Source of the DNA: Dehalococcoidia bacterium
GTDB lineage: Bacteria; Chloroflexota; Dehalococcoidia; Bin125
NCBI GenBank assembly: GCA_963663895.2
Contig: CAXXRD010000002.1
Span: 448,001-512,000, forward strand
Length of the DNA: 64,000 bases
Reading direction: 5' to 3'
Part shown: positions 1 through 64,000 of the stretch, piece after piece
How the letters are laid out: every line of letters starts with the position of its first letter
Numbering within the stretch: the stretch's first letter is position 1
The notes under the pieces: generated by a model
The model's input: only the letters and a program-made list of their open reading frames with translations
Told to the model about the DNA's origin: nothing
The model's database searches: none
Program-made: the position numbers and the translations under genes

Positions 1-284
1 ACACTGCTGTCTGGGACGAGAACCTGCGCGCCGAGCGTCTCCTGAAAATCCTTGAGGTTGCCGCTGTGGTCGAAGTGGTGGTGGGTAATACTGGCCAGGG
101 CGATCTCCGCGCCCTCGATGGCGGCGAGATAGCCGCGGATCATCCACTTGAATTTGTCAATGGCTTCTCCGGAGTCGATGGCGAGCACTTGGTCTTGGCC
201 GACGACGTAGATGTTGGTGGAGCGCGGCCGCATGGGGTCGCTCTCGGGGACTGCGACGACGCGGACGTTCGGCGAGATCTGCAT
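1..284 (-). CDS. MBL-fold metallo-hydrolase (5' part only, runs off window start)
   Basis: Not in the ORF track. Manual translation from ATG at 284: MQISPNVRVVAVPESDPMRPRSTNIYVVGQDQVLAIDSG...ITHHHFDHSGN; THxHxDH metal-binding motif and IDSG. Confidence 0.9.
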   Translation of the reverse strand, partial: MQISPNVRVVAVPESDPMRPRSTNIYVVGQDQVLAIDSGEAIDKFKWMIRGYLAAIEGAEIALASITHHHFDHSGNLKDFQETLGAQVLVPDSS

Positions 285-354
285 CGGAACGCTCCAAGCG
301 GTGCGGTGATGCTAGCGGAGTGCGGGGGGTGGGCCGCACGGGCTCCTGTGTGCG

Positions 355-1836
355 CTAGTTACTGAACCGGGCGGCCGCTCGACCGGCGATCCGGCCGAAG
401 ACGGCACCGGCCATCAGGCCGGCGCCCCCAGTGTAGTTGTTGAACCAGAGACCGCCGACGAGCTCTCCCGCAGCGTACAGGCCCGCCAGGGGACGCTCTT
501 CCGTATCGAGAACGGCGGCGGTCGTGGGGACGATCTTGAGGCCGCCGAAGGTGAAAGTGATGCCACAGGTGACGGCGAAGCCGAGGTACGGCGGGGAGTC
601 GAGCGGGAGGGCCCAATTGGATTTGGGCGGATGCAGGCCCTCGGTGGCGAGACCGTCACACGCGGAGGGATCGAAGCGTTCACGGACGTCCGGAGGCGGA
701 CAGGCAGCGTTGTAGGCGCGGACCGTACGCGCGAGGCCGCGGGGATCGACGCCGAGCGTTTCGGCGAGCTGGGAGAGGGTGGCGGCTTCGGCCTTGGTGA
801 CTTGGCGGATGCGGTATTCGTCGCGGAGGAGGGGGACGGCTTTCTGGTCGAAGAGCTGGAATGCGACGCGCTGGGGCTGGGCGAGGATGGCGGCGCCGTA
901 CTTGGCGTACGTGTAATTACGCAGGTCCGCCCCTTCGTCGAGGAAGCGGTCCCCGTTGCGATTGACGACGAGGCCGTAGGGGTAGGAGTGCTTCTGATAG
1001 AGGTCGCCGAGAGCACGGTTGCCGGTAGGTGGGGCGTTGAGGTCCCACGCGACGGCGTGCGCACCCGACCAATGCCCGTGGGGCTGCGCGCCGGCGTCGA
1101 GCGCGAAGCGGATGGCGTCGCCGGTGTTGAAGCGCGTGCCGCGAACCTTGGCAAGGTCCCACCCAGGCCCGAGATAGCGAGCACGCATCTCGGTGTTGGC
1201 CTCGAAGCCGCCGGCAGCGAGAACGACGGCGTCTGCTTCGAGGCATTCCTCGCGATCGGGGGTGGCGACGGCCACGCCAGTGATGCAGGGCCCTGTCCGC
1301 AGCAGGCGGATCGCTTTGCTCTCGTAGCGCAGAGTGATCCCGGCGCGCTCGGCAGCGGTGAAGAGCGCGTCGGAGAGACCTTGGCCGCCGCCGACCGCCT
1401 CGACGATGAGGCCGCCGTAGAAGCGAAGCAGGCCGCGGACGCTGTGTGCTTGCCGCCCGTACATGAGGGTCCAACGCAGACCCTGCTCACGAAGCCAGAT
1501 CATAGTGGGAAGGGCGTTGTGGACGAGCGTATGGGCGAGGGCGTCGTCGACGAGGCCGTCGGTGACACGGGCGAGGTCGGCGCGGAACTGCGCGACGGGG
1601 TAAGCGCCGACGTGGATGCGGGCGGCTTCGTCGTCGGAGAGGTCGGGAATAAGGAGCCGCAGGGTCTCGAGGCCATCGTAAGGAAAGCGAAAGCCCCCGC
1701 CGGCGAAGAAGGTGTTGCCGCCACGCTCGGCGCGGGGAGCCTTCTCAAGGACGGTGACACTCGCGCCTGCCTCGCGGGCAGCGAGGGCAGCGCAGAGGGC
1801 GGCGTTCCCGGCACCGACCACTATGACGTGCGGCAT
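355..1836 (-). CDS. tcuA: FAD-dependent tricarballylate dehydrogenase TcuA-like flavoprotein
   Basis: VVGAGNAALCAA FAD motif, GGNTFFAGG, GGFEANTEMR, RGTRFNTGD, FLDEGADLRNYTYAKYG, GITFTFGG, NNYTGGAGL, typical of TcuA. Confidence 0.8.
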   Translation of the reverse strand: MPHVIVVGAGNAALCAALAAREAGASVTVLEKAPRAERGGNTFFAGGGFRFPYDGLETLRLLIPDLSDDEAARIHVGAYPVAQFRADLARVTDGLVDDALAHTLVHNALPTMIWLREQGLRWTLMYGRQAHSVRGLLRFYGGLIVEAVGGGQGLSDALFTAAERAGITLRYESKAIRLLRTGPCITGVAVATPDREECLEADAVVLAAGGFEANTEMRARYLGPGWDLAKVRGTRFNTGDAIRFALDAGAQPHGHWSGAHAVAWDLNAPPTGNRALGDLYQKHSYPYGLVVNRNGDRFLDEGADLRNYTYAKYGAAILAQPQRVAFQLFDQKAVPLLRDEYRIRQVTKAEAATLSQLAETLGVDPRGLARTVRAYNAACPPPDVRERFDPSACDGLATEGLHPPKSNWALPLDSPPYLGFAVTCGITFTFGGLKIVPTTAAVLDTEERPLAGLYAAGELVGGLWFNNYTGGAGLMAGAVFGRIAGRAAARFSN

Positions 1837-1918
1837 GCGCGCTTCGCTCTCGCCGTCCGATCCAAGCGCCGATTTCGGATACGATCGGGTAGCTTCGCCA
1901 TGCTACTGGAGGTGCTCT

Positions 1919-3097
1919 GTGGCCGGTCCGCTCGCCGGGGTCAAGATTTTGGATTTCACACGCTATCAGCAGGGGCCGTACGCCACAGTGATGCTGTCCG
2001 ATTTAGGGGCGACGGTACTGAAGGTGGAGCCCCGGGAAGGCGATCCCGGCCGCAGCCTGGGACTGAAACCGGACGGATGGTGTGCCTATTTTGAGGCGCA
2101 CGACCGCAACAAGCGATCGATCACGATCGACGTGCGGAAGCCGGAAGGGAAAGCGATCGTTTACAAGCTGGTGCAAGAATACGACGTGGTGACGGACAAC
2201 TTCCGTCCCTCGGTCATGAAACGGCTGGGGTTGGATTATGACGCCTTCAGCAAGATCAACCCGCGGGTGATCACGGCGACGGCGACGGGGTTTGGGCCTG
2301 AGGGACCGTACGCGCACCGGCCGTCGTTTGATTCGATCGGGCAAGCGATGGGTGGGATTATGAGCGTACAGGGCGGCGGGCCCGATGAGCCGCCGGAAGA
2401 CGTGATGGGAGGATTGGCGGATCAAGTGGGGGCGATGGTGTTTGCGCTGGGGATCTCGTCCGCGATTATCGCGCGGGAACGGCAGGGGATCGGACAGCAT
2501 GTGGACGTGTCGCTGTTCGGCTCGCAACTGGCGCTCCAGACGTACCAGCTGACGGGGATGATGCGGGACGGGTCGCAGCACAAGACCCCGCACCGCTTGA
2601 TGCCGACGTTCACCTACTACCGCTGCCAGGACGGAAAATACCTTTCGCTTGGGATCTTGATCCCGAAGTGGTGGGAAGCGCTCTGCCGGATACTGGGCCG
2701 CGAGGATCTGAGCCGGGACGAGCGCTTTGAGGACGCGCACCGCCGCCAGCGCAATCGCGAAGCGCTGCTGGCGGAGTTGGATGCGGCCTTCCAGCAGCGA
2801 CCGCGCGAGGAGTGGCTGGCGCTGCTGATGGACGCGGACGTGCCGTGCGGACCGGTCAACGACTACGCGGCGCTGGCGACGGAGCCCCAGGCGCTGGAGA
2901 ACGGGTACATCGCTTCGCTTGAGCATCCGTCGTTGGGGAGGGTGGGCGTCGTCGGGAGTCCGATCAAGATGACGAAGACGCCCGCGGGGCCGGCCGCCTG
3001 CGCGCCGGAGCTGGGGCAGCACACGGAGGAGGTGCTGCTGGAGTTGGGCTACGACTGGGCGGCGATCGAGCGGTTGAAGGTGGCGGAAGTTATCTAA
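1919..3097 (+). CDS. CoA-transferase family III (CaiB/BaiF)
   Basis: GPLAGVKILDFT, LSDLGATVLKVE, RNKRSITID, DNFRP, GFGPEGPY, APELGQHTEEVL. GTG start at 1919 after GGAGGTG; the ORF-track start at 1712 overlaps tcuA. Confidence 0.92.
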   Translation: MAGPLAGVKILDFTRYQQGPYATVMLSDLGATVLKVEPREGDPGRSLGLKPDGWCAYFEAHDRNKRSITIDVRKPEGKAIVYKLVQEYDVVTDNFRPSVMKRLGLDYDAFSKINPRVITATATGFGPEGPYAHRPSFDSIGQAMGGIMSVQGGGPDEPPEDVMGGLADQVGAMVFALGISSAIIARERQGIGQHVDVSLFGSQLALQTYQLTGMMRDGSQHKTPHRLMPTFTYYRCQDGKYLSLGILIPKWWEALCRILGREDLSRDERFEDAHRRQRNREALLAELDAAFQQRPREEWLALLMDADVPCGPVNDYAALATEPQALENGYIASLEHPSLGRVGVVGSPIKMTKTPAGPAACAPELGQHTEEVLLELGYDWAAIERLKVAEVI

Positions 3098-3202
3098 GGG
3101 TAGACGCCGGTGGCGGTGCGGGGAGGGCGGGCGCGCGGCGGCCCTCTTGTTGCCTGCGCGTGGGGGCGGCGAGTGGCTCGTGGCCGCCATCACGCGCCCT
3201 GA

Positions 3203-4873
3203 TCACAAGTAGGAGGAGCGCCCGCTCTCGTTGGGGTCGGTGAGGACGTTGACGACGGCGACGGCGTTGGAGTCGAGGGCGCGCCGAATGGCGGGGACGA
3301 TCTCGGCGGGATCGGTGACGCGCTCGCCGTAGCCGCCGACCATCTGCGCCATCTGTTCGTAGTGCGCGGGAATGAGAGCGGCGATGGGGGGGGCGCCCGG
3401 CGGGAGGAGGCGATCTTGGATGGCGTGGCCGGTGACGCCGGCGTTGTTGGCGATCACGAATACGACGTTGGCGCCGACGCGCGCGGCGGTTTCGATCTCG
3501 TTGCAGCCTGCGCCGAAGGCGTAGTCGCCAACGATGGCGACGGCTTGCTCGTCGGGCCGAGCCAGCTTCGCGCCGATGGCGTAGGGGACGCCGGTGCCGA
3601 CGCAGCCAGTCGGACCGGCGTTGAGGCGGCGACGCGGGTGGTAGCTGGGGAGCAGCATGCGGGCCATGGCCATAGTGAGCTCGCCGTCGGCGGCGATGCT
3701 GGCGCCGCGTTCGATGGTGTCGCGAAGATCACGGAGGAGGCGGTGATGGTTGATGGGGACGCGGTCCGAGTCCATGGGCTCGGCAACGGCGGCCTCGTTC
3801 TTGCGGCAGGCCTCTTGCAGGACGGCGGTCCACTGGCGCTGCTCGGCCCGCAGCGAGCGGGGAGTGAGCGCGTCGGCCAGGGAGGCGGCGGTCGCGGCAC
3901 AGTCCGCGACGATGCCGAGCTCGACGTCGGCGCCGCTGTACATCTCTTCGGGGACGATGTCGACTTGCACGATGCGGACGCCGGGAGCGTATTTCCTCGG
4001 GTTGCCGAGTTGGAAGATCCAGTTGAAGCGGGCGCCCATGGCGAGGAGGACGTCGGCTTGCGAGAGGGCAGTGGTGCGGGCTGCGTTGACGCACAGAGGA
4101 TGGTCGTCCGGGATGGCGCCACGACCGGTGGGAGAAGCGACGAAGGGAATGCCGAGATCGACGAGGCGTTGGATCTGCGGGCCGGCGTCGGCCCAGGCAG
4201 CGCCTTTGCCGATAAGGATGAGGGGGCGCTCGGCGGCGGCGAGCATGCCGGCGACGGCGTCGATGGCGGCGGGATCCGGCTGGGGTGGGGCGAGGGCGGG
4301 CGTTGCAGCGCGGAAGCGGACGCGCTCCTCGGGGATCTGCTGGGTGATCAGCTCGCCAGGAAAATCAAGATAGACGGCTCCCGGACGGCCAGCCATGGCG
4401 TTGCCGAGCGCCAGGTGCATGTACTCCGGGATGCGACGGACGCTATCGGCTTGGAGGGTCCACTTGCAGGCGGGGGCGGCGTAGGCGACCTGGTCGATCT
4501 CTTGGAAGCCGCCAAAGCCGCGAGTCGAGCTGCGTGCCGATCCGCCGAGGACGACGAGCGGCATCCCGCTTTCGTTGGCAACGTACATCGGTGTGACGGC
4601 GTTGGTCATTCCGGGACCGCTGCCGACGACGAGGACCCCGGGTTTGCGGTTGACGTAGCCCCAAGCAGCCGCCATGAAGCCGGCAGTGCCCTCGTGGCGA
4701 CAGCTGATGACGCGCAAGCCCGCGTTGTGGAGCTCGGCGATCGTTTCCACCATCGGACCGCCGATGATGCCGAAGACGGTATCGACGCCGGCGCGGACGA
4801 GCTCTTCGGCGATCAGTTGCGCGCCGCTTTTTAGGGAAGTCACGCCTTCGGGATCCTTGCTGCGGCGCTCCAC
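3203..4873 (-). CDS. ThDP-dependent enzyme, 2-hydroxyacyl-CoA lyase / oxalyl-CoA decarboxylase-like
   Basis: RHE motif, GSGPGMTN, GGFQEIDQ, GKGAAW, LNAGPTGCVGTG, ThDP motif GDYAFG...NN. Alternative GTG start at 4843. Confidence 0.82.
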   Translation of the reverse strand: MERRSKDPEGVTSLKSGAQLIAEELVRAGVDTVFGIIGGPMVETIAELHNAGLRVISCRHEGTAGFMAAAWGYVNRKPGVLVVGSGPGMTNAVTPMYVANESGMPLVVLGGSARSSTRGFGGFQEIDQVAYAAPACKWTLQADSVRRIPEYMHLALGNAMAGRPGAVYLDFPGELITQQIPEERVRFRAATPALAPPQPDPAAIDAVAGMLAAAERPLILIGKGAAWADAGPQIQRLVDLGIPFVASPTGRGAIPDDHPLCVNAARTTALSQADVLLAMGARFNWIFQLGNPRKYAPGVRIVQVDIVPEEMYSGADVELGIVADCAATAASLADALTPRSLRAEQRQWTAVLQEACRKNEAAVAEPMDSDRVPINHHRLLRDLRDTIERGASIAADGELTMAMARMLLPSYHPRRRLNAGPTGCVGTGVPYAIGAKLARPDEQAVAIVGDYAFGAGCNEIETAARVGANVVFVIANNAGVTGHAIQDRLLPPGAPPIAALIPAHYEQMAQMVGGYGERVTDPAEIVPAIRRALDSNAVAVVNVLTDPNESGRSSYL

Positions 4874-4935
4874 CTTCCAGGGGTTCGGCCGCTCAACCGC
4901 GACGGGAGAGCGGATCCGTGACGTACGCGCACGGC

Positions 4936-5337
4936 TCAGCTACCCGCCTTCTCCATGGCTTTCGCAAGGAACTTCTCCATCGAACCGAGGATGAAGCGCT
5001 CGTGGGTCCCTTTGGCGACCTGGTCTTTCTCATCGCGGGCCTCGACGGCGAAGACCAGGCGGCGGCCGTCGACTTCGGTGAGCTCCGCCTTGGCAGTGAC
5101 GGTCATGCCAACAGGGGTGGGAGCGAGGTGCTGGACATTGAGGCTGGTGCCAACGGTGCCTTGGCCCGGGTCGAGGTTGGAGGCAACGCACTTGATGCAA
5201 GCTTCCTCAAGAAGACCGAAGAGCATGGGGGAGGCGTAGACCTTGGCGCCAGGGTTGCCGAGGCGGTCGGCGGTCATCGCTTCGGTGACGGTGCGGTCCA
5301 TGTGCGCGGTCTGGCCGACCGCGGGCGGTGCTGCCAT
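4936..5337 (-). CDS. Hotdog-fold thioesterase (FlK fluoroacetyl-CoA thioesterase family)
   Basis: VYASPMLFGLLEEAC, TVGTSLNVQHLAPTPVG, GTHERFI. Start MAAPP at 5337 after a GGAGG RBS. Confidence 0.88.
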   Translation of the reverse strand: MAAPPAVGQTAHMDRTVTEAMTADRLGNPGAKVYASPMLFGLLEEACIKCVASNLDPGQGTVGTSLNVQHLAPTPVGMTVTAKAELTEVDGRRLVFAVEARDEKDQVAKGTHERFILGSMEKFLAKAMEKAGS

Positions 5338-5586
5338 GCTGTTCCTCCATAGCTGCGAGGGAGCGCTGGGTGGACCCGGGCGTTCGTCCTCGATCGTCTC
5401 TACGCGGGCCGATGCTCCTTCAGGCACTAGCACGTCGTCGCCGACGATAGACGGCGCGAGCCGCGAGGGCTAGTGATCCTTTCGAGCCGGGGCCGCGCCG
5501 GCCGTGCGACCGAGCGGACCGTCCCGACGATGCCGGACGGCGGCGTGCCGAAGAGCCCCGCCGGAGATGCCGCGTAGACTAGCGGC

Positions 5587-6897
5587 ATGCACATGAGCGG
5601 CCGGTTCCCAAAGCTGTATTACGGCTGGTACATCGTTGCGGCGGGGTGGGGGGTGCAGATCCTGGTGGGAGCGCTGATGTTCCAAGCGTATGGGTCCTAC
5701 GCAGCGGTGATGCGGGAGGAGTTCGGCTGGAGCAAGACGATGTTCTCGGCAGCGTTCTCGATGTCGCAAGCGGAGAGCGGGGTGCTGGGGCCGGTGCAGG
5801 GACGGTTGATGGATCGGTTCGGGCCGCGGATCGTGTCGCAGATTGGGGTGGTGATCTTCGGGGGCGGGTTCATGCTCTTCAGCCAAGTGGACTCGCTGGC
5901 GTTTTTCTTCGTGGCGTTTTTCTTCGTGGCGATGGGAGCAGCCCTGTCGGGATTCATGTCGTTCACGATCGCGATCGTGAACTGGTTCGAGCGCCGACGA
6001 TCAATAGCGCTGGGGATCATGCTGTCGGGGCTAGCAGTCGGAGGACTGATCGTGCCGGCCGTGGTGCTGTCGTTGGAGCACCTGGGCTGGCGCGACACGG
6101 CGTTCGGGTCCGGGGTCATCATCCTGGCGGCGGGGTTGCCGCTGACGCTCGTACTGCGGCACCGGCCGGAGCAGTACGGGTACCAGATCGACGGAGTGAG
6201 TCAGAAGGAGCGCGAGGCGCGCCGCGTCGTCGCACAAGCGCCGCACGAATTCACGCCACGGGAGGCCCTGCGCACGCCCGTGTTCTGGTACCTCTCGCTG
6301 GGCCACGCGGCGGCGCTACTCGTCGTATCGGCGGTGCTCGTGCACATGGTGCTGCACGTGAACGAGAACCTTGGCTACTCCCTGGCAACGGCGGGGGCGA
6401 TGACGGCGCTGCTGACCGCGTCGATGATAGTGGGGCTGATCGGCGGCGGCGGGATCGGGGACCGGTTCAATAAGCGGACGCTGATCGTGGGGTGCATGGC
6501 CGGGCACACCGGCGGGCTGTTGCTGCTGGCCTACGCGAGCGATCTCTGGATGGTGGCCCTCTTCGCGATCCTGCACGGGATGGCGTGGGGAACGCGCGCG
6601 CCGGTGCTGCAGTCGATCCGGGCGGACTACTTCGGGCGGGCAGCGTTCGGGACGATCACGGGATTGTCGACCTTCATCTCATTGTTGGGGATGATGTTGG
6701 GCCCCATCATCGCCGGGGTCCTGGCGGACGAGACGGGCAGCTACGAAGTGGGGTTCACGGCGCTCGCGATCGTGGCCGGGATCGGCGCGGTGTTCTTCTT
6801 CCTGGCGCACCCGCCGCATCCTCCGGCGGATCAGACCGCGCCCAGCGAGGAAGGGTACCAAGGGTTGGGAGTCGCGTCGGCCGGGAGCGAAGGCTAG
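5587..6897 (+). CDS. MFS transporter (monocarboxylate/OFA-like)
   Basis: YYGWYIV, motif A GRLMDRFGPR, WFERRRSIALG, GDRFNKR, about 12 hydrophobic segments. Confidence 0.9.
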   Translation: MHMSGRFPKLYYGWYIVAAGWGVQILVGALMFQAYGSYAAVMREEFGWSKTMFSAAFSMSQAESGVLGPVQGRLMDRFGPRIVSQIGVVIFGGGFMLFSQVDSLAFFFVAFFFVAMGAALSGFMSFTIAIVNWFERRRSIALGIMLSGLAVGGLIVPAVVLSLEHLGWRDTAFGSGVIILAAGLPLTLVLRHRPEQYGYQIDGVSQKEREARRVVAQAPHEFTPREALRTPVFWYLSLGHAAALLVVSAVLVHMVLHVNENLGYSLATAGAMTALLTASMIVGLIGGGGIGDRFNKRTLIVGCMAGHTGGLLLLAYASDLWMVALFAILHGMAWGTRAPVLQSIRADYFGRAAFGTITGLSTFISLLGMMLGPIIAGVLADETGSYEVGFTALAIVAGIGAVFFFLAHPPHPPADQTAPSEEGYQGLGVASAGSEG

Positions 6898-8237
6898 TCG
6901 CCGCCGTCCAAGGAAACGGGGGCAGTCGCCCGCTCAAGCCATTGCAGGTCGCGGGGGGAGGGGCGCCGATCGAGGCGGGCGCGGAGCCATCTCTCGGCCT
7001 TTTCTAATTCGCCGGCGCGCAGATAGGACTCCAAGAGCGTGTCCTCAAAGAGTTCGCGCTGCGCGTGGCTGCCGCCGATGCGGACGATCCGACTCTGTAC
7101 GGACTCCAGAATACGGATGGCGGTGTCGTAGTCGCCGTGGGCGTAGGCAGCGATCCCTTCAGCGAGAGCGGGAACCACTTCCCCGGCGCGGATCTTGCCC
7201 GCAGCGTGGCGGGCGCGGAGTCCGTCGATGAGCCGGCCGAGCGTGGTTTCATCGCTGGCAGCCGCGTAGGCGAGGGCGCAGTGGACATCGGCCCACATAA
7301 GGCCGGGTTTTGTGAAGGTTCGGCAGGCAAAGTCGCGGACGTCGTCCCAGGGAAGCTCACGGTCAGCGCCGTAGAGCTGCGCGCGCCAGAGGAGGGAGGC
7401 GGAGTCGGCAATGAGGGCGAGGGCGCCGGACTGGGAGACCTCAGGACGGATGTGATCGCGGTAGAGACGGAGCGCGGCATCGAAGTCGCCTTGGTTGAGC
7501 AGGAAGAGCGCGTGGTGCCAGGAGAGATGGGTATGGAGCTCCGCGGCACGGCTGTAGCCGATCAGCCAGTCGGCGAGGAAGGAGGCGCCAGCGGCGGCCT
7601 CGCCGTACTCGTAGTGGACGTGGGCCATGGCGTGCGCGCCGTAGCCGTTCTCACGGCGAAGCTGGAGGGAGCGTTCCGCGTTGCGGCGGGCCGGCTCGAA
7701 GAGGAAGTGCTCGATCTGCGCGAAGGCGAGAGCGCTGAGAAACCACCAATCGTCACCGTAGTCGGATTCGAGACTTTCGAGGAGCTGGACTTGCTCTTCG
7801 GCGCGGTCCTGGCGACCGCTGAAGCCGATGAGGCCGTAGACGCCAGTCGCTTGCGAGAGGGCGAAGGCGTCGCGGGGATAGTCTTTCACGTGCTGGTAGA
7901 TGAGATCGAGGGCGCGGGGCGCCTTGCCCTCGATAGCGGAGGCCAGGATATCGACGTGGCACTGCTCGCGGGGAGAGGCGCCCGCGACGAGTTGCCGGGC
8001 GATCGCGGCTTCCTCACGAGCGCTGGCGACATCGCCGCGCATCTGGCGGAGGCGGGCGCGGGCGACGTGCGCGAGGGCGAAGCCGTCGTCGGCTTTGACG
8101 GCGGCGGCGAAGAGCGCTTCCGCCCCCAGGTCGCCGGCGAGGGAGCGGTCGACGGCGGCGCTGTAGTGCTCGGCCGCGACGGCGGAGCGGGTCGCGAGGG
8201 CGTTGCCGTAGCGGTCGGTGTGCGTGGCAGTAGGCAT
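6894..8237 (-). CDS. Tetratricopeptide repeat protein, TTC38-like
   Basis: HAMAHVHYE, HLSWHHALF, DSASLLWR, IGGSHAQRELF match the TTC38 family. Start MPTATH at 8237. Confidence 0.8.
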   Translation of the reverse strand: MPTATHTDRYGNALATRSAVAAEHYSAAVDRSLAGDLGAEALFAAAVKADDGFALAHVARARLRQMRGDVASAREEAAIARQLVAGASPREQCHVDILASAIEGKAPRALDLIYQHVKDYPRDAFALSQATGVYGLIGFSGRQDRAEEQVQLLESLESDYGDDWWFLSALAFAQIEHFLFEPARRNAERSLQLRRENGYGAHAMAHVHYEYGEAAAGASFLADWLIGYSRAAELHTHLSWHHALFLLNQGDFDAALRLYRDHIRPEVSQSGALALIADSASLLWRAQLYGADRELPWDDVRDFACRTFTKPGLMWADVHCALAYAAASDETTLGRLIDGLRARHAAGKIRAGEVVPALAEGIAAYAHGDYDTAIRILESVQSRIVRIGGSHAQRELFEDTLLESYLRAGELEKAERWLRARLDRRPSPRDLQWLERATAPVSLDGGD

Positions 8238-8316
8238 TACGGTTCTAATCGGCGGCAGCCTACCAGATCGAGCCGCTATTCTTGGCGCGCAGCGAGAGCG
8301 CGGGGGAGGGAAAACG

Positions 8317-8973
8317 GTGGTCGTCCAGCGCCTTGATGACGAGTTGGCAGCGCAACGCGCGCGATCAGCCGAGAAAATTCCGGCGGACAAGCAGGCATTG
8401 ATGGAGCAAGCGACGCGCGAACTGGAGGCGGAAGCGTGGCGGATGGGACTGACGGTGGGGGAGGTCGCACCGGACTTCAAGCTGCAGAGCGTGCAGGGCG
8501 AGACGGTGGAGCTCCGCGAGGTCTTGCGCAGCCGATCGGCAGTGCTGTCGTTCTACCGCGGACAGTGGTGACCCTACTGCAATCTTGAGCTGCAAGGTGT
8601 GCAGCAGATCAACGAGGCGATCGAACGGCTGGGAGGGCGAGCGTTCTTCATCGGGCCGGAGACGGAGGAAGAGTCGCTGAAGTTGATGGAGAAGACGCAG
8701 GCGACGATCCCGCTGCTGTACGACAGCGACGGCGCGGTCATGGAAGCCTACAAGCTGGGGTTCACGGTGCCGCCGTACTTGCAACCAGTCTACGCGGAGT
8801 TTGGGATCGACCTGCCGAAAGCGAATGCGCAGACGGGATGGCGCCTGCCGATCCCGGCGACGTTCGTCGTGGATCCGGTGCAGAAGGTGCGGGCGCGATA
8901 CCTGAACGCGGACTACCGCTACCGAATGGAACCAACGGCAATTCTCAGGGCGCTTGAGGAGATTCGGGAATGA
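8317..8973 (+). CDS. Peroxiredoxin-like AhpC/TSA selenoprotein (Sec85, UPYC)
   Basis: ORFs 8218-8571 and 8599-8973 share a frame and join through TGA 8569-8571: APDFKL...FYRGQW-U-PYCNLELQG...LPIPATFVVD, where the family has FYRGxWCPYC. SECIS-like hairpin follows. GTG start after GGAGGG. Confidence 0.88.
8582..8609 (+). promoter_or_regulatory. Putative bacterial SECIS element
   Basis: AUCU-UGA-GCUGCA[AGGUG]UGCAGC-AGAU; the G-containing apical loop begins 23 nt after the UGA. Confidence 0.7.
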
Positions 8974-9920
8974 AAGAGCTACCGATCGGGGTACACGTCT
9001 TCGCGGGGGATACGCCGGGGCTGGCCGCGGGGATCGTGGCAGCAGATGGGGCGGGGCTCGACGTGGCCTGGGTGACCCTCGGTCCCAATGCGCCGGACCC
9101 GTTCGTGGTCTACACGCAGGCGGCAGCGCAGGCGCAACGGATCCAGTTTGGGACGTCGATCGTGACGACATTCCCGCGACACCCGCTGGCGATGGCGCAA
9201 TCGGCGATGGCGCTGGATCAGGTGGCGCCGGGGCGGCTGCGGCTGGGCGTGGGTCCGAGCCACAAGCCGCTCGTCGAGGGCTTTTACGGGATCCCGTTCG
9301 AGCGCCCGCTCACGCATCTGCGGGAGTACCTCACGATCCTCAACGCCATCCTGAAAGAGGGGACGGTCTCGTTCCAGGGAGAGCTGCTGCAAGCGGAGGC
9401 GAGCTTCGGCGGGCCGACGCAAGTGAGCGTGCTGGCGTCGGCGCTGCGGCCCAAGGCGTTCCGGCTGTGCGGAGAGCTCACGGAGGGCGCGATCTCCTGG
9501 ATGTGCCCGCTGCCGTATATCCGTGACGTGGCGGGGCCGGCGTTGGAAGAGGGGGCGCGGATCGCGGGGCGGCCGAAGCCGGCGATGATCGTACATGCGC
9601 CGGTCGTGCTGAGCGAGGATGCCGAGGCGGTCCGGGCGGCAGCCAAGAGGCAGTTCGGGTTCTACCAGCGGATGCCGTACTACTCGCAGATGCTGCAGGA
9701 TGCGGGGTACCCGGAGGCGGCCGGTGCGGAGTTCAGCGACGCCATGTCCGACGGGCTGGTGATCTCCGGGAGCGAGGCGGCGGTGGGGGACCGGATCCGA
9801 GCGCTGCCGCAATACGGCGTGGACGAGCTACTGACGACGATCGTGCTGGTGGGCGATACGCCGCAGGCGACGGCCGATCGGACGCTGGCATTCTTGGGCG
9901 AGCTGGCGCGGGAGGCGTAA
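8970..9920 (+). CDS. LLM class (probably F420-dependent) oxidoreductase
   Basis: RIQFGTSIV, RHPLAMAQ, GRLRLGVGPSH, LREYL; ATGA overlap with the upstream gene. Confidence 0.88.
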   Translation: MKELPIGVHVFAGDTPGLAAGIVAADGAGLDVAWVTLGPNAPDPFVVYTQAAAQAQRIQFGTSIVTTFPRHPLAMAQSAMALDQVAPGRLRLGVGPSHKPLVEGFYGIPFERPLTHLREYLTILNAILKEGTVSFQGELLQAEASFGGPTQVSVLASALRPKAFRLCGELTEGAISWMCPLPYIRDVAGPALEEGARIAGRPKPAMIVHAPVVLSEDAEAVRAAAKRQFGFYQRMPYYSQMLQDAGYPEAAGAEFSDAMSDGLVISGSEAAVGDRIRALPQYGVDELLTTIVLVGDTPQATADRTLAFLGELAREA

Positions 9921-10029
9921 CCCCAACCGCCGCGATTCGGAGTTGACGACTCGGGGGCTGCGGGAGCAGCATTGGGGTCCTCGCGGGAGGGCTCGCGACT
10001 GCGAGCCGCTGCGGGAAGGGAGGCCGCCG

Positions 10030-10242
10030 ATGGATACGCGCGCCGTGATTCGGGCGAAGCTCGCCGAGTTCGATCTCGACGTCAGCGAGGAGGACTTGGA
10101 CGAGCTGGTGCCGGCGTACGAGAACTTGCTCCGCCAGCAGAAGATGGTGGAGGCGATGCTGGAGAGCAGGCCGTTGACGGAAGGCATGGAGATGCCCCTG
10201 AGTGAGCCCATCTTGGTGCACAACATCGCGAGGTACCGGTAG
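10030..10242 (+). CDS. Small acidic helical protein, GatC/AtzG-like amidase partner
   Basis: 70 aa MDTRAVIRAKLAEFDLDVSEEDLDELVPAY...SEPILV; GGAGG RBS; ends 2 nt before the amidase start. Confidence 0.65.
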   Translation: MDTRAVIRAKLAEFDLDVSEEDLDELVPAYENLLRQQKMVEAMLESRPLTEGMEMPLSEPILVHNIARYR

Positions 10243-10244
10243 TC

Positions 10245-11651
10245 ATGGCGATGAACCCGAAGGAACTGGCGCACGCGGAGATCGCAGAGATCGCGCCGCT
10301 GATCAAGAGCAAGGAGATCTCGCCGGTCGAGCTGGTCGATCTGAGCTTGTCGCGGATCGCGGAGCTGGACTCGACGATCAACGCGTTTATTCACGTGTTC
10401 GAGGACGAGGCGCGGGCCACGGCGCGGGCGCAGGAGCAGGAGATCGCAAGCGGGGCCTACCGCGGCCCGCTGCACGGTATCCCGATCGGGATCAAGGACA
10501 TCTACGAGAACGGCCCGACGACATGCGGATCAAAAACGCTGGACGGGTACGTGGCGGGGGAAGATTGCTTCTCGGTGAAGAAGCTCAAGGAGGCGGGAGC
10601 GGTCGTCGTCGGGAAGACGGGAACGTACGAGTTCGCCTACGGACCGCCGACGCTGGAGACCCATTTTCCACCGACCCGGAACGGCTGGAACACGAATTTC
10701 GAGTGTGGTGGGTCGAGCAGCGGGACGGCGGGCGCGATCGCGGCGGGGCTGACCTACGCGGGGATGGGGTCGTGCACGGGCGGATCGATCCGGTGGCCGG
10801 CGCAGTGCTGCGGCCACGTCGGGCTGAAGCACACCTACGGACGGGTCAGCCGGCGAGGCGTGTACCCGCTCTCGCAGAGTCTGGACCACGTGGGCCCGTT
10901 GGCGCGGACGGTGCAGGACGCCGCCTACATGCTGCAGGGATGCGCAGGATTCGATCCGCTCGACCCGGGGTCGGCGGACGTCGCCGTGCCGGACTTTTCG
11001 GCCAAGATCGGCCGGGATATCAAGGGGATGCGGTTCGGGGTGATGCGCGACCTGTACGAAGACAGTGCGTCACCGACGGTGACCCGGGCGTTTGATGCGG
11101 CGCTGCGGCAGATCGAGCAGCTGGGCGGGCAGACGATCGACGTGCCGTGCATCTCGCTCGAGCAGTTGCTGGCGTTTGCCTTCCCGCTGATGTGGGCGGA
11201 CGCGGGCGCGATCCATGTGCGGAACTTACGGACGCGGGCGGCGGATTACGGCCGGCACACAAAGCTCTACCTGCTGTGGGGCTTGTGCATGAGCAACGCG
11301 GCCTACCAGGACGGGCTGCGGGTGCGGGCCCAAGTGCGGGACCAACTGCTGGATCACCTGACGAGCAAGGTGGATGTGCTGATCCTGCCGACGGTCGGGT
11401 TCCAGACGCCACGGGTGCTGGAGCAGACGCCGGGGCTGGAGTTCCTGCACGGGGAAGCGTTCCCGTTCTACACGCCGATCTTCAACCACACGGGGCTGCC
11501 GGCGATCCAGGTGCCGTGCGGGTTCGACGACGATCACATGCCGATCGGGCTGCAGATCGCGGGAAAGCCGTTCGACGAGCAGACGATCGTCCAGGCCGCC
11601 TACGCGTACGAGCAGGAGGCCGGCTGGTACAAGCAGCGCCCCGATATCTAA
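10245..11651 (+). CDS. Amidase signature family protein
   Basis: GPLHGIPIGIKD (Lys), GGSSSG (cis-Ser), GSCTGGSIRWPA (Ser), SLDHVGP, TGLPAI. Confidence 0.92.
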   Translation: MAMNPKELAHAEIAEIAPLIKSKEISPVELVDLSLSRIAELDSTINAFIHVFEDEARATARAQEQEIASGAYRGPLHGIPIGIKDIYENGPTTCGSKTLDGYVAGEDCFSVKKLKEAGAVVVGKTGTYEFAYGPPTLETHFPPTRNGWNTNFECGGSSSGTAGAIAAGLTYAGMGSCTGGSIRWPAQCCGHVGLKHTYGRVSRRGVYPLSQSLDHVGPLARTVQDAAYMLQGCAGFDPLDPGSADVAVPDFSAKIGRDIKGMRFGVMRDLYEDSASPTVTRAFDAALRQIEQLGGQTIDVPCISLEQLLAFAFPLMWADAGAIHVRNLRTRAADYGRHTKLYLLWGLCMSNAAYQDGLRVRAQVRDQLLDHLTSKVDVLILPTVGFQTPRVLEQTPGLEFLHGEAFPFYTPIFNHTGLPAIQVPCGFDDDHMPIGLQIAGKPFDEQTIVQAAYAYEQEAGWYKQRPDI

Positions 11652-11859
11652 CGGCGCGGGGAAGAACGTCGGAGCGACGCTCGATCGCCGTCATTCGCAG
11701 GAGCAACGAGCCGCCAAGGAGCGCGGTGCGGCGCTGATCCGGACGGCGAGGAGGGCATGTCTTGATCTGGGAGCGCCCTGTGGCGTCGATCGCGCGCGCG
11801 TCCGCGGGGGATGCGGTGGTCAGCGGAGCCGGGACGCTCCCCGGCGTCTCCGCTAGAGG

Positions 11860-12813
11860 CTAGCCCCCCTCGACCTCGGCGAAGCGCCGGCGCATGACGG
11901 GCACGAGTTCCGACATGTAGACGTCCAGAGCAGCCTCATCCCAAGGGGCACGCAGGGCAACGTTGACGCCCTGCGCGCCGGCATCAATGTATTGGGCGAC
12001 GCGATCGGCGATCTGGTCCGGAGTGCCGACGAGGGATCCGTCTTCAGCCCCATCGCCCCAGTCGGCCCGGAGCTGCTGGCGGATCGCGGAGACGCGGGCG
12101 GGATCGATGGTGAGGTTGAAGCGGAGATTGACGGTGCGCTTGATGGTGGCAGGGTCACGGCCCTCGGTGCGGCACCAGTCGTCGAGAACGCCGCAGAGGT
12201 GCCGGAAGCGCTCGGGAGCGATGTAGGGGACGTTCCAAGCATCGGCGAAACGGGCGGCGATACGGAGGGTGCGCTTCTCTCCCTCACCGCCGACCCAGAT
12301 CGGGAGCGGCGACTGGACGGGTGGGGGCTGGCAGGTGGCGTTGTACACGGAGTAGTGACGGCCCTCAAACGTCGTGTGGTCCTGGCGAAGCATGGAGCGG
12401 ACGATCTGGACGGTCTCTTCCAGGACGTTCATGCGCTGGCCGATGGGCGGGAAATCGTAGCCGTATGCCAGGTACTCGGGCTCATGCCAGCCAGCGCCGA
12501 AGCCGGCCTCCATCCGGCCGCCCGAGAGATGGTCGAGCGTGGCGAGGGCCTTGGCGAGAACGCCGGGGTTGCGATAGGCGGCGCAGAAAACGAGACAGCC
12601 GACGCGCACGTGATCCGTGTCGGCGGCGAGAGCGGCGAGGGTGGTGAGGGTTTCGAAGTGGTGGCCCATGCCGTCGCGCGGTGGGGCTTCATAGAAATGG
12701 TCCCAGATAGAGACCCAGTCGAGGCCCGCTTGATCGACGGAGCGCCAGAGGGCGCGCATTTGGTCCATCGTCATGTCTTGGGGCCCGATGTGAACGCCGA
12801 AGGAAGGTGGCAC
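11860..12813 (-). CDS. LLM class F420-dependent oxidoreductase
   Basis: WDHFY, YRNPGVLAK, DHLSGGR, GAGWHEPEY, IWVGGEGEKRTLRIAARFADAWN. Confidence 0.9.
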   Translation of the reverse strand: MPPSFGVHIGPQDMTMDQMRALWRSVDQAGLDWVSIWDHFYEAPPRDGMGHHFETLTTLAALAADTDHVRVGCLVFCAAYRNPGVLAKALATLDHLSGGRMEAGFGAGWHEPEYLAYGYDFPPIGQRMNVLEETVQIVRSMLRQDHTTFEGRHYSVYNATCQPPPVQSPLPIWVGGEGEKRTLRIAARFADAWNVPYIAPERFRHLCGVLDDWCRTEGRDPATIKRTVNLRFNLTIDPARVSAIRQQLRADWGDGAEDGSLVGTPDQIADRVAQYIDAGAQGVNVALRAPWDEAALDVYMSELVPVMRRRFAEVEGG

Positions 12814-13041
12814 GGGAGGCTCCGATCACGCGTGGGCTTTTGCGCAGCAGTCTAGTAGCCGGAAGGAGCGATCGTGCTCGGGCAGACCGCCGTACAGGGT
12901 GGCAGGAGGAAGCCGGCGCGATGATCCCGGCCGGCCGGCTTGGAACCGGGGCGCTCCCAGCGCAAGCAGGACTTCCCGTCACCAAGCGAGGGGAGGGTTG
13001 CCGCAGCCCTTGACGTCGTCGCGGGTGGAGCCCGCCCGGGG

Positions 13042-14253
13042 TTAGTACGCCGCTTCGAGAAGGCCGTTGATATCGGCGGCGGTGACGGGGCGGGGGTTGG
13101 TGGCGACGACGAAGTCGACCAGGGCATCGGAGACGATGCCCGGAAAGTCCTCCTTGGTCACATTGACCTCGGAAAGCCGGGTGGGAACGCCCAGGTCCTT
13201 GATGAAGCGGCGGAGCTCGCTGATGAAGGCGCGGGCGGCTTCCTCTTCGGAGAGATCACGGCGATCGATCTGGAAGGCGTCGGCGAGGCTGGCCTGCCTG
13301 GCCTTGCTGACGGGAAAGTTGAAATCCATCACGTGGGGGAGCATGAGGCAGGATGTCACGCCGTGGGGAACGTCGCGCCGGGCGCCGAGTTGATGCCCGA
13401 TCCCGTGGCTGAGGCCCAGGTTGACGTTGGGAAGGCCGAAGATGCTCATCCACGCGGCGATCTGACAGCGGCCGCGGGCGGCGACGGCTTCGCGGTCATT
13501 GGCGGAGGCCGGAAGGTCGCGGACAAGGATCTCGAGCGCGGCCTTGGTGAGGCCGTCGACGAAGGGCATGTTGTTGACGGCAAGGTAGCTCTCGATGCAG
13601 TGATCGACGGCCCGGATCCCGGTAGAAGCCCAGAGCCACTCGGGGGTGTGGACGGAAAGGACCGGGTCGAGGTAGCTGGCGACGGGACAGAGGGCCGTGT
13701 CGCCGTAGGCTTCCTTGACTTGACGGTCGCTGTCGGTGATGCCGAGGAAACCGTTGAACTCTCCGGCGGAGAGGGTGGTGGAGATGGTGATGTGCTTGGG
13801 AGCGTTCTTATTCTTCAGCTCGCGGATCTCTACTTTATCGGGGTACTCGAAGAGGATTTTGTAGTCATCGAACGTGCCGGGGTCGGTGATATCGTCGGCG
13901 AGGCACATGGCGATGCCCTTGGCGCAGTCGATGGGACTGCCGCCGCCGACGGAGACAAGGAAGTCGGCACCGGCGGCGCGGGCGGCGGCGGCGGCGGCGA
14001 TCTGCTCCTCGCGATGGTTGTGCTGGCTCACGTTGTGGAAGATCCCGACGGCTTTATCCCCCAAGAGCCCTTGGATGCGGTCGACGACGTTGGTCTGGGT
14101 AGCGAGGGTATTGCTGGCGACGATGAAGACCTTGGTGCCGCCAGCGGCCTCCACATCGGCCGGGAGTGCGTCGATGCAGTTGGGTCCGAAGCGCACACGC
14201 TCCATCTTCGTGATCTCAAAGACGCCGCTGTAAGGTTGTCCGGTGTCAACCAT
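13042..14253 (-). CDS. Iron-containing alcohol dehydrogenase family protein
   Basis: GGGSPIDCAK, TTLSAGE, AVDHCIE, HGIGHQLG...VPHG metal ligands. Confidence 0.9.
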   Translation of the reverse strand: MVDTGQPYSGVFEITKMERVRFGPNCIDALPADVEAAGGTKVFIVASNTLATQTNVVDRIQGLLGDKAVGIFHNVSQHNHREEQIAAAAAARAAGADFLVSVGGGSPIDCAKGIAMCLADDITDPGTFDDYKILFEYPDKVEIRELKNKNAPKHITISTTLSAGEFNGFLGITDSDRQVKEAYGDTALCPVASYLDPVLSVHTPEWLWASTGIRAVDHCIESYLAVNNMPFVDGLTKAALEILVRDLPASANDREAVAARGRCQIAAWMSIFGLPNVNLGLSHGIGHQLGARRDVPHGVTSCLMLPHVMDFNFPVSKARQASLADAFQIDRRDLSEEEAARAFISELRRFIKDLGVPTRLSEVNVTKEDFPGIVSDALVDFVVATNPRPVTAADINGLLEAAY

Positions 14254-14380
14254 TCAAGTACCCCTCCCGCTTCGTTGATCAGTGGGGCTCGGCTGCAATA
14301 GCGCCGTACGGCTGCGCCGAGCGATCAGCCGCGTACTCCTCCCATTAGCGCGTCTCCGCGCGGACACTCTGGGGACGCTC

Positions 14381-15559
14381 TTAGGCGAGGTGATACACGC
14401 GTGCGGCCGTGCCGTGAAGGATCTTTTGGAGCAGGCCCTCAGGGAGGCCGCTGAGGCGCCGCTCGATGTACTCGTTCGGATACTCGGCAACGGAGGCGGG
14501 GCCGGGGGACATGCTGGTGGGATGCGGGAAATCCGTCTCGTACATGATGTTGTCGGGGAAGACTTCGAGGGCCTGCATGGCCGTCTGCTCCTCGAACCAG
14601 AAGCAGGCGTAGATCTGCCGTTTGAAGTACTCGCTGGGGAGGAGGTCGAAGTCGGGATGGTCTTGGGAGCCGCCGTTGTTCTTCCACTGCCAATCGAGCG
14701 CCTCAATGAAGAAGGGGACCCAGCCGACGCCGCTCTCAACGGAGACGAAGTTGAGCTTGGGGAAGCGATGGGCGATGCCGCTGACGATCACTTCACTGAT
14801 GGCGAAGCCGTTGTCCAAGAAGTAGAGACAGGAGCTGGAGATGACGCGGGAACGGTTGCGGTGGCCCGGCCAAACGACAGGCTCCTCTTCGTTGCCGGAG
14901 GCGATGTGGAAATTGATGGAGAGGTCCGCGTCCTGGGCGGCGGCCCAGACGGGGTCCCAGTGGGGATCGCCGAGCCAGGGGAGGCCGTAGGTTTCCGGAT
15001 GGCAGCCGAAGAGCACCCCCTTGAAGCCCAGTTGGGCGCCGCGTTGAATCTCGGCAACGGACTCGTCGACATCCCAGAAGGGGAGACAGAGGATGGGCAG
15101 CAGACGGCGCGTGTCTTCCCGGCACCACTCGACGAGGAAGTCGTTGTAGGCGCGGCAGGCTTGCAGCATGAGTTCGCGGTCTTCCAGGAAGAAGAAGCCG
15201 CCCGCGCCGAAGCCGCAGACGTTCGGGTAGAGGACCTGCGCGTAGAGTCCGACCTCATCCATGAGCTTGAGGCGGTCGGGGGCGCGGTAGGAAGCGGGGT
15301 CGGCGTCGGCGAGTGTGGGCGGATGGGAGGGAAAGGGGCTGTCGTGGCCGGCGTAGGCGAGCAGGGCGGTGGGCATGACCTGCTTGCCGTTCCAGATCCA
15401 GACATCGTCGTGCTGGCCGTGGCGCTCGCCACGGGGGTCCTTGATGACGCGGGGGATCATGTCACCCCACTTGGCGGGCAGGCGCGCAGTCCAAAGATTC
15501 TCGGGCTCGGAGATGTGGGTGTCGACATCGATTACGCGGATGCGGTCCACGACGGTCAT
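14381..15559 (-). CDS. Amidohydrolase_2 family metallohydrolase
   Basis: IDVDTH, AYNDFL, FHI, VESGVGWVPF, PSEYFKRQ, ETDFPH. Confidence 0.9.
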   Translation of the reverse strand: MTVVDRIRVIDVDTHISEPENLWTARLPAKWGDMIPRVIKDPRGERHGQHDDVWIWNGKQVMPTALLAYAGHDSPFPSHPPTLADADPASYRAPDRLKLMDEVGLYAQVLYPNVCGFGAGGFFFLEDRELMLQACRAYNDFLVEWCREDTRRLLPILCLPFWDVDESVAEIQRGAQLGFKGVLFGCHPETYGLPWLGDPHWDPVWAAAQDADLSINFHIASGNEEEPVVWPGHRNRSRVISSSCLYFLDNGFAISEVIVSGIAHRFPKLNFVSVESGVGWVPFFIEALDWQWKNNGGSQDHPDFDLLPSEYFKRQIYACFWFEEQTAMQALEVFPDNIMYETDFPHPTSMSPGPASVAEYPNEYIERRLSGLPEGLLQKILHGTAARVYHLA

Positions 15560-15706
15560 GGCAGATCCTTCCGAGGAGGGCGACGGTGCGCCAGTGACTC
15601 TACGGCCCCGACGATAGCGCTCCGCTCAGCGGGGCAGCAACTCGCGAGGAGGACTCGGCCTGGAGCGTAGAGGCTAGTATGGCCGCGCGAAAGGGTGGGA
15701 GGACCA

Positions 15707-17140
15707 GTGCTTGACCTGATCGTCCGCGGCGGGGAAGTCGTGAGGCCGGAAGGAGCCGGCCGGTTCGACCTGGGGGTGCGGGAGGGACGGATCGCAGTCG
15801 TGGCAGCCGCAGGGGCGCTGGAGGCGGAGGCAGCGCGAGAGGTCGATGCGCGCGGGCTCGTCGTCTTGCCGGGCGGGATCGAGCCGCACGCGCATCTCGG
15901 CGAGATCGTGCCGGCAGCGTGGGCGGGGGCACGGGATGTGTACACCCAAGGGCCGCGGGCGGCGAGCCGGGCGGCGTTGTTCGGGGGAACGACAACGATC
16001 ATTGACTTCGCGACGGCGCCCGGTCGATCGGAAGGCTTGCCGCCGACGACGATCAACGAGGATGTGGATCGACGCCGGACGGCGTTCGCGGGGCAGTGCT
16101 ACACGGACTACGCCTTCCACTACGTGCTGCGGGGGGAAGTGGGGGCAGAGCGATTGTCACAGGTGGCGGAGGCCGTGGCGCAGGGAAACGCGAGCTTCAA
16201 GGTGTTTATGACCTTCCCCCGGCTGCGGGTGCCGGACGGATCTCTCGCAGCGGCATTCGAGGCGGTGGGACGGGCGGGCGGGATGATGGTGGTGCATGGC
16301 GAGAACGATGAAGTGGTTCGGGCGATGACGGAGCGGCTGAAGCGGGAGGGCCGGGATCAGGCGTCGAACTTGCACCTAGTGCACAACAACCTGTCGGAGG
16401 CGCTGGCCTTTCAGACGGCGACGCGGATCGCGTCACATCACGGAGCCGGCATGTACTTCGTGCATACGACGGCGCGGGAGGGAGTGGAGATAATCGCCGA
16501 GGCACGGGCGGCGGGGCAGCCCGTATACGGGGAAGCGCTGCACAACTACCTGGAGTTCACGGCGGCTGACTATGTGAAACCGGAGGGGATGCTGGTGCAT
16601 ACCTATCCGGCGCTCAAAGGGGAAGCCGACCGGGAAGCGCTGGTCGAGGGACTGCTGGACGGGCGACTCTCCACGGTGGGTACCGACGAGTACACGACAT
16701 CGCGGCAGGTGAAGCTTCACGGGACGACGATTGAGACGGCGGCAGGAGGGCACAACGGGATCGAGACGCGGCTGGCGGTGGCGTGGACGAAGTTCGTGGT
16801 GGAGCGGGGGATGTCGCTGGAGTGGTTCGCGGGGATCGTCTCGAGCAACGCGGCGCGCATTCTGGGGCTCTATCCGCGGAAAGGGGCGATCGCCGTGGGG
16901 TCGGACGCGGACCTGGTGCTGATGGACCCGTCGCTGCAGCGGACGATCACGGTCGCGGGACTGCACGCGGAGACGGATTACAGCATCTGGGATGGGTTCG
17001 CCTGCAACGGCTATCCGGTGATGACCATCTTGCGCGGCAAGGTCGTGGTGGAGAACGGAACGTTGCACGGCGATCCGTCGGACGGGGAATGGCTCGGACG
17101 GAAAGTCGCCCCGGAGATCCTGGCGGGCCCGGCGGTCTAA
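15707..17140 (+). CDS. Dihydropyrimidinase/hydantoinase-like cyclic amidohydrolase
   Basis: PGGIEPHAH, GGTTTIIDF, SFKVF, VHGEN, GLYPRKGAIAVGSDADLV. GTG start after GGAGG. Confidence 0.87.
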   Translation: MLDLIVRGGEVVRPEGAGRFDLGVREGRIAVVAAAGALEAEAAREVDARGLVVLPGGIEPHAHLGEIVPAAWAGARDVYTQGPRAASRAALFGGTTTIIDFATAPGRSEGLPPTTINEDVDRRRTAFAGQCYTDYAFHYVLRGEVGAERLSQVAEAVAQGNASFKVFMTFPRLRVPDGSLAAAFEAVGRAGGMMVVHGENDEVVRAMTERLKREGRDQASNLHLVHNNLSEALAFQTATRIASHHGAGMYFVHTTAREGVEIIAEARAAGQPVYGEALHNYLEFTAADYVKPEGMLVHTYPALKGEADREALVEGLLDGRLSTVGTDEYTTSRQVKLHGTTIETAAGGHNGIETRLAVAWTKFVVERGMSLEWFAGIVSSNAARILGLYPRKGAIAVGSDADLVLMDPSLQRTITVAGLHAETDYSIWDGFACNGYPVMTILRGKVVVENGTLHGDPSDGEWLGRKVAPEILAGPAV

Positions 17141-17155
17141 GAAGCGAGGAGCCGT

Positions 17156-18016
17156 ATGCCTGAGCAGCAGGAGAGTACGGGCAAGCGCTGGACCGACAGG
17201 CTGGGACGGACGATCGCGCCACCCGTCGAGGAGCGGGAGTGGCGCGAGGTGAGCTGGGAAGTGTCGGAGCTCGGGGTCCTGGCGATCACAATGCGACGGC
17301 CCGCGCGGCTGAACGCGATCACGTTCACGATGCTGCGGGAGATCGAGGAGCTGGTCTGGGACGCGGCGCGCAAGCCGGCGATCCGGGTGATCACGATCCG
17401 GGGAGAAGGAACGCGAGCGTTTTCCAGCGGGGACGATCTGACGGATATGGAGCCCGCGGTGCGCTTCGATAGCCCGCACTCGACGCACCACAAGCTGATC
17501 CCGGCGCTGCGGGCGGCGCCTCAGCCGGTGGTAGCGCTGCTGTACGGCTACGCATTGGGGGCGGGATTCGAGCTGGCGCTGGCTTGCGACTTCCGGCTGG
17601 CGGCGGACAATCTGAAGATCGGCGATTACCGGGCGCGACGGGCGCTGGGCTCGATCGCGGGGGCGTCGTGGTTCTTGCCGCGGATCGTGGGGCAGGGGCG
17701 CGCCTTGGATCTGCTGCTCACGGGACGGCATCTCTCCGCGCAGGAAGCGCTGGAATGGGGACTCGTGACGCGAACCTGGCCGCTGGCGACGTTCGCACGG
17801 GAAGCAGCGAGCTTCGTGGAGACCTTGGCGCAGCTCCCGACGGGGGCACTAGGAGCGCACAAACAGGCCCTAGAGTATTCGATGGTGCATGGGCTGCGGG
17901 ATTCGCTCAGTAACGAGTTCGAAACGTTCGCGCAGTACTACAACGAGGCCGAAGACGTGTTGGAGGGGCGGGCATCGTTTCATGAGCGGCGGGACCCGGT
18001 GTACCGGGGCCGTTGA
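17156..18016 (+). CDS. Enoyl-CoA hydratase/isomerase family protein
   Basis: RPARLNAI, AFSSGDD, GYALGAGFELALACDFR, EGRASFHERRDP. Confidence 0.9.
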   Translation: MPEQQESTGKRWTDRLGRTIAPPVEEREWREVSWEVSELGVLAITMRRPARLNAITFTMLREIEELVWDAARKPAIRVITIRGEGTRAFSSGDDLTDMEPAVRFDSPHSTHHKLIPALRAAPQPVVALLYGYALGAGFELALACDFRLAADNLKIGDYRARRALGSIAGASWFLPRIVGQGRALDLLLTGRHLSAQEALEWGLVTRTWPLATFAREAASFVETLAQLPTGALGAHKQALEYSMVHGLRDSLSNEFETFAQYYNEAEDVLEGRASFHERRDPVYRGR

Positions 18017-18029
18017 GAGGAGCAGCGTA

Positions 18030-18530
18030 ATGACGGATCTCGAGGCACGGGTGCAGCGGCTCGAAGATATCGCAGCGATCCAGCAGTTGAAGCTCACCTA
18101 CGCGGACTGCATCAGCGCAGGCCTGTCGGGCGGGGCGGAGTTTCCGCGGGAGCGGTTCAAGAACCTGTTCCTGCCGGACGCGATCTGGGAGGCGAACCAC
18201 TACGGCCAGATCGAGGGGAACGACGCGATCGCGGACTTCTACGCGAAGGTGGGGCCCAAGGTGTCGTTCGTTCTGCAATACCAGATCGGGCACACGGTGG
18301 AGGTGGCGCCGTCCGGAACGGAGGCGACCGGGCAGTGCTACGTGTGGGAGCCGTCGTCGATGGCGGGACGGGCGATCTTCAGCGCGGGCACCTACGAGGA
18401 GCGCTACAGGAAGGTGAGCGGCCAGTGGCTGTTCGAGCGGGTGTCGGTCTACATCTATTTCATGACGCCGTATGAAGACGGCTGGGTGAAGAAGCCCTGG
18501 ATGACGCGGGCGGACTTCCAACAGCACTAG
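18030..18530 (+). CDS. SnoaL_4/NTF2-like protein
   Basis: LEARVQRLEDIAAIQQLKLTY, LFLPDAIW, YEERYRKVSGQWLF; GAGGAG RBS. Confidence 0.85.
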   Translation: MTDLEARVQRLEDIAAIQQLKLTYADCISAGLSGGAEFPRERFKNLFLPDAIWEANHYGQIEGNDAIADFYAKVGPKVSFVLQYQIGHTVEVAPSGTEATGQCYVWEPSSMAGRAIFSAGTYEERYRKVSGQWLFERVSVYIYFMTPYEDGWVKKPWMTRADFQQH

Positions 18531-18731
18531 GAGCGGGGAGCAGGCCGACGGCTGGCGTACCGCTGGCGGTACCGGTCGAGTGCTAGCCGTAAGCGCGCGA
18601 CGGACGGTCGCACTCGCTTCGGGTAGGACGCCGCATGCGCGCGTCTCGGCATGAAGCGCCTGCGCCCACAATTTCGAGAACCCGTGAGAGCGTCCGGCAT
18701 GCGATGGCTATTATTGAGGCCGGGAGGGCCG

Positions 18732-19340
18732 ATGACAAAGCAACTATGGACGCTGGATGAGTTCTGCTTGGATCTTCCCAATTGGTACGAGGTATCCAAC
18801 CACAACGAGTATTCGAAGGGGTGGAGGAAACTGCTCGCCTGCCTTCCCGCGAAGGCGGATGAGCTAGGCTACTTCGACATGCGGGACCTCTGCACCATTG
18901 CTGTCTGGGGCGGCAACCTGCACGGCGTCAAGCGGCGGATGCAGGCCAACAACACGCCGGAACAGGTGAAACGGGCTACAGCGCAGGCGTTCAGGCAACT
19001 CGATGAACCCTGCGGTGCGATGTGGGCAATCGCCGCCGTGAACCACTGGGGAGTCTCGTACGGGTCGAAGACGCTCACATTTATGCGCCCGTCGGACTAC
19101 GCCATCCTCGACAGTTGGATTCGGAGAGCACTGGTACACGTCATCCCGACGATCACCGACGGCAGCCCGAACTCGGTAGTGAAGGGCTATGTGAGCTATC
19201 TCGACTGCTGCCGGGTGCTGCAACGCAACGTCACGGCTCCGCCGCCGGTCGCCACGACGAACGGACGATGGCGCATCGCCGACATCGGGCAGGGCCTGTT
19301 TGAATTCGCCAGGAGTGGAGGAATCCTAACTCCACAGTAA
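18732..19340 (+). CDS. Putative HhH / OGG-like DNA glycosylase
   Basis: IAVWGG, WGVSYGSKTLTF (HhH-like Lys), YAILDSWIRRAL, YVSYL. Pattern recognition only; less GC-rich than its neighbours. Confidence 0.55.
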   Translation: MTKQLWTLDEFCLDLPNWYEVSNHNEYSKGWRKLLACLPAKADELGYFDMRDLCTIAVWGGNLHGVKRRMQANNTPEQVKRATAQAFRQLDEPCGAMWAIAAVNHWGVSYGSKTLTFMRPSDYAILDSWIRRALVHVIPTITDGSPNSVVKGYVSYLDCCRVLQRNVTAPPPVATTNGRWRIADIGQGLFEFARSGGILTPQ

Positions 19341-19568
19341 CGCACTCAGGCGCTGGCGAGCGCCCAGCCCAAGGTACCAAGCGCCGCTCGGCCCTCCTCG
19401 ATACCGAACCCGCTTCGCGCATGGAGTCGATTTTCACGTAACCAGCGCGCTGGCTATAGGACGCTAGCTTAACAGCAAGCTAGGACGCGAGGAGCGCGCC
19501 TCTTCATCCGCCACGACCGCTGTCCTGCCAGTTCTCAATTCCGTGCTCGCATCCAGTGAGCACGCGCC

Positions 19569-20689
19569 CTACCGGCTGTTGGTGACTGCGGCGCGGAAGT
19601 CTCGCCGCAGTTTTCCCAATGCCAAGGTCACGACGGCCTGACAGAGCCTCTATCAAGCCAGACAAAGGCCACCGTAGAGACGTGTCCTGACGCGGGAGCA
19701 GCAGCCCGACGCTTTCGATCTTGAAGTCATCGTCGTAGTCCAAGAGGACGTAGCCAAGCAACTGATAGAGCCAGTTCGAATCGCCTCCGCTACGCTTCGT
19801 GGTCTTGATGTCCAACAGGCAGCCCTCAAGGATGAAGTCTGCATCCGCACCTCCCACGTCCCTGCTGCCAGCAAAAGTGGGGTTCAGAGTGGCTGTGGCT
19901 CCCAACCACAGGGAATGCCGCTTGGAGAACGCGCGCGCCAGCGCTGCTACGTCCTCAATCCAGGAGTCCGGTACCGAGGCCAGCAACTCGCTGGCGCTTT
20001 GTGGGAGTTCGCGGCCTAGGAAAGACGGAGGCCAGGCTCGCGACCCTGCTCGAGAAACCGACTCGAAAGTTGCCAGCAGGAGGCAGAGGCGAGCCAACTC
20101 TCGTTCGTCGTTAGATGAGGGCCACTGGCAATGAGGAGCGAGCCTCTCGATGGTTTGACCGAGAAGGTCGAAGAATCCGGAGAGCGCCGCTTCCGGAAGC
20201 CGAGGCGCATCTTCGAGCGCGTGCGCCAAGCGCCCTCGCCACTCGCGCCTTTGGACGCTCCCCGAGCGCACCCGGTACTCGTAGGCCACGATCTCGGATT
20301 CATCCGATTCTGTCCACGCCTCGATATAGAATTCCGCTGGTGGTGTTTCACCGTGCTCGACCGACATCGCCGCCAAGTAGTCGATCCGGTCTGCGACATC
20401 TTGCCATTCCGCCCGCAGCCTGTCTGAGACCGCCCAGGCCCCCCGCCAAGCAACGAGATCTGCAGCAGGGGTCGGTGCGAACGAATAGCGGATGCGGTAG
20501 TCGGCCGCCATTCCGACGACGCTGTGGGCGAACGCCGGTTCTTCCTCTCGCAGCTCGTAAATGGGTTCGCGACTGCGTAGCGCCCCCCCCCCTGATCTCA
20601 GCCAAGGGGCCTCGCGTGTTCGGAAACGTCTGGCGGAAGAACTGTGCGAGGGGAGAGTCTTTACGCTTCAGTTTAGATGTAAGCGACAC
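19569..20689 (-). pseudogene. Frameshifted PD-(D/E)XK nuclease-like gene (two indels; decay, phase variation or sequencing error)
   Basis: GTG at 20689 gives MSLTSKLKRKDSPLAQFF...; a +1 shift in the G10 run (20583-20592) joins ...GMAADYRIRY; core GGADADFILEGCLLDIKT...QLLGY; a second shift near 19622-19627 gives LGKLRRDFRAAVTNSR*. Confidence 0.65.
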
Positions 20690-20724
20690 TGGACTGCCTC
20701 CTCTCTGATGGGAGTGCGCTAACG

Positions 20725-22053
20725 TCAGCCAACCTGAGGACGGCGCTCCGCAATGGCGGGGCGCATCCAAGCGACGGCGTCGTCGATCTTGGCGGCGAGA
20801 TCGTCGACATCGGCCTCGGTGGTGGTCGTGGCGAAGGCGAACATCCCCCGCTCGACGGCGAGGACGCCGAGCATGAGGAGCTTGCGATGGAGGAGGCGGC
20901 GGAGACCGGTATCGCCGGCGGCGGCCTGGGCGGCGTGCAGGGGAGGCGTGGGGGCGAAATGCAGGTTGCGGATCGAGCCCAGGCCGGTGGTGTGCAGGGG
21001 GACGCCGCGCGCTTGGGCGATAGCGGCGACCGCGGCAGCGAAGCGGTCACCGAGGCGGTTGATGTAGGAGATGGTGTCGGCGTCGAGCTGGCGCAGGGTG
21101 GCGAGGCCGGCGACGGCGGAAACGGGGTTGGCGTTGAAGGTACCGCTGTGACTGAGGTGGCCGTCGCGTAAGGGCGAAAACTGCTCCATGAGCCGCGCGT
21201 CGCCGCCGAAGGCGCCGATGGGATGGCCGCCGCCGATGATCTTGCCCAGGGTGGTGAGATCGGGACGAAGATCGTAGAGCGCCTGGGCGCCGCCGAGGGC
21301 AAGGCGCAGGGTGATCACCTCGTCGAAAATGAGGACGACGCCGTGGCGCTCGGTTTCGGCGCGCAGGTGTTGGAGGTAGCCGTCCAGCGGGGGAAGCGAA
21401 CCGGCGACGCCCATGACGGGCTCGACGATGAGGGCGGCGATGTCGTTCGCCTCGGCGTTGAGGAGATCGGTGACGGCGGCTTTATCGTTGAAGGGCACCT
21501 CCCGGACGAAGGCGTCGTTTCCCGGGATAAGGCCGGGTTGCGGCTCGCCCTCGTGGACGTGCCAGTCGTCGTGGGCGCCGTGGTAGGCGCCGACCATCTT
21601 GACGATCTTGCGCCGGCCGGTAGCGGCCCGCGCCGCGCGCACGGCCAGCATCGTCGCTTCACTGCCGGTATTGGCCAGGCGGACTCTTTGCAGCGAGGGA
21701 ATACGGTCGCGCAGGAGCTCGATCAATTCGAGCGCGTGCGGGCTGGCGGCGTTGTACGCGGTACCGCGGGCGAGCTGCTCGCCGACGGCCTCCGTAACGG
21801 CGGGATGAGCGTGTCCAAGAACGAGAGCGCTCCAGCAGCTTGAGCAGTCAAAGTAGCGGTGGCCGTCGACATCCGTGGCGTAGGAACCTTCGCCACGCGC
21901 CAAGAAAAGCGGGTAGGGGGTGAAGAAGACCGTCTGTCTGGTATCACCGCCGGGCATGGAAGCGCGAGCGCGATCGTAGAGGGCGGCGGAGGTGGGAGTA
22001 CGGCGCCGGTAGTCGGCTTCGACTTCGGCGAGGAGGGTGTCGAAAGCGGGCAT
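20725..22053 (-). CDS. Class III PLP aminotransferase (GSA aminomutase-like)
   Basis: MPGGDTR, GHAHP, NTGSEAT, YHG, IFDEVIT, TLGKIIGGG, HSGTFNANP. Confidence 0.9.
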   Translation of the reverse strand: MPAFDTLLAEVEADYRRRTPTSAALYDRARASMPGGDTRQTVFFTPYPLFLARGEGSYATDVDGHRYFDCSSCWSALVLGHAHPAVTEAVGEQLARGTAYNAASPHALELIELLRDRIPSLQRVRLANTGSEATMLAVRAARAATGRRKIVKMVGAYHGAHDDWHVHEGEPQPGLIPGNDAFVREVPFNDKAAVTDLLNAEANDIAALIVEPVMGVAGSLPPLDGYLQHLRAETERHGVVLIFDEVITLRLALGGAQALYDLRPDLTTLGKIIGGGHPIGAFGGDARLMEQFSPLRDGHLSHSGTFNANPVSAVAGLATLRQLDADTISYINRLGDRFAAAVAAIAQARGVPLHTTGLGSIRNLHFAPTPPLHAAQAAAGDTGLRRLLHRKLLMLGVLAVERGMFAFATTTTEADVDDLAAKIDDAVAWMRPAIAERRPQVG

Positions 22054-22139
22054 GGGGTCGTCTCCTGCGAGCAGGCTATCTCAGCGGAGCGGGTTTCTGG
22101 GGCGGGATCGTCCGTCGCATCTGCGGGCGGGGAGCCGCC

Positions 22140-22154
22140 GGGGGGGGGGGGGGG
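22140..22154 (+). repeat. G15 homopolymer tract in a divergent intergenic region
   Basis: 15 consecutive G read directly. Confidence 0.85.
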
Positions 22155-22256
22155 ATCTATGCAGCGCAAGGCGCGCGGTACGGATGCGCGGCGCCAGCGG
22201 AGAACGAGCACGTTGGTGATCGAACGCGGGGCTCATCGCGGATAGAATCGCGGGCG

Positions 22257-22937
22257 ATGTCCGCGAGCCGTGCATCCAGAGATCGTCCAAGAAAGCGCGC
22301 ATCCGCGCGCCGGCTGCGGTTTTCATCGTCGGCGGCCTACCGGCACTTGCGCGAGGCCGACCCGGTCGTGGGCGCGTTGATCAAGCAGCACGGGCCCTAC
22401 CGCCCGCGGCCGAGCGGGGAGCCTTATGCGGCGCTGGTGCGCTCGATCATGTATCAGCAGCTGGCCGGGCCGGCGGCCGCCGCGATCCTGGGCCGCTTGA
22501 ACGCCCTGCACGGGGACGCGGATCGGATCCCCACGGCGGAAGAGCTGCTGTCGACGAGCGAGGCGCAGTTCCGAGAAGCGGGCGTGTCCCGGCAGAAGAC
22601 GCGCTACCTGCGAGACCTGGCGGAGCAGGTGACGGCCGGCCGGCTGCGCTTCCGGGGACTCGAGCGGCTGGACGACGCGACCGTGATCGAGCGGCTGACG
22701 GGGGTGAAGGGGGTGGGGGAATGGACGGCGCAGATGTTCTTGATGTTCCAGCTGGGACGGCCGGACGTGCTGCCGGCAGGAGACTTGGGAGTGCGGCGGG
22801 GGATGCAGCTGGCGTACGGACTCCGCGAGCCGGTCACCCCCGCGCAGGCGCAACGGATCGGAGAGCCCTGGGCGCCTTACCGGTCGGTGGGCTCGTGGTA
22901 CATGTGGCGGGTAGCGGAGACGCAGACGCCCGCCTAG
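22257..22937 (+). CDS. alkA: DNA-3-methyladenine glycosylase II (AlkA family)
   Basis: LVRSIMYQQL, HhH VKGVGEWTAQMFLMF, PAGDLGVRRG, WAPYRSVGSWYMW. Confidence 0.9.
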   Translation: MSASRASRDRPRKRASARRLRFSSSAAYRHLREADPVVGALIKQHGPYRPRPSGEPYAALVRSIMYQQLAGPAAAAILGRLNALHGDADRIPTAEELLSTSEAQFREAGVSRQKTRYLRDLAEQVTAGRLRFRGLERLDDATVIERLTGVKGVGEWTAQMFLMFQLGRPDVLPAGDLGVRRGMQLAYGLREPVTPAQAQRIGEPWAPYRSVGSWYMWRVAETQTPA

Positions 22938-22949
22938 CGGGGTGTGGGA

Positions 22950-24131
22950 TCAGACGCGCTCCGTTGCCAGACGCTGGTCGAGGCGGCGGCCCAATATCTT
23001 CGAGGCGATGAGGTTGCGCTGGAGCTGGGCGGTGCCGCCGCCGATCGTGAACATGCGGGCATCGCGGACCATGCGTTCGAGCGGGAACTCCCGGGAGTAG
23101 CCGTAGGCGCCGAAGAGCTGCAGGGCGGCGTTGGTGACCTGGATCGCCATCTCGGAGGCGTAGACCTTCGCGACGGCGGCCTCGGTGGAATCGGGGAAGC
23201 CGTGGCCGGCGTTCTTAGCGGCCTGGTAGATCAGGGCGCGGCAGGTGGTGGTGCTGACGGTCATATCAGCCAGCATCCACTGGAGACCTTGGAAGTCGGA
23301 GAGCGGGCGGCCGAACTGCTGGCGATCCTGGGAGTAGGCGAGCGCTTGGTCGAAGGCGCCCGCCGCGATGCCGAGCGCGACGGTGGCGGCGCCGAGCCGC
23401 TGGCCGTTGTAGGCGGTCATGAGCCGGCGGAAGCCGTGCTCGCGGACGAGCAGATCGCCGGCAGCGGCGCGGCAGGCGCGGAAATGGACGTCGCATTCGG
23501 GGAGACCGCGCAGGCCCATCATGGGCCACCGCTTGCCAACCTCCAGGCCCGGCGTGTCCGCCTCGGCGAGGATGCCGCCGATGCCGAAGTCGTGGCCGTT
23601 TTCCTGGATACGGGCGAAGATGAGGTAGGTCTTGGAGACGCCGGCGCCAGTGATCCAGCGCTTCTGGCCATCGACGATGTAAGAGTCACCGTCGCGGACC
23701 GCAGTGGTCGTCAGGTCGGTGGCAGCGGAGCCTGCTTGCGGCTCGGTGATGCAGATGGCGGGTTTGTCGCCGGCGACGACCAGGGGAAGGTAACGCGCCT
23801 TCTGATCGTCGGTGCCGTAGGCGCCGATCGCACCGACGGCGCCGACGTTGCCCTCGACAACGATGCGAGCCGTGGTACCGCAGGCCTTCGCAACCTCTTC
23901 GATCGCGACGATCGCGTCGATCAGCGCGCCGCCGCCGCCGCCGTAGTCGGCGCTGACCGTGTGACCCATCAGACCCCGGGAAACGAGCGCTCGGACATTG
24001 TCCCAGGGGTATTGCTCGGTTTGGTCGACCGCGGCGGCGCGATCGCAGAACTGGGTCTGGGCCAGCTCGCGGGCGGCGCTCTGGATCCGCTGTGCGGTCT
24101 TCGGCAGATCGAATTCCATCTCGAAAGACAT
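22950..24131 (-). CDS. acdA: Acyl-CoA dehydrogenase superfamily, 3-sulfinopropanoyl-CoA desulfinase (AcdA)-like
   Basis: DQTEQYPW, ARIVVEGN, AGDKPAICITEP, YNGQRLGA, RDARMFTIGGGT; no catalytic Glu at either the IVD or the MCAD position. Confidence 0.75.
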   Translation of the reverse strand: MSFEMEFDLPKTAQRIQSAARELAQTQFCDRAAAVDQTEQYPWDNVRALVSRGLMGHTVSADYGGGGGALIDAIVAIEEVAKACGTTARIVVEGNVGAVGAIGAYGTDDQKARYLPLVVAGDKPAICITEPQAGSAATDLTTTAVRDGDSYIVDGQKRWITGAGVSKTYLIFARIQENGHDFGIGGILAEADTPGLEVGKRWPMMGLRGLPECDVHFRACRAAAGDLLVREHGFRRLMTAYNGQRLGAATVALGIAAGAFDQALAYSQDRQQFGRPLSDFQGLQWMLADMTVSTTTCRALIYQAAKNAGHGFPDSTEAAVAKVYASEMAIQVTNAALQLFGAYGYSREFPLERMVRDARMFTIGGGTAQLQRNLIASKILGRRLDQRLATERV

Positions 24132-24142
24132 GCCGGCTCCGA

Positions 24143-25057
24143 TTAGGCAGCGCCGCGGAAGAGGGAGTCGCCGGCCTGCTTGACGCGGCCGGGAAGCGGA
24201 CGGCCGACGAGCTGCTCGGCCCAACGGGCGACATCGACAAGGCCCTGGAGGTCGACGCCGGTTTCGACGCCCATCTCATGGAGCATGTAGACGAGGTCCT
24301 CCGTGGCGACGTTTCCGGCAGCGCCGGGAGCGTAGGGACAGCCGCCCAGGCCACCGACCGATCCGTCGAAGTTGTCGATGCCCTCTTCGAGCGCGGCGAG
24401 GACGTTGGCAAGGGCGGTGCCCCGGGTGTCGTGGAAGTGCAGACGGAGGGGCGTGTCGGGGATAGCAGCGCGGAGGATGCGGATGAGCGTGGAGACTTGG
24501 CGGGGGTTGGCGGCGCCGATGGTGTCACCGAGAGAGATGGCAGTGGCGCCGAGGGCGACGAGGGAGCGCGCGATCTCAACGACCTTGGCGGCGGGAACAT
24601 CGCCCTCATAGGGGCAGCCGAAAGCAGTCGAGATGTAGCCCTGCCAGGGCGTGCCGGCGGCCGTCGTGAGCTGGGCGACGCCCGCGATGCCGCTGAGCGA
24701 CTCGGCGATGGAGCGCTGCACGTTGCTCCCGTTATGGGACTCGCTGGCGGAGACGACCGTGCCGATCTCATGCGTGTTCGCGGCAATGGCGTTGCGAGCG
24801 CCGACTTCGTTGGGAACGAGGGCCAGATAGGTCACACCCTCGGGGCGAGGAAGAGCCGCCATGACAGCGGAAGCGTCCCGCATCTGGGGGATCGCTTTGG
24901 GGTGGACGAAGGAGACGGCCTCGATCCGCCGGAGTCCCGTGGCGGCGAGGCGCTCGATGAACTCGACCTTCTTGCCGGTTTCGACGAAGCCGTCTTCGTT
25001 CTGAAGACCGTCGCGGGGGCCGACTTCGTTGATGGTCACGCGAGCGGGGATGCTCAT
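24143..25057 (-). CDS. hmgL: Hydroxymethylglutaryl-CoA lyase
   Basis: EVGPRDGLQNE, GDTIG, HFHDTRG, GGLGGCPYAPGAAGNVATED. Confidence 0.93.
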   Translation of the reverse strand: MSIPARVTINEVGPRDGLQNEDGFVETGKKVEFIERLAATGLRRIEAVSFVHPKAIPQMRDASAVMAALPRPEGVTYLALVPNEVGARNAIAANTHEIGTVVSASESHNGSNVQRSIAESLSGIAGVAQLTTAAGTPWQGYISTAFGCPYEGDVPAAKVVEIARSLVALGATAISLGDTIGAANPRQVSTLIRILRAAIPDTPLRLHFHDTRGTALANVLAALEEGIDNFDGSVGGLGGCPYAPGAAGNVATEDLVYMLHEMGVETGVDLQGLVDVARWAEQLVGRPLPGRVKQAGDSLFRGAA

Positions 25058-27033
25058 GGTTCCTCCCCTCCTAGATCGAGCTCGATCAGAAGCTCGTCCG
25101 CGGCGACGTTCGCGCCGGGAGCACAGGCTACCGTCTCCACGACCCCGTGGGCGGCGGCGGTGATGGTGTGCTCCATCTTCATGGCCTCCATGACGAGGAG
25201 AGGCTGGCCGGCGTGGACACGGTCGCCTTGCTGGACGAGCACGGAGACGATCTCGCCGTTCATGGGAGCGCGGATCTCGCCGGGCACCGCCGCGGTCGTG
25301 GCGGCGGCGGCCGAGGGGCGGGGCGGGGCAAGAGCGTAGCGGTGCCCGTCCGGGCTTTCGAGAGAGAGCAGGCAGCCGCTGCGCCGCGCGCTCCACCGCT
25401 GCTGGGTATCGCCGATGTCGAGCAGCAGCGTTCCTCCCGCGGTTCGGGTTGCTCCGAACTGGAGGGGCGGGCTCGACCCGTCAGAGCGAATGAGGCGCCA
25501 GGTGTGGGCATGGCCGGGGAGGCGCTCGACGGTCGCCTCGGTTGCGACGCCGCGGTGGGCGTAGCGAAGAGTCTGGCAGCCGGTGGAACGCCAAGCACCG
25601 ACGGCGCGCCAGGGATCGGCGGCGGCGTTCGGGGGCCGCAGATCGGCGGCGGCGGCGGCGATGAGAGCATCGTCCGGGAGGCGGGGGAGGAGATCATCGG
25701 GCGGGAGCGCTTCAAGGGTTTGTAGCGTGGCGGCGCCCGTACGGAAGTCGCGATGGCCGAGGACGGCGGTGAGCTGTTGGAGGTTGGTGGTGACGCCTTC
25801 GATGACGTAGGCATCCAGGGCGCGCCGGCAGCGATCGAGGGCGGCGTCGCGGGCAGGAGCGTGGACCAGCAGCTTGGCGAGGAGAGGATCGTAGGCCGCG
25901 GGCACGTTGGAGCCGGCCTGAAAGCCGACATCGTTGCGGATGCCGTCGCCCATGGGGGGCTCGAAGGCAGAGAGGTAGCCGGGAGAAGGCAGATAGCCGC
26001 GCGCGGGGTCCTCAGCGTAGAGACGACACTCAATGGCGTGACCGGCGAAGGCGATCTCGTCCTGGACGAGACCGAGCGGTCGACCGGCGGCGACGCGCAG
26101 CTGCAGCTCGACCAAGTCGAGGCCGGTGACCAGCTCGGTGACGCCGTGCTCGACTTGCAGGCGGGCGTTGACCTCCAAGAAGTAGAAGTGCCCGGCTGCG
26201 TCGAGAAGGAACTCGGCCGTGCCGGCGTTGGTATAGCCGGCAGCGCGGGCGAGACGGAGGGCAGCGGCCGTCATGCTGCTGCGCAGTTCGGGGGGCAGAC
26301 CGGGGGCGGGGCTCTCCTCAATGACCTTCTGATGACGGCGCTGGATGGAGCAGTCACGCTCGCCGAGGTGCAGCGCGGAGCCGTGGGTGTCAGCGATGAA
26401 CTGCACTTCGACGTGGCGCCCGCCGACGACCGCACGTTCCAAGAAGAGAGCGCCGTCACCGAAGGCGGTCTGGGCTTCCCGGCGCGCGGTGGCGAGAGCG
26501 TCCGGCAGTGCGTCGGGGTGATCGACGACGCGCATGCCCCGGCCGCCCCCACCAGCGGCGGCTTTAATCATGACGGGAAATCCGAGGGAGGAGACGCCCG
26601 CAAGAAGGGTGGCGTCGTCGTCCGCAGCGGGAAGACCGGGGAGGATGGACAGATCGTTATCGTGAGCGAGGCGGCGAGCGGCGGTCTTGTCGCCGACGAG
26701 GCGCAGAGCGGCGGGAGAGGGCCCGATGAAGACGATGCCGGCCTGGGCGCAGGCCGCGGCGAAGGCCGGGTCTTCCGAGAGGAATCCATAGCCGGGATGG
26801 ATGGCGGCCGCGCCGCTGTCGCGGGCGGCTTGGATGATGGCCGGGATGGAGAGATAGCTCTGTGCGGGCGCGGCGGAACCGATGCGCACTGCTTCATCGG
26901 CGGCGCGCACGTGGAGGGCAGCGCGGTCGGCATCGGAGTAGACGGCGACCGTCGCGATGCCGAGCCGTTGGCAGGTACGGATGATGCGGAGGGCGATCTC
27001 GCCGCGGTTGGCGATGAGGAGCTTCGGGAACAT
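25054..27033 (-). CDS. liuD: 3-methylcrotonyl-CoA carboxylase alpha (biotin carboxylase plus BCCP)
   Basis: LIANRGEIA, HPGYGFLSE, GGGGRGMR, ERDCSIQRRHQK, RLQVEH, biotinylation motif EAMKME. Confidence 0.88.
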   Translation of the reverse strand: MFPKLLIANRGEIALRIIRTCQRLGIATVAVYSDADRAALHVRAADEAVRIGSAAPAQSYLSIPAIIQAARDSGAAAIHPGYGFLSEDPAFAAACAQAGIVFIGPSPAALRLVGDKTAARRLAHDNDLSILPGLPAADDDATLLAGVSSLGFPVMIKAAAGGGGRGMRVVDHPDALPDALATARREAQTAFGDGALFLERAVVGGRHVEVQFIADTHGSALHLGERDCSIQRRHQKVIEESPAPGLPPELRSSMTAAALRLARAAGYTNAGTAEFLLDAAGHFYFLEVNARLQVEHGVTELVTGLDLVELQLRVAAGRPLGLVQDEIAFAGHAIECRLYAEDPARGYLPSPGYLSAFEPPMGDGIRNDVGFQAGSNVPAAYDPLLAKLLVHAPARDAALDRCRRALDAYVIEGVTTNLQQLTAVLGHRDFRTGAATLQTLEALPPDDLLPRLPDDALIAAAAADLRPPNAAADPWRAVGAWRSTGCQTLRYAHRGVATEATVERLPGHAHTWRLIRSDGSSPPLQFGATRTAGGTLLLDIGDTQQRWSARRSGCLLSLESPDGHRYALAPPRPSAAAATTAAVPGEIRAPMNGEIVSVLVQQGDRVHAGQPLLVMEAMKMEHTITAAAHGVVETVACAPGANVAADELLIELDLGGEEP

Positions 27034-27035
27034 GG

Positions 27036-27842
27036 CTAGCCGTCGGCGGGGCGCCAGGTGGGCGGTCGCTTGTCGAGGAAGGCCTGGACGCCCTCGCGGC
27101 CTTCAGCCCCGCCGCGGGCGCGTGCGAGGAGGGCGGCGGTCGCTTGGTCTTGATCAGGACCGCTGGTGCTGAGCACGGTGCGGACGAGCGTCTTGGCAAG
27201 ACCGTGGGCTTGGGGACCGCCGGCGAGAAGGGCCTGCACGGTGTCCGTCACAGCATTATCGAGCTGGTCGTCGGGGACGACGCGGTGCAGAAGACCGATC
27301 TGTTGCGCACGATCGGCCGTGATCCGCTCGGCAGTGAGGAAGAGGGCGCGGGCGTGGCCGGGGCCGATCTTCTCGACGATGTGGGGAGCGATCGTGGCGG
27401 GGATGAGTCCGAGGCGGGCCTCGCTAAAACCGAAACGCGCGCGCGCGGCCGCGATAGCGATGTCGGCGACGGCGACGAGGCCCATGCCGCCGCCGAGGGC
27501 GGGCCCTTGCACGCGGGCGATGAGCGGTCGGGGCAGGGAGGCGGCGGTACGCAGCATGGTGGCAAGGGCGAGGGCGTCCCGGCGGTTCTCCTCCTCGGTG
27601 TAGGCGGCAGCGCGACGCATCCAGTTGAGATCGGCGCCGGCGCTGAAGGAGCGGCCCCGGGCGGCGAGGACGACGACGCGGACGTCGGCGTCGCTTCCCA
27701 GATCGTCGAAAGCGGCCTGGAGAGAAGCGATGAGGTGATCGTCAAAGGCGTTGTGGCGCTCGGGGCGCTGGAGGGTAAGCGTCACGACGGGGCCGTCGTG
27801 AGCGATCGCCAGCGGTGGGGATGGTTGGTCGGCCACGATCAC
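27036..27842 (-). CDS. liuC: Methylglutaconyl-CoA hydratase (crotonase family)
   Basis: [35 protein letters not shown]; operon context. Confidence 0.85.
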
Positions 27843-29497
27843 ATGCGGAAGACGCCGAAGGAGGTCTCCGGGATGGGGGCATTCAAGGCGGTGCTGACCC
27901 CAAGGGCCAGGGCGGTGCGCGTGTCGAGCGGATCGAGGATGCCGTCGTCCCAGAGGCGAGCGGTGCTGTAGTAGGGGTTGCCCTCGTCCTCGTACTTGTC
28001 GCGCGTGGGAGCCATGAAGGCTTCACGCTCCTCAGCGGTCATGTCTTCTCCCTGGGCGCGAAGGTTATCAAGGCGGACGGTGAGGAGGACCTCGGCGGCT
28101 TGCTGGCCGCCCATGACGGAGATGCGGGCGCTGGGCCACGTCCAGAGCAGGCGGGGAGCGTAGGCACGGCCGCACATGGCATAGTTTCCTGCGCCGAAGG
28201 AGCCGCCGATGATGACGGTGAACTTGGGGACCTGCGCCGCTGCGACGGCACTGACCATTTTGGCGCCGTGCTTGGCGATGCCTTCGTGCTCGTAGCGTTG
28301 ACCGACCATGAAGCCGGTGATGTTCTGCAGGAAGAGGAGGGGGATACGCCGCTGGGCGCAGAGTTGGATGAAGTGGGCGCCCTTGAGCGCACTCTCCGAG
28401 AAGAGGATGCCGTTGTTGGCGACGATGCCCATGGGGTAGCCCATGATACGAGCGAAGCCACAGACCAAGGTGGCGCCGTAGGCGGCCTTGAACTCATGAA
28501 GGCGGCTTCCGTCGACGAGGCGGGCGATGACCTCGCGAACGTCGTAGGACTTGCGGGGCGAGGCGGGGAGGATCCCGTAGATCTCTTCGGGGTCGTAGGC
28601 AGGGGGCTCGGCGGCGGGGAGGGGCCACGGAGCCGTACGAGCGTCGCGCCCGAGGTTGGCGACGCTGCGCCGGACGAGAGCCAATGCCTCTTCGTCGTTG
28701 GCGGCGAGATGGTCCGCGACGCCGGATTTCTGGGTATGCACGGTGGCTCCGCCCAGATCCTGGGCCGAAATCTCCTCGCCGGTCGCCGCCCGCACCAGAG
28801 GAGGACCGCCTAAGAAGATCGTGCCCGTGCCGTGCACGATGATCGTCTCGTCGCTCATGGCGGGAACGTAGGCGCCGCCCGCAGTGCAGGATCCCATGAC
28901 CGCGGCGATCTGAGGGATGCCGGCGGCGGACATGCGGGCTTGGTTATAGAAGATCCGTCCGAAGTGATCGCGGTCGGGGAAAACATCGGCCTGGAGAGGA
29001 AGGAAAGCACCGCCGGAATCGACGAGATAGATGCAGGGAAGCCGATTTTGCTCGGCGACTTCCTGCGCGCGCAGATGCTTTTTCACAGTGAGGGGGTAAT
29101 AGGCGCCGCCCTTGACGGTGGCGTCGTTGGCGATGATGACCGTTTCGCGACCGACGACGCGGCCGACGCCCGTGACGATGCCGGCAGCGGGCGCATCGCC
29201 GTCGTAAATATCCCAAGCCGCAAGGGGGCTCAGTTCGAGGAAGGCCGTGCCCGTATCCACGAGGCGGTCGATACGCTCGCGGGCGAGGAGCTTGCCACGC
29301 GCGTGGTGCCGCTCGATCTGCCGGGCGCCGCCACCGCGCTGCACGACAGCCTGGCGCTCGCGGAGCTCGCTCACGAGCGCGCGCATGCGCTCCTGATTAG
29401 CGCGGAAGTCATCGCCGTCGACATCAAGGGACGACTGCAGAGGCGGGCTCTCCTCGAGCTCTGGCAGGTGGGAACCGGAGGGCAGAGTATCCATCAT
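27839..29497 (-). CDS. liuB: 3-methylcrotonyl-CoA carboxylase beta (carboxyltransferase)
   Basis: [63 protein letters not shown]. Confidence 0.92.
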
Positions 29498-29621
29498 GCT
29501 GTGATTCTGACACGGATACCGAGATAGGAGGACGGGACTTCGGAAAGGATGTCCCCATCCAAGACGACCTCGCTCATCTGGAGTCGCATGACGAATGCTG
29601 GTCCCGTCCCATCCGTGCCAC

Positions 29622-29660
29622 CGCCTACAGGGGGGACGCCTACAGAGGGAAACGCCTGAA
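29622..29660 (+). repeat. Three short direct repeats (CGCCTACAG x2, CGCCTGAA) inside a 7-bp inverted repeat
   Basis: Copies at 29622, 29637 and 29653; flanked by GCCACCG (29617-29623) and CGGTGGC (29663-29669). Confidence 0.6.
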
Positions 29661-29875
29661 CTCGGTGGCCGCGTCTCTTCTTCCTAATCTTTCCTAATCG
29701 CTGCTCTCGCGCACGGCGGTTCTCAAAAATTACACGAAAGCGGCGGGGCGGATGGCCGATCGTACCGGGTTGCGCTGGGGGTCTCTAACGAGCGCAGGGC
29801 GTAGGCTGGGAGAGGAGCGGTCCCCAACCGACGGACGCCATTCGTCTTGATCGGCAGGCAGCAGGAGGGAGCAGC

Positions 29876-30877
29876 TTGGACTTCCTGATCTTCGCCGTGT
29901 GCGCGGGCGCGATCGCAATCGCCGGGCCGAAGATGGTGGAGGCAGTAGCGGTCGTATCGGAGCGGACGGGGGCGGGGCACGTGTGGGTTGGGTCGATCGT
30001 GCTCGCGGGGGCGACATCGCTGCCGGAGCTGGTCGCGACGGTGGCGGGCGCGGCGATCGACGAGCCCGATCTGGCGGTGGGGACAGTATTGGGCTCGAAC
30101 ATGTTCAACATGGTGATCTTCGGCGCGGTGGTGCTCCTCGCAACGCGCGCGCTTCGCCCCGATCCGGCGGGGGCCGCGGCGGGGCTGGCGGCGATCGCGA
30201 TGGCGAGCGGGGCGCTGGTGTTCCTCCTCGTCGACATGCCGGCGGCGGGCCGGTTGGGGCTGGGGTCGCTGGTCCTGGTGGGGATCTACGTCGCGGCGTC
30301 GTACCTGCTGTTCCGGTTCGAGCGGGGACGGCGCGGCGCGGCGGCCGCCGAGACGCAACCAGCGCAGCCGGAGGCCGGCACCGCCGCGAACGGATCGATG
30401 ACGCTGCGGCGGGCGCTGCAGTGGCTGCTGGCGACCACCGCAGTGGTGTTCGTCGCCTCGATCTACATCGCGGGGGCGGCCGACGGAATCGCGGAGACGA
30501 TCGGGGTGAGCGGAGGCGTGATCGGCGTGGTGGCGGTCGCGTGTGCAACATCGCTGCCGGAGATCGTGACGTCGATTGCGGCCCTGCGCCGAAAGGCGCC
30601 GGGGCTGTTGGTAGGGAACGTGTTCGGGAGCAACGTGTTCAACATCGTGGTGATCTTCGCCGCCGACTTGAGCTTCGACGAGGGCGCCGTGCTGCAGGCC
30701 GCGAGTGGGGATCAGGCGGTGACGGCGGCGTTCGGGATCGGACTGATGCTGCTCGGACTGGCCGTGATGGGCTGGCAGCGGTCGGAGCGGATGATCCGCG
30801 GCCTGGGCGCGCTGATCGTGGCGGGGTACCTGGCGGGGATCGTCACGGTGGTGAGCCTGGGGGTCGTGGGCGGCTAG
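29876..30877 (+). CDS. Sodium/calcium exchanger (CaCA, YrbG-like)
   Basis: Two alpha repeats ATSLPE...GSNMFN and ATSLPE...GSNVFN; TTG start after GGAGG. Confidence 0.9.
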   Translation: MDFLIFAVCAGAIAIAGPKMVEAVAVVSERTGAGHVWVGSIVLAGATSLPELVATVAGAAIDEPDLAVGTVLGSNMFNMVIFGAVVLLATRALRPDPAGAAAGLAAIAMASGALVFLLVDMPAAGRLGLGSLVLVGIYVAASYLLFRFERGRRGAAAAETQPAQPEAGTAANGSMTLRRALQWLLATTAVVFVASIYIAGAADGIAETIGVSGGVIGVVAVACATSLPEIVTSIAALRRKAPGLLVGNVFGSNVFNIVVIFAADLSFDEGAVLQAASGDQAVTAAFGIGLMLLGLAVMGWQRSERMIRGLGALIVAGYLAGIVTVVSLGVVGG

Positions 30878-31022
30878 CGATCCCCGCGGATCGCGCGCGG
30901 GCCGGCTGGCGGCAGCGCTTCGCTTGTGAGGCAGACATCGTGGCTGGTAGTCTGCGCGCCCACTCGACGGGCGCGCAGCGCACCGTCCGGCCACCCATCC
31001 GCCTACCCAAAGGAGGCCGAGG

Positions 31023-31496
31023 ATGCCATCTCTCGAGGATCATGAAGCACGAATCCAGCGATTGGAGGACGTCGAGCAGATCCGCCGGCTGAAGCACGCC
31101 TACGCGCGGCTGGTCGACGATAACTTCCGGCACAAGGAGCTGGGACAGCTGTTCGCCGAAGACGGGGTGATGGACGGCGGAGTGTTCGGCCGGAACGAGG
31201 GGCGGGAGGCGATCGCGGCGTTCTTCGATGGGATGCGGTCCCAGCTGACGTTCGCGATGCACTTCATGACGGGGGAGACGATCGACGTCGACCCGTCGGG
31301 CACCAGCGCGTCGGGCCACTGGTACCTGTGGGAGCTGGGGACGCTGGACGGCCAGGCGGTGTGGATCGCGATGACGTACAACGATACCTACGTGAAGCAG
31401 AACGGGAAGTGGCTGTTCCAAGAGACGAATCTGCTGATCAATTTCGTGACGCCGTACGAGGATGGGTGGGTGAAAACGCCGATGTTGGAGCGGTAG
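31023..31496 (+). CDS. SnoaL_4/NTF2-like protein
   Basis: EARIQRLEDVEQIRRLKHAYARLVD, FAMHF, YNDTYVKQNGKWLF; paralog of 18030. Confidence 0.87.
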   Translation: MPSLEDHEARIQRLEDVEQIRRLKHAYARLVDDNFRHKELGQLFAEDGVMDGGVFGRNEGREAIAAFFDGMRSQLTFAMHFMTGETIDVDPSGTSASGHWYLWELGTLDGQAVWIAMTYNDTYVKQNGKWLFQETNLLINFVTPYEDGWVKTPMLER

Positions 31497-31527
31497 CGGC
31501 GAGGGATCATTGGGATCTGGAGCGCGC

Positions 31528-32997
31528 ATGGCCTCGAACCAAGCGATCTCGGAGATGGATGCAGTCTCGCTGGCGGCGGCCGTGCGGGCGAAGGATCTGT
31601 CACCGGTAGACGTGGTGGAGGCAGCCCTGGCGCGGATGGAGCGGCTCGAGCCGCGGCTGCACGCGTTCTGCACGCCGACGCCGGAGCTGGCACGGGCGGA
31701 GGCGCGGCGGATCGAGGCGGCGATCGCGGCCGGGCGGGAAGTAGGAGCGCTGGCGGGGGTACCGGTTGGGATCAAGGACCTGGTGTGCACGGCTGGGATC
31801 GTGACCGCCTGCGGCTCCGCCGCATACAAGGATTTCGTGCCGGACGAGGACGACGTGTGCGTGGAGCGGCTGCGGGCGGCGGATGCGATCATCCTCGGTA
31901 AGACGAACGTGCCCGAGTTCGGCTACAGCGGAACGGGGCACAACCCGATATTCGAAACGACGCGCAATCCCTGGAACCCGGACCTGACGCCCGGGGGATC
32001 GAGCGCGGGCTCGGCGGCGGGTGTCGCGGCCGGGATGATGCCGTTCGCGATCGGGAGCGACGGCGGCGGGTCGATCCGGTTGCCTGCCGCGCACTGCGGG
32101 CTGTACGGGATGAAAGCAGCGATGGGCCGGGTGCCGCTGTACCCCGGTTGCCGGGACGAGCGCTACCCGGGCGTGTCGAGTTGGGAGGGAATCGAGCACA
32201 TCGGTCCGATCAGCCGCACGGTGGCAGACAGCGCTCTCATGCTGTCGGTGATCGCGGGCCCGGACGCGCGCGACCGGCACAGTCTGCCGCAGGCGGATTT
32301 CGATTGGATGGCCGCAGCGGGAATGGGTGCGGACGGATTCGGTGGACTGCGGGTGGCCTTCAGCGAAGACCTCGGGTACGCGGCCGTGGATCCGGAGGTC
32401 CGCCGGATCGCACGTGAGGCGGCGCAGGTGTTTGCAAGCGATCTGGGGTGCGAAGTGGAGGAGGCGCATCCGGGCTGGGACGATCCGGCGGCGGCGTTCT
32501 GGGGGCTTGTGGCGCTGGAGAGCGATCTGCGCGGGATGCGGGCCTTAGCGGAGAAGCATGCGGGGCAAGTCTCGTCGAACCTGCTGGATTTTCTCAACAC
32601 GCCCTGGAGCGCTGAGGACCTGAGCGACGCCGTCATGGCGCGCAAGGCGGTCTGCAATAAGATGTGGCGCTTCATGCGTACGTACGACCTGTTCTTGACG
32701 CCGACGCTGGCGGTGCCGCCGTTCCCCGTGCACATGCAGGGACCGGAGAAGATCGAGGGGAAATTCGTGGGTCCGTTCGGGTGGTTCCCGTTCACGTTCC
32801 CGATAAACATGACGGGGCAGCCAGCGGCGTCCGTGCCGGCGGGGTGGACGGAGGACGGGCGGCCGGTTGGGCTCCAGATCGTGGGGCGGCACTTGGACGA
32901 CCCCGGCGTGCTGCGGGCGTCGGCGGCATACGAAGCGGTGCGGCCATGGAAAGACCGCTGGCCGCCGCTGTTAAGTGAGTTGGGCCTGCGAAACTAG
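31528..32997 (+). CDS. Amidase signature family protein
   Basis: GVPVGIKD, PGGSSAGS, GSDGGGSIRLPA, TGQPAASVP. Confidence 0.93.
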   Translation: MASNQAISEMDAVSLAAAVRAKDLSPVDVVEAALARMERLEPRLHAFCTPTPELARAEARRIEAAIAAGREVGALAGVPVGIKDLVCTAGIVTACGSAAYKDFVPDEDDVCVERLRAADAIILGKTNVPEFGYSGTGHNPIFETTRNPWNPDLTPGGSSAGSAAGVAAGMMPFAIGSDGGGSIRLPAAHCGLYGMKAAMGRVPLYPGCRDERYPGVSSWEGIEHIGPISRTVADSALMLSVIAGPDARDRHSLPQADFDWMAAAGMGADGFGGLRVAFSEDLGYAAVDPEVRRIAREAAQVFASDLGCEVEEAHPGWDDPAAAFWGLVALESDLRGMRALAEKHAGQVSSNLLDFLNTPWSAEDLSDAVMARKAVCNKMWRFMRTYDLFLTPTLAVPPFPVHMQGPEKIEGKFVGPFGWFPFTFPINMTGQPAASVPAGWTEDGRPVGLQIVGRHLDDPGVLRASAAYEAVRPWKDRWPPLLSELGLRN

Positions 32998-33099
32998 TCA
33001 CTCGGTCCGGCGCTCGCGCAACGCCGCGCAGAATGGGTGCCAGGGTGAGAGCGGCTGAAGCGTGGCTCGGGATCAGGCCGAGCGGCGGAGGGGGTCATA

Positions 33100-34068
33100 T
33101 TGGCGGAGGGATACGCGGCGGCGATCGCGGCGGCGTTCGTGTGGGCGGTTTCCGGAGCGGTGATCGCACGCCAAGCGTGGCGCGTCGATCCCTTCTCGAT
33201 CAGCGTCGTCCGGGTCACGGCTTCGCTCCTGTTCTTGGTTCCGGCGATCTTCGTCCTGGGCGCGCAGGGGGATTTCGCGCGCATGAGCGTGAGCGACATG
33301 GCGCAGCTGATCGGGACGGGATTCCTGGCGACGGCGCTCGCGGAGACGCTGTTCGCGGTCACGATCCCACTGTTCGGACTGACGCGGACGCTCACGGTCG
33401 CGCAGGGCGGGACGGTGCTGTTCGCCTACGTGTTCGGGCTGATCTTCATTGGGGACAAGATCACGGTCCTGATCGGGATCGGGTCGCTGGTAGTGGTGGC
33501 GGGGGTGTACATCGTCGCCAACTACGGGCGGGCGCGGACGGGGGGACCGGGGCCGATCGCTGGAGAAAGCGAGGTGGCCGCGCCCGCGCTGGCGTCAGGA
33601 CGGTTCGGGGCGGTGGCGCGATTCGCGCGGGCGCACGCCTTCGCGGTCGGTCTAACGCTCTCGATCGCGATGGCGATGATGTGGGGCGGGGCGTCCGTGT
33701 GGCTCCGGAGCGCGTCGGAAGGATTCGACGCGGCGGCGGCGGCGGCGATCCGGATGCCGGTCGTGATCCCTTTCTTAGTGCTCATAGCAGGAATCCAGCC
33801 TCAGTCGTCGCTGCGCCGCTGGGCGATCCCGCGCCGGAGCCTGGCCTGGCTGGCGGTGTCCGGAATGACCGGGACGGGGTTGGTGGTGGTGCTGATCGTG
33901 ACATCGCTCCAGCGGGTGAGCGCCGGCGAATTCACCGTGCTGTTCAACACGAGTCCGCTATTCGGGATGATCCTCGGCGCGATCTTCTTGCATGAGCGGA
34001 TCACGGTATGGGTCGTCGTGGGAGCGGCGCTCGTGCTGGGCGGGATCGCGATGATCGCGATCCGTTGA
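33100..34068 (+). CDS. DMT/EamA family transporter
   Basis: Two EamA halves, about 10 hydrophobic segments, SPLFGMILGAIFLHERIT. Confidence 0.85.
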   Translation: MAEGYAAAIAAAFVWAVSGAVIARQAWRVDPFSISVVRVTASLLFLVPAIFVLGAQGDFARMSVSDMAQLIGTGFLATALAETLFAVTIPLFGLTRTLTVAQGGTVLFAYVFGLIFIGDKITVLIGIGSLVVVAGVYIVANYGRARTGGPGPIAGESEVAAPALASGRFGAVARFARAHAFAVGLTLSIAMAMMWGGASVWLRSASEGFDAAAAAAIRMPVVIPFLVLIAGIQPQSSLRRWAIPRRSLAWLAVSGMTGTGLVVVLIVTSLQRVSAGEFTVLFNTSPLFGMILGAIFLHERITVWVVVGAALVLGGIAMIAIR

Positions 34069-34076
34069 TCGCAACG

Positions 34077-34907
34077 CTACGCCAGCGAGCCGATCTTGAA
34101 GATGGTGGTGTGGCGGAAGCGGGCAAGGTCGGTGCCGTCCTCGCCGGTGATGCAGCCGTCGGTGACGAAGTAGTGGTGGCCCTTGCGCTCGTAGGCTTCG
34201 ACGAAGTGACCGGTCGTCGTGAGCGTTTGATCGGAGAGGGCGGGAGCGAGGTGCTGGATCTGACTGCGGGTATGGATGATGGGTCCGAGGCGCACGCTGT
34301 GGCGGATGAAGGGCCACATCCGATAGGCGATCCAGCCGGGATGGAGACGCGGCCGCGCGCCGGTCCAGAGCGGATCGAGATCCTTCTGGATCTCGCGGGC
34401 GTAGCGGCTGGCATCGTCCGCCGTCACGGGAGTCGCGAGGGGGCGAAGATCTTGGCCGACGGGGGCATTCTCGATCGTAAGCTCGGGGACCCTTTCCAGT
34501 TGCGGCTCGGCGGTACGCCGCGCGGAGTCGTGCAGCTCGCTCAACCAAGGGGCGGGGCCAAGGCCGACCTGGCCGACGACGGCGCCCTGGCCTCCCGGAT
34601 CCAGGATCGTGAGGTCGAAAGCGCCGCCGTCGCGCTCGGCGATGCGGGTGGTGATCTCGTCGCCGGGGTAGACCGGCCGGCGGAATCGGAGGTCGTGCCA
34701 GCCGCTGTCCAGCCAGGCGGTGCCAAACAGCTGCAGCAGCGCGGGGACGGCCCAGCCGTAGACGGTGGTCCCTGCGATGATGGCAGCCCGAAAGCCGAAG
34801 CGGCGCGCGCCCTCATTGCTGTGCACGATATTGGGGATGTTCATATTGTCGGCGTCGTCGAGAAAGGCCGTAGTGGAAACCTCGACAGTGCGGCGATCGA
34901 TGGTCAT
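34077..34907 (-). CDS. Double hotdog-fold (MaoC-like) protein
   Basis: NIVHSNEGARRFGFRAAIIAG, FRRPVYPGD, second domain with YERKGHHY. Confidence 0.65.
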   Translation of the reverse strand: MTIDRRTVEVSTTAFLDDADNMNIPNIVHSNEGARRFGFRAAIIAGTTVYGWAVPALLQLFGTAWLDSGWHDLRFRRPVYPGDEITTRIAERDGGAFDLTILDPGGQGAVVGQVGLGPAPWLSELHDSARRTAEPQLERVPELTIENAPVGQDLRPLATPVTADDASRYAREIQKDLDPLWTGARPRLHPGWIAYRMWPFIRHSVRLGPIIHTRSQIQHLAPALSDQTLTTTGHFVEAYERKGHHYFVTDGCITGEDGTDLARFRHTTIFKIGSLA

Positions 34908-35046
34908 GGCGGCTCCGTTCACGGCGAATTCTAGCAAGGCAGACGAAGGCAGCGAGAGCGCATGCTAGACTGCTCCGCCGCCGGGGCCGTCACGACGGTC
35001 GGCCGCCGGGCACACAAGACCCACGATCGGGCGAGAGGAGCAAGAG

Positions 35047-36585
35047 ATGTCGAGTCGCAGGCAGATCGGGGGGGTCATTCCGCCGACGAGGGACGAGCTC
35101 CGAGACATCGCGCTGCAGTATCACTTCGAACTGGGCGACGATGAAACCGAGTTTTTCTACGACTTAATCAACAGCTTGATGCCCTCGTATCGAAGGATCG
35201 CGGAGCTGCCCGAGCCGAAGCCGATCGTCAAGTATCCGCGGACGCCGGGGTATCAACCGTCGTTGGAAGACAACCCGCTGCGCGGGTGGTACTGGCGCTG
35301 CTCGGTGCAGGGAGCGTCCAGCGGCAAGCTGGCGGGGAAAACGGTGGCGCTGAAGGATTCGATCTGCCTGGCCGGCGTCCCGATGACGAACGGGTCGGCG
35401 CTGCTGGACGGGTTCATGCCGGACGTGGACGCGACCGTGGTGCAGCGGATCCTGGACGCAGGCGGCCACATCATCGGCAAGGCGACCTGTGAGGACCTGT
35501 GCGTGTCTGGAGGCTCGATCACGTCGGTGCCGGCGCCGGTGCGGAACCCCCACAACCATGCCTACTCCGCGGGAGGGTCCTCCAGCGGGAGTGCGGCGCT
35601 GGTCGTCAATGGAGACGTGGACCTGACGCTGGGGGCGGACCAGGGCGGATCGATCCGGATCCCGGCGAGCCTGTCCGGCGCGGTGGGGCTGAAGGCGACG
35701 TACAGCCTGATCCCCTACACGGGGGTCGCCCCGCTGGAGCTGACGGTCGATCACGTGGGGCCGATCTGCCGGACGGTGGAAGACGTGGCGCTGCTGCTGG
35801 AGGTAGTGGCCGGAGACGACCCCATGGATCCGCGGCAGCGGCATCCGGTGAAGACGGAGGAGTACACCAAGGCGCTGACCGGCGACGTGACGGACTTGAC
35901 GATCGGGGTGGTGAAAGAGGGCTTCGGCTGGGGCGAGGACTCCGTGGAGACGGACGCGGCGGTGCGAGAGGCGATCGCCGGGTTCGAGAAGCTGGGCGCG
36001 ACGGTGAAAGAAGTATCGGTGCCGCTGCACCGGGACGGGACGCACGTCTTCACGGCGATCTTGGCGGACGGATTGTTCAACCAGGTGGTGTACGGGAACG
36101 GAGTGGGGTTCGGGTGGAAAGGCTACTACGACACCAAGGCGCTGGATTACTTCGCGCGCTCGCGCCGGTCGGTGGCGCACAGCTTCTCGCACCTCTACAA
36201 GCTGATCATCCTGCTGGGACACTACATGCAGGATCGGTACAACGGGCACTTCTACGCGAAGGCGCAGAACCAGACACGGCTGGTGGCCGAGTCGTACGAC
36301 CACGTGCTGGAGGAGTGCGATCTGCTGGCGATGCCGACGGCGGCGCCACAGGGGAAAGCCCTGCCAATCCTGGAAGACCCGACGCCGGAAGAGTACGTGG
36401 CGGAGGCGTTCAGCTACCACCTGAACACGTGTCCGATGGACATGACGGGGCATCCGTCGGTCTCGGTGCCATGCGCGAAGGTAGACGGCCTGCCGGTGGG
36501 CTTGATGCTGACGGGACGGATGTGGGAAGACGCAACGGTGTTGCGGGGCGCGCATGCGTTCGAGTCTTTGGGCATGTACTCCTAG
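35047..36585 (+). CDS. Amidase signature family protein, CX3C subgroup
   Basis: VALKD, GKATCEDLCVSGGS, GGSSSGS, GADQGGSIRIPA. Confidence 0.92.
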   Translation: MSSRRQIGGVIPPTRDELRDIALQYHFELGDDETEFFYDLINSLMPSYRRIAELPEPKPIVKYPRTPGYQPSLEDNPLRGWYWRCSVQGASSGKLAGKTVALKDSICLAGVPMTNGSALLDGFMPDVDATVVQRILDAGGHIIGKATCEDLCVSGGSITSVPAPVRNPHNHAYSAGGSSSGSAALVVNGDVDLTLGADQGGSIRIPASLSGAVGLKATYSLIPYTGVAPLELTVDHVGPICRTVEDVALLLEVVAGDDPMDPRQRHPVKTEEYTKALTGDVTDLTIGVVKEGFGWGEDSVETDAAVREAIAGFEKLGATVKEVSVPLHRDGTHVFTAILADGLFNQVVYGNGVGFGWKGYYDTKALDYFARSRRSVAHSFSHLYKLIILLGHYMQDRYNGHFYAKAQNQTRLVAESYDHVLEECDLLAMPTAAPQGKALPILEDPTPEEYVAEAFSYHLNTCPMDMTGHPSVSVPCAKVDGLPVGLMLTGRMWEDATVLRGAHAFESLGMYS

Positions 36586-36655
36586 AGAACCCGGCCGTTG
36601 CGGACGGCTGAGATCCGCGCTGTTCACTCTCAGCCGCCCTTTCGCCGATCGCACA

Positions 36656-38059
36656 TTGGCGCTCGTGCTCGCGATCGCGGCCGGGGCAGCCGTGGGCGCA
36701 TGCGGATCGGGCGATGGCGGTGTCGACCCCACTGCCGTACCGCCTGAGAGGCCCGTAGGCAGCAACAGCCTCGACGACAGCCCGCCGGTAACAGACCGCA
36801 GTACCGATGATTCGAGCGACCGCGATGGCGCGGATCCCAGCTCCGCGGCCGCGTCCCCGCAGAGCGGCGCAGACGCGGCCGAGAACGGGCCGGAAATCAT
36901 GGAGGAGACGCCGATTCCCGGCGGATACACATTCGGCTTCATCCTGGGAAGCGACGCCCTGGGATTCGTGCTGGGGATGGAGATGCTGCCGGACGGATCG
37001 GGCAACGTCGTGCTGGTGGCGCGGGAGGGACGGCTGTGGCGGGCCGATGCGGACGGAGCCGTGCACCTGTACGGAGACATCTCGGAGCGTGTGCTGTCCG
37101 GCGGAGAGCAAGGATTGTTGGGGCTGGCATTCTCGCCAACGTTCGCCTCGGACGGGCTGGCGTACTTGCACTACACCGCGCCCGATCCCGCACGCACGGT
37201 CATCTCGCGGTTCCGGACGGCGGACGGCGGGCTCAACGCGGGGTCGGAGGAGATATTGCTGCAGGTCGAGCAGCCGTTCCCGAACCACAATGGAGGGCAG
37301 ATCGCGTTCGGACCCGACGGGCTGCTCTACATCGCTCTGGGCGATGGCGGCGCGGGCGGAGATCCCCTCGGCCACGGGCAAGATCTGGGGACGTTGCTCG
37401 GTGCGGTCCTGCGGATCGACGTGTCGGATCCTGGCGGCTATCGGATCCCGGTCGACAATCCGTTCGTGGGAGTGGAGGGAGCGCGACCGGAGATCTACGC
37501 GTACGGGCTGCGAAATCCCTGGCGGTTCAGCTTCGATTCGGAGACGGGGAAGCTCTGGCTCGCCGATGTGGGGCAGGACGAATGGGAAGAGGTCCATACG
37601 ATCGTGGCGGGCGGAAACTACGGCTGGAACACGCTGGAAGGATTCGCGTGCTTCGCCTCGCCGACGTGCTCCAGCGACGGGCTCCAGCTGCCGCGTGCGG
37701 TCTACGACCATGGACCGCTGGGAGGTTGCTCGATCACGGGCGGCTACGTGTATCGCGGCGCCGCATTGCCCGAGCTGGACGGCTGGTACGTCTACGGCGA
37801 CTTCTGCAGCTCGCGGGTCTGGGCGGTGGACGCGACATCGGACGGTCCGCCAGTGGTGCTGGCGGATGCGCATCCGGCAGGGTCGATCACGTCGTTCGGG
37901 CTGACTCCGGCCGGAGAGGTGGCCGTGCTGACGATGGACGGCGCCACCTTCACGCTGACGCAACTCGAGCGCGCCGCCGGATCCTGGGGATGGCCGGCGC
38001 CCGGCGCGGATCGCGCTAGTAGGTCAGCCCACCGGAGACTTCAAGGGCCTCGCCGGTGA
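36656..38059 (+). CDS. PQQ-dependent sugar dehydrogenase (Gdh-B/sorbosone type) lipoprotein
   Basis: GEQGLLGLAFSP, NHNGGQIAFGPDG, GDGG, YAYGLRNPWRFSFD, GGNYGW; lipobox VGAC. Start uncertain; the 3' end overlaps the convergent SDR gene. Confidence 0.82.
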   Translation: MALVLAIAAGAAVGACGSGDGGVDPTAVPPERPVGSNSLDDSPPVTDRSTDDSSDRDGADPSSAAASPQSGADAAENGPEIMEETPIPGGYTFGFILGSDALGFVLGMEMLPDGSGNVVLVAREGRLWRADADGAVHLYGDISERVLSGGEQGLLGLAFSPTFASDGLAYLHYTAPDPARTVISRFRTADGGLNAGSEEILLQVEQPFPNHNGGQIAFGPDGLLYIALGDGGAGGDPLGHGQDLGTLLGAVLRIDVSDPGGYRIPVDNPFVGVEGARPEIYAYGLRNPWRFSFDSETGKLWLADVGQDEWEEVHTIVAGGNYGWNTLEGFACFASPTCSSDGLQLPRAVYDHGPLGGCSITGGYVYRGAALPELDGWYVYGDFCSSRVWAVDATSDGPPVVLADAHPAGSITSFGLTPAGEVAVLTMDGATFTLTQLERAAGSWGWPAPGADRASRSAHRRLQGPRR

Positions 38060-38801
38060 CGAACTCCGAGAGATCGGAGGCGAGAAAAACGACCATGTTC
38101 GCCACGTCGGTGGGGAGGGCAAAGCGCTTGAGGGCCGTATCGGCGCGGACCCGTTCGAGGAGCTCCTCGCGCGGAATGCCCCAGCTCTGCGAGTACCAAT
38201 CGAGGACGGCGTCGCCCATGCGAGCGTCGACCCAGCCGGGACAGACGGCGTTGACGCGAACGCCGTGCTCCCCGACCTCACGGGCGAGGGACTCGCTGAG
38301 GTTGTTCACCCCGGCCTTGCTGGCGCAGTAGTGGGCGATCTCGGGGTGGCCGCGCAGCCCCCCAACGGAAGAGATGTTGATAATGCTGCCGCGTTTGCGC
38401 TGGGTCATGTGCGTGACAAAGGCGCGGTTGCAGAGGAAGACGCCGGTGAGATTCACGTCGATGGTCCGGCGCCACTGATCGAGGGACATGGTGGCGACGG
38501 GGGAGAAATCGAGGACGGCCGCGGTGCACACGAGCGCGTCGACGCAGCCGAGATCGGCGATCGCGGCGGCGGCGGCGGTGTGCACCGCTGCCTCCGAGGT
38601 GATATCGACCCGGCGGGTGGTGGGGCGGCGGCCGTCGATCACGGCCGCGTCGCGGATCCGATCGAGAGCGGCGGCGGCGTTGTCCCACACCTCGACATCG
38701 GCGCCTTGGCGCAGCAGCTCGCGCACGATGACGGTGCCGATGCTGCCGGCGCTGGTCTCGACGATCTTCTTGCCCGCGAGGAGCGTGCCGTTTTCCGTCA
38801 T
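38016..38801 (-). CDS. Short-chain dehydrogenase/reductase
   Basis: NLTG, NISS, YCASK, VNAVCPG, VTGEAL; degenerate Gly motif TSAGSIG. Confidence 0.9.
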   Translation of the reverse strand: MTENGTLLAGKKIVETSAGSIGTVIVRELLRQGADVEVWDNAAAALDRIRDAAVIDGRRPTTRRVDITSEAAVHTAAAAAIADLGCVDALVCTAAVLDFSPVATMSLDQWRRTIDVNLTGVFLCNRAFVTHMTQRKRGSIINISSVGGLRGHPEIAHYCASKAGVNNLSESLAREVGEHGVRVNAVCPGWVDARMGDAVLDWYSQSWGIPREELLERVRADTALKRFALPTDVANMVVFLASDLSEFVTGEALEVSGGLTY

Positions 38802-38803
38802 GA

Positions 38804-40519
38804 CTAGGTCTCACTGGCGCGGCGCGGCGCCACGCGAAAGTCATCGACGGCGGCGGTCCGGTCGATCACGGCGTCGATGACGGTGGGATGGCCGGAGGCG
38901 AAGGCCGAGCGCAGAGCGTCCGGGATGTCGCGGGCGTCGTCGACGCACAGACCGTCGGCGCCGAAGCCGCGGGCGATGCGCGCATGGTCGACATCGCCGA
39001 ACTCGGAGGCGATCAGCCGGTCCTTCTGGTGCTGGCGGACCATGCCGAGGGAGGAGTCGTTCATGACGAGCCAGACGGCAGGCAGCTCGTACTGCACGGC
39101 CGTGGCGATGGCGTGGACGGAGATCATGAAGCCGCCATCGCCGGTGACGCCGAGCACGGGGCGGCGGGGCTGCGCGACCTTGAGCCCGAGCGCGGCGGGG
39201 AGGGCCCAGCCCATGCCGGCAAGCCCGCCGGGACAGAAAAAGGTCTTGGCTTGCTGCGCTTGGTAGAAATGACACATCCACACGCGGTTGTTGCCGGCGT
39301 CCAGGGCGATGAGCGTCTCGGGATCAACGGATTCCTGGACGAGACGGACGAGGCGCGGCGGCAGCGGGGGAGCGGTGTCGCCGTGGAGCATTGGGTGCTC
39401 GTAGTAGGAGCGCGTGCGCTTGATCGCGGCGAGACGCTCGCTCCGGGCCTGGGTGTCGAGGGGGTCTTCGCGCAGGGTCGCCTCGCAGGCCGCGACGAGC
39501 TGAGCGAGGACGGCTTGCGCATCGCCGATGAGCGCCCGCTCGACGGGGAAGGTCCACCCGGCGTTATGGGGATCAATGTCGACCTGGAGGATCCTCTGAC
39601 GGGCGGGGTCGAAAACGGCGGGCCGCTCGCGCACGGTGTCTTGCGGGGTGAGCTTGGCGCCGACGACGAGGACGACGTCGGCGTCGCCGACCACCGCGTT
39701 GGCAACCTCTTGGCCGAACACGCCGACCATGCCGACGGCGAGGGGGTGGGTCTCGGCGATCGCGCTCTTGCCCTTGTAGGTCGTGGCGACGGCGGCGCCG
39801 AGGAGCTCGGCGAGGCGGCGGAGATCCTGGTGAGCGTCTGCCAGGTGGACGCCGTTGCCGGCGACGATGACCGGGTTCGCCGCGTTGATCAGGAGCTCGG
39901 CGGCAGGGACCACGTCATCCTCGGCGGCGACCGCGGGGGAGCCGGGGAGGTAGCCGGCGGTGGGATGGATGTAGGGGGCGTGCGCTTCGTCCACGTCGTC
40001 GAGGACGGCTTGGCTGCGGAAGACGACGGCGGCGGGACCGGGGCGGCCGCTGGTGGCGTGCTTGATGGCGAGCTGGGTGCCGATGACCGCTTCCTTGGCC
40101 GTGGCGGCCAGGGTGGTGTACTTGGTCATGGCGCGGAAGATGGCGACGATGTCCGGGCTGCCGTGGTCGCCCGTGACGGACTGGTTGGCGGGGTGCTGGG
40201 GCATGAGACCGTCCGACGTATCGGTGATGATCACCATCGGGGAGCCGCTGACGAAGGCCTCCATGACGCCGAAAGCGGCGTTCGAACCGATGAAGGCGCC
40301 CTGGCCCATGATGAGGGCGGGGCGGCCGGCAGCGCGGGCGTAGGCATCCGCCATGATGGAAGCCCCGTGCTCGTGGCGGACGAGGATGGAGGTGACGCGT
40401 TCGCGCTGGTCGTAGAGGCCGTCGAAGATCTCGAGGGTGCCGCCGCCCGGAAGGCCGAAGACGTGCTGAATGCCGGACTCGGCCAGGACGCGCGCGATCA
40501 GCTCTTTCGCCTTCGCCAT
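38804..40519 (-). CDS. ThDP-dependent enzyme (acetolactate synthase large subunit-like)
   Basis: FGLPGG, RHEHGASIMADAY, GRPGPA, GMGWALPAA, GDGGF...MND. Confidence 0.87.
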   Translation of the reverse strand: MAKAKELIARVLAESGIQHVFGLPGGGTLEIFDGLYDQRERVTSILVRHEHGASIMADAYARAAGRPALIMGQGAFIGSNAAFGVMEAFVSGSPMVIITDTSDGLMPQHPANQSVTGDHGSPDIVAIFRAMTKYTTLAATAKEAVIGTQLAIKHATSGRPGPAAVVFRSQAVLDDVDEAHAPYIHPTAGYLPGSPAVAAEDDVVPAAELLINAANPVIVAGNGVHLADAHQDLRRLAELLGAAVATTYKGKSAIAETHPLAVGMVGVFGQEVANAVVGDADVVLVVGAKLTPQDTVRERPAVFDPARQRILQVDIDPHNAGWTFPVERALIGDAQAVLAQLVAACEATLREDPLDTQARSERLAAIKRTRSYYEHPMLHGDTAPPLPPRLVRLVQESVDPETLIALDAGNNRVWMCHFYQAQQAKTFFCPGGLAGMGWALPAALGLKVAQPRRPVLGVTGDGGFMISVHAIATAVQYELPAVWLVMNDSSLGMVRQHQKDRLIASEFGDVDHARIARGFGADGLCVDDARDIPDALRSAFASGHPTVIDAVIDRTAAVDDFRVAPRRASET

Positions 40520-40632
40520 GTGTCTCTCCCTGCGGCGCAGGCCCATGACTACAAGGTGCGCGGCGCTCGTGTCCAGTCACGCAGGCCCTGACGGGGCTTT
40601 CAAGGAGGCGGCGTTTGCCGTATAAGGAGCGC

Positions 40633-41658
40633 ATGCGCGATACCGCCCTAGCCGAGATCGAGAGTTGCTACGCATTGGGGTGGACGGACGGGCTGCCGGT
40701 CGTGCCGCCGACGCCGGAGCGCGTGGAGGCGATGCTGGGGGAGTGGGCGCCGCGGCGGGCAGAGGCGATCGCGACCTTGCTCCCGAGCGGCGGGGTGGCC
40801 ACCGTCGAGAAGATCGCGGCCAATGCGGTGATGGCGGGCTGCCTGCCCGCGTACTTGCCGGTCGTGATCGGCGCGGTGCAAGCCGTGGCGCAGCCCGCCT
40901 TCGGGTTGGAGGCCGTGCTGACAACGGTGCACTCGTGCAGCCCCATGCTGCTGGTCAGCGGACCCGTGGCGGCGGAGCTGGAGATGAACGCGGGCACGGG
41001 GGCGCTCGGCCCGGGCAACCGCGCCAACGCGACGATCGGGCGGGCGCTGCTCTTGGTGATGCGCAACGTGGCGGGCGCGGTGCCGGGCGGGCTCGACCCG
41101 GCGACGCTGGGGCAGCCGGGGAAGTACAGCTTCTGCTACACGGAGCAGACGGCGGACTCGCCCTGGGAGCCGTTCCAGGTCACGAAAGGCTTCGGGGCGG
41201 AAGAGTCGGCGGTGACGGTCTACGGAGCGGACGCCCCGCTCTGCATCGCGGAGATGGGACGGCCGGATCCGGAATCGATCCTGGCGACGATCGTGGAATC
41301 GGCGCTGATCCCGGGGAGCTACAACGCCTTTTTCCGCGAGGATCTGTTCTTGGTGATGTCGCCCAACCACGCGGAGGTGATCGGAGCGGCGGGATGGAGC
41401 CGGGCGGACGTGCAGCAGTACTTCTACGAGCACGCACGCTTGCCGGCCGGGCATCTGCGCCAGCGGGGGTTGTACGGGTTCGCCGAGGTGCCCGACTACG
41501 CCAATGTGGTGATGGAGGCGGATGCCGAGACGCTCGTGCCGGTGATCGCGAGTCCGGAGCGCCTGTGTCTGACGGTGGCGGGCGGCGCCTACGGCGGCTA
41601 TACCGCTATCGTGTTCGGCATGGGAAGCAGCGTCACGCTGCCGCTGCCGGCAGCGTGA
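40633..41658 (+). CDS. Conserved hypothetical protein, partner of UGSC-family selenoprotein
   Basis: GWTDGLPVVPPTPERVEAML, TVEKIAANAVMAGC, NRANATIGRAL, TLGQPGK; this family is recalled as a neighbour of UGSC genes. Confidence 0.75.
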   Translation: MRDTALAEIESCYALGWTDGLPVVPPTPERVEAMLGEWAPRRAEAIATLLPSGGVATVEKIAANAVMAGCLPAYLPVVIGAVQAVAQPAFGLEAVLTTVHSCSPMLLVSGPVAAELEMNAGTGALGPGNRANATIGRALLLVMRNVAGAVPGGLDPATLGQPGKYSFCYTEQTADSPWEPFQVTKGFGAEESAVTVYGADAPLCIAEMGRPDPESILATIVESALIPGSYNAFFREDLFLVMSPNHAEVIGAAGWSRADVQQYFYEHARLPAGHLRQRGLYGFAEVPDYANVVMEADAETLVPVIASPERLCLTVAGGAYGGYTAIVFGMGSSVTLPLPAA

Positions 41659-41674
41659 GGGTTTGGAGGCCGAG

Positions 41675-42226
41675 ATGAACGTCCAGGCGGAGAGTTTCGT
41701 CAGCCCGGTCGCGGATGCCTTCCAGCCGGGGGAGCCGGCCGCCCGACCGGAGTCGCTGGACGATGCACGGGTGGGGCTGGTCGACTGCATGCTCAATCCC
41801 AGCGGCAACTGGGGGCAGGGGATCTTGGACGGGGCCGAGGCGGCGATCCACGATCGCTGGCCGGGCGCGGCCTTCGGGCGAGTGCCGCGTCCGCAGGTCG
41901 TCGCGGAGCCAACGGAAACCTGGGCCCCCGCGATGGCGAAGCAGTATCAGGCCTTGATAATCGCGGCGGGGGACTGAGCGACCTGCTCGTCGCGCAGTGT
42001 GCGCGACGCGGTGGCGGCGGAGAAAAATGGCGTGCCGAGCGTCGTTGTGCTGACCGACGGGTTGTGCTCGATCGCGAGCGAGACAGCGCGCGTGCTGGGA
42101 CGGGAGGGACTACCGATCATCACGGTCGAGACGAGCCTGTTCGGGCTGAACCGCGAGGCGATCGCGCAGGCGGTGGAGCCGCTGGGCTCCCAGATCGCCG
42201 AAGCGCTCACCCGCGGCGAGCCGTAA
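41675..42226 (+). CDS. UGSC-family selenoprotein (Sec101, DUATC)
   Basis: ORFs 41663-41977 and 41999-42226 share a frame across TGA 41975-41977: ALIIAAGD-U-ATCSSRSVRDAVAAEKNGVPSVVV; SECIS-like hairpin follows; GGAGG RBS before ATG 41675. Confidence 0.85.
41988..42008 (+). promoter_or_regulatory. Putative bacterial SECIS element
   Basis: CGUCGCGCA[GUG]UGCGCGACG, a perfect 9-bp stem; loop begins 19 nt after the UGA. Confidence 0.72.
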
Positions 42227-42239
42227 ATCGCGAGCCGCC

Positions 42240-42533
42240 ATGATCGTCGAGATCCAGTGCCTGCCGAACCCGCCCGGCGTGCAGGGCGACAGGTACCGCC
42301 ACGTGGAGGCCGCGATCGCCGAGGTGGAGCGGTCGGGGCTCGTGTACGAGGTGGGCGCGCTGGGGACGACGGTGGAGGGCGATCCGGACGCGGTGTGGCC
42401 GCTCGTGCGCAGCGTGCACGAGGCCTGCTTGCGGTCGGGGGCGGAAGGGCTGGTGACGGTGGTGAAAGTCGAGCAGAGCGCCGGCGAGGAATCGCCGACG
42501 ATCCGCAGTCTCACCGGAAAGTTCCGCAGCTGA
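42240..42533 (+). CDS. Thiamine-binding protein (MTH1187/YkoF family)
   Basis: 97 aa; VEAAIAEVERSGLVYEVGALGTTVEGD, C-terminal LTGKF. Confidence 0.85.
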   Translation: MIVEIQCLPNPPGVQGDRYRHVEAAIAEVERSGLVYEVGALGTTVEGDPDAVWPLVRSVHEACLRSGAEGLVTVVKVEQSAGEESPTIRSLTGKFRS

Positions 42534-42994
42534 TGCAGATGATCGGAAGCCGGACGATGCCCTATCCGCGCGAGCGGGTGTGGGCGGCGCTGCAGGACCC
42601 GGCGATGCTGCGCAAGACGTTGCCGGGCTGCGAGGAGCTGACGCCCAGCGGGGAGAACAGCTTCGACGCCAAGGTGACCATCGGGGTGGCGGCGATCAAA
42701 GGTCGCTACAAGGGCAAGGTGCGGCTCTTCGACCTGGAGCCGCCGCACAAGCTGCGGATGGCGGTGGAGGGGGGAGGCGGTCCGGGCCGGATGCGGGGGG
42801 AGGGAACGGTAGAGCTGGAGAGCGTGACGGAGGGGACCAAGCTCGTGTACGACGGGGAGGCGGCGACGTTCGGGCCGATCGCGCGGGTGGGGCAGCGGCT
42901 GCTGCGGAGCGCCGCGAACAAGCTGCTGGGGGAGTTCTTGAGTCGGCTAGAGCAAGAGCTGGGCCGGGAGGGCGAGAGCGAGAGGGCATCCTAG
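42533..42994 (+). CDS. coxG: CoxG-like SRPBCC protein
   Basis: VWAALQDPAMLRKTLPGCE, GPIARVGQRLL; TGATG overlap with the upstream gene. Confidence 0.85.
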   Translation: MQMIGSRTMPYPRERVWAALQDPAMLRKTLPGCEELTPSGENSFDAKVTIGVAAIKGRYKGKVRLFDLEPPHKLRMAVEGGGGPGRMRGEGTVELESVTEGTKLVYDGEAATFGPIARVGQRLLRSAANKLLGEFLSRLEQELGREGESERAS

Positions 42995-43143
42995 CCGATC
43001 CCGCCCGGCGGCTCGTCGAGGCCAACTCGCGCCGGACCGCGCAGGGCGCGCTCTATAGATCGACCGGAACCTTGCGAAGCGGAGTAGGACCTGAGAGACC
43101 CAGCGAGGTCGTGGAACGCAACCGGCTGCGGCGATCCGGTCGG

Positions 43144-44544
43144 TTACGGCGTGTTGGGGGGCTCGAAGAGGCTGCGGGCAATGGCGATCACCCCGTCCAC
43201 ATTCGCCCCCAGTAGGCTCTTCGTCAGCGCATGCACGGTGTAGCGACTCTCCGTCGCCGGGTCGAAGATCCACACCTTTATAGGAAAAAGAGGGTCGTGT
43301 CCTGGACCGAGGAGACCGTAGATCACCTGTGCCGGCCGCCCGGCGATAACGCGCGTCTCCGTGACCCCCAGATCATCGCCGTTCGGCCGCCAGGCGGCAT
43401 TTCTGGGCCAACCACGTCCCACCGCATGCTCCCCTACGATCCGGAGACCGACCCCCCCAGCTGGCGAACGGTAGGACGCCTTGTAACCGTAGATCGTGGT
43501 CTCCGGGTCCATCTCGGCGCGCAAAAAGGCCCACCCATCGGGCAACGCGGGATCGCGCCAGTACGGATAGGTCCGGGCCGTCGCCAGATCCGTCGTGTAG
43601 TGGGGGTTGTCGCGGTTGTAGGCGGGCGGCGTGCTGCGCACGCGCGCTTCGGTTTCCCCTGTCCAGGTTTCGGGCACGATCTGGAAGGGGCCGTGGCGGA
43701 TGGGCGCGGTCAGGCTGGTCCCCCCCAGATCGGGCAGGACCACCCCCCCCCCAGGTGACACTGACGGCGGTGGTGGCGGTGGCGATCGCGCTGCTGCAGC
43801 CGGTGAAGGCGTAGGTCATCCAGGCGACCCCGAACGCCCGGGTCACGGCCCCCGCCGCGGGCGCCGGAGCGCTCGTCACCGCGTAGCGCACGAAGCAGTC
43901 GGCGGCCTGCTTCCACTCGACCAGGTCACCGGGTTCCACCGCGTCGTAGCGGGCCACCTGGGAGACGCCGTGAGTATCGTGCGTATGGATCAGCAAAGCG
44001 GTGGCCGTGCCGTCGCGCAGCCCTTCGTAGGTGGTGACGGCGGTACTGGTGTCGGCGGGATCTTTGAGGAAGACGTAGTGGCCCGGCTCCGCCACCGCGC
44101 CACTGAGGTCGTAGGTGTCGTAAAGCAAGGGCAGGGCTTCGGCTTCGTCCCTCGCTGTGGATGGATCTCCTAGAGGCGGTTCGCCTGGCGCCGGCGGCGG
44201 TTCAGAGGCGGCGGGCGCGGTTGACGCGGGCTCGTCGGGTGGCAGGGATGCCTCCGGCGCAACGGGCGCGACCGGTTCCGCGGGCGGCTCCGTGATGGGG
44301 GCATCGGCCGTAGGTGTTGGCGGTTCCGGAGTCTCCGCCTGCGGGGCAGGCGTGACCCGTGCGGTTGGCGTGGATGCGTCCGGCTCTGGCGGCTCGGCCG
44401 TCACTGCGGCTTGCGGAGCGGTCTCAGCAGGTGCGGGCGATGGGTCGCCGCCCACTGACCCGCCGCAGGCCGTCAGGCCGCCCGCAGCGCCAGGGCGAGG
44501 CCGGCGGCGAGCAGGAGGGTCGCCCCATGGCGGGCGCGATTCAT
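43144..44544 (-). pseudogene. Frameshifted exported lipoprotein with Pro/Ala-rich linker
   Basis: ATG 44544 gives MNRARHGATLLLAAGLALAL; a shift near 44485 joins GGLTAC (lipobox); a second shift in the G10 run 43743-43752 joins the ORF ending at 43144 (VLPDLGGTSLTAPIRHG...). Confidence 0.65.
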
Positions 44545-44814
44545 GGCATGGTGCCCCCGCTGTCTTATTCAGGTTAACGCCGCCGGCGAGGGCGAGGTTC
44601 CGCACGGTGTCCACGATCGAACAGCGCCGGGCGCGCCGGTGCTTCGTCATGGCCCGATCAGCGGATCGCGGAGCAGCCCGTCAGCCGGAGGATGTGCGAA
44701 AACCCCCTAGAATCCCAGAGAAACTTGGTGCGGGGCCGGGGGCTTGGGACCCCCGACACGTATCGGCTAGTCTGTTGCTCCAATCGAGCACTCCTAGAGC
44801 GAAGGAGGCGCGCT

Positions 44815-45276
44815 TTGCCCGAGATCAGCGTGACGGTGAACGGCGTGGAGCATCGGGAGGAGGTGGAGCCGCGGCTGCTGCTGGTGCACTTGTTGCGGGA
44901 GCGGCTGCGCCTGACGGGAACGCACGTGGGCTGCGACACGTCCCAGTGCGGGGCCTGCACGGTCGTCCTCGACGGCAAGTCGGTGAAATCGTGCACGGTG
45001 CTGGCGGTGCAAGCGGACGGGAGCGAGCTGCTGACGATCGAGGGGCTGGGCAAGGACGGCCTCCATCCCGTCCAGCAGGGATTCTGGGATCAGCACGGGC
45101 TGCAGTGCGGCTACTGCACGCCGGGGATGATCATGGCCGCGTACCAGCTGTTGCAGGACGATTCCGACCCGAGCGAAGAGGCGATCCGTCACGGGCTGCG
45201 CGGGAACCTGTGCCGCTGCACGGGCTATCAGAACATCGTCCGGGCCGTCCAACAGGCGGCGCGGGCGACAAGCTAG
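44815..45276 (+). CDS. coxS: 2Fe-2S subunit of molybdenum hydroxylase (CoxS/CutS)
   Basis: [28 protein letters not shown]; TTG start after AGGAGG. Confidence 0.92.
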
Positions 45277-45286
45277 GAGGCGGACC

Positions 45287-47635
45287 ATGACGACGCAGGA
45301 ACGACCGCCCAAGCTGATCGGCGAGCCGATCAAGCGCCGGGAGGACCCGCGCTTGATCACGGGACAGGGATCGTACGTCGACGATCTGCAGCCGCTGGGG
45401 ACGCTGCACATGGTGATCGTCCGCAGCCCCTACGCCCACGCGCGGGTAACGGGCATCGACGTGAGCGCCGCGCGCAACGCCCCGGGCGTGGTCGCCGTGC
45501 TGACGCCGGAGGACGTGCAGCAGAGCACCGAGCCGGTCCCCGTGGCGGCGCAGCTCGAGGGGATGCATATGCCCCTGCGCCACGCCTTGACGGGCGAAGA
45601 GGTGAAGTTCGTGGGGGAACCGGTGGTGGCGATCGTGGCGGACGACCGCTACCTGGCCGCGGACGCGGCGGAGCTGGTGGAGGTGGAGTACGAAGAGCTG
45701 CCCGCCGTGATCGACCCCGAGCAGGCGCTGGAGGGCGGACCCCTGGTGCACGGCGATCTGGGGACGAACCTCTGCGTCGTCTCCCCGATCGGCGACGCCG
45801 AAGCCGCGGCGCGCGCGATCGAGGGCGCGGAGGTGGTAATCAAGCAGCGGCTGATGAATCAGCGGCTGATCCCGAATCCGATCGAGCCGCGGGCGGTGCT
45901 CGCGCACTACGAGCCGGGGCCGGGAACGCTGACGGTGTGGTCGTCGACGCAGATCCCGCATCTGCTGAAGACGCTGCTGTCGGCCTGCGCGCGCGTTCCC
46001 GAGCAGCTGGTGCGGGTGGTGGCGCCGGACGTGGGGGGCGGGTTCGGGTGCAAGCTGAACGTCTACCCGGAGGAGATCCTGGCGGCGCTGGCATCGCGAC
46101 GGCTGGAGCGGCCGGTGAAATTCGTGGAGACGCGGCAGGAGAACTACGTCGCGACGATCCACGGGCGGGACCTGATCGGACACCTGGAGCTGGGAGCGAA
46201 GCGCGACGGGACGCTCGTCGGTTACCGGATCAAGGTCATCGCCGACATCGGCGCCTACCAGCATCTCCTGACGGCGGCGATCCCGACGCTCACGGCGCTC
46301 ATGCTCCAGGGCGTGTACAAGATTCCGGCGCTCTCGGGCGAGATTGTCGAGGTGTTCACGAACAAGACGCCCACCGACGCCTACCGCGGCGCGGGGCGTC
46401 CCGAAGCGACCTACTACCTGGAGCGCGGCATGGACCTGCTGGCCGTGGAGCTGGGGGCCGACCCGGTCGAGCTGCGGCGCAAGAACTTCATCGGCGCGGG
46501 GGAGTTTCCCTTCGACACCCAGACCGGGCTGGTCTACGACAGCGGCGACTACGAAGCGGCACTGGACAAAGCGCTGGCGATCGTCGGCTACGACGACTTT
46601 CGCAACGAGCAGGCCCGGCTGCGGGAAGAGGGACGGTATCTGGGCGTGGGCTTCTCGACGTACGTCGAGATCTGCGGCGTGGGACCGTCGTCCGCGCTGC
46701 CGGCGGGCGGCTGGGAGGCGGGGACCGTGCGCGTGGAGCGGACGGGAAAGGTGACCGTCCTGACGGGCGTGTCGCCCCACGGGCAGGGGGAGGAGACGTC
46801 GTTCGCGCAGATCGCGGCCGAGCGGCTGGGGGTCGGGATCGAGGACGTGACCGTGATTCACGGGGATACGGCGCAGGTGTCGGCGGGGATCGGGACGTTC
46901 GGGAGCCGCTCCCTGGCGGTGGGCGGCACGGCGCTGGTGATGTCGTTGGACAAGATCGCGGCCAAAGCGAAGCGTTTCGCCGCGCACGCCATGGAGGTGC
47001 AGGCGGACGACCTGGAGTTCGAAGCGGGGCAGGTCTTCGTGAAGGATGCGCCGGAGAAGGCGATCTCGCTGCCGGAGATCGCGACGCTGGCCTACAACGC
47101 GGTCGATCTGCCGCCCGACACGGAGCCGGGGCTGGAGGCCACGAGCTACTACGAACCGGGGAACTTCACGTTCCCGTTCGGGACGCACGTCGCGGTGGTG
47201 GAGGTGGACACGGACAGCGGATCGATCGACCTGCAGCGGTTCATCAGCGTGGACGACTGCGGCAACATCATCAACCCGCTGATCGTCGAAGGGCAGATCC
47301 ATGGGGGGCTCGCGCAGGGGATTGCGCAGGCGCTGTACGAGGAAGCCGTCTACGACGCGAACGGCCAACTGCTGAGCGGATCGCTGATGGACTACGCCGT
47401 ACCGCGTGCGGATCAGCTGCCGAGCTTCGAGCTGGCGACGACGGTGACCCCCACGGGCGTGAATCCACTGGGCGCCAAGGGCGTGGGGGAAGCGGGCACG
47501 ATCGGGTCGACCCCGGCGATCGTGAACGCGGTGGTGGACGCGCTCTCGCCCTTGGGAGTCCAGCACATCGAGATGATGCTGCGGCCGGAGCGCGTCTTAG
47601 ATGCGATTCAGGCGGCGAAGGGGGGTGTGCGATGA
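45287..47635 (+). CDS. coxL: Molybdopterin-binding large subunit, form II CoxL-like
   Basis: GGGFGCK, active-site loop AYRGAGRPE, PHGQGEET, GAKGVGEAG. Confidence 0.85.
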   Translation: MTTQERPPKLIGEPIKRREDPRLITGQGSYVDDLQPLGTLHMVIVRSPYAHARVTGIDVSAARNAPGVVAVLTPEDVQQSTEPVPVAAQLEGMHMPLRHALTGEEVKFVGEPVVAIVADDRYLAADAAELVEVEYEELPAVIDPEQALEGGPLVHGDLGTNLCVVSPIGDAEAAARAIEGAEVVIKQRLMNQRLIPNPIEPRAVLAHYEPGPGTLTVWSSTQIPHLLKTLLSACARVPEQLVRVVAPDVGGGFGCKLNVYPEEILAALASRRLERPVKFVETRQENYVATIHGRDLIGHLELGAKRDGTLVGYRIKVIADIGAYQHLLTAAIPTLTALMLQGVYKIPALSGEIVEVFTNKTPTDAYRGAGRPEATYYLERGMDLLAVELGADPVELRRKNFIGAGEFPFDTQTGLVYDSGDYEAALDKALAIVGYDDFRNEQARLREEGRYLGVGFSTYVEICGVGPSSALPAGGWEAGTVRVERTGKVTVLTGVSPHGQGEETSFAQIAAERLGVGIEDVTVIHGDTAQVSAGIGTFGSRSLAVGGTALVMSLDKIAAKAKRFAAHAMEVQADDLEFEAGQVFVKDAPEKAISLPEIATLAYNAVDLPPDTEPGLEATSYYEPGNFTFPFGTHVAVVEVDTDSGSIDLQRFISVDDCGNIINPLIVEGQIHGGLAQGIAQALYEEAVYDANGQLLSGSLMDYAVPRADQLPSFELATTVTPTGVNPLGAKGVGEAGTIGSTPAIVNAVVDALSPLGVQHIEMMLRPERVLDAIQAAKGGVR

Positions 47636-48492
47636 TCCCGGCGGCGTTCGAATACACGGCTCCAGACTCAATCGACGAGGCGATCGCACTGCTGGAGCGT
47701 AACGATGACGCGAAGTTGCTGGCGGGCGGGCATAGCCTGCTGCCGCTGATGAAGTTGCGGCTGGCAGCGCCATCGTTGCTGGTCGACCTGCGACGGGTAT
47801 CAGGGCTGGACGGGATCCAGGAAGAGAACGGCGCGATCCGCATCGGGGGCATGGTGACGCATGCGGCGATCGAGCGCTCCGACCTGCTGGCACGGCGGGT
47901 TCCGCTGCTGCCGGCGGTTGCGGCGACGATCGGCGACGTGCAGGTGCGCAATCGGGGCACGATCGGCGGGAGCCTGGCGCACGCCGACCCGGCAGCGGAC
48001 TTACCGGCGGCCATCCTGGCGCTCGACGCGCAGCTCGTCGCGCGCGGAGCGGCGGGGGAGCGGGTGGTGCCGGCGGCGGACTTCTTCGTGGACCTGCTGA
48101 CCACGGCGCTCAATCCGGGTGAGGTACTGACCGAGGTGCGCGTGCCGGTGCCCGGCACGGGCAGCGGCAGTGCCTATGCCAAGTTCCCGAACCCCGCCTC
48201 GCATTACGCGATCGTGGGAGTGGCGGCCCGGGTCGACATGCAGGACGGCAGGGTGCAGGAGGCGCGGGTCGCCGTGACGGGCGCGACCGCGACGGCGTAC
48301 CTGTCGGCGGCGGCGGCGGCGCGCTTGCAGGGGTCCAGCGGCGACGCGGCGGCGATCGCGGAGGCGGCCGGGCTGGCGTCCGAGGGCCGGGAGATGCTGG
48401 AGGACCTGTCGGCGTCGGCGGCGTATCGCACGCACCTCGTCGCAGTGCAGGCGCGGCGGGCGCTGACAGAGGCGGTTGCCGCGGCCGGCTAG
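47632..48492 (+). CDS. coxM: FAD-binding subunit (CoxM/CutM)
   Basis: MIPAAFEY, LAGGHSLLPLMKLRL, QVRNRGTIGGSLAHADPAAD. Confidence 0.92.
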   Translation: MIPAAFEYTAPDSIDEAIALLERNDDAKLLAGGHSLLPLMKLRLAAPSLLVDLRRVSGLDGIQEENGAIRIGGMVTHAAIERSDLLARRVPLLPAVAATIGDVQVRNRGTIGGSLAHADPAADLPAAILALDAQLVARGAAGERVVPAADFFVDLLTTALNPGEVLTEVRVPVPGTGSGSAYAKFPNPASHYAIVGVAARVDMQDGRVQEARVAVTGATATAYLSAAAAARLQGSSGDAAAIAEAAGLASEGREMLEDLSASAAYRTHLVAVQARRALTEAVAAAG

Positions 48493-49664
48493 CCGGTGTA
48501 CGTGCGGCGGACTCTTGCGCTGATGCTGCACAGTAGCTCGTAGCTGATCGTATCCGCGCCGCCGGCGACCTCGTCCGCGGAGAGCGTCGCAGCGCCCTGA
48601 TCGCCGATGAACACCACCTCGTCGGCAGGCGCAGCGCCGTCCACCGCAGAGACGTCGATGGTGCAGAGGTCCATCGACACGCGGCCGACGATGGAGCAAC
48701 GCCGGCCCCGCACGAGCGCCTCGCCACGATTCGAGAGGGCGCGTGGAAGTCCGTCCGCGTAACCGCAGGCAACAGTCGCAATGCGCAGCGGGCGATCGGC
48801 AGTGAAGGTAGCGCCGTAGCCAAGGCTTTCACCGGGGGCAAGATCGAAGCAGCGGAGGATGCCGGCACGCAGGCTGAGGGCCGGGCGCAGGCCGATGGGC
48901 GGCGCCTGCGCGGCGACGGGGTCGATGCCGTAGAGGCCGATACCGGTGCGAACGGCGTCGAGGTGCATGTATGGAAAGCGGCGCGCGGCAGCGGTGTTAC
49001 ACACGTGCCAGGCAAGTTCGTGATCAGGGTCGACAGCAGATGCGAACTCGCAGAAGCGCCGAAACTGTTGCTCGGTGCGGGCGGAATCAAGATCATCGGC
49101 GCAGGCAAAGTGGGTATAGATCCCCGTCAGCCGCAGACTGGGATGCGCGCGTGTCACGGCGATAACGCGGGCGGCGGCGGCGGGCGCGAGGCCAAGACGC
49201 CGCATCCCGGTGTCGACTTTGACATGCAGTGCGACGGGGCGCATGAGACGGTCGGCCACGGCAGCGACGGCGCTCAGGGAGGCGACGCTGGAGGGGGTCA
49301 ACGCGAGACCGGCGGCGACGGCAGGTTCCGATTCGCTGTCCGTGTGATAGCCGAGGACAAGGATGGGTGCGTCGATACCGAGACCGCGCAGGGCTAAGCC
49401 TTCGCCAACGCGCCCAACGGCAAGCGCATCGGCACCCGCGTCCAGGGCGGCGACGGCACAGGCAGCCGCGCCGTGACCATAGGCGTTAGCTTTGACCACG
49501 GCGATCAGCCGCGACCCGGCACGGAGTGAGGCGCGCAGCGCGGCGACGTTACGGCGCAGGGCAGCGAGATCGACGATGGCGCGCGCGGCGAAGCCTGGGT
49601 GATGCGGCAGCGCCGGTTGCGCGGACTCGGCAGGGACGGAGAGCCGGGCGGTCGATTGAGTCAT
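48489..49664 (-). CDS. alr: Alanine racemase
   Basis: VVKANAYGHG, HVKVDTGMRRLG, THFACAD, GYG, GYADG, GRVSMD, TISYE. Confidence 0.95.
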   Translation of the reverse strand: MTQSTARLSVPAESAQPALPHHPGFAARAIVDLAALRRNVAALRASLRAGSRLIAVVKANAYGHGAAACAVAALDAGADALAVGRVGEGLALRGLGIDAPILVLGYHTDSESEPAVAAGLALTPSSVASLSAVAAVADRLMRPVALHVKVDTGMRRLGLAPAAAARVIAVTRAHPSLRLTGIYTHFACADDLDSARTEQQFRRFCEFASAVDPDHELAWHVCNTAAARRFPYMHLDAVRTGIGLYGIDPVAAQAPPIGLRPALSLRAGILRCFDLAPGESLGYGATFTADRPLRIATVACGYADGLPRALSNRGEALVRGRRCSIVGRVSMDLCTIDVSAVDGAAPADEVVFIGDQGAATLSADEVAGGADTISYELLCSISARVRRTYTG

Positions 49665-49791
49665 GGGACTCCCGAGGCCGCCACGCCGCGCCCACCATAG
49701 CGCGGGTCGGCGTCTCAGCGAAGGGCCAACGGGCCTCGCCCGCTATCATGACCGCTGGATTCCACCGTCCAACGCGCAGGAGGAGCCACCC

Positions 49792-50973
49792 GTGCAAGTG
49801 TCGCTGTTCTACCTCCCGTCGCTCGGTCCGCGACGTGAGATCGAGAAGGGACTGGCAGGGCTGCGGGAGGACCTGTACCAGCAGATGCTGTCCGATCTGA
49901 AGGACCAGGCCCAAGCGGCGGACGCCCTCGGGTACGACTCGATTTCGTTCACGGAGCACCACTTCCACATCGAGGGGTTCGAGATCTCGAACAACCCGGT
50001 GTTGCTGGATCTTTACGTGGCGGCACACACCGAGCGGATCCGAGTGGGGCAGCTGGGGATCGTGCTCCCGGCGCACAGCCCCCTGCGGGTGGCCGAAGAC
50101 ATCGCCATGCTCGACCACATGTCTGGGGGGCGGGCCAACGCGGGATTCGCGCGGGGGTATCAACGGCGATGGGTCGATGTGCTGGCCCAGCACTTGCACG
50201 GGATTCACGGCGCGGCGCCGGGCCAGCACGACGCGATCGATCAGGCGAACCGCGAAGCGTTCGAAGATCACTACCGGATCATCAAGCGGGCCTGGAGCGA
50301 GTCGCTGATCAGCGATGCGGGACCGTTCTGGCAGATCCCGCCCCCGGAGACGCCGTGGGATTTAGACGCAACCCGCCAGTGGGGCTCCGGGATCGAAGAG
50401 GGCAAGGTCACGGCGATCGGGGTGGTGCCGAAGCCGCTGCAGAAGCCGCACCCGCCGATCTTCCAGCCGTTCGCGTCGAGTGAGCGGACAATCCGCTGGT
50501 GCGCGCGGGAGGGTGTCACGGCGATCCTGCCGCCGATGAACACGACCTTGCAGAATCAGCTGTACGCCGTGTACGCGCAGGAGGCGGCGAGCTGCGGCCG
50601 AACGCTGGCAACGGGCGAGGGGCTGGGAGTCCTCCGGGACGTGGTCGTGGCGGATACCGATCAGGAAGCGCTGCGGCTTTGGCGGAGTAGCGGGGCATTC
50701 GTAGGCAAGGCGTGGTTCACGCCGTTTCACTTCGGCGACGTGCTGGCGGAGCCGGGGGAGACGCAGCTGCCCAGTCCCGAACAGATGATGGAGCAGGGGC
50801 TGCTGTTGGTGGGGAGCGTGGGAACCGTGATCGAACAGCTGCGGCGGCTGCGCGAGATCACGCCGGTGCAGTGGCTGTTCGCCTGGCAATACAACGGGCT
50901 GATCCCGAATGCGAAGCTGCAGCGATCGCTGGAGCTGTTTGCGACGGAAGTCTTGCCGGCGTTCCGCGACTAG
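49792..50973 (+). CDS. LLM class flavin-dependent oxidoreductase
   Basis: FTEHHF, PLRVAEDIAMLDHMSGGR, PKPLQKPHPP, LELFATEVLP; GTG start after AGGAGG. Confidence 0.9.
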   Translation: MQVSLFYLPSLGPRREIEKGLAGLREDLYQQMLSDLKDQAQAADALGYDSISFTEHHFHIEGFEISNNPVLLDLYVAAHTERIRVGQLGIVLPAHSPLRVAEDIAMLDHMSGGRANAGFARGYQRRWVDVLAQHLHGIHGAAPGQHDAIDQANREAFEDHYRIIKRAWSESLISDAGPFWQIPPPETPWDLDATRQWGSGIEEGKVTAIGVVPKPLQKPHPPIFQPFASSERTIRWCAREGVTAILPPMNTTLQNQLYAVYAQEAASCGRTLATGEGLGVLRDVVVADTDQEALRLWRSSGAFVGKAWFTPFHFGDVLAEPGETQLPSPEQMMEQGLLLVGSVGTVIEQLRRLREITPVQWLFAWQYNGLIPNAKLQRSLELFATEVLPAFRD

Positions 50974-51000
50974 GCGGGCCGGCGGACGGCACCCCTGGGG

Positions 51001-51028
51001 TTGTAGGGCGCTCCGGTGTTGCTATCAT
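51001..51028 (+). promoter_or_regulatory. Putative sigma70-type promoter for the thiamine transporter leader
   Basis: TTGTAG-16 nt-TATCAT with an extended TG, just upstream of the riboswitch. Confidence 0.45.
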
Positions 51029-51044
51029 TGCGGCACAACTGCAT

Positions 51045-51135
51045 AGATTTGCCGGGGTGGTTCGGTCACTGGGACCGAGCCTGAGAATGACACCCGCAAA
51101 CCTGATCCGGGTAATGCCGGCGTAGGGAGCACGCG
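51045..51135 (+). ncRNA. TPP riboswitch (THI element)
   Basis: GGGGTG...CTGAGA-ATG-ACACCCG...ACCTGATCCGGGTAATGCCGGCGTAGGGA consensus, upstream of a NMT1/ThiY gene. Confidence 0.95.
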
Positions 51136-51145
51136 TCACCTCCGC

Positions 51146-51173
51146 AGACCCCGGCGAATCGCCGGGGTCTTTT
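51146..51173 (+). terminator. Intrinsic terminator (riboswitch expression platform)
   Basis: AGACCCCGGCG-AAT-CGCCGGGGTCT 11-bp stem followed by TTT. Confidence 0.75.
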
Positions 51174-51187
51174 GGCGCCAAGGGAGA

Positions 51188-52273
51188 ATGGCAATGCACG
51201 ATGGCAGCGCGGGGAGCAGGGCAAGGTTGGTTCAGCGGCGGCTGAGCCGCCGACGTTTGCTGACGGCCGCCACGACGGCGGGATTGGGAGCAGCGGGTCT
51301 GGCGTTGGTCGGGTGCGGCGACGACGACTCAGCGCCGAGCACGGGGCCGGCGGTCCCCGTCAGCCTGGCCTTGGACTGGGTGCCGAACACGAACCACACG
51401 GGCTTCTTCGTCGCGGATGAGATGGGCTGGTACGCGGAGGAGGGGGTGCAGCTGGAGCTGCTGCCCTATGCACAGGTGGAGCCGGACACGCTCGTGACAA
51501 CAGGCGAGGCCGACTTTGGGATCTCGTTCGCGCCGAGCTTGACTTTGGCGGTGGCCGCAGGGCGGCCCCTGACATCGGTCATGGCGATCTTGCAGCGGCC
51601 GGCCAGCGCCATCGCGGTGCGCTCGGATCGGAGCGATATCCAGACACCCGCAGACCTCGACGGACTGGTGTACGCCGGCTTCGGGGCGCCCTGGGAGGAG
51701 GTGCTGGTGCGGAGGGTGATCCAAAACGCGGGCGGCAGGGGCGAGTTCGAAACGGTGATACTGAACACGTTCGCCTATGAGGCAGTATACGCGGGCGAAG
51801 CGGATTTCGTGGTCCCCTTCATGACCTGGGGAGGGATCGAAGCAGAGCTACGGGGGACGCCGCTCAAGGCGTTCCAATACCGTGACTATGGGTTCCCCGA
51901 TTTCTACGCCGTGCTCTTGATGAGCAATCCCGCGTGGCTGTCGGCGAACGAGGCAGCGGCGCGGGGATTCGTGCGGGCGACCCAGCGCGGCTTCCAGTTC
52001 GCCGCGGAGAATCCGGACGAGGCGGCCCAGATCTTGATCGATGCCAACCCAGGAGTGTTCCCTGAGGAGGGATTGGTCTTCCGCAGCGCCAGATTGCTCG
52101 GCGCCGACTACTACCTGGATGAGAGTGGAACGTTCGGGACGCAGACGCTCGATCGCTGGACGGAGTTCCCGCGCTTCCTCTTCGAGAACGGGCTGCTCAT
52201 GGATGCCGAGGGCAACCCGCTTACAGAGGAACTGGACTACGAAGCGCTGTTCACGAACGAATACCTGGCTTGA
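51188..52273 (+). CDS. thiY: ABC substrate-binding lipoprotein, NMT1/ThiY family
   Basis: Tat-like SRRRLL and lipobox LVGC; LDWVPNTNHTG; TPP riboswitch upstream. Confidence 0.87.
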   Translation: MAMHDGSAGSRARLVQRRLSRRRLLTAATTAGLGAAGLALVGCGDDDSAPSTGPAVPVSLALDWVPNTNHTGFFVADEMGWYAEEGVQLELLPYAQVEPDTLVTTGEADFGISFAPSLTLAVAAGRPLTSVMAILQRPASAIAVRSDRSDIQTPADLDGLVYAGFGAPWEEVLVRRVIQNAGGRGEFETVILNTFAYEAVYAGEADFVVPFMTWGGIEAELRGTPLKAFQYRDYGFPDFYAVLLMSNPAWLSANEAAARGFVRATQRGFQFAAENPDEAAQILIDANPGVFPEEGLVFRSARLLGADYYLDESGTFGTQTLDRWTEFPRFLFENGLLMDAEGNPLTEELDYEALFTNEYLA

Positions 52274-52332
52274 GCGTGCAGGCGACCACGCCGCGAGAGT
52301 AGTGCGGCGGCGATGACCGCGCCCTGCCCCGC

Positions 52333-53130
52333 ATGATCATCCTGGGGGGGCGAGCAGGGCCGCGCGCCGCCGGGCGCTGGGCCGCGCTGCCGATCGCCAT
52401 CGCAGCGCTGTACGGCGCCTGGGAGCTGTACGTGGGGCTCAGCGGCATCGAGCCGCAGGTCCTGCCATCGCCGAGCCGGGTCATCCGAGAAGGATGGGAC
52501 TTCCGCAGCGATCTCGCCAAGGGCGCAGGATTCACGCTGCGCGAGACGGCGATAGGGTTTGCGCTGTCGGTGGGGGCGGCGACGCTGCTGGCGGTCGCGA
52601 TGGACTTTTCGGGCGTGATCCGGCGCGCGCTGTACCCGCTGCTGGTCGGATCGCAGACGCTGCCGCTGATCGTACTGGCGCCGCTGTTGATCGTTTGGTT
52701 CGGTTTTGGACTCACCCCCAAAGTCCTCTTGGTTGTGCTGGTGACGTTCTTCCCGATCGTCGTTGGGTGGATCGATGGCTTCGCGGCGACCGAGAACGAG
52801 GCAAGCAATCTCCTGCGATCGATGGGAGCATCGCGCTGGCAGGTCTTCCGCTACCTGCGCTTCCCCAACGCATTGCCGCGCTTCTTCTCGGGGCTGCGGA
52901 TCGCGATCACGTACAGCGTCGTGGCGGCCGTCGTGGCGGAGTGGGCGGGGGCGCGGCTGGGCGAGGGACTGGGCGTGCTGATGATCCAGTACGAGAATTC
53001 GTTCCGCACCGATCTGGTGCTGGCGGCCGTGTTCGTGACCGCCGCTGTCTCCATCGCCCTGTTCCTCTCGACGTATGGAATGGAGCGGCTCTCGATCCCC
53101 TGGTACTTCCGGACGCGGCGCCATGGCTAA
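52333..53130 (+). CDS. thiX: ABC permease (SsuC/ThiX type)
   Basis: LPSPSRV, LLIVWFGFG, EAA-like SMGASRWQVFRYLRFPNALP, VVAEW. Confidence 0.85.
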   Translation: MIILGGRAGPRAAGRWAALPIAIAALYGAWELYVGLSGIEPQVLPSPSRVIREGWDFRSDLAKGAGFTLRETAIGFALSVGAATLLAVAMDFSGVIRRALYPLLVGSQTLPLIVLAPLLIVWFGFGLTPKVLLVVLVTFFPIVVGWIDGFAATENEASNLLRSMGASRWQVFRYLRFPNALPRFFSGLRIAITYSVVAAVVAEWAGARLGEGLGVLMIQYENSFRTDLVLAAVFVTAAVSIALFLSTYGMERLSIPWYFRTRRHG

Positions 53131-53923
53131 CGCTCCCGACACGCCGAAGATCGAAGCGCGCGACCTCCACAAAAGCTACCGAACGGCGGACGGTCCTCTC
53201 GCAGTCGTCCGGGCCGTCAGTTTGACGGCAGCCGCCGGGGAGTTCGTGAGCATCATCGGGCCGAGCGGCTGCGGGAAGAGCACGCTTTTCAACATCTTGG
53301 CAGGGTTGGAAACGGCGGATGCGGGCTCGGTGCTCCTGGACGGGGAGCCGATCGGAGCGCGCGCGGGGGCCTTTGGGTACATGCCGCAGAAGGATCTCCT
53401 CCTTCCCTGGCGGCGGATCTTGGAAAACACCACGCTGGGGTTGGAGGTGCGGGGCGTTCCCTGGCGCGAGGCGCGGGCGCGGGCACAGCAGCTGTTCGAG
53501 GCGTTCGGGCTGACGGGATTCGAACGGGCCTATCCGTCCGAGCTGTCAGGAGGGATGCGGCAGCGAGCAGCGCTGTTGCGCACCGTGGTGCAAGAGCGCG
53601 ACGTGGTGCTGCTGGACGAACCGTTGGGCGCGCTCGATTCCCTGACACGGACGCAGATGCAGGTGTGGCTGGAGGGGGTGTGGCGGCGCTTCCGGTGGAC
53701 CGTCTTGTTGATCACGCACGACATCCGCGAGGCAGCGTATCTGTCCGATCGGGTCTACGTGCTGGGGTCGCGGCCAGGAAGCGTCCAGACGACGGTCGAT
53801 GTCGATCTGCCGCGTCCAAGGACGGTGACCGATCCGGCATTCCTGGCCGTGGAGCAGGAGCTGACGGAAGCGCTGCGGGTGGAGACGCGAAAGGCGGAGC
53901 GTGATCCAGCGGTGTGGCCGTAG
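53123..53923 (+). CDS. thiZ: ABC ATP-binding protein (ThiZ type)
   Basis: GPSGCGKS, LSGGMRQR, LLDEP, ITHD. Confidence 0.88.
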   Translation: MANAPDTPKIEARDLHKSYRTADGPLAVVRAVSLTAAAGEFVSIIGPSGCGKSTLFNILAGLETADAGSVLLDGEPIGARAGAFGYMPQKDLLLPWRRILENTTLGLEVRGVPWREARARAQQLFEAFGLTGFERAYPSELSGGMRQRAALLRTVVQERDVVLLDEPLGALDSLTRTQMQVWLEGVWRRFRWTVLLITHDIREAAYLSDRVYVLGSRPGSVQTTVDVDLPRPRTVTDPAFLAVEQELTEALRVETRKAERDPAVWP

Positions 53924-53926
53924 GCC

Positions 53927-55567
53927 CTAGGGACCAGCCGTCACGACCTCGGGCGGGGCCACGGGGCGGAATTGGTCAAAGTTGTCGTGGAAGCGCTCGG
54001 CGAGCGCTCGGTAGGCGACGTCGTAGGCGTCTTTGTCGCTCCAGAGATCACGGGGGTTGAGTAGCGAGGCATCTGCGCCGGGACAGTGCAGCGGCACTTC
54101 GAAGCCGAAGAGCGGGTCGGTGCGAAACTCCTCCGCGACCATGGCGTCGTTGAGGATCGCGCTCACCATCTTGCGGGTTTCCTGGATGGCGACGCGCTCT
54201 CCCACCCCGGGCGGACCGCCCACCCAGCCGGTGTTCACCAGCCAGACGCCGGCGCCCGTCGCTTCGAGTCGTTCCTTGAGGAGGTCGGCGTAGAGCGTTG
54301 GCTGGAGGGCCATGAACGGGGCACCGAAGCAGGTGCTGAAGGTGACTTGCGGTTCGTCGATGCCCGTTTCCGTACCGGCGAGCTTGGAGGTGTAACCGCT
54401 GAGGAAGTGATAGAGCGCCTGATCGTGCGTGAGGCGGGCGAGCGGGGGGAGGACGCCGAAGGCGTCGGCCGTGAGAAGAATGACGTGTGCGGGATGGGGT
54501 GCGACCTGTCCTTGGTATCGATTGCGGAGGGAGTCCAGGGGATAGCTGGAGCGGGTGTTCTCGGTGATGGCGTCGTCGTCGAGGTCGGCGACGCGGGAAT
54601 CTTCGTCGAAGATCACGTTCTCCATGATCGTGCCGAACATGTGCGCGGTGGCGAAGATGTCGGGTTCGGCTTCCTCGGAGAGACGGATGACCTTGGCATA
54701 GCAGCCGCCCTCGATGTTGAAGATGCCGTCTTCGGTCCAGGCGTGCTCATCGTCGCCGATGAGCACGCGGTCAGGGTCCGTGCTTAAGGTGGTCTTGCCG
54801 GTTCCGGAGAGGCCGAAGAAGAAGGCGGTCTTGCCGGTGGCGGGATCGATGTTGGCAGCAGAATGGAGGGACAGCACACCGCTGAGGGGAAGATAGTAGT
54901 TCATGGCCGTAAAGACGGACTTCTTCATCTCGCCGGCATACGCGGTGCCGGCGATAACGATGAGGCCCTCGGTGAGGTGGAGGACGATGACGGCGTCGCT
55001 GTTGAGCCCGTCCTCCTGCCCCTCGAAGTGGAGGAAGGGGGCGTGGAGGATGGTAATGTCGGGATCGCCATGCAAGGGCTCGTCGCTGGGGATGAACATC
55101 GTGCGGGCGAAAACACTGTGATACGCCTGCTCTGAGATGACCCGGACCGTCTTCCGCTGGCGGGGGTCTTGTGAGACGTAGCAGTCCTGCCGGTAGAGCG
55201 TTTTATCTTTGAAGTAGTCGAGGAAGCGCGCGCGAACGCCCTCGAAGGTTTCGGGGGACATGGGCTGGTTGTGCGCGCCCCACCATACGTGCTCGGCGGT
55301 CTCGGGGACGCGGACGACGAACTTGTCCCTGGGGCTGCGGCCCGTACGGGGTCCGCTGCGGACCGCGAAACTGCCGCCCTCAAGGAGCTTGCCTTCACCG
55401 GTGCGAACGGCGTGCTCGTAGAGCACGGGGACCGAAAGGTTGGAGTAGACGACCGCGGCGTCCGCTACCACACGATCGCTAATATGCTCCGAATTCGCAG
55501 CTACCGACACCCGCTGCGCTCTCCCTGCTTCTGACTTGGTGTAGCCGTCGAAGGCGGCCAGAGGCAT
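53927..55567 (-). CDS. pckA: Phosphoenolpyruvate carboxykinase (ATP)
   Basis: TGRSPRDK, YAGEMKKSVF, GLSGTGKTTLS, LIGDDEH, FNIEGGCYAK, TENTR. Start may be GTG 55510. Confidence 0.95.
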   Translation of the reverse strand: MPLAAFDGYTKSEAGRAQRVSVAANSEHISDRVVADAAVVYSNLSVPVLYEHAVRTGEGKLLEGGSFAVRSGPRTGRSPRDKFVVRVPETAEHVWWGAHNQPMSPETFEGVRARFLDYFKDKTLYRQDCYVSQDPRQRKTVRVISEQAYHSVFARTMFIPSDEPLHGDPDITILHAPFLHFEGQEDGLNSDAVIVLHLTEGLIVIAGTAYAGEMKKSVFTAMNYYLPLSGVLSLHSAANIDPATGKTAFFFGLSGTGKTTLSTDPDRVLIGDDEHAWTEDGIFNIEGGCYAKVIRLSEEAEPDIFATAHMFGTIMENVIFDEDSRVADLDDDAITENTRSSYPLDSLRNRYQGQVAPHPAHVILLTADAFGVLPPLARLTHDQALYHFLSGYTSKLAGTETGIDEPQVTFSTCFGAPFMALQPTLYADLLKERLEATGAGVWLVNTGWVGGPPGVGERVAIQETRKMVSAILNDAMVAEEFRTDPLFGFEVPLHCPGADASLLNPRDLWSDKDAYDVAYRALAERFHDNFDQFRPVAPPEVVTAGP

Positions 55568-55604
55568 GGTATAGGACGGCTGGGAGCGGTGCGAGACCGC
55601 AATG

Positions 55605-56546
55605 CTAAAGCGGAGGCAGGCCCGCTTGGGCGCGCGTATGGTCGATCAGTGCGCGGTATCCCGCTTCAAGGGGACGGTGCTCGAAGCCGAACTCATCGCG
55701 GATGCGTGAGGAATCGATGCGATAGGGGAGATCGGTGCGGCCGGTGGTTTCATCGAAGGTGATCTGGGCATCGGGGAGGAAGCGCTGCACGAGGGCGGCG
55801 AGCTCGCCATAGGATCGGGTATGCCCGCCCACGTTATAGACCTCGTGTGCGGGACTGGGGGCTTGCAGCAGGGTGATCATCGCACGGGCGACGTCTTGCA
55901 CGTCGCCGAGGCACACGTGATCGTCGGCGGCAAAGGGAAGCTGCGCGGCGTCTCCAAGGGCGCAGTTATAGGCGGCGACGTTGACGCCGCGGGCACCGTA
56001 CCGTCCGCCGATGCCATACACGGCCGGAACGCGCAGCGAGAGGATGCGCATGCCGGGGACGCGCATGTTGTAGAAGTGGGCGGTTACCTCACCGAGTTTC
56101 TTGGCGACGCCGTAGATGTCCATCGCCAGGCCGGGATGATCTTCGCCGAGCGGGACTTCGCCGTGAAGCCACTGCGGCCCGTAGTAGTGGATCGAACTGG
56201 GGAAGATCACGCGGCGTACGCCCGCGAGACGCGCCGCCTCGAAGAGATCGACGGTCTGCTTGACCATGATCTCCACCTCTTGGTGGACCTCCTCCGCGCT
56301 GCCGGGAGCGGACATGAAAAAGACCGAGTGGACCAGCTGATCGACGCGCCGGCTCTCAAGCAGCCGACGCAATGCATCGACGCCGGGGATGCCGCCATCA
56401 ATGAGCTCCACTCGCTCGATGATGTCGGCGAGGCGCCCCGGGGTGCCGCGGATGTCGAGACAGAGAGGACGCTCACCCTGTTCGACCAGCTGTCGCGCGA
56501 TGGTCGAGCCGATGAATCCTTTCCCGCCGGTAATGAGCACGGTCAT
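55605..56546 (-). CDS. NAD-dependent epimerase/dehydratase
   Basis: TGGKGFIG, SS, YGVAK. Confidence 0.88.
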   Translation of the reverse strand: MTVLITGGKGFIGSTIARQLVEQGERPLCLDIRGTPGRLADIIERVELIDGGIPGVDALRRLLESRRVDQLVHSVFFMSAPGSAEEVHQEVEIMVKQTVDLFEAARLAGVRRVIFPSSIHYYGPQWLHGEVPLGEDHPGLAMDIYGVAKKLGEVTAHFYNMRVPGMRILSLRVPAVYGIGGRYGARGVNVAAYNCALGDAAQLPFAADDHVCLGDVQDVARAMITLLQAPSPAHEVYNVGGHTRSYGELAALVQRFLPDAQITFDETTGRTDLPYRIDSSRIRDEFGFEHRPLEAGYRALIDHTRAQAGLPPL

Positions 56547-56556
56547 GGCTCGCTCC

Positions 56557-57534
56557 TCAAGGGACCAGCACTAGCTTGACGCCGGGGCCGCTGCGCTGAC
56601 GTTCCCAAGCCGCGGCAACGGCGGCGAGGGAGAGACGCTCCAAGGGGACGTGGATGCGACCGGCGCCGGCATGATCGACGAGGGCGGTATATTGCCGGCG
56701 CCAGACGTCACGGGGGACGGCGAAGTCAGAGAAGCCCAGTAGCTCGAGCTGCTTGCCGCGCACGGCGGCAGAGGGGATCGTGGCGGTGGCGCCGGCGGAC
56801 TGGCCCAGATTGACAACGCGGGCTCCGGGCGGAGCGACCTCCAGGGCCGCTTGCAACGGTCCACCCCAGACCGGGTCGATGACGAGCGACGGTCCGGCCG
56901 GCCCGCAGGCAGCACGCAGGGCCGCAGGTAAGTCGGCCTCGTCAAGCGAGACCGTGGCGTCCGCGCCCAGGTCGCGGGTGGCGCGGAGACGATCGGCGGC
57001 GCGTCCAGCAGCAACGACGCGCCCGGCTCCAAGTATCCGCGCGGCTTGGAGCGCAACCTGCCCGACGGTGCCGGTTGCGCCCAGCACGAGCACCGTTTCG
57101 CCGCGCCGGACGGGAGCGCGCCAGGCGACCGGCAGCCAGCCGGCCATGCCGGCGACGCCCAAAGCGGCGGCCAGCGCCGGGTCGGCGTCGCGGGGGATCG
57201 GGATGAGGGCGTCGTCGTCCGCCACGAGGCGTTCGGCGAGTGCGCCATCGCTGGTAACGCCCATGCCGGTGAGCCCGACCCAGGCAAGGGTTCCCCCTGG
57301 CTGCGCACGCGAATCGACGACACGGGCAACTGCCTCGACGCCGGGGATGTAGGGCAGCGATGGCTGTCCCGCGTAGTGACGGCCGGAGGCAACGGCGATA
57401 TCGATCGGGTTGAGCGGCGCCGCGACGACCTCCAACAGGGACTGGCCAGCGCTGGGCGCGGGCGCGGGCCGCTCGCCAAGGCGAGGCGTACCATCAAGCT
57501 CCGAGAGCAGCGCGGCTCGCATCCGAGAGATCAC
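56557..57534 (-). CDS. MDR family (quinone oxidoreductase-like) oxidoreductase
   Basis: LNPID, PYIPGVE, GETVLVLGATGTVG. Confidence 0.85.
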   Translation of the reverse strand: MISRMRAALLSELDGTPRLGERPAPAPSAGQSLLEVVAAPLNPIDIAVASGRHYAGQPSLPYIPGVEAVARVVDSRAQPGGTLAWVGLTGMGVTSDGALAERLVADDDALIPIPRDADPALAAALGVAGMAGWLPVAWRAPVRRGETVLVLGATGTVGQVALQAARILGAGRVVAAGRAADRLRATRDLGADATVSLDEADLPAALRAACGPAGPSLVIDPVWGGPLQAALEVAPPGARVVNLGQSAGATATIPSAAVRGKQLELLGFSDFAVPRDVWRRQYTALVDHAGAGRIHVPLERLSLAAVAAAWERQRSGPGVKLVLVP

Positions 57535-57673
57535 TCCGTCGTCGATCGGGGCAACATCCGCCGAGCGTGTGCGCGCCGGTCTATCACGCCACGCTCCGAC
57601 CCGTCAAACCGAGAAGACGCCAGAGCACCGGCCGAGGCGGATAGACCGGAGACGCCGGACCCGAGCGGACTGG

Positions 57674-58738
57674 TTAAGCGCGCCCCGCCAGGATGTCGTC
57701 CAGACGGCGGCAGGCAGCACCGTGGTTGCCAATCCCGCCAGAACGCTCGACGGGAAGAAGCTCCGCCTCCCAACGCTCGCACTCCGGCTCACGGACCGGA
57801 CAGCGCGAGTAGAGGTTGCAGCCAGGCGGGAGGTTGATGGGGCTGGGGATCTCGCCACTGAGCGCGTACTCGGGCAGGCCCGCATCGGGGTCCGGGTAGA
57901 GGACGGCAGAGAGCAGCGAGCGCGTGTAGGGATGGACGGGGTTCTCGAAGACCGTGTCGGTGGGAGCGAACTCAACGACGAGGCCGAGGTACATCACGGC
58001 GACGCGATGGCTGATGCTGCGCACGGCGGTGAGGTCGTGGGAGATGAAGAGATAGGAGACGCCGAAGCGCTCTTGCACCTCCTGCAGTAGCTCGATGATC
58101 TCGAGGCGACCGCCCACATCCAGGTTGGAGACGGCTTCGTCGAGGACGATGAGGTCGGGCTGCATGATGAGGGAGCGCGCGACGGCACAGCGTTGCTGCT
58201 GGCTGCCGGTGAGGGCTTCGGGGTGCGAATCAGCGAGGACATCTGAGACTTGTACGGCGTCCAAGACTTCGGCGATACGCCTTTCCCGCTCGTCACGGGG
58301 GAGCTTGAGAATGCGCACGGCGTCGCGCAGGGCGGTGCGGATCGTCATGCGCGGGTTGAGCGAGTTGGACGGATCTTGGAAAACCATCTGGAGCTTGGGA
58401 CGGATCTTGCGGAACTCGCCCGTGCTCATATGACTGATGCGCTGGTCGTCGTACCAGATTTCGCCCGCGGTGGGCTCCGTGAGACGGAGCATGACACGGC
58501 CGAGGGTCGTCTTGCCCGAGCCTGACTCGCCGACGAGCCCGACGGTCTCACCGCGGCCAATCGTGAGATCGACGCCGCCGACGGCGACGAGATTCTCATG
58601 CCGCGAGATCTTGAAGTGCTTCGCAAGGTTGCGGACATCAATGAGGATGTCGTCTCCCGGCGAGACGGATTCGGCGTCCGTCGAAGGGGTAGCGGGTGCG
58701 TCTGGGGATTGAGTGTCGGTTGTCACGTTGTCAGTCAC
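57674..58738 (-). CDS. Oligopeptide/dipeptide ABC ATP-binding protein (OppF-like)
   Basis: GESGSGKT, degenerate signature LTGSQQQR, HPYT, PPGC...RCP tail. Confidence 0.9.
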   Translation of the reverse strand: MTDNVTTDTQSPDAPATPSTDAESVSPGDDILIDVRNLAKHFKISRHENLVAVGGVDLTIGRGETVGLVGESGSGKTTLGRVMLRLTEPTAGEIWYDDQRISHMSTGEFRKIRPKLQMVFQDPSNSLNPRMTIRTALRDAVRILKLPRDERERRIAEVLDAVQVSDVLADSHPEALTGSQQQRCAVARSLIMQPDLIVLDEAVSNLDVGGRLEIIELLQEVQERFGVSYLFISHDLTAVRSISHRVAVMYLGLVVEFAPTDTVFENPVHPYTRSLLSAVLYPDPDAGLPEYALSGEIPSPINLPPGCNLYSRCPVREPECERWEAELLPVERSGGIGNHGAACRRLDDILAGRA

Positions 58739-58770
58739 TCCGTCACATCATCCGCTTCGTCGTGGTTGCG

Positions 58771-59598
58771 CTAGCGTGAAGCCGCGGCGGCAGACCATTC
58801 GGCCGCCTTCTGGCGCTCCAATACGGTGGCTCGCATCAACTCCTGGCTGACCGGATGCTGCTGCTCCTTGAAGAACGTGCGGACTTCGGCATTCTCAACG
58901 ATCCGTCCCTCGCTGACGACGGCGACGCGGTCACAGAAGTGGGCAACGATGCCGAGATCGCGCGTGACGATCAAGAGACCCACATTGTCCTCGCGGATGA
59001 GACCGGCGAAGTCCTCCAGAATCTGGCGCTGGATGGTGACGTCAATCCCCGTGGTGGGCTCATCGGCAACGATGAAACGGGGAGAGTTCGCCAAGGCCAT
59101 GGCGACGACCGTGCGCTGGGCCATGCCGCCGCTGAGCTCGTGCGGGTAAGCCAAGGCGCGCTTGTCCGGATCGGGAATGCCGACACGATCGAGGAGCTGA
59201 ATCGCACGCTCTAGCGCTTCTGCCTTGGCCATCTCGGGATGGTGGTCCCGCAGGACACGCACAATCTGGCGGCCCACTTTCTCGAGTGGGTTCAGCCGGA
59301 TGCGGCCCCCGGGCAGCACCAGAGAGAGTTCTTCTCCCAGGATTAACCGGCGGTCATCGGGAGGCATGGACAGCAGATCCTGGCCTTCAAACAAGATCTC
59401 ACCGCCGATGGGGACGACGGGGGGGCGCAGGAGACCGCCGATGGCGTGGACAAGCAGCGACTTTCCGGAGCCCGCCTCGCCGACGAGTCCCAGCGACTGG
59501 CCTGCCTCCACGCTGAGAGAGACATCTTCGAGCATGGTGTCGAACCCGGACTCGGCTCGACTGGGCAGGCCCACGGTGAGGTTCTTGATCTCGAGCAT
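58771..59598 (-). CDS. Oligopeptide/dipeptide ABC ATP-binding protein (OppD-like)
   Basis: GEAGSGKS, YPHELSGGMAQR, ADEPT; start MLEIKN at 59598. Confidence 0.9.
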   Translation of the reverse strand: MLEIKNLTVGLPSRAESGFDTMLEDVSLSVEAGQSLGLVGEAGSGKSLLVHAIGGLLRPPVVPIGGEILFEGQDLLSMPPDDRRLILGEELSLVLPGGRIRLNPLEKVGRQIVRVLRDHHPEMAKAEALERAIQLLDRVGIPDPDKRALAYPHELSGGMAQRTVVAMALANSPRFIVADEPTTGIDVTIQRQILEDFAGLIREDNVGLLIVTRDLGIVAHFCDRVAVVSEGRIVENAEVRTFFKEQQHPVSQELMRATVLERQKAAEWSAAAASR

Positions 59599-60584
59599 TA
59601 ACCGGCTTCCACTGAAGTTTCGGCTGACATGAGACCCTCCGCGCGCTTGACAGCCCGCATCCGAGCGGCGATGTCCTGCGCAGCGAAGGCGAAGATCAAA
59701 ACCATGAGGCCGAGCGCGACGCCTGGGAAGACCGAGGGCCACCACTCACCGGTGACCATATTGTTGGCGCCGACGCGGATCATGCCGCCCAACTCCGCTG
59801 TAGGCGGCTTTACGCCGGCACCAACGAAGCTGAGGCTGGCCGTAAAGAGGATGACGAAGCCGATGACCATGGGCACCGTTGCCACACTGGAGGCAACGGA
59901 GTTGGGGGCGAGGTGCCGGAAGATCAGGCGGAAGTTGCCGTGGCCGAGGATGCGGGCTGCGTCCGCATAGGGTTGCTCGCGAACGGTGAGCATCTCCGCA
60001 CGTGCGAGACGCGCGAAGACCGGCAAGTTCACGATGGTTAAGGCGATGATCACGATCTCCGTGGATTGCCCCCGGACGGCGACGAGCACGACGGCGAACA
60101 CGAAGAGCGGGAAGGACTGCAAGACATCCATGAAGCGCATGATGAGCTCGCTGGTCGCGGTCGCCGCGAGGGCGCGGCCTCCAATGTAGCCAGCCAGCAG
60201 ACCCAGCGGTACGCCGATGACGACGGAGAGCGCGGTGGCGGCAAGAGCGATCACGAGGTTGATGCGGGGGGCTGCCAGGACGCGGCTGAAGACATCCTGT
60301 CCAGAACGGTCGGTGCCGAAGAAGTGCGTGCCGCTGGGTCCTTCCAACGCATGTCCCGAGTCAATCTGCTCCGATCCCCAGCCGCAAGCACAGCCCGCGT
60401 CGGCGAGCCACGGTCCAATACTCGGCCCGATGACCGTGAGCAGAAGGATGATGCCGACTCCGCCGTAAACCGCGGCCGTCGTCAACCCCGGCTTCCGGAA
60501 GAGCATGCGCCTGAGGCCGTGAATCCGGCCGTCACCGGACGCGGCGAAGGAGTCCACAGTTTCCGAGGTGTCGGTTGTGGTCAC
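59598..60584 (-). CDS. Peptide ABC permease (OppC-like)
   Basis: HFFGTDRSGQDVFSR, YADAARILG, LSFVGAGV, WWPSVFPG. Confidence 0.9.
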   Translation of the reverse strand: MTTTDTSETVDSFAASGDGRIHGLRRMLFRKPGLTTAAVYGGVGIILLLTVIGPSIGPWLADAGCACGWGSEQIDSGHALEGPSGTHFFGTDRSGQDVFSRVLAAPRINLVIALAATALSVVIGVPLGLLAGYIGGRALAATATSELIMRFMDVLQSFPLFVFAVVLVAVRGQSTEIVIIALTIVNLPVFARLARAEMLTVREQPYADAARILGHGNFRLIFRHLAPNSVASSVATVPMVIGFVILFTASLSFVGAGVKPPTAELGGMIRVGANNMVTGEWWPSVFPGVALGLMVLIFAFAAQDIAARMRAVKRAEGLMSAETSVEAG

Positions 60585-61663
60585 AGACGGATCCTCGGGT
60601 CCAAGGCGGCATGGGCGATATCGACGATCAGGTAGACCAGCATGACCCAGATCGCCGCCACCAGCATGAAGCTCTGAGCGGCGAGGAAGTCGTTCTGCAA
60701 GACGGACTCCACACCGTAGTTGCCAAAACCGTTCAAGCTGAAGATACGCTCAACCAACACGGCACCACCGAGGAGGAAACCGTAGATCACGCCGATGATG
60801 GTGATGATCGGGGGCAAGGCATTGCGGAACTGCATCCAGCGAATCGTGCCGGTCTTGAGGCCCATCCCCCGGGCGTTCTCCACGTAAGCGCTGCTCTGGA
60901 TCTCGGCCATCGACGTGATCGTCATCTTGAGAATCGGGCCGCCGTAGACGAAGACCAAGGTTGCGACGGGCAGGACCATATGCCCGACGTAGGACTTCAG
61001 CGCGCCGCCATCCCCATGGATGATCGAGTCGATCACGTTGAAGCCCGTGGTCTTTTCCGGCTCCGCACCCAGAGCGAAGTAACCGCCAGGCTCGGGGACG
61101 ATGTCCGCCGTCGCGTAGAAGAGGAAGATGAGGATCAGAGCCAGCCAAAAGTCGGCGAGCGATCCGGCCAAGAGCCCGTAAAACGTCACCACTTTGGAAA
61201 GCGCTCTGTCAAGCTTGGCGGTCCAGCCCGTCTGCTTGGGAGAGCCGGCCCGAATCCCCAAGGGAATCATGATGAGGAGCGCGACGACGAGCGCGGTGGT
61301 GATGAATTCCAGGGTTGCCGGGAGCCGGTCCCTGAAATCATGGGCGACGGACTGTCCGGTGAAGAAGGACTTGCCTAAGTCGCCATGCACCAGCCCGTTG
61401 ATATAGGTGAAGTATTGGGAGATGACCGGATCGTTGAGGCCGAGATCCTCCCGCAGGGAATTCCGCTGGACCTCAGTGGAGAGACCGCCGAGAAGGACGT
61501 CAACGATATCGCCGGGGACCAGCTTCAAGAGAATGAAGGTGATGATGGTGACAATGAAGAGTTGGGGGAGGAAAAAGAGAAGGCGGCGGCGAATGAAAGG
61601 TGAACTGAGCATCGCCTTGAACGGCGAGAGGAGCGCGTTAAGGCCTTTGGCAATCAGAGTCAC
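60581..61663 (-). CDS. Peptide ABC permease (OppB-like)
   Basis: VPGD, GDLGKS, RLPATLE, YVENARGMG, GGAVLVE, DPRIR. Confidence 0.9.
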   Translation of the reverse strand: MTLIAKGLNALLSPFKAMLSSPFIRRRLLFFLPQLFIVTIITFILLKLVPGDIVDVLLGGLSTEVQRNSLREDLGLNDPVISQYFTYINGLVHGDLGKSFFTGQSVAHDFRDRLPATLEFITTALVVALLIMIPLGIRAGSPKQTGWTAKLDRALSKVVTFYGLLAGSLADFWLALILIFLFYATADIVPEPGGYFALGAEPEKTTGFNVIDSIIHGDGGALKSYVGHMVLPVATLVFVYGGPILKMTITSMAEIQSSAYVENARGMGLKTGTIRWMQFRNALPPIITIIGVIYGFLLGGAVLVERIFSLNGFGNYGVESVLQNDFLAAQSFMLVAAIWVMLVYLIVDIAHAALDPRIRL

Positions 61664-61930
61664 GGCACCACCGCTCCAACTACTGCGCTCGCCCTAGCCG
61701 CCGCGAGAATCATCACGGGGCATTCCAACTTCGATTGCCGACGCGGCTCCTGTAGCCGCAGCGCTCGCTCCTCAAGCCACGGGATAGCTGCTAGGAGTCC
61801 CTTGCTCCAGCCACCCGGCTCAAGTTGCAGCATAACTTAGTTGTCAGCGCGTCCTGCTGCAACCCTATGGGCAATGCCGCGGAGCAGACCCTTGGGACGC
61901 GCGAGAGGGTCACCGCCGGGCAGATCAGTC

Positions 61931-63322
61931 TCAGGCGGGACGCCGCCGGTGCCAGTCCGTGGTGAGCTGGAATTGGTGCCCCACGCGGAGCACTTGGGCC
62001 TCGTCCCAAGGACGGCCGGCGATCTGCAGGCCGACCGGGAGTCCCTGATCGTCGAAGCCGCAAGGGACGGTTAGCGCAGGCTGGCCGGTCAAGTTAAAGG
62101 GCCAGGTGCCGCGCAGCGAGGCAGCCATCACCGGCTCACGGAAGCCGTCCGGCGCGACGAACTCCTCCTGCTCGAAGGCGGCGGCAGTGGTAGGAACGGT
62201 GGGCGTGACAAGGACGTCAAGGCGATGCTCGTTGAAGAGGTCGCGCATGTCGGCGCCGATACGTGTGCGATTGCGGCGGGCGTTGATGTAGTCGGTGGCG
62301 AGGACGAGCTCGCCCTGCTTCAGCCAGCCGCGGACATCCGGTTGGTAGTCGTCGGCTTGGCGCCGCAGGCGGGCACCGTGCCAGGCGGAGGCCTCGGCGT
62401 TGAGGCCGGCTCCCGTCTCCTGCGTAAGGTCCAGGCTCAGCGGCATGCGGACTTCAGAGGTGGCGGCGCCGAGCCGCTGGAGGGCGGCGACCGCTTCGTC
62501 GAACGCGGCGGCGATGTCCGGATAGTGCGTCGTGAAATATCCGACGGCGACGCCGACGCGAAGCCCCGCGATCGGGCGGTCGAGCGCGGCGGGGTAGTCG
62601 GGCACGGGCTTGCGCGCGGTCGTCGCGTCCAACTCCGTGTGGCCGGCGAGCGCGTGGAGGACGCAAGCGGCATCTCGAGCAGTCCAGCACATCGGGCCGA
62701 CATGATCCATCGACCAGGTGAGGACGGCGACGCCGTCCTTCGGAACGCGGCCCATCGTCGCTTTCAGGCCGGTGATGCCGCAGAGCGCAGCGGGGATGCG
62801 AATAGAGCCGCCGGTGTCGGTGCCGAGGCCGAATGGGACATGTTCGGCGGCGATGGCGGCAGCGGTGCCACCACTGGAGCCGCCCGGCGTGCGGGCGGTG
62901 GCCGCGTCCCAGGGATTGCGCGTAGGCGGTGAGAGGATGCCGAAGGCGAACTCATGCGTGTTGGTCTTTCCGAGCATGACGGCGCCGGCGGCGCGCAGGC
63001 GCTGCACCACGGTGGCCTCTCGGGAAGGAACGTTGTGCCGCAGAACCTTTGAGGAGGATGTGGTCTCCACGCCGACGGTGTCGATCAGATCCTTGCAAGC
63101 GTAAGGGACGCCGTCCAAGGGGCCGATACGGCGCCCCTCGGCGCGGCGCGCGTCGGCGGCGTCAGCCTCGGCCAGCGCGCGATCGGGAGCAAGCGTCACC
63201 CAAGCCTGCAGCGTCGCATCGGTTTCGCCGATGCGCTCGATCGCTTGCGTCACGATCTCGCGACTGGAGAATTCGCCTGCTTGGAGGCCAGCGGCGAGGC
63301 GCTCCACGGTGAACGAGTCCAT
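61931..63322 (-). CDS. Amidase signature family protein
   Basis: GVPYACKD, PGGSSGG, GTDTGGSIRIPA, TGQPALTVP; start MDSFT at 63322. Confidence 0.93.
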   Translation of the reverse strand: MDSFTVERLAAGLQAGEFSSREIVTQAIERIGETDATLQAWVTLAPDRALAEADAADARRAEGRRIGPLDGVPYACKDLIDTVGVETTSSSKVLRHNVPSREATVVQRLRAAGAVMLGKTNTHEFAFGILSPPTRNPWDAATARTPGGSSGGTAAAIAAEHVPFGLGTDTGGSIRIPAALCGITGLKATMGRVPKDGVAVLTWSMDHVGPMCWTARDAACVLHALAGHTELDATTARKPVPDYPAALDRPIAGLRVGVAVGYFTTHYPDIAAAFDEAVAALQRLGAATSEVRMPLSLDLTQETGAGLNAEASAWHGARLRRQADDYQPDVRGWLKQGELVLATDYINARRNRTRIGADMRDLFNEHRLDVLVTPTVPTTAAAFEQEEFVAPDGFREPVMAASLRGTWPFNLTGQPALTVPCGFDDQGLPVGLQIAGRPWDEAQVLRVGHQFQLTTDWHRRRPA

Positions 63323-63363
63323 AGCTGCTCCTAGGTGCTGGGGCGGCGACGACGCGGGGCAGT

Positions 63364-64000
63364 CTAGTCGAGCACTGCCCCAGCGGGGGGACGGCGGTCG
63401 TGCCAGTCCGTGGCCTGTTGGAAGGCGTGGCCGACGCGGAGGATGGCGGTCTCCGCCCAAGGGCGGCCGGCGATCTGCAAGCCGACGGGGAGCGCGTTGG
63501 CGGTGAAGCCGCAAGGCACGGTCAAAACCGGCTGGCCGGTGAGGCTGAACGGGAAAGTGCAGCGGATGGTGCCGAAGACGAGCTCCTCTTCGAAGCCGTC
63601 CGGAGAGTGATAGTGCGTTTCGCCTTGGCGGACCGCGGGAGCGGGCACGGTGGGAGTGATCGTGACATCGAAGTCGTTGTAGAGGCGACGCATGATGGCG
63701 CCATAGCGACGCCGGTAGCGGCGGCCATTGATGTAGTCGGTGGCGAGGATGAAGTCGCCGGGACGGATCAAGCGGACGGTGATGGGCGGGTAGTCGGCCT
63801 CTTGCCTGCGGATGCGGCCCGCATGCCAGGCAGCGGCTTCCGGCATGCGGACGGCGAATCCGGGGACGTGCGGTGCGATGCCGTCGACGGTAGGGGCGGG
63901 GATGTCGCGCACGCTCGCGCCCAGTTGCTCCAGCACGGCGGCGGCGGCGTGGACGGCGTCGGTCACATCGGGGAAGCGGCTGGTGAAGTAGCCGCCCATG
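63364..64000 (-). CDS. Amidase signature family protein (3' part only, runs off window end)
   Basis: LATDYIN, PTVP, TGQPVLTVPCGF, GLQIAGRPWAE; close paralog of the adjacent amidase. Confidence 0.88.
   Translation of the reverse strand, partial: MGGYFTSRFPDVTDAVHAAAAVLEQLGASVRDIPAPTVDGIAPHVPGFAVRMPEAAAWHAGRIRRQEADYPPITVRLIRPGDFILATDYINGRRYRRRYGAIMRRLYNDFDVTITPTVPAPAVRQGETHYHSPDGFEEELVFGTIRCTFPFSLTGQPVLTVPCGFTANALPVGLQIAGRPWAETAILRVGHAFQQATDWHDRRPPAGAVLD

Follow-up and report, generated by a model that had tools for sequence, protein, structure and literature searches.

The window analysed here, the whole stretch of 64,000 nucleotides, encodes a divergent member of the UGSC selenoprotein family (ORF2) just downstream of a conserved protein of no named family (ORF1), and together the two probably constitute a redox enzyme of two parts that many bacteria possess. 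Such a two-subunit redox unit was put forward in the original prediction, and it is supported by a predicted complex, by fusions and by genes that co-occur and lie side by side in either order. For the window itself the result is more modest: a known selenoprotein family gains a divergent member, which sits next to the partner it usually has. The features discussed below are as follows.

38016..38801, reverse strand: short-chain dehydrogenase, 3' of the thiamine-diphosphate enzyme (Pfam adh_short_C2, 197.6 bits)
38804..40546, reverse strand: thiamine-diphosphate (TPP) enzyme, acetolactate-synthase-like (Pfam TPP_enzyme N, M and C domains)
40633-41658, forward strand: ORF1, 341 aa, ATG start and TGA stop
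41675..42226, forward strand: ORF2 (UGSC), 183 aa, from ATG 41675 through TGA 41975-41977 to the stop TAA 42224-42226
41988-42008, forward strand: SECIS-like hairpin, CGTCGCGCA-GTG-TGCGCGACG, nine perfect pairs with apical loop GUG
42240-42533, forward strand: ORF3, 97 aa, MTH1187/YkoF-type 'thiamine-binding protein' domain (Pfam PF01910)
42533-42994, forward strand: ORF4, 153 aa, CoxG/SRPBCC-fold protein (Pfam PF06240, 74 bits)

The four co-directional genes ORF1 to ORF4 are spaced as first described, with 16 nt between ORF1 and ORF2, 13 nt between ORF2 and ORF3, and an ORF4 start codon (ATG 42533) that shares 1 nt with the ORF3 stop. ORF1 could alternatively begin at a TTG at 40615.

ORF2 as a UGSC-family selenoprotein

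Judged from its sequence, ORF2 is a genuine UGSC-family selenoprotein of a divergent GD-U-ATC subfamily. Against Pfam PF24696 it scores 102.2 bits (cut-off 25; E 4.5e-29), with an alignment that spans the TGA and covers ORF2 residues 19-179 and profile positions 15-171 of 172, and it reaches 78.4 bits against the NCBIfam equivalog model NF041046, under the cut-off of 125. Re-reading the sequence gave the same read-through of TGA 41975-41977, which places Sec at residue 101 in the context IIAAGD-U-ATC (U101-A-T-C104). The family assignment with an unusual motif, also made earlier, thus holds: the namesake U-G-S-C tetrapeptide is absent from ORF2, which carries U-A-T-C instead, as do its counterparts in genomes G001, G002, G011 and G027, and related Cys-form fusions carry C-V-T-C. 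Similar to the UGSC family as defined by PF24696 and NF041046 and as far as described in PMC2398784, ORF2 has Sec at the conserved position followed by x-x-C and a hairpin in the family register. It differs from 36 canonical members, to which it is 16-29% identical, in having U-A-T-C for U-G-S-C and E-T-S-L-F-G for the H-P motif. A canonical U-G-S-C pair is also present in this genome, elsewhere on contig C1.

Homologues retain Cys or Sec at this site. Across 71 domains (70 from the surveyed loci plus the window), the codon in the Sec column is TGA in 65, TGC in four and TCG in one, with one gap, and each of the 75 PF24696 matches in related genomes holds exactly one TGA. The genome encodes SelA (497.9 bits), SelB (327.5 bits, or 349.3 with a C-terminal piece) and SelD (359.4 bits, with one in-frame TGA of its own), as well as a tRNA-SeC (tca) at C2:665286-665383. 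TGA ends both ORF1 and ORF3 as an ordinary stop, so genome-wide recoding of TGA does not explain ORF2. Searched at the protein level, UGSC returned four matches, three of which were 100-aa products ending at the Sec codon; because database UGSC proteins are cut in this way, the family was studied from DNA.

The perfect 9-bp hairpin reported downstream of the TGA is present at 41988-42008, beginning 10 nt past the codon, and would recode the UGA of ORF2. Taken alone the hairpin of the window is unremarkable in GC-rich DNA (z = 0.11 for an 81-nt fold and -1.3 for a 45-nt fold). Among 63 distinct TGA-bearing homologues, however, 81.8% of the cells of the same-register helix are paired; with the partner columns slid, the figure is 16-50%. 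Compensatory change is seen at pair 21-27 (C-G in 38, G-C in 22), the covariation score of 0.215 compares with 0.125 in shuffles and was attained by none of 500 shuffles, and the folding z-score is -1.58 on the 3' side of the TGA versus -0.09 on its 5' side. The 7-bp core of the hairpin is identical in the G027 copy, which shares 52% identity. Rfam at gathering scores placed no SECIS family at the site, and the SECIS-like structure is accordingly one defined in this analysis. The hairpin constrains the protein motif that follows Sec.

The AlphaFold2 (AF2) model of ORF2 (pLDDT 90.4) has five parallel strands alternating with helices. Its best matches are flavodoxin-like or Rossmann-like, with WrbA in Foldseek (E 8e-5, TM 0.38-0.51) and Z up to 10.8 in VIA; thioredoxin-fold chains were absent from the Foldseek and VIA matches listed. 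The UGSC fold is predicted to be flavodoxin-like and not visibly thioredoxin-like. This predicted alpha/beta sandwich differs from the thioredoxin-like fold guessed in 2008 in the relevant passages of PMC2398784.

UGSC itself has been published. Zhang and Gladyshev (2008; PMC2398784) counted 255 UGSC Sec forms in the GOS survey in their Table 2, which places UGSC among the most numerous selenoproteins of aquatic metagenomes, and the pertinent sections of reviews from 2022 and 2026 still list its function as unknown. Section 9 and the Figure S1A legend of the 2008 paper also describe a 'UGSC/Unknown_1' fusion from ocean metagenomes, present in a few aquatic organisms (PMC2398784). This fusion joins a UGSC domain to a conserved uncharacterised domain, as do the fusions described below, and ORF1, matched by that text description, is very likely Unknown_1. 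To call the locus the best candidate for a new system was therefore an overstatement, since the family and its fusion to an uncharacterised domain were already in print in those sections. The same passages do not describe the near-regular two-gene pairing, its occurrence in both orders, a predicted complex or the alternative fusions to redox domains.

ORF1 and its pairing with UGSC genes

Both motifs attributed to ORF1, TDGLPxxPPT and NAVMAGC, are found in its translation (as WTDGLPVVPPT and NAVMAGC). Across 160 domains, D19, G20, P22, A68-G69-C70, N132, G136-R137 and E171 are near-invariant, and C168 and H246 are mostly conserved, with Cys168 present in 133 of 156 domains. The description of ORF1 as a conserved uncharacterised protein also stands: its homologues make up at least 7984 clusters, and it belongs to no named family. 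A search of 43 members against Pfam gave no real match, NCBIfam gave none, and a profile search of PDB sequences returned nothing at E up to 10. Curated domain libraries have so far left this large family, with 7350 representatives at 50% identity, uncovered.

Structure comparison gave a similar picture. The AF2 model of ORF1 (pLDDT 87) had no Foldseek match at E 1e-3 or better, the best being class I fumarate hydratase (E 2.7e-3, TM about 0.2) followed by cyanuric acid hydrolases, and matches were at TM about 0.2. VIA reached Z 4.9 at best, with Fe-S serine dehydratase, fumarate hydratase and MmgE/PrpD each at about Z 4. In the ESM Atlas, only unnamed clusters of ORF1's own family were recovered, and a search confined to named entries gave nothing usable. 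A distant relationship to Fe-S hydro-lyases was considered and rejected, as such scores do not rise above noise and conservation of Cys12 is limited to the close subfamily. Without a recognisable fold relative, ORF1 offers no chemistry to borrow.

From the gene neighbourhoods, ORF1 is the regular partner of UGSC, and UGSC is almost always accompanied by this protein of about 340 aa. In 80 loci from many phyla, 68 of 88 ORF1 copies lie no more than 700 nt from a UGSC gene of the same strand, in the order ORF1-UGSC in 44 pairs and UGSC-ORF1 in 24. Loci from related genomes hold an adjacent pair in 20 of 20 cases (one being the window's own), and 41 related genomes comprise 26 with both genes, one with UGSC only, none with ORF1 only and 14 with neither, which agrees with the expected co-occurrence. 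The single UGSC without a detected ORF1, in G028, adjoins a DUF6282 gene. Conversely, ORF1 occurs with no reachable UGSC in 10 loci with at least 1.9 kb on each flank, including five from Poribacteria. ORF1 copies exceed UGSC copies in several genomes (e.g., six versus four), and up to six ORF1 paralogues are present per genome. The five Poribacteria loci hold a short form of ORF1, and gene coordinates also reveal a tandem ORF1-ORF1-UGSC arrangement.

The wider neighbourhood is variable. Among the 283 ORFs lying closest in the 80 loci, the commonest families assigned by Pfam were NHL repeats (eight loci), luciferase-like monooxygenase (seven) and TctC (seven), mostly within single lineages; as no family occurs in more than eight loci, the neighbours give no pointer to a substrate. 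Genes for thioredoxin-reductase-like proteins, DSBA or thioredoxin adjoin the pair in five of 80 loci.

Fusions, predicted complex and proposed chemistry

Fusions were scanned in 76 of the top 150 ORF1 representatives, those longer than about 400 aa. PF24696 is present in 49 of these 76 proteins, 17 with the whole domain, 29 with the part from just past the Sec site and three with the part up to just before it. ORF1-UGSC fusions with C-V-T-C (P0066 and P0068) and the reverse order UGSC-ORF1 (P0039) both occur, and one fusion (P0121) ends at the Sec codon. Other long proteins join ORF1 to AhpC-TSA/Redoxin (five), FeThRed_B (two) or Pyr_redox_2 (one). Both Redoxin domains inspected (P0243 and P0246) contain CxxC, and the fused Pyr_redox_2 domain contains a C-A-V-C-D motif. 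From their sequences, these fusions and partners point to a thiol/selenol redox relay that may serve a reductase.

The natural Cys-form fusion P0066, whose ORF1 part is 55% identical to that of the window, was split into residues 1-338 and 352-531 for complex prediction, so that the model represents a homologue of the window pair. The two parts docked with an ipSAE of 0.83, versus 0.00 for the best of three controls; the same ipSAE mark was attained by 116 of 157 solved complexes and by two of 215 mismatched pairs. The docking runs share at least 87% of contacts, with partner pLDDT of at least 86, and as no similar complex exists among solved structures, the docking is unlikely to reflect a memorised structure. 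The predicted interface involves the most conserved motifs of ORF1 (W, PPT, NAVMAG and GRAL) and, on the UGSC side, the conserved N-terminal L-x-D-P-T peptide and residues just past the Sec-equivalent Cys. ORF1 and UGSC are thus predicted to dock via their most conserved surfaces. As for an approach of Sec to the conserved Cys of its partner, the Sec-equivalent Cys448 and ORF1 Cys66 (Cys70 in the window) are both missing from the confident contacts of the P0066 model, which do include their neighbours 449-450 and 62-63.

On balance, we lean towards UGSC and its dedicated partner ORF1 forming the heterodimer of a thiol-dependent reductase, present as a fused chain in some organisms. ORF1 would be the substrate-handling subunit; its Cys70 lies at the start of a helix, and Arg137, Glu171 and usually Cys168 accompany it nearby in sequence conservation. 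In UGSC, with its predicted flavodoxin-like fold, the U-x-x-C centre would act as a built-in selenol/thiol redoxin that re-reduces ORF1 or acts on a substrate held by ORF1, and it could be recharged by a donor of the thioredoxin-reductase or ferredoxin-thioredoxin-reductase type. The Sec coding, the pairing, the fusions and the predicted docking are direct results of the analysis; we infer both this direction of electron flow and a catalytic role for Cys70. Counting against the reading are the ORF1 genes that occur without UGSC, the lone UGSC of G028, the incomplete conservation of Cys168, the modelling of the complex on a homologue in which neither Cys448 nor Cys66 is a confident contact, and the lack of a fold relative or of a widely shared neighbour family.

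Thiol-dependent reductases with a dedicated or fused redoxin include methionine sulfoxide reductase-thioredoxin fusions, peroxiredoxin/AhpF and NTRC. ORF1 resembles them as a client with a conserved Cys that is fused or adjacent to interchangeable disulfide-reductase modules, namely the CxxC redoxin, the thioredoxin-reductase-like domain with C-A-V-C-D and the catalytic domain of ferredoxin-thioredoxin reductase. It is unlike them in having no sequence or fold match to them and in that its usual redoxin is a Sec protein with a predicted flavodoxin-like fold. For experimenters, the work defines a heterodimer for expression, suggests a likely electron donor and singles out residues for mutation (U101 and C104 of ORF2, C70 and C168 of ORF1).

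Catabolic genes of varying kinds around the pair, together with up to six ORF1 paralogues per genome, suggest, as far as sequence can tell, a diversified small-molecule reductase. A tentative extension, possible but doubtful as it stands, is that ORF1 and UGSC represent an uncharacterised, widespread class of selenium-dependent reductase, with a catalytic subunit of new fold, a flavodoxin-like selenoredoxin and paralogues that each serve other small organic substrates in marine and symbiont bacteria of aerobic habit. If true, it would turn a two-decade-old question, the function of one of the most abundant selenoprotein families of the ocean, into tractable two-protein biochemistry.

GrdB and PrdB (PF07355), the selenoprotein B subunits of glycine and D-proline reductase, offer another precedent: their U-x-x-C selenoprotein acts alongside another subunit that binds the substrate, and a thioredoxin system recycles the oxidised form. 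By analogy, the Sec of UGSC might itself be the nucleophile on an ORF1-bound substrate in a Stickland-type composite site, with thioredoxin-type systems only recycling the selenosulfide. We consider this rather unlikely, although several observations fit it. The excess of TGA (65) over TGC (4) would be expected if Sec performed chemistry that Cys does poorly, residues just past the Sec site form part of the predicted interface and face the most conserved surface of ORF1, and the near-invariant Arg137, Arg130, Glu171 and Asn132 of ORF1 could hold a small anionic substrate. Catabolic genes are among the neighbours, and the fusion of ORF1 to thioredoxin-reductase-like domains parallels the trx genes of grd operons. 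However, a scan of 37 UGSC domains at E up to 5 gave no match to PF07355; these domains had no consistent Pfam match besides PF24696, and GRDB was not among the weak matches. ORF1, having no Pfam match, gives no sign of a pyruvoyl proprotein, no such partner was seen, and the hosts are not obviously amino-acid fermenters. Moreover, a CxxC Redoxin can replace UGSC in fusions, which fits a generic reductant better than a substrate-specific nucleophile.

It is improbable that ORF1 is instead a maturation factor, chaperone or sulfur/selenium-relay partner (e.g., for persulfide or perselenide) with UGSC as the functional end-point. The best-defined contacts, between the conserved groove of ORF1 and the L-x-D-P-T peptide of UGSC, do resemble peptide recognition, and a rhodanese gene lies near ORF1 in locus L085. 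Against such a role, ORF1 lacks UGSC in the 10 well-flanked loci, is present in excess copy number and is fused to Redoxin, FeThRed_B or Pyr_redox_2 without any UGSC, and the existence of stable 1:1 fusions in either order is more in keeping with a permanent complex than with a helper that binds transiently.

Neighbouring thiamine-related and cox genes

The original prediction saw a possible link between the pair and either thiamine handling or a molybdenum hydroxylase, to be given up if it was not conserved. In the distant loci, Thiamine_BP and CoxG are each found beside the pair in none of 80, so by that criterion both proposed ties are refuted except as a local operon arrangement. CoxL-like genes occur in four of 80 loci, as do relatives of the TPP enzyme. 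Homologues of ORF3 and ORF4 follow the pair only in G001, G002 and G011, which belong to the same genus and one sister genus, and a TPP enzyme also adjoins the pair in G001, G011 and L022.

That the four co-directional genes form one unit linking the pair to either function is very improbable: the tight spacing (16 nt, 13 nt and the 1-nt overlap), the order kept, mostly with the divergent TPP enzyme, in G001, G002 and G011 (the most distant ORF1 being 72% identical) and a very similar TPP enzyme beside the canonical pair of L022 speak for it, but the counts from distant loci (Thiamine_BP and CoxG zero, CoxL-like genes and TPP enzymes four each) speak against it, the U-A-T-C pair of G027 is adjoined by a ChuX/HutX-like gene and a hydrolase with neither Thiamine_BP nor CoxG beside it, and synteny alone explains the kept order in G001, G002 and G011, which are close kin. 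In the window, coxS begins 1.7 kb beyond the four genes, past opposite-strand ORFs, and the large subunit falls under the CO-dehydrogenase cut-off. This 'coxL' scores 697.2 bits against TIGR02416 (CO dehydrogenase; cut-off 991.15), and its highest score is against the model for the alpha subunit of glyceraldehyde dehydrogenase (757.9 versus a cut-off of 790); CoxG, the 2Fe-2S subunit and the FAD subunit have Pfam matches.

ORF3 scores 56.2 bits against PF01910 (cut-off 24.9) and 32 bits against TIGR00106 (cut-off 54.7). The TPP enzyme, divergent to ORF1, is below the cut-off of every NCBIfam model and is thus assigned to no specific subfamily. Scans of positions 40300-44800 gave no promoter-like sites and three terminator-like sites, none of them between the four genes and with no excess over shuffles. 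Elsewhere in the window, a TPP riboswitch is the sole Rfam match at gathering scores.

A predicted selenoprotein gene and its conserved, SECIS-like hairpin

Four co-directional genes lie at 40633-42994, and the genes, their spacing, the in-frame TGA, the GD-U-ATC motif, the hairpin and the ORF1 motifs of the original prediction were all found again as stated.

Features of the window, with coordinates and strand
ORF1, 40633-41658, forward: unnamed 341-aa protein with WTDGLPVVPPT and NAVMAGC
ORF2, 41675-42226, forward: UGSC-family gene 16 nt past ORF1; 183 aa with TGA as Sec, containing IIAAGD-U-ATC
In-frame TGA of ORF2, 41975-41977, forward: read as Sec
Hairpin, 41988-42008, forward: perfect 9 bp with loop GTG, beginning 10 nt past the TGA
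ORF3, 42240-42533, forward: Pfam Thiamine_BP, 13 nt past ORF2
ORF4, 42533-42994, forward: Pfam CoxG, one-base overlap with the ORF3 stop
Two overlapping ORFs, 43144-44650, reverse: 205 and 425 aa, between coxG and the 2Fe-2S subunit gene
'coxL' large subunit, 45287-47635, forward: molybdenum hydroxylase of uncertain substrate
TPP riboswitch, 51043-51145, forward: Rfam RF00059, 58.1 bits (gathering score 54.3)

ORF1 and ORF3 both terminate in TGA, which therefore also serves the organism as an ordinary stop codon. The Pfam UGSC family PF24696 covers ORF2 residues 19-179, across the TGA, at 102.2 bits (cut-off 25), and the protein falls under the threshold of the stricter NCBIfam equivalog NF041046 (78.4 bits, 125 needed). 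Genes for selA, selB, selD and tRNA-Sec are all present in the genome, which consists of 5 contigs and is 91% complete. Its selD, located outside the window (C2:564495-565427), itself contains one in-frame TGA, suggesting that the selenophosphate synthetase is probably a selenoprotein as well. The 80 loci fetched with an ORF1 profile were translated in six frames, TGA being read through, and a UGSC profile was built from the result; at the column aligned with the Sec residue (U101), the 71 domains, window included, have TGA in 65, TGC in four, TCG in one and a gap at a contig end in one. Exactly one TGA was present in each of the 75 PF24696 matches from 41 related genomes. These lines of sequence evidence bear out the prediction that ORF2 is a real selenoprotein gene. 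It belongs, as a divergent (U-A-T-C) form, to a known family of selenoproteins and lies next to the family's usual partner, which is unnamed. The same genome holds a second, canonical ORF1-UGSC pair (C1, 204663-205622 and 205693-206199; motif ALAD-U-GSC, with TGA), indicating that the pair in the window is an extra, divergent paralogue.

Taken alone, the hairpin of the window is insignificant for DNA as rich in GC as this (z = 0.11 across 81 nt and -1.3 across 45 nt). Across 63 distinct TGA-bearing homologues, the mean z against shuffles was -1.58 for the 45 nt past the TGA and -0.09 for the 45 nt upstream; the paired Wilcoxon p = 2e-9 for this difference overstates the case because the loci lack phylogenetic independence. 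In an ungapped alignment of these homologues, 81.8% of cells are paired at the nine positions of the window's hairpin, a share that falls to 16-50% if the 3' partners are shifted, and each of the six inner pairs is formed in 49 to 62 of the 63 sequences. At pair 21-27, C-G is present in 38 of them and G-C in 22, pair 19-29 displays six double changes (the window's own C-G among them), and the covariation score was reached by none of 500 shuffles. The loop is nearly always G-U-N, and a 7-bp core is identical within the window's subfamily, down to a 52%-identical copy in G027, a genome of another family. No Rfam family matched at the hairpin at gathering scores. By this comparison, the hairpin is a conserved, SECIS-like RNA structure. 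Its stem covers the codons of S-[C/W/R]-S-V-[H/R]-D, so the protein motif following Sec is partly shaped by RNA.

Pairing and fusion with an unnamed partner family

ORF1 belongs to an unnamed family without a recognisable relative. Neither ORF1 nor any of 43 aligned homologues has a family match (Pfam and NCBIfam for ORF1), and the ORF1 profile retrieved nothing from all PDB sequences at E up to 10. The family comprises at least 7984 clusters at 90% identity, 'hypothetical' wherever named; at 50% identity there are 7350 representatives, 2111 of them with E of 1e-30 or better. The AlphaFold2 model of ORF1 is confident (pLDDT 87.0, pTM 0.88); Foldseek found no match at E of 1e-3 or better (the top one, class I fumarate hydratase, has a TM of about 0.2), the exhaustive VIA search gave a maximum Z of 4.9, which is noise level according to the tool's notes, and the ESM Atlas returned unnamed clusters only. 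Near-invariant residues in 160 domains of the top representatives are D19, G20, P22, A68-G69-C70, N132, G136-R137 and E171. Position 70 is Cys in 148 of 155 non-gap domains, 133 of 156 keep C168, and 132 of 154 keep H246; conservation of C12 is confined to the close subfamily.

The 80 loci contain 88 ORF1 domains and come from Chloroflexota, Methylomirabilota, Binatia, Proteobacteria, Actinomycetota, Nitrospinota, Poribacteria and one haloarchaeon. A UGSC domain lies within 700 nt on the same strand for 68 of these 88 (ORF1 then UGSC in 44, UGSC then ORF1 in 24), with two or three tandem pairs at several loci. Among the 18 loci without a tight pair, L051 has UGSC one gene off, seven are flanked on one side by less than 1 kb, and ten are well flanked, five of which carry a short ORF1 form. 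This form (profile positions about 4-273) was seen in the Poribacteria loci L020, L027, L055, L058 and L075, where no UGSC was found within 6 kb on either side. Both families occur in 26 of the 41 related genomes, UGSC only in one (G028), ORF1 only in none and neither in 14; all 20 loci of related genomes, the window's own included, have an adjacent UGSC with TGA. In these genomes ORF1 copies equal or outnumber UGSC copies, and ORF1-ORF1-UGSC arrays occur (e.g., G010 C1:1348405-1351202). The ORF1 and UGSC genes thus belong together. A DUF6282 (PF19799) gene adjoins the lone UGSC of G028, where no ORF1 was found (L116, 2901-3767, reverse strand), and another directly follows the ORF1 of a Cys-type pair in the haloarchaeon Natrialba asiatica (L060, 6994-7824, forward strand); DUF6282 is possibly an alternative or additional partner.

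The two families are also fused. The protein search returned Cys-form ORF1-UGSC fusions with GD-C-VTC and E-T-S-L-F-G as in the window (P0066 and P0068), a Cys-form UGSC-ORF1 fusion (P0039) and an ORF1-UGSC fusion ending at the Sec codon (P0121). A Pfam scan covered the 76 proteins longer than about 400 aa among the top 150 representatives. PF24696 was present in 49 of the 76, whole and N-terminal in 17, as the pre-Sec part only in three and as the post-Sec part only in 29, the last being the hallmark of UGSC-ORF1 fusions that contain Sec and are annotated from a start past the TGA. Ordinary disulfide-reductase modules replace or supplement UGSC in other fusions (P0243, P0246, P0232, P0263, P0270, P0198, P0204 and P0191): AhpC-TSA/Redoxin domains were found in five scanned proteins, the ferredoxin-thioredoxin-reductase catalytic domain (FeThRed_B) in two, one of them also with a UGSC fragment, and Pyr_redox_2 in one. 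The two Redoxin domains inspected, from P0243 and P0246, bear the CxxC motifs C-P-T-C and C-A-T-C, the latter matching the window's U-A-T-C in its tetrapeptide pattern. The Pyr_redox_2 domain bears C-A-V-C-D, the motif of low-molecular-weight thioredoxin reductases. No named domain was detected in 20 of the 76; among these are proteins roughly 710 aa long that contain two or three ORF1 stretches (P0129, P0140, P0141, P0164, P0182 and P0228). Such tandem fusions hint that ORF1 may work as a dimer.

A 'UGSC/Unknown_1' fusion was noted in Figure S1A of a 2008 paper (PMC2398784), and the function of UGSC is listed as unknown in reviews (PMC9312934, PMC13188914). Apart from one unrelated hit, the papers retrieved by full-text searches mention UGSC only as a selenoprotein family; these searches returned no printed account of regular two-gene ORF1-UGSC pairing, a point on which supplements may bear.

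Predicted docking and a redox-pair reading

The complex was modelled on the natural Cys fusion P0066, split into 1-338 and 352-531, with a custom alignment. The split halves gave an ipSAE of 0.83, compared with 0.00 for the best of three controls. Of 157 solved complexes, 116 attain this mark, as do 2 of 215 mismatched pairs; these counts are approximate here because a custom alignment was used. The runs had at least 87% of contacts in common, with partner pLDDT of at least 86. Since no related complex has been solved, the docking is unlikely to reproduce a structure already known to the predictor. The model supports, and does not prove, ORF1-UGSC binding. The predicted interface comprises conserved ORF1 residues W13, P21-T23, 55-63 and 137-147 (P0066 numbering, the window's minus 4) and, on the UGSC side, the conserved N-terminal L-V-D-P-T-A-E-R peptide with 449-450 and 453-457, directly past the Sec-equivalent Cys448. 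Neither Cys448 nor ORF1 Cys66 is in the confident contact list.

The AlphaFold2 model of UGSC (pLDDT 90.4) has five parallel strands alternating with helices and places Sec just past strand 3, at the start of helix 4. It resembles sandwiches of a generic flavodoxin-like or Rossmann-like type (Foldseek: WrbA, E 8e-5, TM 0.38-0.51; VIA: Z up to 10.8, 193 chains with Z of 8 or more). The model does not display the thioredoxin-like fold proposed for UGSC in 2008 (PMC2398784), although a list of matches is no proof against that fold.

The proposal that the two proteins form a redox unit is supported by co-occurrence, fusions and predicted docking. ORF1 would be the subunit that handles the substrate in a thiol-dependent reductase, with Cys70 at its centre, and UGSC its selenol/thiol redoxin, which would be recharged by donors that are ferredoxin-dependent or of the thioredoxin-reductase type. 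In the main competing reading, the Sec of UGSC would attack the substrate directly, as Sec does in the B subunits of glycine or proline reductase.

The thiamine and cox neighbourhood

The original prediction also raised a possible tie of the pair to thiamine or cox genes, a link that found no support past close relatives. When the window's neighbours were searched in the 80 loci, Thiamine_BP and CoxG were present in none, a TPP enzyme in four, a CoxL-like gene in four and an SDR in 11. Outside the window, the four genes keep this order only in two genomes of the same genus, G001 and G002, and in G011, from a sister genus, whose ORF1 is 72% identical; the U-A-T-C pair of G027 is instead adjoined by a ChuX/HutX-like gene and a hydrolase. 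Among the 283 nearest ORFs, no Pfam family occurs in more than eight of the 80 loci; the recurrent neighbours are lineage-bound or catabolic (NHL repeats 8, luciferase-like monooxygenases 7, TctC 7, thiolases 5, hydrolases 5 and SDRs 5). Disulfide-redox genes (Pyr_redox_2, DSBA, thioredoxin) lie near the pair in five loci.

The best model for 'coxL' is the glyceraldehyde dehydrogenase alpha subunit (757.9, cut-off 790), the CO dehydrogenase model scores 697 (cut-off 991), both under cut-off, and no specific subfamily fits the window's TPP enzyme. The TPP riboswitch, the window's sole hit to Rfam when gathering scores are applied, is 8 kb downstream of the four genes and not beside the 'thiamine-binding protein' gene. 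The two reverse-strand ORFs at 43144-44650, the stretch earlier termed an insertion, have no Pfam match, and the 425-aa one is Pro/Ala-rich. Among the public runs containing DNA near-identical to 40633-42994, no RNA run is listed; these runs come from 12 studies, and several are labelled sponge or coral metagenome.
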